From positions 124,001 through 188,000 of the forward strand of contig OW569348.1 in assembly GCA_937625935.1 (NCBI GenBank): 64,000 nucleotides of DNA, in the 5' to 3' direction. Every line of letters starts with the position of its first letter. Position 1 is the first letter of the stretch. Origin of the DNA: Tetramitus jugosus (lineage: Eukaryota; Protista; Heterolobosea). Below the pieces are notes generated by a model, which was not told the DNA's origin, made no database searches, and worked only from the letters and a program-made list of their open reading frames with translations. A program made the translations under genes and the position numbers. This document shows, piece after piece, positions 1-64,000 of this stretch.

Positions 1-3000
1 GATCACACAAACAGATAACAATTGTCCGAGTATTGATACAATAAGAATGAACAAGTACATACTGATGGTGTAATTCTGCCCGGTACTAGCTTGTACAGGA
101 ATACGATGTCATCGGCATCGATTTCGTTGCTCAGTTGTTTCTCATCCGTCACCTCTTCATTGTCATCGTCATGAACATTCACATCCTTTCCATTGTGTTG
201 AACCACTGCGTCCATGGTCCAAAATTTGACTCTGAGATTCGAATCGATACTTTGAGTTCCCGTTTTGTTGGATGAAACAGGTTCCCAATTGATCAATTGA
301 TACTCCAGTAACTCAGTATAGTGAGTGGATACGAACACTCGGGGACACTTGTCCTTCATCTGGACCAAGTAGGAGAGAGTGGACGCAAGCAATGACAATC
401 CATCGAGTGCCAATGTACCCTTACCAAACTCATCAATCAACAGTAGAGATCTCTCTGTGCACGCTGTGGTCATGTGATTCATTTGTAGTAAATCGACAGC
501 AAATGTGGATTGGTGAACAGAGACACTGTCATGACTTTGTATTCGAGTCATGATTTGATCTGTGAGACCAATCACTGCCCTTTGTGCAGGCACAAACGAT
601 CCTATATGAGCCATGTATACAATGAGACCCACTTGCTTCAGATATACTGTTTTGCCTGAATTATTGGCACCGGTAATAAGGTTGACTCTATCAGAAGAAA
701 TGTCTTCCTGTTCATCATGATCATTCGCGTTATCGTCATCCATAAGGTTGAGGTAATGCTGGTTCTTGGAGGAAGATGGGGGAGATATGACAATATGAGT
801 ATCATTAGGAATAAATGTGCTCACAGTAAGTTCTTGCAATGGATGTCTCCCCTGTTCAATCTCTAAATGGTTGGACTTGGTGATGCTTGGTCTCACATAG
901 CAATTTTCCTTGGCAACAATCGCGAGTGATATTAAGCAGTCCAATTCAGCACATACTTCACTCACTCTTGCCACTGATTCACTCGAATTCAAAACATATT
1001 TTTCAATATTTCTCACGATGCAACTCTCAATCTCCAATATCTGTCCATGAACATCTCCCACTTCTTCATCCAGATCATGCATTGTTTTATTCTTGTAATA
1101 GAGACACTCTGACGACATAAACTAAAGGAAACTGTGTTAGAATTTGTGAAATACACACGGAATTGCGTGACAACTTACACTAAATTCGACACCAGGGATC
1201 TCTGGACTTGTTTCATTGGTTTCAGTCCTTTGTATTGCAATCAGATACCCTAACTGAGGATAGTAAACAATGTTAAAGGGAGGAAAATCATCTGGCAGTA
1301 GACCAGCTTCTTGATCAGCAACTAAACTGAGAAATCTATCCAATCCATTATATGTTTCCTTCTTTTCATCAAGTTCTTCATCGATTCCTGGTAATATTAC
1401 AATTCGGTTCACTGCTTTTGATTCTTTAAAATCGATAGCAGTTGACATCACTTGTAAATTTCCCAAGATATCTTGATTCATGGCCTTCACTAGCCTATGA
1501 ATTGCAGGTACTTGACTCAACAAATTGTCATCCACAGAACACAGCTCATAGATAGTCTTGAAACAATACAAGGTCTTATACAAATTTGACCAATCATTCA
1601 CTGAAGCTTTCACCTCCTTGATTCGCTTCAACATGGCCTTTGTGTTCTTCATGTGTTTTAAGCTATCTCTCAACTCATTGGTCAGTTCAGTATTGTATGG
1701 TTGAGAGAAAAACTGAACACCATTCATACGTTGATTAATCTCTTCCACATCCATCAATGGTTGCAAAAACCATTGTCTCAACAAGTCTCTTCCAATCTTT
1801 GACTTGGTTTTATTGAGAATACCAAAGAGAGAGTGGCCCTCCTTGGAAACACCGATTTTTCGTGCCATAGATGGATGTCGTTCAATGTGAAACACACCGA
1901 GAGACTTAAGAGTGCTCATATCAACTTGCATAAAACCAGAGCTACAAACAGATTCAGTACATCTATGGTACAATATGTATCACACTATAAGCTACTGCAT
2001 ACAATACATACAATGACAGGGATGATATTTTGGTAATCATCTTAAATACGAGGTCACCATCCAACTCACCAAACAATAACCGATTGGTTTGCATGAACTG
2101 AATGAGTGCCCCACCAGCTCTCACCATTTGACCATGATCTCCTGAATCAATTTGATTCAAATGGTTTCCAACATCAACCATTCTGTTCTTCAATTGATGG
2201 AGAAATGATAATATTCTCTGTTTGGCATACTCGTACTTGAAATCCTGAGATCTCAAAATCTTTACTTCAAATTCCACTCCAGGATTCATCGCATCATGAG
2301 CATGAATATCATCATCTTCATCATCGTTCGTATTATCACCACTTTCATCCACCGGTTCTAATGGTTTCCTGGCAGCTTGAAGAAGATTCATATCTGTCTT
2401 GGATGGAATCAAAATCATGGAGGGTCTTTCCTTGTATTTCACTGTTTGAATGAACCACCAGTTTATGGAAAATGCTGTTAGCCAAAAAAACAATACAAAA
2501 TTACACAAACTAGTACCTGACAACATAGTACCAAGTTACATACAAAACTCGAGACATTTAAAATCTCTGGTTTCGTTTGTTTCTCCCCACTTGAACTCTC
2601 CATTCATCATGTTCACCATTGCCACACCCAATCTACCTTTTTGAATGGCCAATGATACGACGCACTGTGCACGAATGCGTGTGTATAGGACCATTCGTGT
2701 CAGACATCAATCAATCAATACAACAACTAAATGAGGGTGATTGTCACATACATTGAGAGAATCATCATTCTCACCAGTCTTATCCTCACTACTCTCACTC
2801 ACAAAGGAGTGATGAGTGCTCTTGTCAGTGATGAAAGAAGAAGCTAGTGATGAAAATGATACATTGATATCATTGCCTCCTTGATAATGATTGTCAGTGC
2901 TCATCTTTTGTTTTTTGGGTGTTTGGTATTCGATTGTATTCAATTGCTCCTCATCATCTTCTTCTTGTCTCTCTAGTAAGTCATCGTCGAGAAATAATTG

Positions 3001-3024
3001 ATCCCCTTGTTCTTGTTGCTCCAT
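1..3024 (-). CDS. MSH5: MutS homolog 5 (meiotic crossover protein); spliced, 3' end runs off the window
   Basis: Motifs LKSLGVFHIERHPS..KEGHSLFGILNKTKSKIGRDLLRQWF, P-loop TGANNSGKT and LLIDEFGKGT. ATG at 3024. GT-AG introns at 2751-2665, 2543-2442, 2011-1942 (acceptor ambiguous), 1178-1122, and one starting at 62 join the four ORF-track pieces in frame. Confidence 0.92.
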
Positions 3025-3135
3025 TTTACCAAAAGTTTTTTTGTATTGTTTGCTTTTTGTATGACGCCTGTTTTTTCTCTCTTCGACAGACACTTGCTGT
3101 AAACTCTCATCTTCGATTTTGGCGGCAAACTATGT

Positions 3136-4004
3136 TCATCGACTGCTATCCATAGGAGGTAGAGAAGAATTCAGATGGTTCCACCCCGTTTTGCACTCGA
3201 TAATCTGTTGATGATCATTCAATGGTATGAGCAACTGTTCTAAACTGGGATATGGAATCTGATGACAATTCATAAACAAGAGATAGAAGCTACAGTGCAC
3301 CGCTCTTTCCTTATTTTGCTCTCTCCATAGATGGAATGCCAACTTTAGGGATTCGAAGCCTCTGGGATTTCAAAGCCAACAATAGTGAGTGCTGTAATAT
3401 TGTTGTTGTTAATGTATGAGAAATAGCGATCAATTGCAGTGAGATACGCATCAGGAGCAGGCTTGGAAAGCTGGTAGTCATCCTGAGTAACAAAATTCCA
3501 TTCAACATCTGGAAAAGCCAACTGCATGGTGTGATCCCTGTTCCAAATGACTGAAGTGGCCATCCTTGGCGACTGTGTCACAACAAAACGAGTCACCCGA
3601 GGCAATAATGTCTTGAGCAAAAATTGCTGAACACCAGGCAACAATGGCAAATCTTTCTGTTGCTTGAGCAACTCCATGTGATAACGCTTCTTCTCACGGT
3701 ACAAGTCATCCCAGCTCTCATTGAGCAGAATCGGGTACTGTGTGAGCAATCGTTGTTTAACACCAGCGGAGGAGCAATGAGAAGTGAGACAATAGCTCTC
3801 AAATGACCAATCCAATTGTAGACCTCTGACAGATAACAATTGTTTGTAAGCATCATAGTGAACAGGCTCCGTATCAATCAACGTTCCATCCAGATCAAAC
3901 AGCAATAGCACCTCGTCATTGGAGTTGATCATTGGGTGATTACTGTTTGGTGCAATTCGCTGCAACAACTCTTGTGTAATCACATGTTCTTCTTCAACAC
4001 TCAT
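3136..4004 (-). CDS. HAD-superfamily phosphatase (beta-PGM/CbbY-like), frameshifted at motif IV
   Basis: Motif I FDLDGTLIDT and motif III SKPAPDAY. Motif IV VGFE is broken at ~3365-3371 and continues in another frame as PRGFESLKLAF... to the stop at 3136. Confidence 0.8.
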
Positions 4005-4122
4005 GATTTCGACTAGTCAGCAAACTAATGGATTTGATCGTTGTTGTTTTTCTTGCTGTGATCACAAAAATGATAGCGAAAAAGAGGCTTGTTTTTTCTT
4101 TACATAGCAAACGATGAATCAT

Positions 4123-5157
<1,035 letters not shown>

Positions 5158-6032
5158 TTAGTTTTGTTGTTGTTGTTATTGTTTTTTTTTCAAGATCAGT
5201 GTTGTTGTGATCGCAGCGTTGATAAAAAAGCTGGAAGGAACCAGGGTTTTAGGGCCTGCTGATGGGCTCTAAAAAGATCATGTGTCGTCATACCCCTCCT
5301 CGGATATTTTTACCGACCAGTTTTTCCTGATGAAGCTTACAATCAACTTGATTCACACAAACTTCCTGAATGCCCAGTGATACTCTTGTCTACAGCCTCT
5401 AACAAAGAGGATGGAGTGTAGCTCGATTCAGAATCTTCGTACGAAGGGAGATACGACACATGCCAGGATGAACATTCGAGCTAGAAAATTTCATGCCGAA
5501 AAATTGGGAATTGCGAATTTCCATTGGAAATGCCCAACCAACAAGCGAAACTCTGAAACACATACCTTGCAATGACAAAATGTCTGAATGTATTTGATGA
5601 TAGCTCTCCATAGAGTCATGCATATCAGAGATAAACATGACTCAATCTTACGATGCACTTTGTCACCTGATCTCGCTTCATGTAATCGAATCGTCTTCTG
5701 GATCCAAATAAAGACATGAACATCCAGAACGGGGTTCTTTATTTTTGTGTCCTCTCAACAGTCGCTGTTTGTTGTAGACGGTACGAAAAGAGATTTCCGG
5801 TGTGTTGTAATCCCTTTACCAAAGCATGAAAAACACGATCAAATTTTTCTAAAAATATTCCTTGTGAAATTCTCAATCAAAATCCTTGCTGGCCAGCACT
5901 CGATGTGATCATCGCCATCGTTTCTCCAGGGGTTTTTATTTGACTCGAAAGCTTTCTCATTTGTTTGCTTTTCCAACAACAACCAACAACAAAACAACAA
6001 CCAAAATCACAACAACAACCAAGCGTAAGATC

Positions 6033-7076
6033 ATGCCAGCATTCAATGACATTTGTGGAAAGTACGGTGCCGAATTGGACAAGACTGTTCAATTAATGTG
6101 TGCCAAGGGAAAGGGCCTATTGGCTGCTGATGAGAGCACCAGCACCATTGGCAACCGTTTTGACAAGATTGGTGTCGAAAACATTGAAGCCAACAGACAA
6201 GCCTACAGACAACTCTTGTTCACCACTGACAAGGAATATGCACAGTACATTTCTGGTGTGATTCTCTATGAGGAGACCTTGTTCCAATCTCACAAGGACG
6301 GTCGTCCATTTGTTCAATTGTTGAACGAATTGAACATTGTTCCTGGTATCAAGGTTGACTTGGGTGTCAAGGAATTGTATGGTACCAATGGTGATGTGAC
6401 CACTCAAGGTTTCGATGACTTGGACAAGCGTATTGCCAAGTATTACAATCAAGGTGCTCGTTTTGCAAAGTGGAGAGCAGTGTACAAGGTGACTGCTGCT
6501 GCCAATCCATCTCTTGTGTGCATTGAACAGAATGCACAGGGATTGGCTCGTTATGCTGCCATGTGTCAAGCCAATGGTTTGGTACCAATTGTCGAACCAG
6601 AAATCTTGGTCATGGAAGGTGATCACGACATTGAGAGATCCTATCAGGTGACTGAAAAGGTGTTGGCCAGCGTGTTCAAGGCACTCATTGATCACAATGT
6701 GTCACTCGAGAGAATGATTCTCAAGCCAAACATGGTGTTGCCAGGTACAAAGTGCCCTCAACAAGCCTCTGTTCAACAAGTTGCTGAATATACTTTGAGA
6801 GCATTGAGAAGAACTGTGCCACCTGCAGTGCCAGGCATCATGTTCTTGTCTGGTGGTCAATCCGAAGAGGAGTCTGCTGAGCACTTGGATGCCATCAACA
6901 GAATTCCTGGTGCTTCCCCATGGGCCATCAGCTTCTCCTATGGACGTGCCTTGCAACAATCTGCACTCTCTGCATGGAGAGGCAAGGAAGAGAATGTCAA
7001 GGCTGGACAGGACGCCTTCTTGCAAAAGTCCAAGAGTTGCTTCTTGGCTGCTCAAGGAAAGCTCCACAGTGCTTAA
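6033..7076 (+). CDS. FBA: Class I fructose-bisphosphate aldolase, intronless
   Basis: KGLLAADES, FAKWR, LVPIVEPE, Schiff-base ILKPNMV, FLSGGQS and SFSYGRALQ. The real ATG is at 6033 (MPAFND). Confidence 0.98.
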   Translation: MPAFNDICGKYGAELDKTVQLMCAKGKGLLAADESTSTIGNRFDKIGVENIEANRQAYRQLLFTTDKEYAQYISGVILYEETLFQSHKDGRPFVQLLNELNIVPGIKVDLGVKELYGTNGDVTTQGFDDLDKRIAKYYNQGARFAKWRAVYKVTAAANPSLVCIEQNAQGLARYAAMCQANGLVPIVEPEILVMEGDHDIERSYQVTEKVLASVFKALIDHNVSLERMILKPNMVLPGTKCPQQASVQQVAEYTLRALRRTVPPAVPGIMFLSGGQSEEESAEHLDAINRIPGASPWAISFSYGRALQQSALSAWRGKEENVKAGQDAFLQKSKSCFLAAQGKLHSA

Positions 7077-7147
7077 ATCTGAATGACTACTCGTTTTATT
7101 CGTAGTAAACAGTAACCATGTATTTCAATTAATAGTTTATTATGATT

Positions 7148-10100
7148 CTATTCTGCTTTGGGTGGGTGGAACAGATTGTAGTGCAATTGTGTCTTGCGAA
7201 TGACTTGTTGCAGCGAGAGAGCATGATTGGCTGATCGATTGTTGTTGTTCCGTGGTCTGTTGGTCCTTCTTCTGTGGCGCTTCTTGGATGTATCCATACT
7301 TTGACTGCTGCTGTCTCTCGTTTGATCATCATTAGGGGCATTGTTGCTGTGCATCACTATCCATTGATTTAATCTTTGAATGACCTGGAGACTGTGATGG
7401 GTGAGATAGTGTTGGAAGCAGTCAGCCAGATAATCGACCTCTAGTTGAAGGATGTTAGTGAATTGAGGATGATTGTGAGTCGCAGGTCCAGCAACTCCAG
7501 TTCTCACCTGGTCCAATAACAGTTCTGTGATTCTCTCCAGTAGTTTCGAGAGGACGGTACTCCGAATTCTATCACCGATACCAAATTGGTCAAACTTGTA
7601 GTGAACTCTGACAAGATCATTCAATAGTTCAATAATGTAGGGTCGAACAGATAGGCATGCTGACTTCGAGTCCATTGAGCCGTCTATTTTCTTAGGTGTC
7701 GAGATTGGTACATCTAACATTGATGGGCAATGGACAATGTGTAAGTTTAAATCTCTGATCTTACATTGGACATAGGAATCTATCATCATGGTTTCCAATA
7801 ATTCGTATGTCGGCTTCGTGTTATCCCAAATTTCCTTCTCTAAGTCCTCTATCGATAGGTTCACCAAGTGTTCTTTGGTTCTTGGCTGGACTGACTGCAA
7901 GCCTTTCTTGTCATACTCATCATATGAGTCAGAACTTCCAGATGACTGTGAAGAATTATCACTAGAGTAATCAGTGTCGCTGTATGACGATTCATCCATG
8001 TAAATGCTCTGCCTTTTCATTAGAGGATGCGCATCACTGTCACAGAGACCATCAGTCCCATTTTGCTGCTTAATCTCGGTCGAGTGTTGAAGAGTACTCA
8101 ATGTCGTGGATATCAAAGTGACAGACTTGCGTATCATTGTTTTCAAGAGCCCATCCTCATTCAGGCAATTTAAACAATTACCCAACAAGAGAATCATTTT
8201 GATTTCTGGGTCCATATGTCTCTGCTCTTGACCATGAAGTTTAACAGCACTATCATCAATGGAAGAGAAATGATCATCGACTATCGTGAATGAATACACA
8301 GTGGAAGAATGGTGGGGTCGTAATATTTTTCGAGTTCGATTCTTGATCGCTAATCGATTGGCAATGCCTATCACTTGCATCATCGAATGATGCAAAACAT
8401 CTGAATAGCACAACGTCAGCTCAGAGACATAAATCTGCCATTTAGTTGTTAGTGCACTCCAGCGCATCTTATCTTCACATTGGTGATTCAAGGTGATTGT
8501 CATGGGAACTAATCTTCTCAGGTGGAATAGAACATTGTCAAAATGGTTTGCGAACAAGATCTGAACCTTTGTGCAATGGGCTTCCTTTTTCGAAGTTGTA
8601 AACACTCTCCAATCAGAAGATGGTCCATAATGGTAGCTATGAAGACATTTCACCTGTTTGATCGCATATTGGAATAACTTTTCTATTGTTGAATTCAACA
8701 TTGCTATAGAATTGTCTATGAGGTAAGAAAATACTTTACATCCAACTTTTTCAGTAGTTGAAGCATTAGAAATCAGAGTTTCGGTGCATTGTGCTATTCT
8801 GTAGACACATTTCATGAGCATTGGTTGATCCACCGTCTTACTATCAACTTCACTAATTAGATTATTCGCAAAGTTGCAGAAGACCATAAAGATAAAAGTG
8901 AATAGTTCATCAATATACATCCTTTCTGATTCTATCATTTGCTTTCGAAACGCTAATATTTGATTCTTTTGCATTTCACTGCTCCCTCGATAGAGGTTTC
9001 TGAATTTGAGAGCGTCTTGTTTCATTCTTCTGTCTATTCTCTTGGAACTTTCAAAACAATAGATGGCTAAATTAGGAATATGGTACTCTAATATATCACA
9101 CATTCTTTCGCATACATGGCAAATCTCTTGTTCGTTGTCTCTTAGCTCACACTCTGTACTTGGATCAAGTTTGACAGGGGAAATATCAGAGTGATCAGAT
9201 TCTTCGGAGGATTCATTTGAAGAATTTTCTTCTGTCTTAACACTAGTGTCTTTGACGATACTTTCGCAAACAAAATTATCATTGGCCAATCGATGATTAT
9301 TCCATGAGTGAAGTTGTTCGATAATAAAATCTTGGTAGCTGTTTGTGTGATGCCACGACGGATCTGTTTCACAGTCCAGATCGTAGAGATAATCAATGAT
9401 GGATATCTTTTCTTCTGTTACTTCTTCCAACTGAGCCACAGATGTATTTGAAATATCAGGGTGTAAATCTAATATTGAGAGTAATTTGTCTCTGGTTTCA
9501 ACAACTTGTTTCATGATGATATCGAGATACATCTTTAGGAAAATTGGACTTTGAGAGTCATGCATTAGATATTTAGCTTTCTTGTAGTATGTAACCATTT
9601 TCTCAAAATCTCCCTGACTAAGACACTGTTCAATGAGTGATGGAATGTTGAGAGCAAACGACAACCTCTCGATAATGGCCAACATCTTTTTGATATTTTC
9701 CTCTCGTCCTCTAACTTGGATCATTGGCTCGAATAGTTCAGTGATTTGATTCTGAAGATTTTTGACTAGAAGATTCATATTATTCAACCAAGTAATCTGA
9801 AATTGTTCGGATGGGATACTGGCTCCTCGATTTTTCTTTGTACTCGTGGTGTTCAATTGATTCTGTTGAAAGATTTCTTCCAAGTTGTCTTTGCAATAGA
9901 TGAAACGTCCCAAATGATTCTTCACTAACTGTTTCATATCGTCACTAATATCATCTATACATCCATTAACTTTGTTCTTTCCTGTGATGAATTGCTTTTC
10001 ATCTGAATTCTTGTGAACAATGGCAAGATATCTCGAAGACACAAATCCTTCTGAATTCGGATTAATTCCTAATGAAGAATCAGAAACAAAGCGAGTAATA

Positions 10101-10872
10101 TCATTATGAAGACCCAGGGGATCTATCACTGTCAATAACTTTTTTCTGATATTAACACCTCCTTGATTGTTGTTGTGTATTGATTTAAGGGATATCTCTA
10201 ATTGGAGTTGCTGTAGTGATACATTTGATACATCTCTCGTTAATTCGTTCGTTTAAAGAAGATACAGTCTGTTCACATACTAAGAAAACTTACATCTTCA
10301 ACTAACGCAGCGTGTTTCCAACTTGTTGGATTCTCGTCGTCCATGTCATCGTAATTATCATCATCTTCATCTTCGTTTTCCTCACTGCTCTTTTCCTCAC
10401 TATCAACGTTCTCTTTTTGATCCTTCTTCTTCAGTTTCTTCTTTGAGAAGAGCAAAGCCTTCTTCATTGTTGAAGAAACGGGGGTGGCAGAAGAAAATTT
10501 GTGAGTAAGGTTGGTTATGGCTTTCGTGGCCTTCTTAGAAGAGAGTTTCTTTCTTCTTGACTTTTGTTTCAGCGTTGGAGAAGAATGGCTTGATTGATCG
10601 TTCAAAGTCTTCTCTTCTCTACCATCATCACTCTCTAACATCTCTTTGTTCTCGGCTTCTTCTTCCTCATTGCTGGATTCACCATCTCTAGAGTCAGTAG
10701 TTTCATTATCTTTCTCTAAGCTATCACTACTTTCATCTTCATTGTTCTCTGTGCTTTCATTCGAGCTGCTCTCATCATCAGAACTGTTGTTACTACTACT
10801 ACTACTACTATCACTGTCGTTAGAGCTGTTGCTACTATCAGTATCGCTATCCTCAACAGAACGAGAAGGCAT
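7148..10872 (-). CDS. SEC5: Exocyst complex component Sec5/EXOC2-like, with acidic N-terminal exon
   Basis: DPLG followed by MKQLVKNHLGRFIYCKDNL, FALNIPSLIEQCL..GDFEKMVTYYKKAK and C-terminal VRPYIIELL..LVRVH / LQLEVDYL. Intron 10293-10211 (GTAAGT..CTACAG) joins ORF 10273..10872 in frame. Confidence 0.8.
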
Positions 10873-10956
10873 CTGATAAATCTCTAGAAAAACGACACCA
10901 CGACTTGACTCTTGTTTATCGGGATCGGCGCTTTATTCTTTTCAGTGAAAATTTTC

Positions 10957-12888
10957 TCACCGACGCTCATTTACAACTACTGAAAAACTCTCATTAGAGT
11001 ATTGACTGTCAGAGTCACTCGTTTCAGAACGCGTTTCATCATCAAAGTCATACGTTTGACTCCTTCTCATTCTTTTGCTGGTGGATTTGGTATTGAACGT
11101 TCCTCCTCGCCTCTTCTTGTTCATCTTCTGCTGATGATGACCATTGTGTTCTTGTTCACTGTCATCATCATCATCATCACCACTCCTATGCATCATCATG
11201 ATTCTTTGTTGTTCTTGCTCTTGTGTTGTCTGTTCACATGGATTGAGAGGATTCTTCTCCAGATGATCATTCAAGAAGAATAGACTCCTGCTCTTGCTAA
11301 TCATTGTATTTCTCTCATCTTCGCACTGCACTGTTCTCAGTTGGGCAGCTCTCTGGAAATATTTTTGAGCATGGCTGGCCAATTGAGTCTTTGTTCTCGT
11401 TGGGACAAACTCAATGGAAATCTTTTTCCAGTCGTTGCCATACAGTTGATAGCCCTTGAGAAATTGTTCGTGTTCCTCCGATGTCCACGTACCCTTCTTG
11501 ACACTCTGTCTGTGATGTGTCTTGTTGGTGCTATTGTTGTTATTGTTGTTGGTGCTATTGGTATTCTTCTTCTGGTGATGATGATGATGATGGAGGGTGC
11601 CGGCAGAAGCAGTAGTGAGATGACTCGAGTGAGACTTGTTCTTCTTGTTGTACTTGTTGCGAGTTGTATGCTTTCCCGTCACAATTGTTGTTGTGCTTGT
11701 GCTGGTCGCTCTTCTGCCCAATATTGTTGTTGTTGTTGTTGTTGTTGTTGTATCCTTGGGAGAGTGACCTGCCATTCTCTTCTTCCTACTATGCTTGTTG
11801 GTGTTACTCTTGTTGTTGTTGTTGTTGTTGTGAGTGTCATGTTCATCATCACTATCATCACTGTCATCATCATCAGAGGTAGGAGGAGTGGCAGTTATAG
11901 TAGAGACCTCTTCCTTATTTTCATCACTGTCATCATCATCAATATCATCATCACAACTTTTACTCTGATTGTGTTCATGGTGATTATTGTATGATGATGA
12001 TAATGATGGTGGTGGTGGTCGTTGTTGTTGCTCAATAGCAGGATTCATACTGCTGCTCTTGTAGTGTCTATTGTTGTTGCTACTGCTTCTACTACTACTA
12101 CTACTACTAATCATACTTTTGTTAGTAGTAGTATACAACATTGTTGATGATGATGGCATTTCATTCATGATCCAAGCACTACAACAACATGCAGCATGTG
12201 AGGAGGCAGCACTTGCAGCAGCAGCAATAGTAGTAGTACACTTGTGGTTAAGTGATGGTAGTGATGGTGGTGGTGATGGTGGAGAGCAACAAGAGTGATG
12301 AGTAGTGTTGTTGTTGTTGTATTTGAAATGACCAGTGCCAGGGCAACCATGAGAGAAGACAATGTGAGGAGAGGAGTTGTTCATAGGAGCAGGAGCTGTA
12401 GTCGTAGTAGTAGTAGTCTTGGCAGCAATGGCAGCAGTCATTGGAGGATTGGTGAATGTTGTTGTTGTTGTTGCAAAGGGATGATTGTTGGGACCTCTTG
12501 GTGCAAACAATGGTTCCAAAACAGTCAATAATGATGATTGCTGCCGTGGCAGTAGCAGCAACGATGATGAAAGTGCAGCAGCATCAGCAGCAGCAGTCAT
12601 GACTGTACTAGTGCTCCAAGTGTTTGAAGTGAAGGGACGACTCTCTGGAAGATGTCCATGATAGTGAGAAGACATCATCTTGTTATCAACAGCTCTTTCA
12701 CTTGCTATTGGCTCAGAAATTGTATGATGAGGGTGATGATTATCCTTGCTACTGTTGTTGCAGCAGCAGCAGGAATGGATGATTCGTTGTCTAGTTTCAC
12801 TTCGTGTTGTCATGGTATTCATGATTGTGATGTGCAATATTGGATGATTGGTTGATGATATCCTTGTCAGTGCGTAGGTATTGCACAA
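10957..12888 (-). CDS. SHAQKYF-class single-repeat Myb transcription factor with long low-complexity regions (start codon uncertain)
   Basis: [48 protein letters not shown]. Confidence 0.9.
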
Positions 12889-13644
12889 TGAAGTTCTTGT
12901 TTTGTTATTCTTGTTATTCTTGTTGTGATTGATGATAGGATGGGTGGAAGAATATGCAAGTCACGAGGATGTCAAAAGGGTGCACTAGAAAGTGGTGTCC
13001 TGGACGGTGCCGTGGTTGCATAACATGTGTGGAAGATAGAGTTAGGAGTCAAATGTCAAAACAATCGCCCATAAGACCATTCAGGGAGTCGCACTATCGT
13101 CCAACATTTGTGAACGATTCTGACTCTTCGTCCAATTTGCTTCGTTTAGCTCGTTCGAAAAATACAAAACGGGACAAGACCCGATGGTCGCAAGATAGAA
13201 TTTCCAGCGTTGATTATCTTTCCTGAAACAAGGATTTCCTCGCCCTTTTCCACAATGAGAAACGCAACCGACTTACAAAACAAATTTCTGAACCCTCTCG
13301 TAAAGTAGCTACTTCACATCACTGACGAGTAAACTTCGGAAGTTTTGTTCTTATCCATGTCATACTCTCAATTGAAAAACAATTTCCTGTCGAGGAGTCC
13401 ATGACGGACTGCCTACCAGTCAAACATTGATCCCATAAGGAGGATGTGAATTCTAACAATTTGTTCAAATTGCAGTGATTTGTGGTGATTTTCTGTGAAT
13501 CATCTTCAACCTGTTCATTGAAACACAATTTTTTTCACAAGGAAACACCGACAAGGAAGGATGACTCACTAAGTTGTAAACTCAAGTTTCGTAAAATCTG
13601 CCCGCGACATTCAATTTACCGACAGCTCAATTGGAAACCAGAAA

Positions 13645-16600
13645 ATGACTACCACAACACCATCTTTTAAGCATATTGTTTGGATTGTTTGTTTGGTTGC
13701 CTTTGCTGTGCTCTTTCCCCATACTGAGAGTATTTCTTTCGGTACAGTATTCACGATTGATGACAACGTGACACATCAAGTCACTAGTATCAAGGTACGC
13801 AACTCTCTCGAAAGCTATGCAACTTTCAAAACTGACAATCCAAGTGCCACATTATTGTCCAATTCACTTGGTTCTATCACTGTCTCTTCAGCAGGAAGGA
13901 CAATTGTCGCAAAGTTTGACTCGTTGAAACAACAAGGGTATCACTGGGCCACAGGAATAGACTCTGGAGTGCTATCCTATGTTCCATATCTGTTACCGTC
14001 GTGTGACAATCAAAGTATAATTATCGTTTTCCCAAACTGTACTGGAAGTTTTCCGCAGTTTGGTGTTAGTGATGCTCAGGGTGTTTATGCAGTGATTGCA
14101 AAGTATGATTCTCAGGGTAGGAATGTCTGGTTCAAGTTCATTTCTCAATCGAGTACATACTCAGGTGATGTCATGGTGTCCAATGCACACATTTCGTGTG
14201 ATAGCGGTGTAGATTCTGTCTTCTTGGTAGGCCCACTGAATAACGCTCAGTTGGCGTTCGATTGTCCTTCGAAGAATCAACAAGCTGATGTCAGTGCCTA
14301 CGTAGCCAAATTCAATCAAACAGGCGATTGTGTTTGGGCATCTGCTTGGACAAATTCTACTGTGACAGCCGTCTCATCAGATTCTCAATACATCTTTGTG
14401 GCAGGAGCTTTCATAGGAGAGGCACACTTTAAGAACTCGTATTTCACTCAAAAAAATACGAGTTTGAATGACATTTACATGTTTAATGTGAACAAGATCA
14501 GTGGAGCATTTATTCGTGGAACTCAGATCTCTGCTTTTTATTCAGGATCTGTCCTCGAAGTAGTTTCTGCAGATGCTAATTCATTCTATATGGCTACCAA
14601 TCTACTTTGGAGAATTGGGGACTTACCAACGATTTTACTATTGAAAGGCTCCAAAACTGGTCCTTCATTAGCCTGGAGCGAATTTGTCTTGTCTCCATCA
14701 GATTACATTTCCTTTGTCGCCTCTGATATGGAGACGACAAAGGATGGATCTATTCTTTTGACGGGATGGTGCAATGGAAATGGTACAATTAATGGTACCT
14801 TTTCCACTATTTGTGGAACAGGATCTCAAACTGGTTTCGTTGCCAGGTATGACTCAGATGGAAATGGTGTGGAGATTTTAACAGTTGTAAATTACTCTGC
14901 TGCAACTGGTATTGCACTCTCTGTCGGATCTGACAACTATGTGCTGGCAATGGGGCACAGCGAAGCTCCTTCTACTATCGGAAGTGGGCAGAGAAACTTT
15001 ACTGGCACCAACAAGTTTAATTTTGTCGTCGAACTGTTGGAAGGTCCTTCCATTTATTGTTATGGAACCAACAAGTATGAACCATCTGTTTGTAGTGGAA
15101 ATGGTAATTGTGGAGCTACTGATACTTGTACTTGTAAATACGGATACATTGACGATGACTGCTCACAGTTGGCCTGTTACAATATCTCATCTGGAGATGC
15201 GAATGTATGTTCGGTACATGGTCAATGTAATGGTCCTGATTTGTGTTTGTGCGATTCTGGGTATGCTGGTCGAGAATGTGAGCTTTATCAGGATCCTTTT
15301 ACTTTTGAAGTACCTAGTAATGGCAGTGGAACTATTTCTTCTTGCATGGTGCCTTACTACTCTCCAAAGTTCATCCCAGGTATCATTGTTACAAATTTTA
15401 CTTGGTTTTTCATCCAAGACGGTGCTATTTCTGAGAAAATTACATACTTGTCCTTACCTCAAGATTATTCACCTACACACTCGAATGTTCACCATGGGAC
15501 GTACCAGGTAGTAGGCGAGTTGTATTATCAGCTCTCAGGAGTTACAGTGTATCGTAATGCTTCCGTACTTGGTCGTGCAGATTGTTCAATTTGCTTCGCT
15601 TTCAATGCTTCTAATTGTCGATATCGCTTCGCATTGAGCGACAGTACTTTGAGCAACAGCATCACTAACGGTTCTACGACGTCGATTAATCGAATGAAAA
15701 GCTATGGATTGATATTAGACAGTGAGGATCTTGCCACCAATAATGAGATTGCAGGTTTACAGTTGGATTGGGAGACCTCAATTCAATCACAAGAGACGAA
15801 CATCAGAGTAGTATCTTCAAATTCTTCATTTATCATTTCTCCCCTTGATTCCATGGGAATGAGTCCCATTGACATCAATATCACCCTACAATTGAAGATA
15901 CCCTACTTGGAGTGGCAGGTGATGTCATTCACCTTGAAGATTCTAGCGTCAAAAGACATCTCCCCCCAAGGAGTTACTCCATTGATCATTACACCACATG
16001 AGGGCTACAGTCTGAAAGATCGCTTTAACTTTCAGGCAGTAAATTGGCTCTATAGTGGATTGATATACTCATTTTCTTATCAGGATCCCTTTACTCGAGA
16101 CTATGTGAGATTTGGGGAATCAAGATCACCATTCATCAATGCTGGTCTCCCTCCTGTCTTCACCAATTCTGTTCTATCGATACGTCTTAAAGTTTTCAAT
16201 CCAGACAATGGAGACTATGGGTCAGCCGAACAACAGATTACTGTTAAGCCCTCTTTTGTTGCTGGACTCTTATCGCAGAAGTTAGATGAATCGATTGCAA
16301 CTGACGATTATACAACGACACTAGCCATAGCTAGTCATATTCGAGGGGCAACTCCGCAAGAGATTGAAGCCAATACTAGTGAGATGAAGGATATTATTCA
16401 CAGAGTTTTAGAATATACAGCCACAAGGGTTGTACTGGATTCCGTATCGATCGAACAGCAACTCATAGTTGTTGATATGGTAACGACGAATGAACTGCTC
16501 ATATCTAATCAAGATAAGGGAACTGCTCTAAATATTGCTTCAAAAATCATCGATATTGATCTTACAAACTCGTCGATCTCATACGTGTCAAGCAGCGGAT

Positions 16601-18684
16601 ATCAAAGAATTACGAATATTATTTCAAACATCGCTGTTGGTGGTTTTACGAACAAGACTGTGGCACAGCAAGCTGTACAAACAGGAGAAAACCTGGCCAA
16701 GTTGATTGCATCAAGATTGGTCGTAGGTGAGTCTCCCGCAAACTTCATCGCTTCAGATTTCAAGGTGACTGTGGTTGTTGGTAGGATGTCACGTATCGCG
16801 AATACGACCATCCAAACGAATGGAAGCACAATTGATTCATTTTATATTCCGTCTCAATTTGCAACTAATGTGAATTCAGATACTGTATCATCCTCAATCT
16901 TAGTTTTTCAAAACAATCCCTATGAGAATCAATCAAATGGTTCTTTTGCGGGAGGAGTCTCGAGTCCTGTAATAGATATTAAGTTTAACAGCTTGGATGG
17001 CTCTTTGCTTGTAGTAGCCAATTTGACTCAACCCCTACTCATCAATTTTAATAGGAGCAAAGCAAAACAACAAGGAGCTTGTCCTGAGGCTACCTTCCAA
17101 TGCCGATATTGGAGTGCGTTAGAACACAAGTGGAAAACAGATGGCTGTTACTGGATAGGAAATGAGAGCGACGAATTCATATCCTGTGCCTGCAACCATA
17201 CAACCAGTTTTTCAGCTTTTGTCCTCGAGAAGGGTGATTCTTGTGTGGTTTACGCAGGTATCAAGATGACAGATATTATCTTCAACTCCATATATCTTCT
17301 CGCATGTGTACCTATTTTGATTGGGCTATTCATAACTCACAAACAGCAACCTATGAGATCCAGATACATTGCACCCTTCCTTGGGATGATTGCCATCATT
17401 GTTGATAGTGTTGTTCAGGGCTTGATTCGTAACTCACTATCATTGGCACAAAAGAGGGATGCATCAGACGTGTTCTCATATGTCATCATGTTGACTGCCA
17501 ATCCATTGTTTGTGACAGCATTGTTTGTTTTCTTGTGGCAACAAGTAAGGTTTCTATTGCTGCAAAACATTTATTACTTGATGCCATCAGCAAACAATTC
17601 ATCCCAAAAGAACTTTATTCGTTTGAATCGAGTACTCGCATCAAAGGAATTGTTTGTGATAGTGACCGTCTTCGTTGGATCATTGGTGCTTTCTTGCTTC
17701 GCTGTATTTGTGGGCTTTGCTGCTCACTACAATAACACAGGAGCTACGGAGAAAAGGAATACTGTAGTAATTGCCCAAGCGGTCGTATTTGCTGCACTAT
17801 TGTTCATTGTGTCCATAGGAATACTCATTACACTCACTATCGATGTCGTCTTCTCAGTCAAACAAGAATCAGCTCCTAAGAGGGCATTGGACTATCATAC
17901 ACACAATCAGCAAGTTCATATCAAGAGAGCGAAAGGATTAAGCCTTATTAAGAATCATTTCCGCAGTGATCCATTACTATTCAGAACTGAAGCAGTCATG
18001 ATCTTGGTCACTGTGTTCCTACTTATTGTTCTTTATTCGATTGGAATTGCAACCATTGTTCAAAATTCCAAAGCAATGTCGCCAATTATGATTGTTCGAA
18101 CCATTTGTGAGATTCTATTCATGTTCGCGAGGATACTTGCATTTGGAGGATACATCTTGATGGTCAGTATTGGGAATGTGATAAGAGGAAGGAGGTTGAC
18201 TACAGAACACCAGCAATTATCATCTGCAACACTGACCAAAGAAACGATTCAAGATCAAATGGTGCTCGATGTTCTGAGACATTCTTCAGGTTATCACCTC
18301 GTGTTTGACTTTTGTCGAAAGGAATTCTCCCTGGAGAATCTTTTATTGTGGAGAGAGCTCGAAACAATCCGTGCCACTAATCTTCTGATGACCATTGAGG
18401 AGAGGAGAAAATCTTTGACAGATATTCAAGGTATGTACATCGATAACAACAGCGAGAGACAATTGAACATCTCCAATCAACGCAAAAAAGTGTTCCTCCA
18501 GGTTTCAAACATGTCAGAACCTTCGGCTGCCGACGCTGAAGAAGCTTTTGCCCACTTGTATGGTGCTTGCGTGATGAACATCGCGGACACCATGACTCGA
18601 CTCAGAAGTACCGAAGCGTTCCGGGTTTATGACCTAGCAAAGAACACATCGATGGAGTTGCGAAAGGGCTGCTTCGCAGGCTAA
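13645..18684 (+). CDS. Adhesion-GPCR-like receptor: signal peptide, beta-rich repeats, EGF-like repeats, GAIN/GPS, 7TM, C-terminal RGS domain
   Basis: Signal peptide; EGF repeats CSGNGNC..CTCKYGY; GPS CRYW..WKTDGC..CACNHTTSF; seven hydrophobic segments; RGS signature FDFCRKEFSLENLLLW..YIDNNSERQLNIS. Confidence 0.9.
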   Translation: MTTTTPSFKHIVWIVCLVAFAVLFPHTESISFGTVFTIDDNVTHQVTSIKVRNSLESYATFKTDNPSATLLSNSLGSITVSSAGRTIVAKFDSLKQQGYHWATGIDSGVLSYVPYLLPSCDNQSIIIVFPNCTGSFPQFGVSDAQGVYAVIAKYDSQGRNVWFKFISQSSTYSGDVMVSNAHISCDSGVDSVFLVGPLNNAQLAFDCPSKNQQADVSAYVAKFNQTGDCVWASAWTNSTVTAVSSDSQYIFVAGAFIGEAHFKNSYFTQKNTSLNDIYMFNVNKISGAFIRGTQISAFYSGSVLEVVSADANSFYMATNLLWRIGDLPTILLLKGSKTGPSLAWSEFVLSPSDYISFVASDMETTKDGSILLTGWCNGNGTINGTFSTICGTGSQTGFVARYDSDGNGVEILTVVNYSAATGIALSVGSDNYVLAMGHSEAPSTIGSGQRNFTGTNKFNFVVELLEGPSIYCYGTNKYEPSVCSGNGNCGATDTCTCKYGYIDDDCSQLACYNISSGDANVCSVHGQCNGPDLCLCDSGYAGRECELYQDPFTFEVPSNGSGTISSCMVPYYSPKFIPGIIVTNFTWFFIQDGAISEKITYLSLPQDYSPTHSNVHHGTYQVVGELYYQLSGVTVYRNASVLGRADCSICFAFNASNCRYRFALSDSTLSNSITNGSTTSINRMKSYGLILDSEDLATNNEIAGLQLDWETSIQSQETNIRVVSSNSSFIISPLDSMGMSPIDINITLQLKIPYLEWQVMSFTLKILASKDISPQGVTPLIITPHEGYSLKDRFNFQAVNWLYSGLIYSFSYQDPFTRDYVRFGESRSPFINAGLPPVFTNSVLSIRLKVFNPDNGDYGSAEQQITVKPSFVAGLLSQKLDESIATDDYTTTLAIASHIRGATPQEIEANTSEMKDIIHRVLEYTATRVVLDSVSIEQQLIVVDMVTTNELLISNQDKGTALNIASKIIDIDLTNSSISYVSSSGYQRITNIISNIAVGGFTNKTVAQQAVQTGENLAKLIASRLVVGESPANFIASDFKVTVVVGRMSRIANTTIQTNGSTIDSFYIPSQFATNVNSDTVSSSILVFQNNPYENQSNGSFAGGVSSPVIDIKFNSLDGSLLVVANLTQPLLINFNRSKAKQQGACPEATFQCRYWSALEHKWKTDGCYWIGNESDEFISCACNHTTSFSAFVLEKGDSCVVYAGIKMTDIIFNSIYLLACVPILIGLFITHKQQPMRSRYIAPFLGMIAIIVDSVVQGLIRNSLSLAQKRDASDVFSYVIMLTANPLFVTALFVFLWQQVRFLLLQNIYYLMPSANNSSQKNFIRLNRVLASKELFVIVTVFVGSLVLSCFAVFVGFAAHYNNTGATEKRNTVVIAQAVVFAALLFIVSIGILITLTIDVVFSVKQESAPKRALDYHTHNQQVHIKRAKGLSLIKNHFRSDPLLFRTEAVMILVTVFLLIVLYSIGIATIVQNSKAMSPIMIVRTICEILFMFARILAFGGYILMVSIGNVIRGRRLTTEHQQLSSATLTKETIQDQMVLDVLRHSSGYHLVFDFCRKEFSLENLLLWRELETIRATNLLMTIEERRKSLTDIQGMYIDNNSERQLNISNQRKKVFLQVSNMSEPSAADAEEAFAHLYGACVMNIADTMTRLRSTEAFRVYDLAKNTSMELRKGCFAG

Positions 18685-19367
18685 CCAGACGACTCGGATG
18701 TTCTCAATAAACCAATAATACAGCGAACATCTAAAACCCAATCCAACAACCTGAAATCCGTTCCCTTCAAAGGTGGTACTTTAAATACGTAAATTAAAAT
18801 AAATAGAGTGTAATATGAATTATTCGACAGTAGTTCAGAAATTGTAGTTTATTAATAAATTTCAAGTTTATAACGATCACATATTTTATTCGAATCTATA
18901 ATGCTCAATTAAGTATGGATGTAAATTTATTGAATTAATTATTGATCTTCACATGGTATGACTTGACAACATGTTCGTGACATACTTATTTACGAGTTTC
19001 TGCTGAATTGTGAAACGCTCTCGCCTAACAACAATATTTCAGTCTCCGAGTTTCAATCGGCTCTCTCTACATACCTCATGCTATTGCTGTTGTGAGGTTC
19101 ATGCTCAAGTGAATTGCATACGAAACCCTTTATGTCACAATGTATGTCACAATGGAGTAGGATTGGGTGAGCCACATTGACATAAAGTGTTTCATATGGG
19201 ATCTGCTCGCGTCACAAACATTACAACAGCAATAGCAAAACAGAGCGAAACTCAAAATTTCGAGTTAGGAATTTATGATATGACGGGTGAAGGATGCGTC
19301 AACTTTTGACAGGCACAAACAAACGATATTTGGCGACAAAAAAACAAACAAGAAAAAACAGAGAGGT

Positions 19368-22300
19368 ATGGCATCATCATCATCATCCTCTGGTGGTGTA
19401 GGTTGGAATAAGCTTAATAAACAAGCAACAGTTGTTTTCTCTAGACCCAGTTATGGCAAACATCAATTGTCATTGAACGAGGGATCCAAGATTCAAATCA
19501 TTGGTGAATCATCCAATCAGAGTGGATGGTACAAGGTCAAATACAATAATAATCAAATTGGAATCTATCCTTCCAATTATGTAAAGATTGAAGACAACAA
19601 CAATAACAATAGTTCAGCACTGGTTGTTGATTCATTGGAGAGAATTGAAAAGCAAGACAAGGAAAAGTACAGGAGGGCACTGGAGAGAAGAGCACCGACT
19701 GCTCTTGAACTCATGCACTGTTCCTCTCAGAATGCACTGGCCAATGAAATTCTTCAAGTGTTGAGAGAATGGAGCATCGAATTGAACAAGTTGAAGAATG
19801 ACAAGAGCACGAGACAAGAGTTTTTAAATGTCAAGAGACAAATGGCTACACTGGTGGGTCTCCGCAAACAAATTATTCAATTGGAATTGTCCAATTATCA
19901 TCATCATCATCATCATCAGAATAACAACAACAATAACACCAATAATAACAACAACAACAACAGTCATATGAATGTCAATAGTATCAGTGGTGTCAACAAT
20001 ATTCATCATGCCAAACTAAAGGAACTATCAGACAAGGTCATCTCTGTCATAGAAGAAGGTAGTCGTCAATTGAATCTCGATCTCATTGTCAGAGTAGAAT
20101 CAGATGGCAGTAGTAGTAGTAGTACCAACAACAACAACAATTCTACTACTACTTCTACTACTACTACCAGTGCTACTGCTACAAGTGCAAATAACAACAA
20201 TACATCTGCTGCAAGCAGTGACAATAAGAAGAAGAATAGAGGACAGCGTGCTCATGAAGACAATACACCAATTGTTGACTTGTATAGACAGTATCAACAG
20301 ACTCAGAGAAGAGAAATGGAAGTGAGATTGAGAAGACAATTGGAACAGACGTTGCTTCAATACCAACAACAATCCAATAACAGTATGATTACTACTGCTG
20401 CTACTGCTACTGCTACTGCTACGAACAACAACAATCACCCATATCATAATCATAATAACAATAACAATAACAACAATAATAACAACAATCAAGTCATGAA
20501 CAACACGAGTGCATCCAGTTTAGAAGACAAGAGAACAGCACTCATTAGACGTGTCATCAAGAATTATGATCCAACAGATAGAGTCCAACGTGTCAAACAC
20601 ATGTATCAACTACCAGAGAATCACAATTCCAACAACAACAATAGTGTCGCATTCCTGTTGGATGTCAAGGCTTGTTTGTTCACCATGGGTGAACCAACTG
20701 AACTCTACTTTTCACTGTACAATGCTCAATCGAGAGAATTCATTACGGAAGAGTACATGGTCGAGTTGACGGCACTCGGTATGCCAAAGGACGAACGACT
20801 CATTCAAAACATTCGATGCATGTTCACTGACATTAGTGAATATCATTACACGAGTGATTTGCACATGATTTGTCGCATCTATCGTAAGGGTAAGATGACA
20901 TTGGATGAGAAGGCAATTGTCAGCAGCTCTGAACTCATCAAAAAGTCCAAAATGTCCTCATCTTCTTCATCATCATCATCATCTGATCCAAACAATATCG
21001 ATGTGGACGATGTAGAAGAAGAAACATTCTATAGGAGACCGTTTGCATGCGCTGTATTGCCACTCACTCCTCCCATCATTTCTCAATTCTTGATGGAGGG
21101 CAAAGAGTTTGCTCCAGGTAATCTCGCACTGTACTATGCCACCAATGAACAACAGTTTGCAAAGTTGCACGAATTGATTATTCATGACGCACAGTACAAC
21201 AATTATCACTCGAGTGGTGCTCATTCGGGTAGTGGTACTGGTGGTGATGGCATGGGTGTCGGTGGAGGCATGGGTGGTGATGACAGTGGTGGTGGTGGTG
21301 GTGCAATGGGTGGTGGTGGCACAGGTGGTGGTGGTATGATGGGTGGTGATGCGGGTGGCAATGATGGCATGGGTGGAGGTACAGGTGGTGCTGACGGAAC
21401 AGACTACAACGATTTCCATTCTCATCACTTTTCACACACCATGGGTGGTTATGAAAAGTTGCCTCATTCGAGAGCCATTGGTATCGCTGTTGGCATTACC
21501 ATGTATCACGGTAAGACAACCGCTCAGATTATTGATACGACTCCACAGCTCAAACCAGGCAAGACTGTGTGTCTCGTTCGACCACTGCACTTCCCACAAG
21601 TCATCTCACCAGACGAGAGAAGAAACACTCTGTACATTACATTGGCCAACAGTCAATTGAACGATGGAAAGAATGTCAAGGTATCATGCCGTGTCATTCT
21701 CAAGTCATCTGCTGCTGCTTCTTCAGACGCTGGTGGTCCATCAACAGTGCGCTGCATTAGAAGATATGCTGGCTTGCACAAGGAACCCACTCACTTTTAT
21801 CACAGTGCAGTGTACTACCATGTTCACAATCCGTGCTTTAATGAGACATTGTGCATCGATTTGTCTCCCAGTCAATTGGAAGACGCCGTGCTTGTCTTCC
21901 TGTTCTCCAACTGTAACAACACAAAGCAGAAATCGGATCGATTTGCAGTGGGATTCCTGGACGTTGTGGATGCCAACTCTGGTGTCATTATACCCAACGC
22001 ACGTGACACTCGAATCGAACTGTACAAGTACTCGGCCAAGGACATGGACAAGAATTTGGTGCTGTATGCCAAGGATGTGGCCGCACGTAAGAAATTGACT
22101 GCACTCTCTGCATCGAGCAACTATTTGAGCATTGGCACTCGATTGGTGTCCACTCGTTGCACACAGGACATTCACTTGAACCAATTGTTAAAGTACAGTC
22201 AACAGAAGCAACAGATTCCTCTGGAAGCTCTGTTGAATCAATTCTCCTATGTGAGTATGCAAGATGTGGTCAAGTACATTCGTGATACAGCAGATGCCCT

Positions 22301-25300
22301 GTTTGGCATCTTGATCTCGCGCAACGATGAGAAGGCTGCCGAGTTGGTGTTTGCATCACTGTTGAGAATTATTGATGCGTTGAGCAACAAGAACTTTGCC
22401 CACTTCCGTCGCAGCTTGGACGAATACGTGGACAAGTACTTCAATTTCCCACAACCACAGATACACAAGTGGTTCTTGCACTGCTTGATTCACAATTTGA
22501 CATGGGATGAGAGTGATAAGAGAAAGGCAAAGCTCGTCTCACAGACACTGAGAGCCTTCCACTACATGTTCCGTTTCATTGTCGCTTCCAGAAGCAAGTG
22601 TGAGAGACAACTGGCTGTCAACAACAACAACAATAGCAGTAGCAACAACAACAACTTTGGTGATATGATGAGTTCGAGCGAGTACATGTCTCAGACTGAA
22701 TTGGTGTTCTCCTTGTTGAACAAGGTGATTGCCATCCAGAACAACACATCGCTCATTGCTGCTCAGGATCTCATGCTCAAGTTCATTGGACCACTGTTTG
22801 AAGTCATGAGTGACATTTTCCCCAGTGGTGGCAATTATATTCTACTGGGTAGAATCACTCGTCAATTCATGCAATCCATTCCAGATACCGGCAGATCCAA
22901 CACAACAGAGGGTAAGCTCTTTATTGCCAGTTGTGTCGCCAGTGGTAACATGCTGATGAGAGGTGAACCCAGAATTGAACTCATGAGCTACTTGATTGGC
23001 ATCATCAAGCATCACATGAACCGAACGAACACGGAGAGAAGAATGAGTGTCAAAGTGTTGGCCAACATTGTGGGCACGCTGCAGAGAATTCTGATTGAAG
23101 ATTCTGACAATCCACACCAAAAGGAAAACACTTCCAATTCACTCTCTGTTCAAACCAGTGTGCTCAACATGTTTGAATTGTTGCCAGTAATCCACATGGC
23201 GCTCAGTGAACTAAAGAAGCAATCTCTGGAAGCAAAGAACAGAATTGTCATGAACAACAGTTCCAACGGATCTCAACTCAGCACTGCCAATAGCAACAAC
23301 AATACGAACAACAATGCCAATAACAATAACAAGATGGGCGCAAATAATGGCTCTGCTGCATCGCCAGTACCCGCTACTGCCATTGCCGCTGCTGCACCTC
23401 CTTCTCCTACGACACCAACTGCTGCCAACCCAGCATCCAATCGTAGTGGATCACTGAATGATGATGAATCGTTCGAATTGAATGAAGAGTTGCAAAAGAT
23501 TGAAGAATTGAGAGGAGAGTTGACATCGACCATATTGGCCATGTTCTACGTCATGGACTACAACATGCTGTCCACAGTGTTGTCATCATCCACGTCAGAC
23601 AAATCACAGTCCATTGAGCAAATGTTTGACATTTTGCAAGATGTGATCGAGTACTCACCCATTCCAGAGTATTGGATTGCGTTCAATGTGTTCTGCTACC
23701 ATACCATCTATCGTCACTTCCAACACATTGTTTCCTACATGCAGACTCACTTTTTGCCCAACAAGACATTCCAATATCCATTGTGGAACCGTGCACTGAG
23801 CCTAGCAATCAGCTTTGCACGAACAAAGTTCCTCCAAGTGCAAGGCTATTCACTGTCCAAGCAGACAAAGATTCTCGTGCATGGAGACATGAGAGCTCTC
23901 ATGGTCAAACAGTTGAGAGAACTGTGGGAGTCGTACACTGCTGAACAACAAATGAACTTTGTGCCACACTTGTTGGACCCAATGTTGCGATTGGCTGCCA
24001 CTATTCCCAAGAAGGAAATCAACGTTGATGCACTCAACATTTACTATCGCATCCTCCAGTTGGAGTACCAGTCGACCAAACAGTTGCGACAGTGTCAAGG
24101 TATCACTGGTAGCATCCTGGATGAATACATTGTCAAGGACCAAATCGATAGCACATTCAAGCACTTCTTTGAACAAGTGTTGGCAGAAAAGTTCCAATCG
24201 GATGAGTCACTCCGTGTCGAAGGAACCAAATTCCTGGACAATACGAAGATGTTGATCGATTTGATTGCTGCCGTGCAAAAGTACAATGATGATCAAGAGG
24301 ATCAGAAGACAACTAGTTTGATCAAGGTGATGCAATATGTGGCCACATCGGATCAACAAGAAATCTACTTCAAGTACGTTCATGCATTGGCTGATGTTCA
24401 CTTGCACAATGAGAATTATGTGGAAGCAGCGTTGGCACTCATGCTTCACGCGGATCATCTCTCCTTCCAATCTACCAACGTGCTACCACCGATTGGCTCA
24501 CTGTTTCCTCAGGAGAAGGAGCGTGATCGTAAGATTGGTCTCTACATGAAGGCCCTCGAGTACTTTGATAAGGGCAAGGACTGGGAGAGAGCCATCCAAT
24601 TGTCTCGCGTCTTGGCACCACTGTTCGAGAAGGAGACATTCGAGTATGACAAGTTGGCAGAGATGCTACGACTACAGGGAGAATTGTTCCTCAAGATTGC
24701 CACACAAAAGAGACTGTACGCCAGTTATTTCTATGTGGCATACTATGGAAAGTCATTCCAGGAGATGGGACTCCGAAACAAGGAATTCATCTACAAGGGA
24801 TTCGAAGCCGAACGTCTCATGGACTTTGTGGAACGTATCATGAAACGGTTCCCCAATGCTGAAATGTTGAAACCAATGGAACCAGTGTCCGAAGAGAAGA
24901 TGAACGGTGAGGGTCAGTACATTCAGATCATGACCGTCTATTCCTCGTGCTTTGCCGATATTCACAGCCGTTGTGCACCACGACCAAGAAATGAACTCGT
25001 GAGTCAGAACATTGCTGCCTATGACATTTTGAACAACAATGTGCGCGTGTTCATGTACAGTAAGACATTCTTACAAAAGAATGCCAACGAAGGCAAACCT
25101 GCCAACGACTTCCGCTGCATGCACACCAATTTCACCTTTTTGGAGATTGGAGAGGAGAATGAGAATACAAAGAACGTGTTCAATCCCAATCAATTCCCAT
25201 CCATTGTCAGACGAAAGCCAATTCTGAAGAAGACGGAAGTGTTGTTGACACCGGTGGAGAATGCAGTCAAGAACATTTTGGACAGAAATAGTGAATTGAT

Positions 25301-25679
25301 GGAGTTGGTCATTTCTCATCGATTGGACAAGAAACCTGACACTGGTAAGTTGAGTATGTCATTGAACGGTATTATTGATGCTGCTGTGAACGGTGGTGTC
25401 AACAAGTATGTCGATGCCTTCTTCTGCGCCGAGTACGTGCAAGAGAATCCAAAACTGTTGCCACTGCTTCAAAAATTGCAAAAGAGTTTGGAAGAGCAGT
25501 TGGTTGCGTTGAATCTGGGACTGGAGATGTATCATCGATATGGTAGTGCACAGACAAGAGCACACGTGGAGCACTTGTACTCGTACTATGCAAACATGAA
25601 GGATCAGTTGAGCTCTGTCACCACAAAGGATCTCTCCTACTTTTTGACCGATGAATACAAGAAGAATCCTACACAGTAA
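19368..25679 (+). CDS. DOCK: DOCK180-type Rac GEF (SH3, DHR1/C2, DHR2), intronless
   Basis: N-terminal SH3 (GWYKVK..GIYPSNYV), DHR1 (SAVYYHVHNPCFNE), DHR2 with nucleotide-sensor LNGIIDAAVNGG. First ATG at 19368. Confidence 0.95.
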   Translation: MASSSSSSGGVGWNKLNKQATVVFSRPSYGKHQLSLNEGSKIQIIGESSNQSGWYKVKYNNNQIGIYPSNYVKIEDNNNNNSSALVVDSLERIEKQDKEKYRRALERRAPTALELMHCSSQNALANEILQVLREWSIELNKLKNDKSTRQEFLNVKRQMATLVGLRKQIIQLELSNYHHHHHHQNNNNNNTNNNNNNNSHMNVNSISGVNNIHHAKLKELSDKVISVIEEGSRQLNLDLIVRVESDGSSSSSTNNNNNSTTTSTTTTSATATSANNNNTSAASSDNKKKNRGQRAHEDNTPIVDLYRQYQQTQRREMEVRLRRQLEQTLLQYQQQSNNSMITTAATATATATNNNNHPYHNHNNNNNNNNNNNNQVMNNTSASSLEDKRTALIRRVIKNYDPTDRVQRVKHMYQLPENHNSNNNNSVAFLLDVKACLFTMGEPTELYFSLYNAQSREFITEEYMVELTALGMPKDERLIQNIRCMFTDISEYHYTSDLHMICRIYRKGKMTLDEKAIVSSSELIKKSKMSSSSSSSSSSDPNNIDVDDVEEETFYRRPFACAVLPLTPPIISQFLMEGKEFAPGNLALYYATNEQQFAKLHELIIHDAQYNNYHSSGAHSGSGTGGDGMGVGGGMGGDDSGGGGGAMGGGGTGGGGMMGGDAGGNDGMGGGTGGADGTDYNDFHSHHFSHTMGGYEKLPHSRAIGIAVGITMYHGKTTAQIIDTTPQLKPGKTVCLVRPLHFPQVISPDERRNTLYITLANSQLNDGKNVKVSCRVILKSSAAASSDAGGPSTVRCIRRYAGLHKEPTHFYHSAVYYHVHNPCFNETLCIDLSPSQLEDAVLVFLFSNCNNTKQKSDRFAVGFLDVVDANSGVIIPNARDTRIELYKYSAKDMDKNLVLYAKDVAARKKLTALSASSNYLSIGTRLVSTRCTQDIHLNQLLKYSQQKQQIPLEALLNQFSYVSMQDVVKYIRDTADALFGILISRNDEKAAELVFASLLRIIDALSNKNFAHFRRSLDEYVDKYFNFPQPQIHKWFLHCLIHNLTWDESDKRKAKLVSQTLRAFHYMFRFIVASRSKCERQLAVNNNNNSSSNNNNFGDMMSSSEYMSQTELVFSLLNKVIAIQNNTSLIAAQDLMLKFIGPLFEVMSDIFPSGGNYILLGRITRQFMQSIPDTGRSNTTEGKLFIASCVASGNMLMRGEPRIELMSYLIGIIKHHMNRTNTERRMSVKVLANIVGTLQRILIEDSDNPHQKENTSNSLSVQTSVLNMFELLPVIHMALSELKKQSLEAKNRIVMNNSSNGSQLSTANSNNNTNNNANNNNKMGANNGSAASPVPATAIAAAAPPSPTTPTAANPASNRSGSLNDDESFELNEELQKIEELRGELTSTILAMFYVMDYNMLSTVLSSSTSDKSQSIEQMFDILQDVIEYSPIPEYWIAFNVFCYHTIYRHFQHIVSYMQTHFLPNKTFQYPLWNRALSLAISFARTKFLQVQGYSLSKQTKILVHGDMRALMVKQLRELWESYTAEQQMNFVPHLLDPMLRLAATIPKKEINVDALNIYYRILQLEYQSTKQLRQCQGITGSILDEYIVKDQIDSTFKHFFEQVLAEKFQSDESLRVEGTKFLDNTKMLIDLIAAVQKYNDDQEDQKTTSLIKVMQYVATSDQQEIYFKYVHALADVHLHNENYVEAALALMLHADHLSFQSTNVLPPIGSLFPQEKERDRKIGLYMKALEYFDKGKDWERAIQLSRVLAPLFEKETFEYDKLAEMLRLQGELFLKIATQKRLYASYFYVAYYGKSFQEMGLRNKEFIYKGFEAERLMDFVERIMKRFPNAEMLKPMEPVSEEKMNGEGQYIQIMTVYSSCFADIHSRCAPRPRNELVSQNIAAYDILNNNVRVFMYSKTFLQKNANEGKPANDFRCMHTNFTFLEIGEENENTKNVFNPNQFPSIVRRKPILKKTEVLLTPVENAVKNILDRNSELMELVISHRLDKKPDTGKLSMSLNGIIDAAVNGGVNKYVDAFFCAEYVQENPKLLPLLQKLQKSLEEQLVALNLGLEMYHRYGSAQTRAHVEHLYSYYANMKDQLSSVTTKDLSYFLTDEYKKNPTQ

Positions 25680-25890
25680 TGACGGGAGCGAGCGTCGTTT
25701 TACTCACTAAGAAATAAAATTTCATCATTGGTTAGAGAGTTCATTTAGTTAAGTGTTAAGCACCAAGGATTTTTTTGACTTCTTGTTGGGTGCGAATTGC
25801 TCCGTCTCTCCGTCTCGTCTCAATAGACCGTCAAATTGATTCAGATCAACCATAACAAAAGAAGAAACAAACGACAGACAGACAAAAACA

Positions 25891-26461
25891 ATGCAGAAGC
25901 ATAATCATCGGATGAAACCACAACAACTCTCTCGCGTGAGCAATCGGAAGAACAAAATCACATCATCCACCAACACCAACACCAATGATGATAATGATGA
26001 ATTGTTATTGGAACAAATCTATCAACAGAAACGGGACAACATGCACGCATTTCAAGCGTCCATGATCAAATGCAACAGTCCAATGGCTCAAAACATGACC
26101 AATCATTTATTAAACCAACAACAACAACAACAACAACAACAACAAATTGATGAACAACAACAACAATTAGCAACACTCAAGAGACAATTATTGTATTATT
26201 CAACAACAACAACAACTGCTACCGAGCCAAAGAGTGTTCATCATGATGTCAACAACAACAAACAACAACTACAACAACAACAACATGCATCACATGCATC
26301 ATCAAGCACTTTGGTAGAACAAAAGAGGAATGAAATGATTCAATCCATTCATTCCTTTCATCATCAATGGACACAATACAACAAACAGTATTGCTATGCT
26401 CATTTACCAACGAGAATACAATTGAAACCATTGCAATCATCATCATCATCATCATCATCTC

Positions 26462-26492
<31 letters not shown>

Positions 26493-27567
26493 GATTATAC
26501 ATGTGTTTCCACCACCACCACAATACACTGATCAACTCATGACTCTTCTCACTCCAATCATGCACAAATTGCATGAAAAGTGCAATGGCAATGTGCAAGA
26601 CTATGTCCAATCATCAAGAACAACTACAAGTCGAAGTAGTAGTAGTAGTCACAGCAGCAGCAGCAGTAACAAACATGATGCTTTGAATCACCATGCGAAC
26701 AAGAATAATCATAGTCATACTCTTGAGTATAGTACTCCTGTGAGGAGTCATGATACGACGATGACGATCAATGGTGATGCTGCTGATGATGCTGATGATG
26801 ATGATATATTTGGAGATGTTGCTCAAGAAGAATACATTGTCAGTGTCAATCATCATCATCATCATCATCATCATAATAATGAAGAAGAAGAAGAAGTAGA
26901 TACAACAAATGATGATGATGAGTCCATGTCGAACAACAATAATGATTCAATCACATATCAACAACAACAACAACAACAACAACAGTTGTTAACAGACAAA
27001 CAAAAGAATGAATTGAGAATGAAGATTGAGAATGCACATGAACAGTTGCAACAGAAGCAACAACAACCATATCAACAACAACATCGCAACAAGGATGAAA
27101 ATACAACTCCAGCAGGGATGATGAAGATGAATATTAAACCAACCATAAGTGGTCCAACTGATGACTATTTGACGACTAGAGATAATGATGGTAGAGAATG
27201 TTATGATGATGATTATGAATACGAATTGAATGATCATGATGATGATGATGATGAAGAACAACAACAACAACAACAACAGCTGACAGAGGCTGATCGAATA
27301 CAAATCTTGTCATCCTCCAACGCGGATGACGATGAGAAATTGTATGTGAAGGACAGATTGGAATCCAAGTATACTTATTCTACTACTACTACTACTACTA
27401 TTGGTACTGCTACTGCTACTATGACTGATACTTCTTTGTTCAACAACAACAACAAGAAGAAGAAGCAGAAGGACAATCCGAAGCGTCATGCAAGAGAGTG
27501 GGACAAGATTCAAAACATGATGAACAATAAGAAGATGAAGAAGAAGACACAAGGGAATGAACAATAA
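25891..27567 (+). CDS. RED/IK (SMU2)-like splicing factor, low-complexity-rich
   Basis: Short conserved islands in the RED order: DDDIFGDV..EY, RECY and C-terminal REWDKIQNMM..KK (cf. RQWKKISAII). Confidence 0.55.
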
Positions 27568-28433
27568 TGATTATCGTTATCATCATCGAAAGAAACAACA
27601 TGAAGACACAGTTCAGAATGAAAAAAATTTTGAGCGGCGAAACGAAGCAAGATAACTGATTGCATTCAACCAACAGGTGCGTTGGGAGATGCCAGCCAAT
27701 GCTACACTTATCGCATTCGTGGGCACCGCTTCTTGGGTTGTTTTTTTCCATACAACAGTTCTTGCGTCCTCGAAGTTTCAATTCGCAGAGCGTCATTGCT
27801 TTTTGTCTTCCTTGTAGGAGATGAAGATTTCATGAAGGGTCTGTTTATGATGGATAAAACAACAAGATCTGCCAAGTGTAAATAATGAGAAGAGCTTTAC
27901 TAGGGATCCCTCTTGTCAGATTACATTGACTGACCTAAGTTCTAAGCTAACTACAAGTGGTGTTACCATTAGCTCTATTTTAGGATCACTCAGAATTGAG
28001 AGTCGCTGATTTTTGGGTAAGGGCTGCCTCAGTCTCCACCCAGCTTGCCAAGTTCTTTCTCGACAGTCCTCTCCGCGACAGAGTAAATATATATCTTGTA
28101 TAGTGCCTTGATGCACGACCTCTTGATTGAGTCAATGACTCTCCTTATCTTTTTCTCTGTTTCACTTCTCTTTCTTACCAGAGAGCTTCATTGTTCTCTG
28201 GTAAGAAGGAACATTTTGCGATCATCGTACACCACATTGTCAAAACAGAGATTGAGCTTTGCTGGTCTCATGAACCAGTTTGCCAATGCAATTTCCTTTT
28301 CCACTCTAGCGAACACTGGAGAAGTGGCGTTCACTTGCTCCAGGATTTGCCGGCGTTGTTGGGTTTGTTTTTTTTTTAATACAACAAATGGTGCTCACGC
28401 ACCACGTTGCGGAACTTTTATTTTTCTTTTGCG

Positions 28434-28457
28434 TGAGAGCAGGCTTGCCTGCTCTCA
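28434..28457 (-). other. Perfect hairpin in the retroelement 3' UTR
   Basis: TGAGAGCAGGC-TT-GCCTGCTCTCA, an 11-bp inverted repeat, identical at 57739-57762. Confidence 0.85.
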
Positions 28458-28500
28458 ATTGTCTAACATGATGTGATGCTTGCCCAGTGGAGTGGCAGGC

Positions 28501-29187
28501 CTACGCAACAGGATTCATTCTCTTCTTGGAATGTTGTTTTGATCCCTTCTTCAGGGATTCGTTGCGAGGGCCTCCACTACCATCTGGAGCACCACTGGTG
28601 AGGTCAGATGGCTCTGTAGTCCTAGCCAGTTGGTAGGACCTACGGAGAGCACCTGACTTGATACTGGCCAACCTGGCCGGGATCTTGTTGGCAGCAGTGT
28701 CACCAACGGTGACACGTGCTGATCGCTTCTTGTGTTCGTTGAGTTGGGGACTCTGTAACTCACAGTCGGGGTTACTGAGATCCAACTCAACTGGATCTTC
28801 TTCGGTGGTTGTGCTTCTTGCACGGTCCACCATGATTGCTCGGGCAGCAATCTCTTTCTTGACTTTCTTGAACACCTGGGAGGTGTTCAATACTAGCTCG
28901 AGGATTGCTCTGTTACGAGCATCCTCATCAATGGTGTTGTTGGTTGGCTCTTGGGTGACCGTAGTTGGAGTGGCGGGATGGGACTCCGGCATGATCGACC
29001 CAGTCATCGGTTCGTAGACGGAGTCGAAGGTTCGAATTCGGGGATTCGCTCCGGCGTCCTTGGAGACGGGGATGCGAGGGGAATCCGGTTGACGGAAGCC
29101 ATACACTGACTTGGTGGCGCAGGTCGTCCACCACAGCCAGTAGCTCTTGGTACATCTTGGTCAGCCTCTTGCTGACAGCCTGGACCA
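28501..29187 (-). pseudogene. 3'-terminal ORF fragment of the retroelement (probable frameshift near 29107); no RT or endonuclease motif visible
   Basis: 201-codon open frame 28501..29106, preceded in another frame by VQAVSKRLTKMYQELLAVVDDLRHQV, which is cut at the TSD. Confidence 0.6.
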
Positions 29188-29241
29188 GCCGGCGTTGTTG
29201 GGATCTTGGGTTGTATATGTCTGAATGATTTACAACAACAA

Positions 29242-29312
29242 TCGGTCGTGGTATAGGGGTAGCATTCCAGACTGTCACTCTGGCGACCCGGGTTCGATTC
29301 CCGGTGATCGAG
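29242..29312 (+). tRNA. trnD-GTC: tRNA-Asp (GTC)
   Basis: Acceptor TCGGTCG/TGATCGA plus G discriminator; anticodon arm CCAGA-CTGTCAC-TCTGG; T arm CCGGG-TTCGATT-CCCGG; TTTT terminator at 29315. Confidence 0.96.
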
Positions 29313-29482
29313 GCTTTTGCTCCTATCTCCACTCAAAAAGATACGACGTCACTCGATTGAATTTTAGGGATGTATGGACCCATCTAATAAATTGGAGCAC
29401 CATACAAGTGATCATTTGAGCTTCCGCTTTGTGTTGCTGAGCTAATTTGTACTTGTTTGGAGTCATTTGTTAAGGAAGAAAG

Positions 29483-30281
29483 ATGGCGTGAGTAGAAACA
29501 AAAAACAATGAAAGCCCAATGAAAAGGACGACAAACTTGTTGAGGATTTGGTCCTCTTTCTCGTGTTCAGAGAGTAAATATTTGACTAAAAACTTATCTT
29601 TAAAATACAATTGAACATTCTTCATCGCTTGATTGGACTTATGTTTTCATTTGCTGTTCTATTCTCTACCTTGGAGTTTCTGGACTCGATACAAGGGTAT
29701 CCGGACATTTGATACTTGTCTCTATTCTCTCAAATCTCATCAATGGTTCATCCAATCTTCCTCAGAATAGATGAACAATCCAGTGAAGAAGATATCAAGT
29801 ATTTTTGATCTCTTCTCCAATTCACGCTCGAGACAGTGTTCAGATTCTGAAGTATGAGGAGCGTCAGAAAGAACTGTTGTGGGTATGGGTACTTCTTTCT
29901 TCCCGCCATTAGAATTTGTTGACTTTCTCTCGTTCATCCAGGGCAAACTCGATGCATATCCAAACGATTTAATTCTCGAGTGAAATGTGACAGGTTTGTC
30001 CTTAATCTTTGATTGGGAGGATTTTCTCATCAAATTCAATCCTCGACTCAACTTACCGGGAAACTCACCTTCAAAAATCATTTTCACATTTTCAAGCTGA
30101 GAGCCAATAGTGTTGCTTTGTTGGAAGTAGAGTTTTTCTAATACCCTGGATAGTTTCACTTTGTTTCCATCAGTCGAGGTTGATTACTTTTGCATACAAT
30201 GCAAAGGAGGTCATTCTCCATGGTTTGAAAGATCATGCAGGAAGCTTCTATCTTCATGATCTGACTAAGATGATGTACTAA
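29483..30281 (+). pseudogene. Possible decayed coding remnant downstream of tRNA-Asp
   Basis: Several protein-like + strand segments in different frames with stops (KLVEDLVLFLVF; VHPIFLRIDEQ; FFPPLEFVDFLSFIQGKL; LITFAYNAKEVILHG..MMY*). No family recognised. Confidence 0.25.
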
Positions 30282-30405
30282 GACAACCTCATACGAAGGA
30301 ACGTTCAATACAACAATGGAATTGACTGTCCCTATTAACAGAAAGGAAAAATTCATTTTCTCCCTTGATAAAATTCCAGCCGCCAGAAAAACAACAACAA
30401 GAATA

Positions 30406-31161
30406 ATGACGATGATGATCGATCCCACCACTAACAACAACAACAACAATGAGAATACTCTAGAAGAAACACTGCTGTATCAATCCAAGCATATCAAATC
30501 ATTCAGCTTCAATAATGAACCAGAGAGAACAACATGTCAAGAGTTTAGAATTACAACAAGAGCCATTCATCTCATCACCATGGATCACACTGAGGCTTCT
30601 TCCATACCACCAATTCCATTTGATAAAATATCCATGCATGCTGTGAATACTCCAAATGACAATGATGACGATGACAATCATGATGATGATGACAATGCAT
30701 CACAACAACGACAATTGCTGCCCTACGTTTACTGTCACATTTCAGATTTTGTGAAACTGGCACAGAATACTAATATTAATAATCAACACATGACTGATGA
30801 TGAAGAAGAAGAAAATGATGATGATGATGATTCATTTGAAGAATTGGTCATCACATTTGCTCATCCATTGTCAGAAGAGGAGATTGAACAAGTGTTTGAA
30901 GCAATGAACAAGGGTGCTGAACTTGTTCCCTACGTAGAAGAGAGTGATATGATGAACATGATGCAGTCGTTGTCGTCGAGTGATTCCACCCATGTTTCTC
31001 ATACGAATACTAATAATGATAATGATGAATGGATATACAATAGAGAAGAAGTACGAAAGAACATTCATTTGCATGAGAGAGATGGCGACAGTATTTCGTT
31101 CTTGGATGCACCCAAGAACGACACTGCTAAAATACCAAGAACATCAACAACGGAGGAATAA
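30406..31161 (+). CDS. CLNS1A: pICln/CLNS1A (Voldacs domain), methylosome Sm chaperone
   Basis: ITTRAIHLI, IPFDKISMHAV, YVYCHI, acidic loop, then IEQVFEAMNKGAELVP. Start at 30406 is likely (upstream in-frame ATG at 30316). Confidence 0.8.
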   Translation: MTMMIDPTTNNNNNNENTLEETLLYQSKHIKSFSFNNEPERTTCQEFRITTRAIHLITMDHTEASSIPPIPFDKISMHAVNTPNDNDDDDNHDDDDNASQQRQLLPYVYCHISDFVKLAQNTNINNQHMTDDEEEENDDDDDSFEELVITFAHPLSEEEIEQVFEAMNKGAELVPYVEESDMMNMMQSLSSSDSTHVSHTNTNNDNDEWIYNREEVRKNIHLHERDGDSISFLDAPKNDTAKIPRTSTTEE

Positions 31162-31329
31162 GTCATTTTATCTTCAATAAATTATCAAGTGTTCTTTTAT
31201 CCAATTTGTTACAAGTGGGATGATTTCGATCGAGTCATGACAATGGTGACAGAGAATCTTAGTTTCATCAGCATCATCAATCATCCCTAATCCAATAGAT
31301 CCATGGGTCTAATGTATATCTATCAGAGG

Positions 31330-32478
31330 TTAATTTGGTCTTTTAGACCCGGATGTCTCCAATAATTCATAGTATTTCAATTTCCACACATCTCGTTCTG
31401 ATTCAACTGTTCGTAGCTGACTCTCCAATTCCATCGCTCTCCTCATATAAAATGAAGCATTCATCTGATTGTCATTCAGTGATTGTATCTGAGGATTACC
31501 CAAACTTGTTCTCACGGTCGATAAAGCAAGCGTTGTATTGGACAAATGATCCGAGTTATTACTACTCAATCCATCTGATACTCTTGACCGATTCGCATCA
31601 CTGCTGCTTCTTAACGAGGAATGAGTTGGAACTAATTGGTCGCTAACAACTGTTGATGGGACAGCAGACAACATTGAATTTGTATGAACTAACTCATTTG
31701 CTATTGCACGGTTTCTTTCTCTGATTTCCTTCAATTGCTCTGCTGGATATAGAATACTAATGTCCAATTCGCTATCATAGAATTGATCATCCACGTGACT
31801 AATGTGCGAAATGGATAATAAATGGCTCGTATTAACTGATTGGTTGTTATTGACTTGACCCACTCTAGAATTGCCTTCATGTACACTTTGATCAGTAGAT
31901 ACAATACCAGCATTTGTTAGACTCTTATTCTCCATTGACCGCAATACTTCGCGCTCATGGTGATAGGATTGATCGATTGCACTGTTTGGATTGTCATTCA
32001 TGTTATTAGCGTAATTATTGTGAGTATGATTTGTCACCTTGTTTGTCGTTGATTTTACCAATGTGTTAGAATGTGGTATCCTATTACTACTATTATTATT
32101 ACTATTACTAGATATGAAATGACTTATTCCTCGTCTCGTATCAGCCACGCTACTCGTTTTTCTTGTCATAGATGCAGCAGTCGTCAAAGGCATGTGACTT
32201 GTGGCCGAAGAGGATTGAATCGATCTCTTGTATTGAAGCAATCTGCCATTACCTCCCATTGGTGTTGGTCTTTTATTCTCCTTGCACAAGTTTGATGATG
32301 TGGTGACTGATGGTACGGTCGAAGAGTGGACAGTGTGCTGTATGGGTACAGCTTGTTTCGATGAACCGTTCCTCTGTGTATTTTTCTCTCTCCTCCATTG
32401 TTCAAGCAACTCTCTCCTAGATAAATGTGAATTGTCCTTTGGCATGTCACTTGTACTCTGTGTTGTTGCAAAAGTCAT
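31330..32478 (-). CDS. Hypothetical disordered protein with N-terminal RRELLEQWRREK helix and C-terminal coiled coil
   Basis: 382-aa ATG-initiated ORF; C-terminal heptads ELESQLRTVESERDVWK. Confidence 0.7.
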   Translation of the reverse strand: MTFATTQSTSDMPKDNSHLSRRELLEQWRREKNTQRNGSSKQAVPIQHTVHSSTVPSVTTSSNLCKENKRPTPMGGNGRLLQYKRSIQSSSATSHMPLTTAASMTRKTSSVADTRRGISHFISSNSNNNSSNRIPHSNTLVKSTTNKVTNHTHNNYANNMNDNPNSAIDQSYHHEREVLRSMENKSLTNAGIVSTDQSVHEGNSRVGQVNNNQSVNTSHLLSISHISHVDDQFYDSELDISILYPAEQLKEIRERNRAIANELVHTNSMLSAVPSTVVSDQLVPTHSSLRSSSDANRSRVSDGLSSNNSDHLSNTTLALSTVRTSLGNPQIQSLNDNQMNASFYMRRAMELESQLRTVESERDVWKLKYYELLETSGSKRPN

Positions 32479-32548
32479 ATCGTTTCTGTTTGGGCGGTGG
32501 ATGCTCCTTTCAGAGATCTTGAAAAGAGTTAACGGCCAAAAATTTGAA

Positions 32549-32558
32549 TTGGCGCCAA
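32549..32558. promoter_or_regulatory. TTGGCGCCAA palindrome (E2F-like), next to TTTGAA
   Basis: Located 70 nt upstream of the ATG at 32478; recurs at three other promoters. Confidence 0.5.
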
Positions 32559-33047
32559 GTATCGCACAAATTTTTCCTCTCGTAAACCCAAATTCATTTT
32601 TTGCCTTGCATACCTGCGTCCAACAATTGCGTCATGCTGCGCGTTTGATAGTAACCGTTAACTATCATGATGGAATTCTAAGGCAGGTTCCTCACACAGA
32701 CCATCAGTGTGAAAAGAGCTAGTCATTCCGATCTACAGCAAGTGAAGTGTTATAGTACTATCAAGAGTCTATGTAGAAACGGCCTGATCGTCTCCAAGCT
32801 TCACACACTTCTTATGTGTTTTAATGTGAACGATCCAAAACTCCTCAAGGTGCATCTTCCTTGCCTAACCAACAACCAATGTTCATCACTGAATCTTCAG
32901 CTGCAAAGAAGGTAGTCGAATGAAAATGAACCTTTTCACACACCCGCCGCACCAACACCCGAATAACCTTCCAACTTTTTATTTCCTGGCCGATTCACAC
33001 ACAAAAACAAACCAACAACAACAACAACAACAAAAAACATCATCACC

Positions 33048-35030
33048 ATGTCTCAAGACACAAACGCTGTAATCAGTCAACTTGAATCCTATTTGAAGTC
33101 ATTGCAAGACAATGCTGAACAATTGAAGAATGCTTCTGCTGATGATGCCGTTAAGCTTGCCTCTGAGCTCCTCTCCCAAGTCATTACTGTTGATGAGGAA
33201 TCATTCATCAACTCTGTGTTGGACGCTGCCATTGACAGTGATCAAGCAGAACAATTGTTTGAACAATTGTTGAAGGAGAGACCAATGACCAAGTCTAGCT
33301 CCAAGAAGTTGGGTGCTCGTGTCAAGGCCATGAAGAAGAAGAAGGAGAAGAAGGCTTCTCAACCAGCAAAGACGACTACTGCCAACAGTGGTGCATCCAG
33401 TGTCAATGAAGAAGACCTTGACCCATCCAAGTATTATGAAATTAGAGCAAGAACCATTAAGCAAATGGAAGAGAGTGGTGAATTGGATGCTTTCCCTCAC
33501 AAGTACCACACTGATACATCCATTCCTGCATTTGTTGAAAAGTATGCAAATGCTGTGGAGGCTGGATCAAGACTTGAAGGCAACGAACACGTGACATCAT
33601 TGGCCGGACGTATCATGACCAAGAGATCTGCCGGTAAGCTCGTCTTTTATGGATTGCAAGGTGAAGGAAAGACGCTTCAGATTTTGTCCGATGTGTCCTC
33701 TTATGAGGGTGGACAAGAAGCATTCACCAAGATTCACAACTTGTTGAGAAGAGGTGACTTGGTCGGTGTGCAAGGTTTCCCTGGAAAGAGTAAGGCTGGT
33801 GAATTGTCCATTGTACCAACCAAGTTGACTCTGTTGGCGCCATGTTTCCACATGCTTCCAAAGTCTCACTACGGTTTCAAGAATCAAGAGACAAGATATC
33901 GTCAGAGATACCTAGATCTCATTATGAACTTGCAGAGCAGAGACACATTTATCAAGAGAAGCAAGATTATTTCCTATTTGAGAAGATTTTTGACCAAGAG
34001 AGGATTCATTGAGGTGGAGACTCCAATGATGAACATGATTGCCGGTGGTGCCAACGCCAAGCCATTCATTACTCATCACAATGACTTGAACCTTGACTTG
34101 TACATGAGAGTGGCTCCAGAGTTGTATTTGAAGCAATTGATTATCGGTGGTATGGAAAGAGTGTTTGAGATTGGTAAGAACTTTAGAAATGAGGGTATTG
34201 ATATGACTCACAACCCAGAGTTCACTGCCTGTGAATTCTATTGGGCATATGCTGATTACCAAGATCTCATGACTGTCACTGAACAATTGCTCAGTGGTAT
34301 GGCACTCATGGTCAACGGTGTTGAGAATTATGACGATATGAGCGAAGAGGAGAAGGCAAAGATTCCTGAAGACAAGTTTAACATTACACTGAGATTGCCT
34401 CATCATGAAGAAGATACCATCATCTCCTTCAAGCCTCCATTCAAGAGAATTCCAATGATCAAGTCCTTGGAAGAACGATTGAACATTGTTTTCCCACCTG
34501 ATTTGGAGTCTCAAGAGTGCCAAGAGTTGCTCATGAAGGTTCACAAGGAGCACAAGCTCGATTGCGTGCCTCCTCTGACTGTTTCCCGTCTGTTGGACAA
34601 CTTGGTTGGTGAATTCTTGGAACCAGACTGTATTCAACCTGCTTTCATTACTGAACATCCAGGTCTCATGTGTCCATTGGCCAAGTGGCACAGAAGCGAT
34701 CGTCGTTTGACCGAGAGATTCGAGCTCATGATTGCTGGAAAGGAAGTCTGTAACTCATACACTGAATTGAATCAACCATTTGTTCAAAGAAACTGCTTCC
34801 AAGATCAAATGAAGGCTAAGGCTCTAGGTGACGAAGAAGCCAACGATATCGATGAAGATTTCTGTACTGCTCTAGAGTACGGATTGCCTCCAACTGCTGG
34901 ATGGGGTCTTGGTTTGGACAGAATGTGTATGATCTTGGCAAACAACTTCAACATTAAGGAAGTTATCTTGTTCCCTGCCATGAAGCCTTTGGATCAACCA
35001 AAGCAAGCAGCTCCAACTCAACAACAATAA
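33048..35030 (+). CDS. KARS1: Cytosolic class II lysyl-tRNA synthetase
   Basis: [11 protein letters not shown], motif 2 [15 protein letters not shown] and motif 3 [17 protein letters not shown]. Confidence 0.99.
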
Positions 35031-35066
35031 ATTTATTCTTGAACTGATAAACCGAAGCATCGGTTA

Positions 35067-35080
35067 TTTTGGCGCCAAAA
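35067..35080. promoter_or_regulatory. TTTTGGCGCCAAAA 14-bp palindrome (double E2F-like site)
   Basis: Lies in the 95-nt spacer between the LysRS stop and the kinesin ATG at 35126. Confidence 0.55.
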
Positions 35081-35125
35081 AGAACGAACTGTCCCATTGC
35101 GGCAAGCTCAGAAAACACAGCACTC

Positions 35126-37583
35126 ATGCCCAAGTCAACAGTGAAGGTTATTGTGCGAACGAGACCAACATCTCAGTTTGCACACGATAATTTGGAAATC
35201 AAGGATGGAGCAAAGGTATTATCGAAGGTTTACTTTTCTTCGGCAGGTTTAGTTCGTGCCTAACATTTCCTTATCTTTTCGTATGACAGTCAATAGTTGT
35301 TAATCTTCCCAAAAGGGATAGCGTCTCATTCGTAAATAACCAAAGAGATAACTATGTTTTCAAGTTTGATGGCATTTTACACAATTCTTCTCAGGAAGCA
35401 GTGTTTGAAGAGTGCGCAAGAGAAATTACAGCCAATGCGATCGAGGGTTACAATGGTACGATACTTGCGTACGGCCAAACGGGAGCAGGAAAAACTTTTA
35501 CAATGGTAAGTGAAATCAATGTTGAAAGACTTTGCATTTCTGATCTAAGCTATAGTTGAATATGATATAGACAGGTGCCACTTCCAATTACAAGAAGCGA
35601 GGCTTGATTCCCAGAGTGATCGAACACGTATTTTATGAGGTGAACAACCGTCCAGAGAAATCGTTTCATATATCAATGAGTTATTTAGAGATTTACAACG
35701 AGTCTCTTTTTGATTTACTAAACGCCGGGAACATTAACGATATCGATCAAAGTGATTTGGAACCGAGTCAATCAGATGAATCAATTCAGATAATGGAGGA
35801 TTCTACGAATACTGTTTTTGTCAGAGGACTATCGAAACATACTGTCATGAACGAAGAAGAGGCACTGAGCCTGATGTTTGAAGGAGAGGCGAATAGAGCC
35901 GTATGTGAACATCAACTCAACAAAGCCTCTACGAGATCTCATTGTGTTTTTACCATTTACTTAGAGAGTAGAAGTAGGGTCGAGTCTGAAGGAAGAACGA
36001 CTATTTCAAAGCTGAATTTGGTAGATCTAGCCGGGTCAGAGAGAGTGGGAAAAACAAATTCTAATGGAGTTGTGTTGCGTGAAGCAATGTGTACGTAATG
36101 TGTAACATAGTTCTTTCTTGTCACATTCAAATTCAACTTGACAACTAACGAACACGAATAACAGATATCAACAAATCTCTTACTTTTTTGGAGCAGGTGG
36201 TCATTGCATTGTCCAATCCTTCGAGGGATCACATACCATATAGACAATCCAAATTGACTCATTTTCTAAAAGATTCACTAGGAGGAAATTGCAAGACTTT
36301 AATGATTGCAAATATTTGGGGCGAATCCTCTCAGATTGAAGAAACTCTATCGACACTTAAGTTTGCGAATAGAATGATGAGAGTATCCAATAACCCTCAA
36401 GTAAACGAGCATATGAATCCAGAGGCTTTAATCAAAAAGTATGAGAAACATATTAAAGATCTCAAACAAGAGTTGGCAATGTATGATCAGTTGAAAGGAG
36501 TTTCTCTAGTTAGCTATGACCCATACACTGACGATCAGAAGTTTGAGTTACGACAACAAGTTAGAAAGTACATAGATGATGAATTAGAGAGTTTAGAGGT
36601 ATTTGCTTATTGTTTTATCATTAACCTAACCTAGCAGTTAATCTTGACAAGTTTTTTAGATCAAAAATGTACGACACATTATTGAAATATTCATTGCTTT
36701 TAAAATCATTGTGAAAGAGGCAGAGTCCAATCGAGATATCTACGAGAGATCTCTGGCTGTGAGATCAAGAGTTCACAACCGAGAGGGTCAAAATCTTGAA
36801 TCAAGTCAATTAAGCCTTGATGAGGGAGATGGAGTAGGGGAAGTAGAACTCAGTCAAGGATTTGGCACAGGAGTTGCAATGCCAAGTACAAAGTACAAAG
36901 CAAAGCAGAGTCATAAAGAGGGTAAACAAGTGGGTAGCAAACCCGCTGTCGACACTCCCGTGGCACCACCTAAGACGAACAACATTTCAATCATCCAACC
37001 AATCACACCAATGGACAAAAGTGAAGCTTATGAGAAGTTTAAAATAGAAGATGGAAAGGAAGAGTTCGAAGGGTTAAGGGATAATACCGTGCTCTTGAAA
37101 GAAAAAAGACGGGGGTTGAAGGACACAATAGCTCAACTTAATGAAGCAAAGAAAAAAATTGAAGATTGTAAACAGAAGATTGAAGCAAAGAGAATGGAGA
37201 ATACTGGTAAAGATGATGACATTGTGGATCAGGAAGAAATGATGATATTTAACATACTTAAGGATGCAAAAACACGATACAAAGAACTATTGGAGGAGAG
37301 ACGGAATTCCAAGAACGAGATTGACTTCATCTCGAAGAGCTTGGAAACTACGCGCGTGAGATTAGTAAATCAATTTGAGGAGTGGTATGAACGTCAGTTT
37401 GGTGTTTCGATATCTCTCTCATCCCCAAATAGTGGACATGAGCCATTGAAGGATGATGATATCAATGAGTTTGAAACTAACACTGCCGAGGACCCAGAGG
37501 GTTATGCTTTCCACAGAGCGAGGAAAAAGACAAAACAACTTTCTGGTCGTGTAAAAATGCCACCAATAAATAAAAGGAGATAA
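35126..37583 (+). CDS. KIF9: Kinesin-9 (KIF9/KLP1-like), 5 exons
   Basis: P-loop GQTGAGKTFTM, FEGEANR, STRSH, LVDLAGSER and C-terminal EDPEGYAFHRARKK. Introns 35216-35289, 35506-35570, 36091-36164 and 36599-36659 all restore frame. Confidence 0.92.
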
Positions 37584-37590
37584 CAATATC

Positions 37591-40167
37591 TTAAGAGGTG
37601 TAGTGGTTGTCTTTACTCGATGTTGATATTAGAGAGTCATCCAACAAAATTTTCGTCCTACTCATAGCTAATCCAACAACCTTTGATGTTTTTGTACTTG
37701 TTAAGGTTCCATCTGGCTTCGCGTAAAGTGTTTGACCTGGAACGATATTGCCACCTAAACCACGGGAAAGCTGTAGTAGGCCCTTATGACAAACTGTGGT
37801 TGAAGATACGGATCCAAATGAGGAGGCACCTTGAGTACTGATTCCAAGAACAGTTATCCCTCCATGCCATCTGACACTTTCACTAAGAATTGAAAACTCC
37901 CCGGTATCTGATTTCAAAAGTGAAACTATGAGGAACTCGTTCCAGCATGAACGATAATAGGTTGGCTTTTGAATTATCATGGTTGATAATAAGCTATTGC
38001 CTCCATTTGTGATTGAGCCTTTTGAATGATAAGCATGCCGATACGGCAAAGAACATGACATTTGAGTTTGCTGAGACACTGCGCACATAGATGTATAGAA
38101 TTGTCCATCATTGTGGTAATTAATTGCGTACATTGTTTGGGAACAGTTGGAGGTTAGACACCCAATATCGCTCGCACTACTTAACAGTACAATCGCTTGT
38201 GGATCTACATCTTCACGAATGTTAACAAGTGCGCCCAGTGACTGTGGTTCATCACCAAGAACGAGTTGATTGTTATTGTTCATGTAGCCGAGAATAAAGT
38301 TTGCTCGACAATGAATAATAAACGAACCATCACAATCTGTTCTCAGTTGATAATTGTACTTTGCATTGTACGAAAAAATATCGGATCCAGCATAATGGGG
38401 ACAATTAATCATTTGTGAGTCAATCACTCGATACTTTTGATCGTATTCTATCGCATAAATATAACCATTCGCTACGACAAGCACATAAGAATCGGTCACG
38501 ATTGAAATATCTGCACTGTACAGCTCATCGTCAGTATCTTGTCCTGCATTCGTCAGTGATATTGTGCCATTTTTTGTCCATGTTCCATTAGTCGAATGAT
38601 ACGAAAACCAATCAACATTATAACGTCTATTATACTCACTGCCGTTCGGTTGATCGTACAGCACAAGGACACGGAATGGAGAAATGCAAACCATCTTTGT
38701 GGACCATATTCTCTCCTCTGTGTATACTGCCTTTGCTATTGTTGTGGAATTGGTATCGAACACGAATTGATCATTCTCGATATTCACTGTGATGAGTTTC
38801 AGTTGCATGACTTGCGATTCTTGGTCAATGAACGAAAACAAAATGGCCATCTCCGACTGGTAGACACTTGTCTCGTTCGATGAAGATTCTCTGTAGTTTA
38901 ATGATTGAACAGAGCGAATCTCAATAGATGACGTCTCAATCGATGACTCACAATGTCTTAAATCATCCATCATTTCACGATGATTATTCTTATTATTCTT
39001 GTTAGTATTAGAATAGGTATGCTCTCTCTTGAAAGCTCTGCGACTGCTTCTTCTTCTTCGTTGCCGCTCTGTCGATTGATCAAGAGTGGATCGAGAGAGA
39101 GGCCTCACATAGATGCAACCATCTGATCCACTGTAGACCATGAATGACGAATAGTAATAATTCTTTTGATTGTTGGCAAATGTGCTTGTGTTGTTGTCCC
39201 CATTGGATTCAAACGGAAATTGAATCAAGTAGCTCGATGTGATATTGCAGTTGGTAATCTCAGCAGCAGCAACATGACTACTACTCTCACCATTCTCCAT
39301 ATTCCAATAGCGCAACACCATATCATCATCCATTGTTGTCTTTCTGCCATAATCCATAATAGACTCTTGTTGCTGTTCATGCTTATAGATGGGACTGATG
39401 GAAAGCCATTGCATCGATTCGGTATCAAATGTGGCTGCACCCTGTCTCACCACTCCATTCACACTGCTGACAATAGAGTTGATTTGAACATTGTGATTGA
39501 GATCAATGGACAATCGTGACTCAAAATAGTTGTGATAGGGATAGAGAACGAGATAGAGCAACAAAGAGACACAAATGCCCAGAACGGTCAACATGGTCAA
39601 CCACAGTAGAACAGTGAGCATGAGACCAAGTGTCAACTTTGTGGACAATCGACTCAATCTCAATGAAAAAATCTCTCTCAACAATCGATCACCAGAGCTC
39701 GTTGTGGTGGTTGCTGCTGCAGTAGGGGTCGCAGGTGCACTGTTCGAATGATGAACACTGTTGCTGCCGTATTGGACGTGAGAAGTGGAGACGAGCAGTG
39801 GTGGTTGGTGGTGGTGGTGGTCTTTGGCAGAGGAGGAGGAAGTGGTGGAGCTGTTGCTGTTTGAGTGAGGACGAGTTGTTACTGCAGTCGTGGTGGTTGT
39901 TGCTGCTGATGATGATGCTGATGAAGTGGTAGTAGTAGTAGTCGATTTCTTATTGTGAGTTGCGGAGGATGACTTTTTGTTGCCGCCGCTGGTAGCTTCC
40001 GAAGAAGAATGGTTCCCAAGAAGGGGAGTTGAGGCTGTTGTGGATGGCATGGCGGTGGTTCTTGGAGAAACAAGGCTACCCTTTGTGTTTTGCTTGCTGC
40101 TCTTGTTATTGTTGTTGTCTGACGATGATGTTGGTGATGTGTTTTTTTTAGCTTTGGTAGTCGTCAT
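37591..40167 (-). CDS. Uncharacterised membrane protein: low-complexity N-terminus, long hydrophobic segment, large N-glycosylation-site-rich beta domain
   Basis: Long ORF with first ATG at 40167; hydrophobic LTLGLMLTVLLWLTMLTVLGICVSLLLYLVLY. Confidence 0.75.
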   Translation of the reverse strand: MTTTKAKKNTSPTSSSDNNNNKSSKQNTKGSLVSPRTTAMPSTTASTPLLGNHSSSEATSGGNKKSSSATHNKKSTTTTTTSSASSSAATTTTTAVTTRPHSNSNSSTTSSSSAKDHHHHQPPLLVSTSHVQYGSNSVHHSNSAPATPTAAATTTTSSGDRLLREIFSLRLSRLSTKLTLGLMLTVLLWLTMLTVLGICVSLLLYLVLYPYHNYFESRLSIDLNHNVQINSIVSSVNGVVRQGAATFDTESMQWLSISPIYKHEQQQESIMDYGRKTTMDDDMVLRYWNMENGESSSHVAAAEITNCNITSSYLIQFPFESNGDNNTSTFANNQKNYYYSSFMVYSGSDGCIYVRPLSRSTLDQSTERQRRRRSSRRAFKREHTYSNTNKNNKNNHREMMDDLRHCESSIETSSIEIRSVQSLNYRESSSNETSVYQSEMAILFSFIDQESQVMQLKLITVNIENDQFVFDTNSTTIAKAVYTEERIWSTKMVCISPFRVLVLYDQPNGSEYNRRYNVDWFSYHSTNGTWTKNGTISLTNAGQDTDDELYSADISIVTDSYVLVVANGYIYAIEYDQKYRVIDSQMINCPHYAGSDIFSYNAKYNYQLRTDCDGSFIIHCRANFILGYMNNNNQLVLGDEPQSLGALVNIREDVDPQAIVLLSSASDIGCLTSNCSQTMYAINYHNDGQFYTSMCAVSQQTQMSCSLPYRHAYHSKGSITNGGNSLLSTMIIQKPTYYRSCWNEFLIVSLLKSDTGEFSILSESVRWHGGITVLGISTQGASSFGSVSSTTVCHKGLLQLSRGLGGNIVPGQTLYAKPDGTLTSTKTSKVVGLAMSRTKILLDDSLISTSSKDNHYTS

Positions 40168-40515
40168 GATTAGCTCACCGTGTTGAATGAAAAGAAGGAG
40201 ATACGAGCTCACAAGTGATACTAAGATCTAATCTGTTTGTGTGAAAGGACAACAAATCAAGATGTCCTCCACTCGCTACGGATGATCATGAATGTCCCCA
40301 ATGATGAGTCCAATTCGCCATGCAGGTTCCATTCCAGACATTGCCACCTTTTTGATTTCTCGCTAGAATCTTGAACATTCAACCAAGTGGATATTTGTCG
40401 CGGTTACAAATCTTTCTCTTCCATGTGAATTTCTCCTCCTCCCAACAAACAACACGAAAAAAAAAGCAACACCTGTGCACGACAAGAACGTACCATAAAT
40501 CACTCAAACGAAAAA

Positions 40516-40915
40516 ATGAAGAAGTCTGAAATTTGCATGATGGGTTCGTAATCTCCAACAATGTTGATATCTACTTTTGTGACCGGTGGTAATGATACTG
40601 ACAAACAATATTCTCCTTCTTATCTTTCCATATCTGATTGATTTCAACTTGTTTTAACAAAAAACAGGCGGTGGTGCTATTGCTGTTTTTGCTGCTTTTA
40701 GTGCAGCTATCCTCGTATTCTTTGGAGGATGCATCTTGGGAGACACTCTTCCATTCCATTTGATGTTCCACAATGAAGATCACAACAGAAAGGCTAAGGG
40801 ATGGGGTGTTATGATTGCTGCCGCTATTTATGCAGTTGCATGTGCAATTGGTGTTGCTATGACTTTTGCTGGTAGAGCTTTGGCAAAGAGAGAGGAACAA
40901 CAACTACAGCGATAA
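40516..40915 (+). CDS. V-ATPase subunit f / RNASEK-like two-TM protein (91 aa), absent from the ORF track
   Basis: Exons 40516-40543 and 40668-40915 (intron GTTCGT..AAACAG) give MKKSEICMMGGGAIAVFAAFSAAILVFFGGCILGD...GWGVMIAAAIYAVACAIG... The IAAAIY motif resembles RNASEK IAAGLY. Confidence 0.7.
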
Positions 40916-41069
40916 ATACCTTGATTTGTCTCTAGAGACGTATATTGCATCATTTGATGAGGCGCCCATTGTGTGAGCTTTTATTGCGAGCGTCTGATCC
41001 CTTCAGAGAGTAGACAGATAACATGTTTGTGCAAACAAACAAAAGTAAACACTTTGAACCAGTTTTTTT

Positions 41070-42725
41070 TCAGGAAACAGCTTTATTCCGCGATGATTCG
41101 ATGAATTCTTTAGTTTGTTGCAGTGAGGTATATCTGTGATAGTTGATTGGATAGAAGTTCCTAGTTCTTGTTGTCTTGGTGTTGTTAAAGTTTGAATCTG
41201 TGTCTGTAGTTCGATTCTGATAGCTGTCCATGTTTTGTTGAAAACGTAGTTGATTCATTGCCAGGCTCATTTGAATTAGGCCGAGTTCTCTTCTGTACCA
41301 ATCGTTAAGAGACAGTTGATACATTTGAATGAAGCGAGAAGTGCTGCTTATGTCTGTTGGAGAGAAACCAATCGTCTGTTCTAGAGCTGCAAAGTAGGAA
41401 GGAGCTTCCTGTTTAGGCACGTCACTGACAGTGTTTCCAAAAGTCATAAACTTACTAAAAGATGGAGGTTCAGTTTGGGTGGCTCCTTCGGAGAGAACAA
41501 GAGTGGGACTGATGGTCTGTGTTTGTGTCTCAACGTAGTTCGGAAAAAAACTGTTCTCAGGCGTCAAGTTTTCGAGCTCGGTTTGAGTGCAGCAATCTGC
41601 TTTCAGAGAAGTTGCTGCTGTTTGATCATTAGAAAGGGAAACATTAGAAGCTTCAGGAATGTGACCTTGTGATACGTTTCCCGAGCCGAGGAGCTCCTCT
41701 TCATTGAGATCTTCCAAATTGTCGAACTCATCTTCGAAGTCTGAAAACTCAGTCTCCAACGTACTGTATGTTACATTTTGTGCATATGGTTTGATTTCGG
41801 AGGTTAAAGCCGAAGTATCTTGTATTTCGGCCAAAAAGTCCTCATCTAACTCCTCCAACTCTTCTTCAAACTCTTCTTCGATAATCGATTCTTCCTCATG
41901 CTCATACTCTTCTAACACTTCCGAATATTGTTCAGATGGGACACTGTCTTGGACAGAATCCTCATGCTGCCGGTATCCAAGCGAGTGATCAATGTTGTCC
42001 ACATATTCGGATATTTCCTCAATATTGTGAGAAAACACTGATGATTCGCTCGCAATCGACTCTGTGAGTGATTGTTCAATAACAACAGAATTCTTTCTTA
42101 ATCGTAATGAATCATCCATCTCTTTTTCTTGCAGAAAGCTGCTGTAGGTTTCAAAACTACCAAAAATATCCCTATGATCGATAGCTGTCTCGATTGTTGA
42201 CACAGAATTATTCGACTGAATCAGATCGTTGACACTAAATCGAACGTTCTTAAGAATATCCTCAGAAGATGATGAGTTGTTATCTTCATCCATAGGAAGT
42301 CGATCAAGGACAACATCACCACTATTCCGAATGGGAATAGTGGAGCTCGAATTGAAAACTAAACTGCTACGATTAGATAACACATCATCTGAGTCAAATG
42401 ATTCACTCATATCTTCCCAAGCTTTGGTCTTCTTGAGAGAGTTTGTTTCATAATGAGCCCAGCGAGAGGATTCAGCTGGAATTTGCATCGGAGGAGCACT
42501 CATACTGTTGGAGGCGAGCCTTTGAAGAAAGTCAGCACTAAAGTTCAAATTTGAACTTCCCAAAGTAGGGTTCATAACCGAACTGTTGTTTCTAGATTTC
42601 ATTTTGTTGTATGGATCATTTTCAAAGAAATCATCATTCGTAATCTGAATCCCAATATCTACCTCCTCCAGAATCTTTTTCGATGATGTTTTCCTGCGGG
42701 TACTGGCTGCTCCCTTTTTCTTCAT
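41070..42725 (-). CDS. DUF4614 / C19orf44-like protein
   Basis: Acidic disordered body; C-terminal RRELGLIQ...HRYTSLQQTKEFI resembles the DUF4614 terminal YTTLEETKEYI motif. Confidence 0.6.
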   Translation of the reverse strand: MKKKGAASTRRKTSSKKILEEVDIGIQITNDDFFENDPYNKMKSRNNSSVMNPTLGSSNLNFSADFLQRLASNSMSAPPMQIPAESSRWAHYETNSLKKTKAWEDMSESFDSDDVLSNRSSLVFNSSSTIPIRNSGDVVLDRLPMDEDNNSSSSEDILKNVRFSVNDLIQSNNSVSTIETAIDHRDIFGSFETYSSFLQEKEMDDSLRLRKNSVVIEQSLTESIASESSVFSHNIEEISEYVDNIDHSLGYRQHEDSVQDSVPSEQYSEVLEEYEHEEESIIEEEFEEELEELDEDFLAEIQDTSALTSEIKPYAQNVTYSTLETEFSDFEDEFDNLEDLNEEELLGSGNVSQGHIPEASNVSLSNDQTAATSLKADCCTQTELENLTPENSFFPNYVETQTQTISPTLVLSEGATQTEPPSFSKFMTFGNTVSDVPKQEAPSYFAALEQTIGFSPTDISSTSRFIQMYQLSLNDWYRRELGLIQMSLAMNQLRFQQNMDSYQNRTTDTDSNFNNTKTTRTRNFYPINYHRYTSLQQTKEFIESSRNKAVS

Positions 42726-42785
42726 CTCTTGTTTTGGGCGGGTACGTAGTTTGATGTGGCGCGAAAAATCACCAAGATTTATTGC

Positions 42786-45700
42786 TCACTGACTACGAGA
42801 TGCATTACGGCTTGTGTCAACGCTGAAAGATCTAATATGAGTTCGTCTCTTTGCTGATGTCGGGGATAGACCGATTGTTGACGGTGTGTCAATAACCTCA
42901 TTGATTACATCCTCCGATAAGTTCAGGGGGTGCTCTTCTCTAGGAATCACGACATCCGCGAATCTCGTTGTAGCCACCTTCATTTTGGATGAAACACAGT
43001 TCATTACGTCGTACAATCGTTTATGATTTCCAACCACATAGAACCTATCTTCGGAGCATAATACTGTATTTGTCTCTGGATGTGTATACACGTATTCCAA
43101 CCGATTAGAATTACCGAGCACATGTTTTGGACGATACAAACCAAGACATATAGAGTCGTGCCTGTAGAAAAATAAAAAGGCATCATGGAATGTTTTGCCT
43201 GCGAGTTCTTCAGGACAAGAGATTTGGAAAATGGATGATTGATCTTTGGCCAACAGACCAGAGAATCCACAGATAACTTCGATCGTACCAACAATCCTCG
43301 AGTTATAGTAAGTCTGGCAGAGTAGTCGAGCAAAAATGGAGTTTGGAAAAACTCTACCACTCGAAAACACTTCAGATATCATACACATTCTTTCAAATCT
43401 CTCAGTTTCATCATCCACAATAGCTTCACTGGTTACGGAGTCTAGCACATTAATATATTTTGAGAACCTTTCTCCGGTATATGCTGTCGACGGCTTAAAG
43501 AATTTGATATTACTCTTGTTGCTAATCTCACATAAATATCGCGTCTTCTTTTCAATCCACCTTAAACCTAACATACACTTGACAGCCTCTGAATCCTCAG
43601 GCAAGCCATCTTCGGAGAAGTCTGATAAATAAAGAACACAACTTGCATCAGCAGCTCCAGCTTTTCTTAAATCATATCGCTCTGTTGGAGAGCCTTGCAT
43701 AAAGTATACGTGATCGAAGAATTTCAACCTCTCGTACAAGAATGGAAGCAGGTTTTCATCTGGAGATAGAAATACGATAGGTGCAAACTTTTGATGAGTA
43801 GAAGATCGTAATGTTAAGCTGATATAGGCAGATCCTTTGAGGGACCCAGTGACAATCACATGATTGGACAATTGCTGGTTCTTCAGTACGAAGTCATCCA
43901 TACTTCGCGCAACATGCAGCAGGTTAAAACTTTCCAATGCTTTTCCAAAGAATTTCTTCTCTGTATCGTCTCTAAATCCTCTCATAGTATTGGGTAGTGC
44001 ACCAGAGGTTGTCTTGTTTTTCGCTCCAAAAAAGTTCTTCACGTCAGCAATTGGAGCAATGTGTCGAAGTAAGCGATTCACTTGCCTTTGATTGATCATA
44101 TCATTCGCGATTTTTGATCGAGTTGTGGATGCCTCTTTCCCAGATAAGTCCTCCATACTCCTGTCATGCCTTATCATTCTCGATTTTCTCTTGTCGACGT
44201 CACCTGGCTCCTCACGGCATAACTCAAACTCATTTTGTTCGTTATAAAAGAAATAATCGTCCTCTTCGACCTTACCCTTCTCTCTATCATCATCGAGGGT
44301 GTTAATGTTGGCACTTGCGACATAGGGACCAGAATGTTTGTGAATCGCAGTAACATCAAAAGATGTTCTTTCTGGCTCTTGTATGTTCACAATCTTGTCA
44401 CACTTGTACAGATTAATCAGTTGAGCCTGGAATATACTCTCAGCTATTACAATAGCTTGATCACCTTCTTTGATCAAATAGTCAGACGGATTCATTAGTA
44501 CACATTTCTTTTCTTCAGAAAAGACTGCGAAGAGAATCATTTCCAGCTCTTGATAAGCGCTGAGTGAAGCGTCCAGAAACAGTGTATCAACAAAGTAGGG
44601 CGAGAAAACCACCATATAAATTTCCTTTGAGGTACCAGCAAAGTATTCATACATCCACCGATCTGACTCTTCAGCTTGTTTGTGCTTCAATTTTCGTTCA
44701 AAGATCTGCATTGGGTTGCGTACAGCAACAGATGTCACCAGATTGGACACTAGGGTACACAAGCCAGGACAAACCACAGACAAAGCCATCAGTTTTTGTT
44801 TCAAATCCTCAGTACACACAACAGAGGATGCACCTGCTTGAACAATAAAGTTTTTGCTTTCGGGCAGAATAGCTTGTGCGAAAACATCGAGCTTGGGATT
44901 AAAGTTTTTCACAGCCAGAGTTATCATCAGTGTATTTGTGTCTTCAAGACGCGGATTTGCTGAATTATGTTTTGTTAGGACGAAGACACCTAGTGCATTA
45001 TGAGCTTTCACTAGTGTTAATGTTTCAAAGTCCACGATATCACCATTATAAACACTGACACGAGTTGAGTAATATGGATTATCGGCCATACTCTGTAAAT
45101 GATCACAGAGCTCCTTATCGCGAAACACAAACAGTAGTTTCTTTGGCTTTATCTTTCCATGTTGCTCGTGGAAGAATTCTTTTGTGAATTCGACAACTTC
45201 TGCATATCTACTCGTACCTGTCACAATCATATGATTCTTCAATTTCATATTTAACCATTTGAAAACATTTTCTTTTGCTGTCACAATATTAAAGATCTGA
45301 GTGGTCTGATAGGGAATAACAATGACACCAATGACGAAAAACAAAATGACACAGGCTTTTCCATATATGCTCTTGGGGGATATGTCTCCATATCCAATTG
45401 TTGTCATTGTCACCCATATAAAGTACACTGCATCATGGAAATACAAATTCTGACTCGTAAAATAGTTTTCCACAGTTTGAATCAAGCTCGCAAACAAGAA
45501 GATCAAGCTCAACAATGTCAACACCAGAATAAATACTTGTCTGTACACGTTACGCATGCCATACACGGGATATGCCTTCACAACGAGCAACAACCGCAGC
45601 AATCTAAACACTCTGAACACACCAATCACCGTCGTAATATAATTCTTGGGCATGGAGAAAATGAGCACATACATGAGAATAATGGGCAACACGGTCACAT

Positions 45701-46472
45701 AGTCCAAATAGGAATAAGGGTTCAGTATGAGAAATTTTAGCTTTCTCTTTGCCATTATTAAATGGCCCATAAATATAATCGTAATGAATCCACACAGTGA
45801 TAAATCAATCACTGCCAATGCCAAAATGTGTTGCATCTTGAGCATGGCCAAATAACTCTCCACAATATAAATAAGAGTAAATAGAACAGCAATCAACGCT
45901 TGAAAAATCTCCAAGTCCCTCATGTAACCATGCTTCTTCAAATAGAGCACAAATCGTTCCTTGTGCGAAATTCTCATATTGTCTGGAATTTTTGACTTGG
46001 GAAGCTTATTGTCCTCCACGTATGCATTCAACACTGCATTGTCATAGATGAGCGATGAAGGGTCCCATGGGAACAATCGCTTTTTAATGTTGAGCTTCCG
46101 GAATCGTTGGAATTTCTTTTTTTTGGCACTGCTGTTCAGCACATCACTGTTCATTGTTGTCATGTTTTGACGACTGGCGGCATTATGACTATTCTTGTTG
46201 CTAAATGAGGATGATTGTCTGCTGGAGAAGGCTTCGTCTTCTTCTCTTGACAAGTGGGTGCCATGTCGATGATGCAGCATGTGTCCAGCAGAGTCACTGC
46301 TGTCACTGTTGTCACTCGGAGTTTGATCATTACGGCTGTATTGGCCAATGTGGCTATTATTGTTGTTGTTGTTGTTGGCTGCCATTTGAATCTCATTGAT
46401 CGCAATGATCGTAGGAGAGTAGTCATTGTCGGTGAATGGACTCACCAAATGACTGGAGGAAGGAGAAGACAT
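42786..46472 (-). CDS. Slo/BK-family potassium channel alpha subunit (6TM plus two RCK domains)
   Basis: S4 RVFRLLRL, filter TMTTIGYGD, RCK1 HMIVTG, CPGLCTLVSNL and RCK2 HVIVTG/GSP. Confidence 0.93.
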   Translation of the reverse strand: MSSPSSSHLVSPFTDNDYSPTIIAINEIQMAANNNNNNNSHIGQYSRNDQTPSDNSDSSDSAGHMLHHRHGTHLSREEDEAFSSRQSSSFSNKNSHNAASRQNMTTMNSDVLNSSAKKKKFQRFRKLNIKKRLFPWDPSSLIYDNAVLNAYVEDNKLPKSKIPDNMRISHKERFVLYLKKHGYMRDLEIFQALIAVLFTLIYIVESYLAMLKMQHILALAVIDLSLCGFITIIFMGHLIMAKRKLKFLILNPYSYLDYVTVLPIILMYVLIFSMPKNYITTVIGVFRVFRLLRLLLVVKAYPVYGMRNVYRQVFILVLTLLSLIFLFASLIQTVENYFTSQNLYFHDAVYFIWVTMTTIGYGDISPKSIYGKACVILFFVIGVIVIPYQTTQIFNIVTAKENVFKWLNMKLKNHMIVTGTSRYAEVVEFTKEFFHEQHGKIKPKKLLFVFRDKELCDHLQSMADNPYYSTRVSVYNGDIVDFETLTLVKAHNALGVFVLTKHNSANPRLEDTNTLMITLAVKNFNPKLDVFAQAILPESKNFIVQAGASSVVCTEDLKQKLMALSVVCPGLCTLVSNLVTSVAVRNPMQIFERKLKHKQAEESDRWMYEYFAGTSKEIYMVVFSPYFVDTLFLDASLSAYQELEMILFAVFSEEKKCVLMNPSDYLIKEGDQAIVIAESIFQAQLINLYKCDKIVNIQEPERTSFDVTAIHKHSGPYVASANINTLDDDREKGKVEEDDYFFYNEQNEFELCREEPGDVDKRKSRMIRHDRSMEDLSGKEASTTRSKIANDMINQRQVNRLLRHIAPIADVKNFFGAKNKTTSGALPNTMRGFRDDTEKKFFGKALESFNLLHVARSMDDFVLKNQQLSNHVIVTGSLKGSAYISLTLRSSTHQKFAPIVFLSPDENLLPFLYERLKFFDHVYFMQGSPTERYDLRKAGAADASCVLYLSDFSEDGLPEDSEAVKCMLGLRWIEKKTRYLCEISNKSNIKFFKPSTAYTGERFSKYINVLDSVTSEAIVDDETERFERMCMISEVFSSGRVFPNSIFARLLCQTYYNSRIVGTIEVICGFSGLLAKDQSSIFQISCPEELAGKTFHDAFLFFYRHDSICLGLYRPKHVLGNSNRLEYVYTHPETNTVLCSEDRFYVVGNHKRLYDVMNCVSSKMKVATTRFADVVIPREEHPLNLSEDVINEVIDTPSTIGLSPTSAKRRTHIRSFSVDTSRNASRSQ

Positions 46473-46544
46473 TCAATGTACACGACTCTCAAACGCTGGT
46501 TGTTTTTATATAATGTTATTGAATGAAGAGGAGAGAGAATGATG

Positions 46545-48086
46545 TTACTCAGATTCGACGTTGTTTGCCAAGCAGCTCGGTGGAAAGTTTGCTGATTCTG
46601 GCGAAACAGCACACAGTTTCCGCGCTAGCAGAAAAGTCCGCGGGTAAGCGATTTTTTGCCCTTTCGTGGTCGTGTTGGCTGGAATTGGGTCAACTGGAGC
46701 GTTGGTACTCTTGTCCGTCTCACAATAGAGGGCAATATCTGAATGACCTTGCCCAAAGTAATGAATGATAAGAATTGCAAATTGATTCATATGGGGGACT
46801 AACTTGAGGTCTTTGGTGGGTGAAACGCGAAATTGGAGAATCCATGTGAGCAACTCGTTCATGTCAGCACATAATTTGGCAGTCGCTGGCTTGTCTATAC
46901 GAAGCATCATATGGTATAGCCACTGGAATCTGAGCTCGGAGCAATAGTTATCCTCAATCACCCACTGAAACATTTCGTGCAGCAGTGAATTGACTGTGAC
47001 ATAGTCAAAACTTAGAATAAGCTTAAGATTGGGTGTCCAGCATTGAGCTTCGTCCCAGTACGATTGACCTGGTACCTCCACTGACTTTATCTTGATACCA
47101 AAGCACAATTGCTTCCATTGATCCCAAGCTTTTCCTCCTCTTGGAAATTGACTTGTTACACTCTGTTCTAGGTGATACTCATGTGCATGATCCAATTGCT
47201 CTTTACGGGTCAAATGCATTTCGACTTGATGTCTCATGTATTGAAATCGTTCAATGCACTTGTCACCCCATAAACGACTTGATAACAAGGAACAGCTTGA
47301 ATCCCTATTCAAAAGTTCATTCTCTAGCTTACACTGCTTGGACAATTGAATCATATGTTCGATTTGATCGCTTTGTTGCTTTAATCTTCTATGAATTGTT
47401 CGTTTATGTTCGTACGATGCTTGATTGATTTCATGGGCAATCACTGTTTGTTTACACTTGTTTGCTTCTAATCGCACACGCAGCAAGTATTCCTCTGCAG
47501 ATTCGGGTGCTTTTGATTCCCATGTTAGTTTCGATAGCTGCATAATTTGTTCGTGCGAGACATTTCCAATGGGTAGAGCTCTTGATTGAGAGCTATTGTA
47601 ATGTTGACTCAAGTCCTCATAATCGTCATCATCATTGTCATCATGGATAGCAGATTCATTAGTCGTATGAAGATCACCACCAGCAGTTCTCGCATTCAAG
47701 TCACCACCATTATTATTATTACTACTATTACTACTAGAGGCACTATAGCTCTCTAATGTACTTTGCTCCATTGTCATTGAAGAATGATCATGATCATTGT
47801 CAGCTGTTACGAGTACTTTCTGTTTCTTGTTTGGATTCGCTTTGTTGTTGGAGCTTCTTTTTCTTCTTCGACGTCTCTTCTTGGCTTTTCTTGAGCTTTG
47901 ATCATCTTGCTCTCCATCCAACCATTCCATTTCATTCTCATGTGCATTGGCATCTTCCTCATCACCATGATTTTCACTCATGAGATCAGCCATTGAAAAA
48001 GTGATGGGTTGAAATGGTAGTGGCTCTGCTGTGATGGTTGGTGCTTGCTGTTCTGCTTCTGCGACTGTATGAGACTCCATCATCAT
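46545..48086 (-). CDS. GEMIN2: Gemin2 (SIP1), SMN-complex subunit, with C-terminal extension
   Basis: PESAEEYLLRVRLEA, QWLYHMMLRIDKP and IIHYFGQ. Confidence 0.88.
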   Translation of the reverse strand: MMMESHTVAEAEQQAPTITAEPLPFQPITFSMADLMSENHGDEEDANAHENEMEWLDGEQDDQSSRKAKKRRRRRKRSSNNKANPNKKQKVLVTADNDHDHSSMTMEQSTLESYSASSSNSSNNNNGGDLNARTAGGDLHTTNESAIHDDNDDDDYEDLSQHYNSSQSRALPIGNVSHEQIMQLSKLTWESKAPESAEEYLLRVRLEANKCKQTVIAHEINQASYEHKRTIHRRLKQQSDQIEHMIQLSKQCKLENELLNRDSSCSLLSSRLWGDKCIERFQYMRHQVEMHLTRKEQLDHAHEYHLEQSVTSQFPRGGKAWDQWKQLCFGIKIKSVEVPGQSYWDEAQCWTPNLKLILSFDYVTVNSLLHEMFQWVIEDNYCSELRFQWLYHMMLRIDKPATAKLCADMNELLTWILQFRVSPTKDLKLVPHMNQFAILIIHYFGQGHSDIALYCETDKSTNAPVDPIPANTTTKGQKIAYPRTFLLARKLCAVSPESANFPPSCLANNVESE

Positions 48087-48260
48087 GTGTTCGGTGTTCG
48101 GCTGAAACTCAGTTTAGTTGGTTTTTTTGGAGATAAGTACTCTGTGTTGTGAAATGTTCAATTTGAGTTTGGTTGAACCCTCTCTGTTTATATCCACAAG
48201 AAGACAATTGACAACGTTACATTACAATGATAAAATACAGACATCCCTTGTCTGGTTTCT

Positions 48261-49358
48261 TTATAGAAGAATGAGAAGAACAAGAGAGATGATCAGGGAG
48301 AGTGAGGAGAACTTGATCAGATCACCAGAGGACGCGAGAATAATGCTGGACAGGGGCAGCTTCTTGATGGGCAATTCAATACCGGACAAATCGACATAGA
48401 TGGCACCTTCTTCAGCAGAAGAGGACGAAGGCACAGCAGACGAAGATGACGAAGGCACAGCAGATGAGTCCACTGGCGGAGGAGACTCCGAGGGATGAGG
48501 AAGAGGACGAAAAGGGTGAGTCACATTCAAATCTGGAACTGTTGTCTTGATCCATGGCACATAGTAGCTCACCTTAGTGTACGTTCCGAGAACACCTCGT
48601 GCTCCACATGGTGAGCCACCAAAACTCACAATACCACCGACAACCCATTGATGGGATGTGCTGTCGCGATAGGTCATTGCACCACCGGAATCACCAGCAC
48701 AAGAGTCCATTCCTGCACCTAGTCCAGCACACAACATGCTCTGTTGGCGGAATTGCCCGTGTACGAGACACTTGGTTCCCTGTACCAATGGAACATCCAC
48801 TCTTCTCATGATTCTTGGCAGTTCGGCCTGCATCGAATTAATGTATCCCCATCCGTTCAGTGTCATTGTCATTCCAAGTGGCAATTCTTCATTCTCGATC
48901 AAAACGGTTGATGCCCTGTTGTTCAGTGTAATGTTTCTCTTGAGTTCAATAATCGCAATATCGTTGAACAGTGACGATGGATTGTACTGTGCATGCTTCA
49001 TGATTCTCTTCACTTCATAGATGCCTCCATTCGCCGTATCATCCAAATTCACTCTTCCAATCACAACTTCCAATGTTTCTGGATCCGTGTAATCGTTTGA
49101 TGTTGCACTCTCTGGATCAAAGCAATGCGCTGCAGTCAAAATATACTTTTCGTTCAGGATTGCACCACCACAGTACACATATCGAAGTCTCTTTAGTTTT
49201 AGACCGATAGCATAGGGAAGCTCTCCTAGTAGTGCATCCCTACCACCTGCGATTGTCAATTGATTTTCTTTGCTTTCAACCAATGAAAGGAACGAAGCGA
49301 CAAACAGAACAAAGAAAGCTGTAATCAAGAGCGCGAATGGTTGTTGTGTTTTCATCAT
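48261..49358 (-). CDS. Trypsin-like S1A serine protease; signal peptide, Ser/Pro stalk, hydrophobic C-terminus (GPI or TM anchor)
   Basis: Activation site IAGG; triad TAAHC / DIAII / GDSGG; S1 Asp in DSCAGDSGG. ATG at 49358. Confidence 0.95.
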   Translation of the reverse strand: MMKTQQPFALLITAFFVLFVASFLSLVESKENQLTIAGGRDALLGELPYAIGLKLKRLRYVYCGGAILNEKYILTAAHCFDPESATSNDYTDPETLEVVIGRVNLDDTANGGIYEVKRIMKHAQYNPSSLFNDIAIIELKRNITLNNRASTVLIENEELPLGMTMTLNGWGYINSMQAELPRIMRRVDVPLVQGTKCLVHGQFRQQSMLCAGLGAGMDSCAGDSGGAMTYRDSTSHQWVVGGIVSFGGSPCGARGVLGTYTKVSYYVPWIKTTVPDLNVTHPFRPLPHPSESPPPVDSSAVPSSSSSAVPSSSSAEEGAIYVDLSGIELPIKKLPLSSIILASSGDLIKFSSLSLIISLVLLILL

Positions 49359-49580
49359 GAGATCTAATTTTGGATTGAGAAGAAGTTGTTGAAAGGATTT
49401 GATATTATTAACGCGTGATTGTTGCTTTGTTGTTTCGTTTGTTTGCTCGAGCCCACCACGCTCATCGATATTCGAATCTGCTGATAACGGAGAAAAAAAA
49501 GTCACATCCTTTTGCAGAATTCGAACGCTCAAGCTCACTGAAAAGCCAGTGGCTGCTTCTTTGGCCTCTTCATAAAAAGG

Positions 49581-50495
49581 CTAAAGAGTGAAATTGATCA
49601 CTTGATCAATACCTTCCATCTCCCCCAGGTCCTCATTCGCAGTAACATCTGAGAAATTCTCAGAGTTTTCCAAAGACTCATTGCCCAGATTGAACTCGTC
49701 ATCATTGAAATCGAGGTCGAGTGATTTCTCAGAGGTCTGCGACTTGTTCATGAAGTCATCTGAAAAGTTTGAGTCATTGTATTCTGAATCCGGTTCTGAA
49801 AACTCGTAGTTATACTCTTCGTTCGGATCATTAATTGATTCGTTCATTACACTTTCCTTGCTCTCCAATAGGGGATTCTTTTTCTTGGGAGTCGAACCTT
49901 CTTCTGTTGGAACCAGATCTGGTTTTTCGACAGCATTTGAGTCGAGGACAGATTTGGAGGAGTTTTCAGTTGATTCTATTGTTACAGTGTCCAATGTTGA
50001 TACTTTCTCCTCTGAAGTTGGTGGCAACCGTTTTATAACCTTTGTAGTGCCTGTCAAATCTTCTTCCTCCATTTGAATAGAGTCCTTGAGAAGAGATAGT
50101 AAAACTAAGCCTGGGTCTACCTCCAACCGATGGACGAGTTTTTCTACATCAGAGGAGTAAGATGTTGATTTCTCTAGATTGGACTCAGCAGCAAACACTG
50201 AGCAACTATATGGTAAATGTTGCTTTTGTTTTAAGTAGGCAAAAATAAGTTCATCGAGAACTGTGATCTCAGGTTTTTCTTCATTCTGGAATGAATCATC
50301 AGATTGAAGAGCTTGAAAAACATTTGCTCTTAATTGGGCCTAAGATCAAGTCATTAACAACAACGCTTTAACAATTTATGGTTTCATGAACTTCATTAAT
50401 TCTTCACATACCTTCAACTTGGGATACACTCCCTGAGTAATCAGAGTTCCTCTCACTAATTCCTTGAGTCGTTCTCTTTCCTTTAGCACTGTCAT
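49581..50495 (-). CDS. FOP/CEP43-FOR20-TON1 family LisH centriolar protein, 2 exons
   Basis: Exon 1 (50495-50412) plus intron 50411-50340 gives LKELVRGTLITQGVYPKLKAQLRANVFQAL...ELIFAYLKQKQHLPYSCSVFAAES, followed by an acidic tail. The N-terminus is missed by the ORF track. Confidence 0.8.
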
Positions 50496-50610
50496 TTTCT
50501 GTAGTTTGTGAGAGCGGGAGAGTTTCTATTTTCCGCCCAGTTCCAGAAATACGCGGCAACAGCCATTTCTGTGTAAGATCAATACACAAAATAGACAAAA
50601 GATATCACAC

Positions 50611-52192
50611 ATGAGCACTTTGAAATTCATTGTCGCAGGTAACAACAAGTACAGAGTCCTGGGTCTCACAGATGAAGAACATGCTTCCAATCGTGGTCCA
50701 CCCATCAGTCGTCAAATCGACACTCCCATCGAACTCAACGAACGAGAGAAACGCAAGCAACTGAGAAGAAATTTCAATGTGATGGACATGGCATTCGATC
50801 GCGATGTTATCAAACAACGGTTCACCGTCTCAATGACTTCCTTGTCCAACAGCAGCAGCAGTAGCATTCAAATGGATGACAACTCCTCTTTTGCTTCCAA
50901 ATGCATCAAAAAGGTCATTTGTGGTCCCTTCTCGAGCTACTTTATAATGCAAGACGGTAGTGTGTATGCCTGTGGTGACAATAGTTGGGGTCTATTGGCA
51001 ACAGGCAACAAGGAGCACGTACGGGGAAGACCAGTGCTGTGCAAGGCCATCTCTGCGTGTGGCATGATGAAAGATGTGATTCCTTCTGTGAATTTTGCAT
51101 TTTTCATTGCAGAGAATGGACAAGTGTATGGCTTTGGCAATAATCGATGTGGTCAATTGACTGGTAGTGAGCCTCACTATGTCGAACATCCAGTGTTTAT
51201 CGATCCGGATGAGTTGTTTGAGGGATCACGCCTCACAAAGGTTCAATGTGGTCAACTGCACACTGCATTCCTCACTGAGAATGGACATGTGTGGTTGTGT
51301 GGATCGAATTCTGAAGAACAATTGGGCTTGGATGGAGGTGACGATGACGATGATGATGATGATGAGGACGAGAACAATAGAGCAAAGGAAAACCGTGTGC
51401 CTCGTGTGTTGAAAATGGGACAAAAGAAGGTGTATGCAACGGATGTGTGTTGTGGAAGGTATGGTTTGTGTTATTATATTTTTTGTATGTTCAATAATAT
51501 TGTATTGTCTGTTGATTAGATGAGTGCTCACTGAAAAACAAATATCAGTTCACATACGGTGGTACTGCTCAAGAATGGAGAGGTTGTTGCTTTTGGAAGC
51601 TCAAAGTTTGGTCAGTGTGGTGAGATGACTTCATCATCAGATCCTCATGTGATTCAGAAAAACGTAAGTAGGATATGGGCCGGGTCAAACAGCACTCTTA
51701 TGCTCACCAATCAAGGAGAGTTGTTTGCTTGTGGAAATAATATGGTGTATCAAATGGGCACTGGTGGGGATCAGAGTGAAAACATGTATGAAGTTCAAGA
51801 ATTGGATTCACTACCATTTAACCCTGCACATATTCAAGATATCACAATTGGTGGCAGTGGCACATTTGTTACTCTAAAAGGAGGAGAGATTTACTACGCC
51901 GGTGCAAATCGTTATGGCCAATCCCTGATCAACGCAAAGAGTGGTCAAAACATTCGAACAAGTTCAACTCACAGAAGAATACATTCTGAAGCTCTTTGCA
52001 AGAAAATCAAACGAGGTTCAGGTGAAAGTATCAACTGGAGAAAGCCACTCAATCATGTATTTTGTTGACCAACAAAAGACCACGAGTGCTCTTCAGTGGT
52101 TTGGCACATTCAAGCACTTTAGTGATGTAGAAATCATTTTCCAATCAGAGCTGGACTTGGAACCAGAATCAAAGCGAAGAAGGCTATTGTAG
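50611..52192 (+). CDS. RCC1-repeat protein, one intron, apparent 1-nt frameshift near the 3' end
   Basis: Repeats GSVYACGDNSWGLL, VQCGQLHT and GELFACGNN. Intron 51459-51548. The last repeat VSTGESHS and the FSDVEIIF tail are in a shifted frame after ~52006. Confidence 0.85.
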
Positions 52193-52221
52193 TTTTATTG
52201 AAGTACAACAATGAAGATATT

Positions 52222-53289
52222 TTAGGCAAATAACTTAGAGTAGGTCTTCTTCTCTTTTGTGGCATGGTTTGCGAGCGCTAACTCTGTTTTCTGTAGCCAA
52301 TTTCGAATGGCAGCAATCTCAATTTCACATGCATTTTGCTCTGGAGAAAGAGCAGCTTGGAAGTCAGTCTTTGCTTGATCTAAGTCATTCATCACGTATG
52401 AAGCATATCCTCTTCGAAATAGAGCCTTTACATTTTTGCTATCAAGCTGTAGTATCTTTGAGCATATTTCTTTCACGAGATCGTACTCTTTCGTTCTCAT
52501 CTTAACGGCGGCAATGTTACCCAGAACAATCGCTTCTTGCTGATCCAATTTCTGCGTCTCTTCAAATGAACATAATCCTGGAGCTAAGTATCTAAATGCC
52601 TTCTCATACTTGAGGAGAGCTTTCGCGCAATCACCCTTGTTGAAGAATTCATTCCCAATTTTTCGAATCTTGTTCGAGGCGTCAATTCGGTCATCAATGT
52701 GAGAACTAAAGTCATCAACGTACTCAGGAAATGTGTCTCCGTCTGATGAATCCACGGGTGAAACTCCATCATTCTCTTCCCTTTCCAATGAACCACAACC
52801 AATGATCAACACGGATACAGCGGGCCGCATAGTTGTTGGATCGACTGCAATATATTCGCATCTCTTCACAGCTCCCATACCTTTGACAACACGCCCAATA
52901 ACAACACTGTCCTCAGTCAAGCTCGAACTTTCCTTCACTGTTATACTCAACTTCAATGAACCTTCTTCTTCGTTCGTACATAGAGATAATAAACCAAACG
53001 TGTCATGCATCATGTGATTCTGGTATCCTGATTCACATTGATCCACAAATGAAACACCCTTTTCTAAAAGGGTCTCTGCCGAGATATGAAATCCTTGGAT
53101 GTACTCCTTGCGCACAATCTTGTCAACCTGAGTGCCCGTGAAACTGTTCTTGGAGCACAGTTGTCTTATCATGTGGCATATCTTTGGTAGATGAGCAGTG
53201 CGCAATTCACACACAATACGTCCCACTTTTTGCTGCGCAATTTGCAAATCGAAGAAGACTCGGTGTTCACTCTCACTCATGCTTCTCAT
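52222..53289 (-). CDS. Cyclophilin-40-like protein (degenerate cyclophilin domain plus 3 TPR)
   Basis: RVFFDLQI..VGRIVCEL, GRVVKGMGAV, linker DGDTFPEYVDD, TPR GNEFF..KYEKAFRY..KALFRRG and terminal EKKTYSKLFA. Confidence 0.9.
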   Translation of the reverse strand: MRSMSESEHRVFFDLQIAQQKVGRIVCELRTAHLPKICHMIRQLCSKNSFTGTQVDKIVRKEYIQGFHISAETLLEKGVSFVDQCESGYQNHMMHDTFGLLSLCTNEEEGSLKLSITVKESSSLTEDSVVIGRVVKGMGAVKRCEYIAVDPTTMRPAVSVLIIGCGSLEREENDGVSPVDSSDGDTFPEYVDDFSSHIDDRIDASNKIRKIGNEFFNKGDCAKALLKYEKAFRYLAPGLCSFEETQKLDQQEAIVLGNIAAVKMRTKEYDLVKEICSKILQLDSKNVKALFRRGYASYVMNDLDQAKTDFQAALSPEQNACEIEIAAIRNWLQKTELALANHATKEKKTYSKLFA

Positions 53290-53309
53290 CAATTTTTGCG
53301 TAATCAGAT

Positions 53310-53321
53310 TTTGGCGCCAAA
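53310..53321. promoter_or_regulatory. TTTGGCGCCAAA palindrome (E2F-like)
   Basis: Sits in the 53-nt spacer directly upstream of the Cyp40-like ATG. Confidence 0.55.
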
Positions 53322-53342
53322 GAACAATATGCAAACGAAAAC

Positions 53343-54920
53343 TTAGTTGACCTGTTCGTAAGCAATTCTTGTTGTGGAGCTCTTTGAACGCTTTGTAGGT
53401 GTGGGCAATGATCTTTTTGGAGGATAGAATACCTGAGCATTCGATAGCAAGCCATAATTTTTGTACGATGTAATCGACTGGACCTGATTGTCTGCAAAAG
53501 AAGGACTAGTGAGGGCTTGTTGTCTGTTTCTGAATTGAGCTCTCATGTATGGATTAATGTACCGCACTCTCATCAAAAATCGCTTGACAATGGGAATAAT
53601 ATGTTGAGTCCATGTGTCTTTGAATACACCCCACAAGTGACGAATAAACTCCAATAACCAGCCAACAAAAGAAGAATCGTTATGGTGTGTGTTCATTGGA
53701 GGTACAGAACGATCAGAATTAATTCTTTGAATCCTTGTGTCTGGGTTGCCAGTGCGGCGGTTCGGGTCCCTGTTCATATTCATTCGATTGCTAATGGATG
53801 ATCTATCTGACAGTAAATCATCATCATCGAACAATGAATCACCATTGGACTGTAAGTTGTTCTCTCGTAACAAATCATCAACTGCATCGTTGCCAATACT
53901 ATTATTGGTAGTTGTTGCAGTCGAGCTTTGATCCATGTTCGTTCTCTCTGCAGGAATTGAATCTTCTCTACTGTGGTTGCTTCCTGAGGAAGCTATGGCT
54001 ACTTTTTCTCCTCCTCGATGCCATTGTTGACGATTGTCCTGAGGATTCACGATGTGAACACCACCAATCTTTCGACGATCATCACTACCACTCTTCAAGG
54101 GCGAAGAAGCACGAGCTCCATCATCTCGATTGTTCATCCTTGATGCATCGCTTTCTTCCTCATCCTGATGAGCCATTGACATCATCATGTCATCCAACTG
54201 CTTATTCGATTGAAAATAGTTGGCATAGTCACTGTCATCTCCGCCATCACCAGCACGAGTGTTTCGATTGAGAAATCGACCATGAATACCACGTTGTACC
54301 ACTTGTTCATCCATTCTCACATCATCACTCACCGAAAGCTTTTGAATGATTTGAGAAACGTTTTGCTTCGATTGTTCAATCCTCTGTAGCTTATGACGAG
54401 GAATGTTGCGAGCGATTAGGAGATTATCTTCTGCTTCTTCTCGATCGCCACTCATCATTCGATTTCTATCATTTGCTTCTCTCTCTGCTCTGTTGACCAA
54501 TTGATCAAAGTACTCTTGTTGTGTGTTTGCTACAACAGCAGCTTCTGAGGCTGTTGTTGTTGTTGCTGTTGTAGTGGTGGTGGGGTTGATTGTTCGTTGA
54601 CTTGCAACTGCCTCTCGTTGATCATCATTTGAGTAATCTTCATCATGTGTGTCTGCAGAGGTGAAAAGAGATGAATGTTGTCGTTGTTGGTTGCGTTGTC
54701 GATATAGGCGGTGGTGTGGAAGTGATCGATAGAGAGCATTCAAGTGCAATGCAGTGTTTAGATCAGCATCTTTGGATTGATGGGTCACACTGGGACGAAA
54801 CACTGTTGATGATGATGATGGCGGTGGTGAGATTGTTACATCCACATGATCAAAATGGTTGTTGCTATTCGTTGTTGACGGCTGAATAAGAAAGCTAGAG
54901 ACTGGCTGATTGAATTTCAT
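53343..54920 (-). CDS. Hypothetical low-complexity protein with amphipathic/hydrophobic helix near the C-terminus
   Basis: 525-aa ATG-initiated ORF; FVGWLLEFIRHLWGVF. Confidence 0.7.
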   Translation of the reverse strand: MKFNQPVSSFLIQPSTTNSNNHFDHVDVTISPPPSSSSTVFRPSVTHQSKDADLNTALHLNALYRSLPHHRLYRQRNQQRQHSSLFTSADTHDEDYSNDDQREAVASQRTINPTTTTTATTTTASEAAVVANTQQEYFDQLVNRAEREANDRNRMMSGDREEAEDNLLIARNIPRHKLQRIEQSKQNVSQIIQKLSVSDDVRMDEQVVQRGIHGRFLNRNTRAGDGGDDSDYANYFQSNKQLDDMMMSMAHQDEEESDASRMNNRDDGARASSPLKSGSDDRRKIGGVHIVNPQDNRQQWHRGGEKVAIASSGSNHSREDSIPAERTNMDQSSTATTTNNSIGNDAVDDLLRENNLQSNGDSLFDDDDLLSDRSSISNRMNMNRDPNRRTGNPDTRIQRINSDRSVPPMNTHHNDSSFVGWLLEFIRHLWGVFKDTWTQHIIPIVKRFLMRVRYINPYMRAQFRNRQQALTSPSFADNQVQSITSYKNYGLLSNAQVFYPPKRSLPTPTKRSKSSTTRIAYEQVN

Positions 54921-55050
54921 CCTGTTGTGTGTGTTTTGTGTGAAAGAGTGCAGTGTTGATCAACTGGGTGGAGTGCTTCAATTCTTCATTTCTTTGTTTT
55001 TTCGGCGCATGTGGTTGTTGTTTTGTTTGTTTTATTATCATGCTATCTGT

Positions 55051-56157
55051 TTAATAGTCCTTGTCCTTGTTGGCTCTGGAACGAATCTCGGCACCAACAA
55101 TGGTGCTTGGAGTAGTAGAGGATGAAGAGGACGTTGGTGAATTGTCATCTGAGGCGGGTTGTGGTCTTTGAGGAAGACCTGGCTTTGCCAATGCCTTCTT
55201 CAAAGGTTCCGTCTCATATCCGTCCATCAAACACACAATCATGGTCACACAGAGAACAATCATGACCAATACGACACCAATCAGAGAGAAGAACACCATG
55301 GGGTGCTCTTGCATGAGCATCATGAATTGATCAATGAATCCATCAGGACCCACAGTCAGCACAGCTCTTGGCACAGAAGCCTTGCTCTTCCATCCTTCCA
55401 GTGCAAATTGTTTAAAGTTATCCACTGTTCTGCCACCGTCATACTTGACCATCTTTCTTCCGTTGATCAAGTACAGTGTAGGATATCGTTCAATGTTAAA
55501 CTTGTTGGCCAATTCCTTTTGGTTGAGCACGTTGACTTCAGCAACAATGACACCACCTCCAATCATCTCTCTCGCGAAATCAATCCATGTCTTCTCCATG
55601 GCTCTACAGTGACCACAATTTGGTGAATAAAATTTGATGAACCATTGGGCGTTAGGCACACTGGACACTGTCTTCTCAAATGTGTCGTCAGTCAAGTCGA
55701 CAACAGAACCATCAAAATTTGGTGGTGCAATCAACTTTTGAACCCATGTTTGCATGGCAGTGATCGATCGACTCGATTCATATTCCATGACTGGTTCACC
55801 GTCCTTGAAGAACATGAGTGTTGGATAGCCTCTCACATGATAACGATCACAAATGTCGCTATTGACTGTGCAGTCAACTTTTGCTACGCGAACACCAGTT
55901 GATGTTTCCAGTTGTGCACCAAAATCAGCCCACACAGGTGCCAATTGTCTACAGTGACCACACCATGGAGCATAAAACTTGATGAACCAGAAGGGAGTCT
56001 CCTTTAGCTTTTGATCAAAGTTGCTTGATGTGAGCACAGTGACATAGGGAGAGTGATTCTCTTGTTCTTCTGCTGCAGCTACAAGAACAGTAATCGATTG
56101 AAGAATAAAGAGGACTGCAACAAGAGCAAGCAGAATGAGGGACTTTTTGATCATCAT
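55051..56157 (-). CDS. ER membrane PDI-family protein: two thioredoxin domains, TM helix, KxKxx retrieval signal
   Basis: Signal peptide from ATG 56157; WCGHC and NCGHC active sites; TM segment; C-terminal KDKDY. Confidence 0.93.
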   Translation of the reverse strand: MMIKKSLILLALVAVLFILQSITVLVAAAEEQENHSPYVTVLTSSNFDQKLKETPFWFIKFYAPWCGHCRQLAPVWADFGAQLETSTGVRVAKVDCTVNSDICDRYHVRGYPTLMFFKDGEPVMEYESSRSITAMQTWVQKLIAPPNFDGSVVDLTDDTFEKTVSSVPNAQWFIKFYSPNCGHCRAMEKTWIDFAREMIGGGVIVAEVNVLNQKELANKFNIERYPTLYLINGRKMVKYDGGRTVDNFKQFALEGWKSKASVPRAVLTVGPDGFIDQFMMLMQEHPMVFFSLIGVVLVMIVLCVTMIVCLMDGYETEPLKKALAKPGLPQRPQPASDDNSPTSSSSSTTPSTIVGAEIRSRANKDKDY

Positions 56158-56363
56158 GTTTGTTTTTTTCTGTTTTGTTCGAAATCTGTTGTTGTTGTGA
56201 TTTTTGTGAGCTTGGTGAATCTGTTGTGTTGCTTCTTTGACTTGACATAAATAGAAGGATACGAATATTTTTGTTTGTTGTGATTTGTAATGGTGGTGAT
56301 GAGTGACCATGAGTGAGTGACCTGCTGGTGTAAGGAGGCTAGTGTACATTGTTGCTAACACCC

Positions 56364-57380
56364 TTATTTCTGTTGTCGTTGTTGTTGCAGATTCTCTTCC
56401 TCTTGTCTCTGATACTCATTGTAGGCCATGGAACCTCCCTTGACAGCCAGAGAAGCACCCGTCTTGGTTGCACTCCATCCAAGCTTGGCAGCACCGAGCA
56501 AACCGTGTGCTACCTTTCTTTGAACTTCCTTGTTGGTTGCTGCAGCGGCGACTGCTGTTCCGACCTTTCGTTGAACTTCCTTGTTGCCCACGGTTTGACT
56601 AATAGCTGTACCTACGTGTCTCTGCACCGTTTCATTCGTTGCCAGTGCCTTCACCATTGTGTTATCACTGCTCTCTGCAATCGATGAACCCACCATGCTC
56701 TGATACTTTCGATTCTGAGCAGCATTGGAAACAGAGTCTCCAACAGCGGATTGAACACGGTCATTGACTGCCAATGCAGCAACACCTCGACCAACACTCT
56801 CTTGCACTTGATCATTTAACACTACAGTCTCTAGTGCTCTTTGCTGAAGCGCCACATTTCTTTGTTGTTGCTGTTGTTGTTGAACAGAGACGACAGATTT
56901 GGTTGGTGCTTGAGGCAATGGTCTCCTATCATTACTATTATTATTACTGTTATTGTTATTGTTATTATTACTATTGTTGGTGCTACTACTACTACTACTA
57001 CTACTCGTGTTATTGTTGCCGCCTCCGAACCATCCACCAAACCATCCACCTGACTTTTGTTGTGGTGGCTCCAAACTCTCTCTCAACGACTTCAATTCTT
57101 GACTAATCACTCCGGCACACCGCTCACAATTGAAATAGTATTCGTCATTGTGTTGAGCAATGTTTGGGTGGGATGGTATTCTCTCCATGATCAACACAAA
57201 ATACGAAAAGAGATAGAGGTAGGCCTGTTCGACATTTCCCTCCTTTTTCTTTGCTCCTGCTTCTCTCAAGTAGTTGGCAGCCATGGCAAAGTAGTCCTTT
57301 GGGGAGAAGGAGGGATTGATTTGGGGAACATAGGCACGTGCTTGTTCATCCAACTTGGCAATGATACCTTGTTGCGACAT
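56364..57380 (-). CDS. USP8-dimerisation/MIT-like (AMSH/USP8 N-terminal) domain protein with 17-aa C-terminal repeats
   Basis: YFAMAANYLREA...EGNVEQAYLYLFSY..LIMERIPSHP; ATG at 57380; repeats NxxVQxxVGxxV/I. Confidence 0.75.
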   Translation of the reverse strand: MSQQGIIAKLDEQARAYVPQINPSFSPKDYFAMAANYLREAGAKKKEGNVEQAYLYLFSYFVLIMERIPSHPNIAQHNDEYYFNCERCAGVISQELKSLRESLEPPQQKSGGWFGGWFGGGNNNTSSSSSSSSTNNSNNNNNNNSNNNSNDRRPLPQAPTKSVVSVQQQQQQQRNVALQQRALETVVLNDQVQESVGRGVAALAVNDRVQSAVGDSVSNAAQNRKYQSMVGSSIAESSDNTMVKALATNETVQRHVGTAISQTVGNKEVQRKVGTAVAAAATNKEVQRKVAHGLLGAAKLGWSATKTGASLAVKGGSMAYNEYQRQEEENLQQQRQQK

Positions 57381-57683
57381 GATTGTTGAAGGTCTGTTCT
57401 GTTCTGTTCTGTTCTGGGTGGTGGTGTGTTTTTGGGTGGATAAAGGGAATTTGTGGTGATGGAGGTTTTGATTCTTTTTCGCCGAACATCTTCTCCCCAA
57501 ACAAAAGTTCGAAGCGGCAGTTGGAAAGCGAAAAAATCTGACAGGATTTGCTTGTTGGAAAAAACAAACAGATAAACATGCCGAAACACAAGACCCAACA
57601 TATGACAACACCAACAACTCTCACAACTCTCACAACAGTGCTCCGTGGTGTGCCATCAGCCTTTTAACAAACACCGATGAAAA

Positions 57684-57850
57684 TTTTTTTTTTTTAATAC
57701 AACAAATGGTGCTCACGAACTTTTATTTTTCTTTTGTGTGAGAGCAGGCTTGCCTGCTCTCAATTGTCTAACATGATGTGGTGCTTGCCAGTGGAGTGGC
57801 AGGCCTACGCAACAGGATTCATTCTCTTCTTGGAATGTTGTTTTGATCCC
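57684..57850 (-). mobile_element. Severely 5'-truncated copy (167 bp) of the same poly(A) retroelement, 55 bp upstream of tRNA-Met
   Basis: Perfect 17-bp TSD ACAAACACCGATGAAAA at 57667-57683 and 57851-57867; T12 tail. Matches 28368-28546 except for a 13-nt indel, a 1-nt indel and 2 substitutions. Confidence 0.92.
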
Positions 57851-57905
57851 ACAAACACCGATGAAAAAAGCAGTAGGTCTCTAATTTTCAGATGATAAAT
57901 ATAGA

Positions 57906-57979
57906 GCGGGTTTGGCGCAGCTGGTAGTCGCGTAGGTCTCATAATCCTAAGGTCGTGAGTTCGATCCTCACAACCCGCA
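57906..57979 (+). tRNA. trnM-CAT: tRNA-Met (CAT), elongator type
   Basis: Acceptor GCGGGTT/AACCCGC plus A; anticodon arm TAGGT-CTCATAA-TCCTA with the T31:T39 pair typical of eukaryotic elongator Met; TTCGATC T-loop; T5 terminator at 57985. Confidence 0.96.
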
Positions 57980-58020
57980 ATATCTTTTTCGCTGTGAAAC
58001 AGGCGAAGGTTTACTGGGAG

Positions 58021-59331
58021 TTAGTACACTAGCTTGATATTGGAGAAAGGATCCATGTTTTTGCCTTCAGATCTCCTCAACAATGGTTTCTTGTCAAATG
58101 ATTCCTCAGAGTCTTTCCATTTGGTTGAAATCATAAATGCCAGGATAGCAACGAAGATGATGACAAAACCAATGATTTGGAACAAATTGTTCACTCTATC
58201 ACCAAGCAAAATCCAGTCCAAGATAGCAGCCGACACGAGACGAAGTGGTAGTAGTGCTCCGTAAATGGAACTTCCAAGCTTTGCTGTTGCATAGATGTCC
58301 AGGAAGGATCCAATACCGTAGTTGCAGAATGAAGTCACAAAGAATACAATCCATTGTTTGTATGTCAAATACTTGAATTGATGAAAATCTCCCAGTAACA
58401 TAGCCGGAGTAATAAAGATACACACTCGTGCCACCCTTTCGATTATAAACAAGTTGCTACAGGAGAGCTTCAGTTCATACTTGTCCACTAAGTGAGAGAT
58501 AAACACTGACTTGCTAGCCAATGCCACAGTGGTCACCAGAGCAAGTGCCAATCCAATGAAATCGTCCCTTCCAAAATCCTTGAACAAGATGTGCACATGC
58601 GGCAGGAAGAAGAATCCAGGTCTCTGACTCGTAGAAGATCCCAACAACACTACAAACGATCCAATAGCTAATACTACGAGAGCTACAATCATCTGCCATC
58701 TTATTTTACGTTCCCTGAACAGAAGAGCACTGATTAAGACAATGAAAAAGGGTGCGAAAAGCATGATCACTTGCACAAATGTCGCATTCGTGTATTCCAA
58801 TGCCTTACTTCTGGTAAAGGAACGAACTCCAATCGACGCGATAAATACATAGAAGGGCCAATGGGAGAGTAACGGTCGAATCCGAGACCATCCGTTCGCC
58901 ACTTTGCTTCTCCAAGGTTGACCCAAATTGTCTTCACTCAACATACAATAGGAAAAGAAATTGGAAAATAACCGACCACTGTACAGTATGAGAACGAATA
59001 AATTGCCAAAGGTTGTGAGACTATAGGGTGGTGGCTTCGGACCGTCTCCAATTTTCAAGTACTGACTCATTGGCGTGTGTCCACCGAGACACAAGTGTGA
59101 AACTGAAGCTAGAAAGAGCCACCCAAAGAAAAATGTCCATCGAGCAACACCACTGATCTCAACTTCTTCCTCTTTCTTGTAATTCGCTGACTCTTCTTGT
59201 ACTTTCTCTCCCTGGACAGTCAGAGCTTGATAGTTGCTCGGTAAAGCAGAACCGTTTTCATTTTCTCTGTTTACATCGTACTTGGTTCTTGTCAGCAGAG
59301 GAACTGTTGGGTTATAGTGCACTTCGACCAT
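58021..59331 (-). CDS. DMT/EamA-family 10-TM transporter
   Basis: About ten hydrophobic segments in two repeats; ALEYTNAT...APFFIVLISALLFRERK and WILLGDRV..FQIIG. Confidence 0.85.
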   Translation of the reverse strand: MVEVHYNPTVPLLTRTKYDVNRENENGSALPSNYQALTVQGEKVQEESANYKKEEEVEISGVARWTFFFGWLFLASVSHLCLGGHTPMSQYLKIGDGPKPPPYSLTTFGNLFVLILYSGRLFSNFFSYCMLSEDNLGQPWRSKVANGWSRIRPLLSHWPFYVFIASIGVRSFTRSKALEYTNATFVQVIMLFAPFFIVLISALLFRERKIRWQMIVALVVLAIGSFVVLLGSSTSQRPGFFFLPHVHILFKDFGRDDFIGLALALVTTVALASKSVFISHLVDKYELKLSCSNLFIIERVARVCIFITPAMLLGDFHQFKYLTYKQWIVFFVTSFCNYGIGSFLDIYATAKLGSSIYGALLPLRLVSAAILDWILLGDRVNNLFQIIGFVIIFVAILAFMISTKWKDSEESFDKKPLLRRSEGKNMDPFSNIKLVY

Positions 59332-59562
59332 TGTATTGATTTTTACAAAAAATGTATTGTTTGCACACCGACGAGATTTGATTTTGAGCCATTTTGTAAC
59401 TTATTTTTATTCTTGTTTTTACTTTATTTTATTTTAGTGACACTTGAGTTGTTTCAACAAAATGATAGTGCAAATGTTGGCCATACTCAAGAGAGCACCA
59501 AGTTCTCTGTTGTATCAATCTGTGTTGATGCTTAGGATAAGGTCATTTTTGGTTTCTGTATT

Positions 59563-61361
59563 TTACATTGCAACGCCGGAGCCAAACGCACCACTGAATC
59601 CATATACAATATCATCCTCGTCTTCGTCGTTGGTCGTCCTGTTTGTAATGGCATTGTTCAATCGCTTGAAGAACGTTTCTCTCTTGCCCTCCATCTTCTC
59701 CGTGTACTTGTTCTTTGGTAGTGTGAATCGTTTCACAAGACCGTCCTTGCATCCAACAAACAGTGTTTGTGGTGTGTCACCAATACAGAATCCCATGATT
59801 GGCTTATCATTGTTGAGCGTAAACACATTATGCCCTGTTTTGATATCCCAGATACGCACTGTTTGATCCTCGCTTGCTGTGATGAGTACCCGGTCGAGAA
59901 TGACTTGCATCGCCTTAATCTTTGCAGTGTGACCTTGCATCGTCTGCAACAAATCACCCGTATCGATATCCCACTGTCTTATCGTTCCATCCCACGATGC
60001 ACTCAACAGTGTCAATGACTTGCTGGTACTACTGCTGCTGCTACTGCCATTGCTGCTCGCACTACCGCTGGACGCTGATTTCTGACCTCGAGACGGTCTC
60101 GTACTCGTGAAGCACAACCGACAAATCGAATCAGAGTGAGCATCAATCTCTTTGAGAGCTCTACCGGCCATCGTGTTCCACTTGATCAATTTTCCATCCA
60201 TTCCACAACTAAACAGTGTAAACGTACTGGGTATGACCAAAAAGTCCCAAACCCATCCTTGATGACCCTCCAATTTCAACAAACAAGTTCCATCCTCCGT
60301 ATTCCACTTTCTCACCGTCTTGTCGGCACTGCTACTGAACAATGACCTTCCATTCTTACTCAGTGCAATACTCGTAATTGAATCCGTGTGACCCACAAAC
60401 GTCCTCATGCATATACCAGTGTCTACGGACCATTGACAAATGGTGCAATCGAATGATCCACTGTACAGAAACATGGTGCTTGCAGCAGCCGCTGCTGCTA
60501 ATGATGAAGACACGGATGACGATGAACCACCACTACCAACACCACTTCCGTTCACGTTATCGCGAGACATGCTCACACTGGACCGATCAAACGATACGCG
60601 ACTGGACGAGAGTGGTGATGATGAAGAAGACAGTGGTGATGCACCTGATGAAGTTGGTGTATTCACACTCAACAAGCTGCTGTTTGTATGGTGATGATGA
60701 GGGTGATGAGAAGGAGAAGAAGATTGAGTGGTAATGTGAATGTTGTTGGCCGATGTAGAGAGATAGGAAGTCGAAGGAGAGGCCTGTGAGTGAGAGAGTT
60801 GCGACGGTGATGGTGCAGATGATGATGGTATGGCTAGAGTAGAGGAGGACATGCGAGGCGAAGGTGGTGGAGGTGAGAATTTGGTGCCCATGGTCAAACA
60901 GAGACACGATATGGTTTTTGTGTGATTCCGATACGTCTTTAGAACAATTTGTCGCTCCAATGCCCAACTCATGATGGTTCCTGCGCCGTCTCCCGTGAAC
61001 AATACGCCATCAGATGGAGAAATGACCATGCTACTAATGAATTTTTGATGACCTAGAAAATGGAAGCGCATATGAAAGTAAAGATTGACATGTTGATATG
61101 TGTTAACGAGAGAGTTGTTGGAACCAATTAAGACACATCGGAGTGAAGCTCATCCTTTCTCATCATAACTCAGGAATAGTACATCATACCTTTGAATACA
61201 CCGATACACAATCCACTGTCTGGTTCATATTGTCTCACACTACAGTCTTGACTACCCGTATAGAGCTTATTCTTGTAGAATGTCATGAGAGTGATTGGTT
61301 TTTGATGGCCGTTGAGCTCTCCTGTTGGTTGGAGCTCAATTGCTGATGATTGATTGCCCAT
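59563..61361 (-). CDS. WD40-repeat protein with probable N-myristoylation (MGNQSS), 2 exons
   Basis: GH...WD-type repeats (SASWDGTIRQWD, TASEDQTVRIWD). Intron 61189-61053 joins VFKG|HQKFIS in frame. Confidence 0.9.
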
Positions 61362-61816
61362 GATGTTTTGTATGTTGTTATTTTTCGGATACCAAAGTTG
61401 GTTGTTGTTGTTGGTGTTTTTATGTGTTGTGTTTGTTGGTGTTGTTGATTCTTCGTCTGTTTTTGTGGTTGTTTTACGAATTGTTCGTTTGACGAAAGTG
61501 GTTTCTTTACCTTTTGCTGATAATACTGAAGGATGTTGCTTCGTCCTTCTCTGAAGTGATCCTTCCTTTGTCGTGCGTGTGAATTGACAACTTTGAGGTG
61601 GAACATGAGCCATGTTGTCCAAATCTGTCACGTTAATTAACCGACATGTCGTCAGTCACGGAGAAACAGGAACTGATTCCCGCCAAATCTCGAGTGAAAA
61701 ACTACTTTCGATTTTCTGCCGGAACTTTCACTGGCAACAACAAAATACCTAAACTATTTGGAGAAGCTTCTTTGTGCAACACCAACTCTCAGAAAAAAAC
61801 ATATTCAAGCGAAATC

Positions 61817-63859
61817 ATGGACGATCACATATTGAGTGTCTTATTTTCTTATATTGATCCTTGCACTCTATTTTCCAAGTGTCCCACTGTCTGTCAGCAA
61901 TGGCACAAGTTTCTCTTCATGAACAGTGATGATGCACTGTTTTGGTACGATTACTATGTGCACTATTTTCATCATGATCCTCATCACAATGACATACCAA
62001 TGGTAGCCACCACTACAACTGCCACTTCATTGACCACTGCTCAAATGTTTATCAAGAGATATAGGCACACTCGCTTATACTTGAGAAACATGATTCAACG
62101 ATTGATCCAAGCTCAAAATGAATACATGAGACAAAAATATGATTCACCACTTGTGTCACTCGGAAATTCTGACCAGAGCGATAATGACGATAGTGTGATG
62201 GCAAGATTTGAGACAGTGGCGCATGATACGATGGAACGAGTGAATGAGTTGAATAGAAAGCTGAGTGAGTCATTGGACTCTGTGAAACAGAGTGAGACAT
62301 TGCAATCTCAGTTCATGAGACAGTGTGCTACATTGATTCACAAGTACAAGTGCTGGAGCAATGATCAATTATCGATCAAGAATGATATTGAATTTTTGTC
62401 AACCAAACAAAGGAGTACGATTCTCAGTGTATACAATCGCCATTTGAAGTATCAGCGCGCAGAAAAGATTGATGATATGTGGGCAATCAATAGCAATTGC
62501 CAAGATATGATCCAATATCACTTGTCTCATTACTTGACAAGTACTTACAATTGTGTGATCAAGGTGAAAAAACAACACATTGACACTTGCAAATTTAAGT
62601 CATCGTTCTGTATGGATTTGTTCACATATAATGGTAGATTTTTATCGTTACAATACGTGATTCGTTACAATGTCTTAGAAGACTCATATGTGGATTCATT
62701 GGCGATCGAAATTCTTGCATCTGTTGATGCTCATGATGAGGATGAAAGTGTTGATGCTCATGATAAGAACAACTATACATCTCTTTTGTCATGTACGTTT
62801 GATGGTGAACGGGACAAGTATAAGTCTATTGGATACAATGCCGATTTATTGTTTAGAATTGCTAATATGATCAGTCCCTCTACGGTCATTAAGAACAATT
62901 CCGATGACGCTGTTCATACCATAAAAGAAACGAACGATGAGGAGAATGACAACGATAATCATGCACTCAATTATGATTCAGAGAGCAGTGAAGACGAGGA
63001 TGAGGATGAGGATGACAGCAATCCAATAGTTCGTATTCGTCGTCTTGTCCAAGCCAAGGACTACAAGAAAAACAACAACTTGTATCAGAGCCCACTGAAT
63101 ATGATCCTCCTTTTCTTGTTAGACGTAGTTCTAGGATCAGCTATTCCAGAGGTTCACGAAGAAGTAATTCATGAGCATATAATTGAGCGGTGCATTCCAA
63201 AACTTGCAGAGAAAATTCAAAAGAGAAGCAGTGGTGTTCACTTGCAGTTTTATGATGATGATGATGACAGAGATAGTGATGAAGATGAGAATGAAAACGA
63301 CGATGACGCAGCTGAGCTGATGGGAACTTTCATATCTACTCAAAACTCAGATTCAGAGGATGATGGAGAAGCAGATGTCGAAGAAGTGTATCAGGATTCT
63401 GATGAAGAAGAGGAAGGTAATGGTGATTCTGATGAAGAGGGCCAATCGAATCGTCACTATGTCGTCAGTGATAATGAGGATGACAGTGATAGCGAAGGTG
63501 AGAATGATAGTAATCATGACAGTGACAGTGAAAATGGCGAAATTGTTGTTGAGCTCATCAACCAGAGCGTAGAAAGTGTGGAGGATGTCTCTGATAAACT
63601 TGTTAATAAGAAGGGAGAAAAGAGAAAACGAGAAGAATCTGTTACTGTACTGGATGATGAAGATCACGATCAGCATAGCCAAGGCAGTGACAGTGATGAC
63701 GAGCACGAACATGAAAAAGAGAGTGACAGCGATAGTGAAGAGGAGATTCAAATGTTACAACATGACGATGATGAAAAAGGAGATTCATTTGACACAAAGA
63801 AGAAACGAAGGAAGGTGATACTAGAAGACGAAGAGGAAGACAAGAACGACGAAGAATAA
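61817..63859 (+). CDS. F-box protein with long acidic C-terminus and NLS-like basic patches
   Basis: MDDHILSVLFSYIDPCTLFSKCPTVCQQWH; KKKRRK. An in-frame upstream ATG exists at 61646. Confidence 0.75.
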   Translation: MDDHILSVLFSYIDPCTLFSKCPTVCQQWHKFLFMNSDDALFWYDYYVHYFHHDPHHNDIPMVATTTTATSLTTAQMFIKRYRHTRLYLRNMIQRLIQAQNEYMRQKYDSPLVSLGNSDQSDNDDSVMARFETVAHDTMERVNELNRKLSESLDSVKQSETLQSQFMRQCATLIHKYKCWSNDQLSIKNDIEFLSTKQRSTILSVYNRHLKYQRAEKIDDMWAINSNCQDMIQYHLSHYLTSTYNCVIKVKKQHIDTCKFKSSFCMDLFTYNGRFLSLQYVIRYNVLEDSYVDSLAIEILASVDAHDEDESVDAHDKNNYTSLLSCTFDGERDKYKSIGYNADLLFRIANMISPSTVIKNNSDDAVHTIKETNDEENDNDNHALNYDSESSEDEDEDEDDSNPIVRIRRLVQAKDYKKNNNLYQSPLNMILLFLLDVVLGSAIPEVHEEVIHEHIIERCIPKLAEKIQKRSSGVHLQFYDDDDDRDSDEDENENDDDAAELMGTFISTQNSDSEDDGEADVEEVYQDSDEEEEGNGDSDEEGQSNRHYVVSDNEDDSDSEGENDSNHDSDSENGEIVVELINQSVESVEDVSDKLVNKKGEKRKREESVTVLDDEDHDQHSQGSDSDDEHEHEKESDSDSEEEIQMLQHDDDEKGDSFDTKKKRRKVILEDEEEDKNDEE

Positions 63860-63888
63860 AGATATCGTTATCTCCGCACGAACATGGT

Positions 63889-63898
63889 TTGGCGCCAA
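63889..63898. promoter_or_regulatory. TTGGCGCCAA palindrome (E2F-like)
   Basis: Intergenic, ~40 nt before an ATG at ~63940 that may begin the next gene. Confidence 0.45.
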
Positions 63899-64000
63899 GA
63901 TGAGGATGTTCTGGGTTTACGGTAGTCCTGACAGAAAAAATGTCAGAACAGCAGCCATCGCCCGGGGGTCATGATGAGACAAAGATTTCAAGCACTCTTA

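What the first reader, a model, noticed from the sequence alone, without database searches (positions are those of the whole stretch)
57667..57905. Target sites share position but no sequence, implying tethered rather than sequence-specific integration
Seen: in element orientation the two TSDs begin CCCAAC... and TTTTCA..., unrelated to each other and unlike the L1 TT/AAAA consensus. Their tRNA-proximal edges, the inferred first-strand nicks, fall 39 and 38 nt from two different tRNA isotypes. Established: TFIIIB occupies roughly the 40-45 bp upstream of tRNA genes. Inference: the endonuclease is positioned by the Pol III pre-initiation complex at the upstream edge of TFIIIB.
Basis: partly seen in the sequence, partly recalled or inferred. 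Interest (0 to 1): 0.75.

Follow-up and report, generated by a model that had tools for sequence, protein, structure and literature searches.

The report
Amoeba retroposons stack upstream of tRNAs
Short A-tailed jumping-gene copies whose only gene is a predicted RNA-binding protein sit 38 and 39 bases in front of both tRNA genes in this stretch of an amoeba genome, likely of the Naegleria group, at unrelated sequences, so they are likely steered there by the tRNA transcription machinery, a habit that the papers I could search describe for such elements only in social amoebae.

Summary
Two copies of one poly(A) element, with perfect 15- and 17-nt target duplications, lie head-to-head 39 and 38 nt upstream of tRNA-Asp and tRNA-Met. 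The targets share 5 of 40 bases at the nick, against 10.5 by chance. An older copy sits at the same Asp site. A metagenome contig shows a further copy about 45 nt from a tRNA 5' half. Flanks of other copies agree only at chance level.

The elements encode no endonuclease or reverse transcriptase, only an ORF1 predicted as two RRMs plus a long helix. No autonomous partner was found. The host's closest named relatives are Willaertia, Naegleria and Acrasis.

It works like Dictyostelium TRE5-A.2, but TRE5 membership is not shown. TFIIIB tethering is inferred, and the first nick probably falls inside the TFIIIB footprint, not at its upstream edge. Only three tRNA-linked loci could be read. The scan has noted TRE5-like LINEs before in yeasts and other fungi, not in this lineage.

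The parts
57667..57683 (.). Distal copy of the 17-nt target-site duplication, tRNA-Met locus
   Evidence: junction with the T-run also in two public runs
57684..57850 (-). 5'-truncated family A element (167 nt): last codons of ORF1, 3' UTR, 12-nt A tail (T-run 57684-57695)
57739..57762 (-). Perfect 10-bp hairpin in the 3' UTR; predicted, possibly the handle for the borrowed reverse transcriptase
   Evidence: whole 127-nt end: z -1.79, 9 of 200 shuffles as stable
57851..57867 (.). Proximal copy of the 17-nt TSD; its right edge is the inferred first nick
57868..57905 (.). 38-nt gap between TSD and tRNA-Met
57906..57979 (+). tRNA-Met(CAT) gene
27722..27737 (.). Putative decayed distal TSD of the older element, in register with the start of the 15-nt TSD
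   Evidence: 0.6% of 9,141 sampled 16-mers align as well
27738..28353 (-). Older element: 65 nt of family B ORF1, about 540 nt of unassigned sequence, B-like 3' terminus and A-rich tail
28349..28363 (.). Distal copy of the 15-nt TSD, tRNA-Asp locus; overlaps the older element's 5' end by 5 nt
28364..29187 (-). 5'-truncated family A element (824 nt): frame-broken 3' half of ORF1, 3' UTR, A-rich tail
   Evidence: 94.5% to the full-length copy in L001
29188..29202 (.). Proximal copy of the 15-nt TSD; its right edge is the inferred first nick
29203..29241 (.). 39-nt gap between TSD and tRNA-Asp
29242..29312 (+). tRNA-Asp(GTC) gene

Best explanation
These are non-autonomous, ORF1-only poly(A) retroposons that sit head-to-head at a fixed distance upstream of tRNA genes at unrelated sequences, and they are likely placed there because their predicted RNA-binding ORF1 protein would dock on TFIIIB, holding a borrowed endonuclease/reverse transcriptase at that spot. 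Shown: tails, TSDs, 5' truncation, orientation, distances, unrelated targets, stacking, and a single ORF per full-length copy. Inferred: the RNA is coated by its own ORF1p; an ORF2 from an unseen autonomous LINE nicks the tRNA sense strand 38-39 nt before the mature tRNA and primes cDNA on the A tail without needing a T-tract; the second strand is cut 15-17 nt further out. Each new insertion lands at the same distance and pushes older copies away, giving head-to-tail stacks. My odds by step: distance-defined targeting about 0.9; direct tether to the Pol III apparatus about 0.75; TFIIIB through ORF1p about 0.55.
For: 2 of 2 tRNA genes in the window carry an element and 2 of 2 young copies are tRNA-adjacent. 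The older copy shares the Asp nick. The 1 contig found in the metagenome scan has a full-length family B copy starting about 45 nt from a tRNA 5' half, same orientation. Targets unrelated; 5 of 5 listed tail-side loose ends agree at 0.54-0.59, chance 0.54-0.57. Tandem pair with a 14-nt unrelated spacer in one contig of run X9. ORF1 model: two beta-alpha-beta-beta-alpha-beta domains plus a 36-residue helix; the 9 Foldseek hits at E <= 0.001 are tandem-RRM proteins or a spliceosome chain. Precedent: TRE5-A.2 lacks ORF2, borrows it, and inserts like TRE5-A.1 (PMC5391098, passages and section 16); TRE5-A ORF1 binds TBP, Brf1 and Bdp1 (PMC5911963, passages); TSDs 10-16 bp and stacking above an older copy (PMC9012585, passages).
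Against: Only three tRNA-linked loci and two exact nick distances; no genome was available. The L001 tRNA is cut by the contig end and scores below threshold (19.6 bits, E 0.057), and L001 shows no TSD, so it may be joined through a collapsed repeat. Whether the other copies seen lie near tRNAs is unknown, and 66 loose-end rows were not shown. No endonuclease or RT was found. The ORF1 model is weak overall (mean pLDDT 51, pTM 0.28; best Z 8.4 is near the background range). ORF1 has no Pfam family at cut-off. DGLT-A and Ty1 reach tRNA flanks through TFIIIC and Pol III, not TFIIIB. Genome positions alone cannot separate targeting from selection (PMC9012585).
Confidence: 0.55

Rival explanations
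1. Insertion is tethered to the Pol III apparatus, but through another contact: TFIIIC or a Pol III subunit on the host side, or the borrowed ORF2 rather than ORF1p on the element side.
For: Same positional data as the best reading. DGLT-A uses its RNase H and TFIIIC subunit Tfc4; Ty1 integrase uses Pol III subunits (PMC6101501 and PMC5911963, passages). The partner ORF2 is unknown.
Against: The cuts lie where TFIIIB, not TFIIIC, is expected to sit. At least three diverged families keep an intact ORF1 while carrying no ORF2, which fits a job done in cis by ORF1p.
Confidence: 0.2
2. No protein tether: the endonuclease cuts where DNA is bent or exposed beside the bound initiation complex or at the edge of the nucleosome-free region.
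For: TFIIIB bends DNA and creates nuclease-hypersensitive stretches (PMC11724288, passages). The sequence data cannot tell tethering from exposure.
Against: A 1-nt match of distances and a fixed orientation at 3 of 3 loci are tighter than passive exposure usually gives. No copy was found at any Pol II promoter of the 64-kb window.
Confidence: 0.15
3. Insertion is loosely random or follows a weak motif; selection in a gene-dense genome leaves survivors next to tRNA genes, and the 38/39 match is chance.
For: n is small. About 10 kb of 64 kb is non-ORF. Both nicks read purine/A on the nicked strand. Tail-length variation could hide a motif in the pooled flanks. The Met target shares a 12-nt word with the element's own start.
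Against: The null already restricts insertions to non-ORF DNA and gives 1.4e-6. Selection does not predict a 1-nt coincidence, a fixed orientation or re-use of one nick.
Confidence: 0.1

Closest known systems
TRE5-A, especially the non-autonomous TRE5-A.2, of Dictyostelium discoideum (PMC5391098 passages and section 16; PMC5911963, PMC3159450, PMC9012585 passages)
   Same: Upstream of tRNA genes, opposite orientation, oligo(A) tail, variable TSD (10-16 bp there; 15, 17 and a likely 14 here), 5' truncation, stacking, and an ORF1-only form that borrows ORF2.
   Different: Host is a heterolobosean, not an amoebozoan. Measured the TRE5 way (element's first base to tRNA) the distances are 54, 55 and about 45 against 47 +/- 3. 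No ORF2-bearing partner found. No named TRE protein among the ORF1 hits. Full-length copies are about 1.3-1.4 kb, with the ORF starting within about 25 nt of the inferred 5' end.
NLTR-B of Polysphondylium pallidum (PMC5006619 sections 9 and 11; PMC5911963 table passage)
   Same: Non-LTR element 39-64 bp upstream of tRNA genes, unrelated to TREs: a precedent for convergence on this window.
   Different: NLTR-B encodes APE, RT and RNase H; these elements encode none of them.
HAL1 (half-L1) elements (PMC5753468, passages)
   Same: Non-autonomous, encode ORF1 only.
   Different: HAL1 derives from mammalian L1, whose ORF1 runs coiled coil, one RRM, CTD (PMC4120745, passages). Here the predicted order is RRM, RRM, long helix, with no CCHC knuckle. 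No tRNA targeting is mentioned for HAL1 in the passages seen.
Ty3 of Saccharomyces cerevisiae and DGLT-A of Dictyostelium (PMC5911963, PMC6101501, passages)
   Same: Position-specific insertion set by Pol III factors, not by DNA sequence.
   Different: [quoted passage not shown]

Membership tests
TRE5 (Dictyostelium) | [quoted passage not shown] | tested here: met
   54 and 55 nt in the window, about 45 nt in L001; range; 55 is 1 nt outside it
TRE5 (Dictyostelium) | Opposite orientation to the tRNA gene | tested here: met
   3 of 3 loci
TRE5 (Dictyostelium) | Oligo(A) tail and variable TSD of 10-16 bp | tested here: met
   A-rich tails; TSDs 15 and 17 nt; range; none readable in L001
TRE5 (Dictyostelium) | Autonomous form with APE-RT-zinc-finger ORF2 that groups with TRE reverse transcriptases | tested here: inconclusive
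   No ORF2 in the copies seen; none found; whole genome not available
TRE5 (Dictyostelium) | ORF1 homologous to TRE5-A ORF1 | tested here: inconclusive
   9 and 25 hits; the 19 looked up are unnamed or 'hypothetical protein'; TRE5-A ORF1 was not at hand for a direct comparison
TRE5 (Dictyostelium) | Modular 5' and 3' UTRs (A, B, C modules) | tested here: inconclusive
   ORFs in L001 start within about 25 nt of the inferred 5' ends, leaving no room for modules, but those copies may be truncated
TRE5 (Dictyostelium) | ORF1p binds TBP, Brf1 and Bdp1; targeting needs the B box | not testable with these tools
   Host TFIIIB genes are not among the window proteins scanned and no genome was held
HAL1 (half-L1) | Encodes ORF1 only | tested here: met
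   Both full-length copies in L001: one ORF, 3' UTR of about 120 nt, tail
HAL1 (half-L1) | ORF1 of L1 type II (coiled coil, single RRM, CTD; PF02994) | tested here: not met
   No PF02994 match at E <= 1; predicted order RRM, RRM, helix, from a model of modest confidence
Sequence-specific non-LTR elements (R-type and similar; features recalled) | Conserved target sequence around the nick | tested here: not met
   5 of 40 matches at the nick; pooled tail flanks at chance; small sample

The most novel reading that the evidence does not exclude
An independent invention of tRNA-upstream targeting by non-LTR elements in Discoba, in which several ORF1-only families keep ORF1 because it is the address label: it docks on TFIIIB and redirects an endonuclease/reverse transcriptase borrowed from an unrelated LINE that does not itself target tRNA genes.
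Probability: 0.2. Interest if true: 0.75.

Novelty: new variant of a known kind. Interest (0 to 1): 0.5.

Why it matters
A 2016 survey called tRNA targeting by TRE elements unique to dictyostelids and found one unrelated dictyostelid element in the same window (PMC5006619, sections 9 and 11). A case in a heterolobosean would put the same landing window in another eukaryotic supergroup, with an ORF1 of no recognised family, which points to repeated convergence on TFIIIB-bound DNA as a safe site in compact genomes. The elements are 1.3-1.4 kb with one gene, so they are a minimal system for asking whether ORF1 alone sets the target of a borrowed ORF2, and a possible small targeting module. The mechanism itself is the known TRE5-A model, and the scan has noted similar cases in fungi, which keeps the score moderate.

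Tried and rejected
No whole genome held, so no genome-wide census. DNA pattern scans: 1 contig in metagenome contigs, 0 in viral contigs, 0 in genome contigs. ORF1 alignment scans: 267 and 600 pattern matches, 0 confirmed. L001's parent record is not held. Exact look-up of 10 window translations: 0 of 10 in the collection. The unassigned middle of the older element looked by eye like a LINE ORF2 C-terminus; a search for longer relatives gave 0 hits among 49 candidates, so this stays unproven. No ORF1 hit among 25 exceeded 340 aa: no sign of an ORF1-ORF2 fusion, weak evidence. Pfam on 7 ORF1 proteins: nothing at cut-off. PDB sequence search with the ORF1 profile: 9 weak matches, most over the long helix, none informative. 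ESM Atlas: best 0.80, RRM clusters at 0.75-0.76, leads only. No empty-site joint appeared among the joints listed (18 rows unseen), so polymorphism is untested. I looked for a TSD in L001 and found none. I ran no complex prediction, because host TFIIIB sequences were not at hand. Literature: searches gave 0 papers; by title and abstract start, none of the papers listed (20 of 47 listed; 11 of 16 listed) reports this in Discoba; PMC11702301 main text has no 'retrotranspos' match. Repbase entries, subscription papers and supplements were not seen.

Full report
Observation. The window holds two tRNA genes, tRNA-Asp(GTC) at 29242-29312 and tRNA-Met(CAT) at 57906-57979, both on the + strand. Upstream of each lies a copy of one repeat on the - strand, 824 nt (28364-29187) and 167 nt (57684-57850), ending in an A-rich tail and cut short at the end that faces the tRNA. 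Over their shared part they differ by two substitutions, a 13-nt gap and a 1-nt gap. Each is flanked by an exact direct repeat, 15 nt and 17 nt, and the tRNA-proximal edges lie 39 and 38 nt from the tRNAs. These are the only 15-mers starting in the 10,226 non-ORF bases that recur 100-1000 nt away. A search with the longer copy found no third young copy in the window. The distal junction at the Met site is also present without differences in contigs of runs X1 and X5, with 28 and 29 letters on the element side, just short of the tool's 31-letter bar; these runs may be related to the source of the window.

Is it more than chance? With insertions spread evenly over non-ORF bases and both orientations, the chance that both face a different tRNA within 100 nt is 5e-5, and 1.4e-6 with distances within 1 nt. 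The null is post hoc and ignores selection. Aligned at the inferred nick, the two rebuilt targets match at 5 of 40 bases, and at 9 to 15 in four neighbouring registers, against 10.5 +/- 2.9 for random non-ORF pairs. On the nicked strand the sites read TGGG/AT and AAAA/AA, so neither offers the T-tract that L1 uses (L1 consensus recalled).

More sites. First, left of the Asp copy lies an older element (27738-28353): 65 nt of a second ORF1 family, about 540 nt of unassigned sequence, and a similar 3' terminus and tail. Directly after its tail is a decayed match to the same TSD, in register; 0.6% of 9,141 sampled 16-mers align as well. So one nick was probably used twice, the newer copy nearest the tRNA. 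This does not separate position from sequence. Second, the one contig found in the metagenome scan (L001) has two full-length copies head to tail, and the first starts about 45 nt from the 5' half of a tRNA on the opposite strand. That tRNA is cut by the contig end and scores 19.6 bits, E 0.057. L001 shows no TSD and may be joined through a collapsed repeat. Third, one contig of run X9 joins a truncated copy to the tail of another through 14 unrelated letters, a likely third TSD. Fourth, the five listed tail-side loose ends, each pooling 3 or 4 contigs, agree at 0.54-0.59; unrelated flanks give 0.572 for three and 0.541 for four. X5 and X9 are one sample, 66 rows were not shown, varying tail length could blur a motif, and the distance of those copies to tRNAs is unknown. 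One element contig has depth 896 against 15 for the junction contig in X5, which suggests many copies but is not a count.

What the element encodes. The full-length copies in L001 carry one ORF each, 382 and 413 aa, then about 120 nt of UTR and the tail. There is no reverse transcriptase or endonuclease frame. Relatives form at least three families 45-71% identical, with more distant forms near 29%. Near-full-length ORF1s sit on contigs of about 1.2-3.1 kb. Pfam gives nothing at cut-off. The AlphaFold2 model is weak overall (mean pLDDT 51) but shows two beta-alpha-beta-beta-alpha-beta domains at 34-105 and 114-175 and a helix at 183-218. The nine Foldseek hits at E <= 0.001 are tandem-RRM proteins or a spliceosome chain, and the wide structural search is led by RRM proteins, best Z 8.4 with rmsd 11.6 over 127 residues, and Z 8.1 with rmsd 3.4 over 99. 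RRMs and coiled coils are typical ORF1 modules, but this order fits neither type I (RRM plus CCHC) nor type II (coiled coil, RRM, CTD) (PMC4120745, passages). I found no autonomous partner; without the genome this is weak evidence of absence.

Host. The best named hits of the window's lysyl-tRNA synthetase are Willaertia magna (858 bits, 57%), Naegleria lovaniensis (822, 55%) and Acrasis kona (753); the next hit with an organism name scores 693. This one-gene test points to a heterolobosean distinct from those species and agrees with two earlier scan notes.

Mechanism. Shown: tails, TSDs, truncation, orientation, distance, unrelated targets, stacking, a single ORF. Inferred: target-primed reverse transcription by a borrowed ORF2, first nick on the tRNA sense strand at -38/-39, second cut 15-17 nt further out. 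A fixed distance without a motif calls for a ruler bound to the gene. I favour ORF1p docking on TFIIIB (0.55), because TRE5-A ORF1 does this and because several families keep ORF1 intact without ORF2. Rivals are another Pol III contact (0.2), passive DNA exposure (0.15) and selection or a weak motif (0.1). The transcription start lies about 10 bp before the mature tRNA (PMC5911963, table footnote), so the first nick is about -28/-29 from the start, probably inside the TFIIIB footprint (about 40 bp upstream of the start, recalled; -40 to +5 is cited for the yeast 5S gene). The far edge of the TSD, about -44/-45, is the one near the upstream edge. Start sites in this amoeba are unknown.

Comparison. 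TRE5-A inserts 47 +/- 3 bp upstream in 80.2% of 1,003 mapped events, range 23-181 (PMC5391098, passages), measured from the element's first base (PMC3159450, passage). Measured that way the values here are 54, 55 and about 45. TRE5-A TSDs are 10-16 bp and new copies stack above old ones (PMC9012585, passages). TRE5-A.2 lacks ORF2 and borrows it. So this works like TRE5-A.2. Membership of the TRE5 family is not shown: the RT cannot be placed and ORF1 homology is untested. NLTR-B shows that an unrelated element can converge on the same window (PMC5006619, sections 9 and 11).

Novelty. Five paper searches, judged by listing, and a term search in one amoeba-genome paper showed no report of tRNA-targeted non-LTR elements in Discoba. 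Repbase, subscription journals and supplements were not seen. The scan's own notes hold six TRE5-like cases in yeasts and other fungi (unchecked AI notes) and none for this element or lineage.

Verdict. This is a new variant of a known kind: TRE5-like position-specific insertion by ORF1-only retroposons in a probable heterolobosean. Interest 0.5.

Noticed in passing
window 57858-57869: The Met target, read on the + strand, shares a 12-nt word with the start-codon region of the family A element in L001, in the opposite orientation to the inserted copy. 1 of 172 non-ORF 55-nt windows matches the element this well. Chance, or a relic of an inverted 5' end; unexplained.
   Followed up: partly
window 27748-28287: Unassigned middle of the older element, fused to a family B ORF1 piece at 28288. 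The junction is present in run X1. By eye it resembles a decayed LINE ORF2 C-terminus; no relative found. The best lead to the missing partner.
   Followed up: partly
window 57739-57762 and 28434-28458: Perfect 10-bp hairpin in the family A 3' UTR, kept in both copies and in L001.
   Followed up: partly
proteins P0037 and P0046: These gene calls begin with a read-through of an element's 3' end and A tail running into another copy, which hints at more head-to-tail stacks.
   Followed up: no
proteins P0006, P0008, P0010: NCBI-sourced gene models join pieces of a third ORF1 family to unrelated sequence: probably mis-called genes across insertions, possibly exapted pieces.
   Followed up: no
window 28364-29187: The element is held by public runs from rhizosphere, bioreactor, freshwater and groundwater metagenomes (14 of 24 listed runs hold half or more of its words). 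In X2, X3 and X4 the element was laid but its window flanks were largely not.
   Followed up: partly
window 13645-18684: A 1679-aa ORF combines EGF repeats, a GPS motif and a C-terminal RGS domain: an adhesion-GPCR-like receptor fused to RGS.
   Followed up: no
window 42786-46472 and 19287-25679: Long uninterrupted ORFs for a BK/Slo-type potassium channel and a DOCK exchange factor.
   Followed up: no
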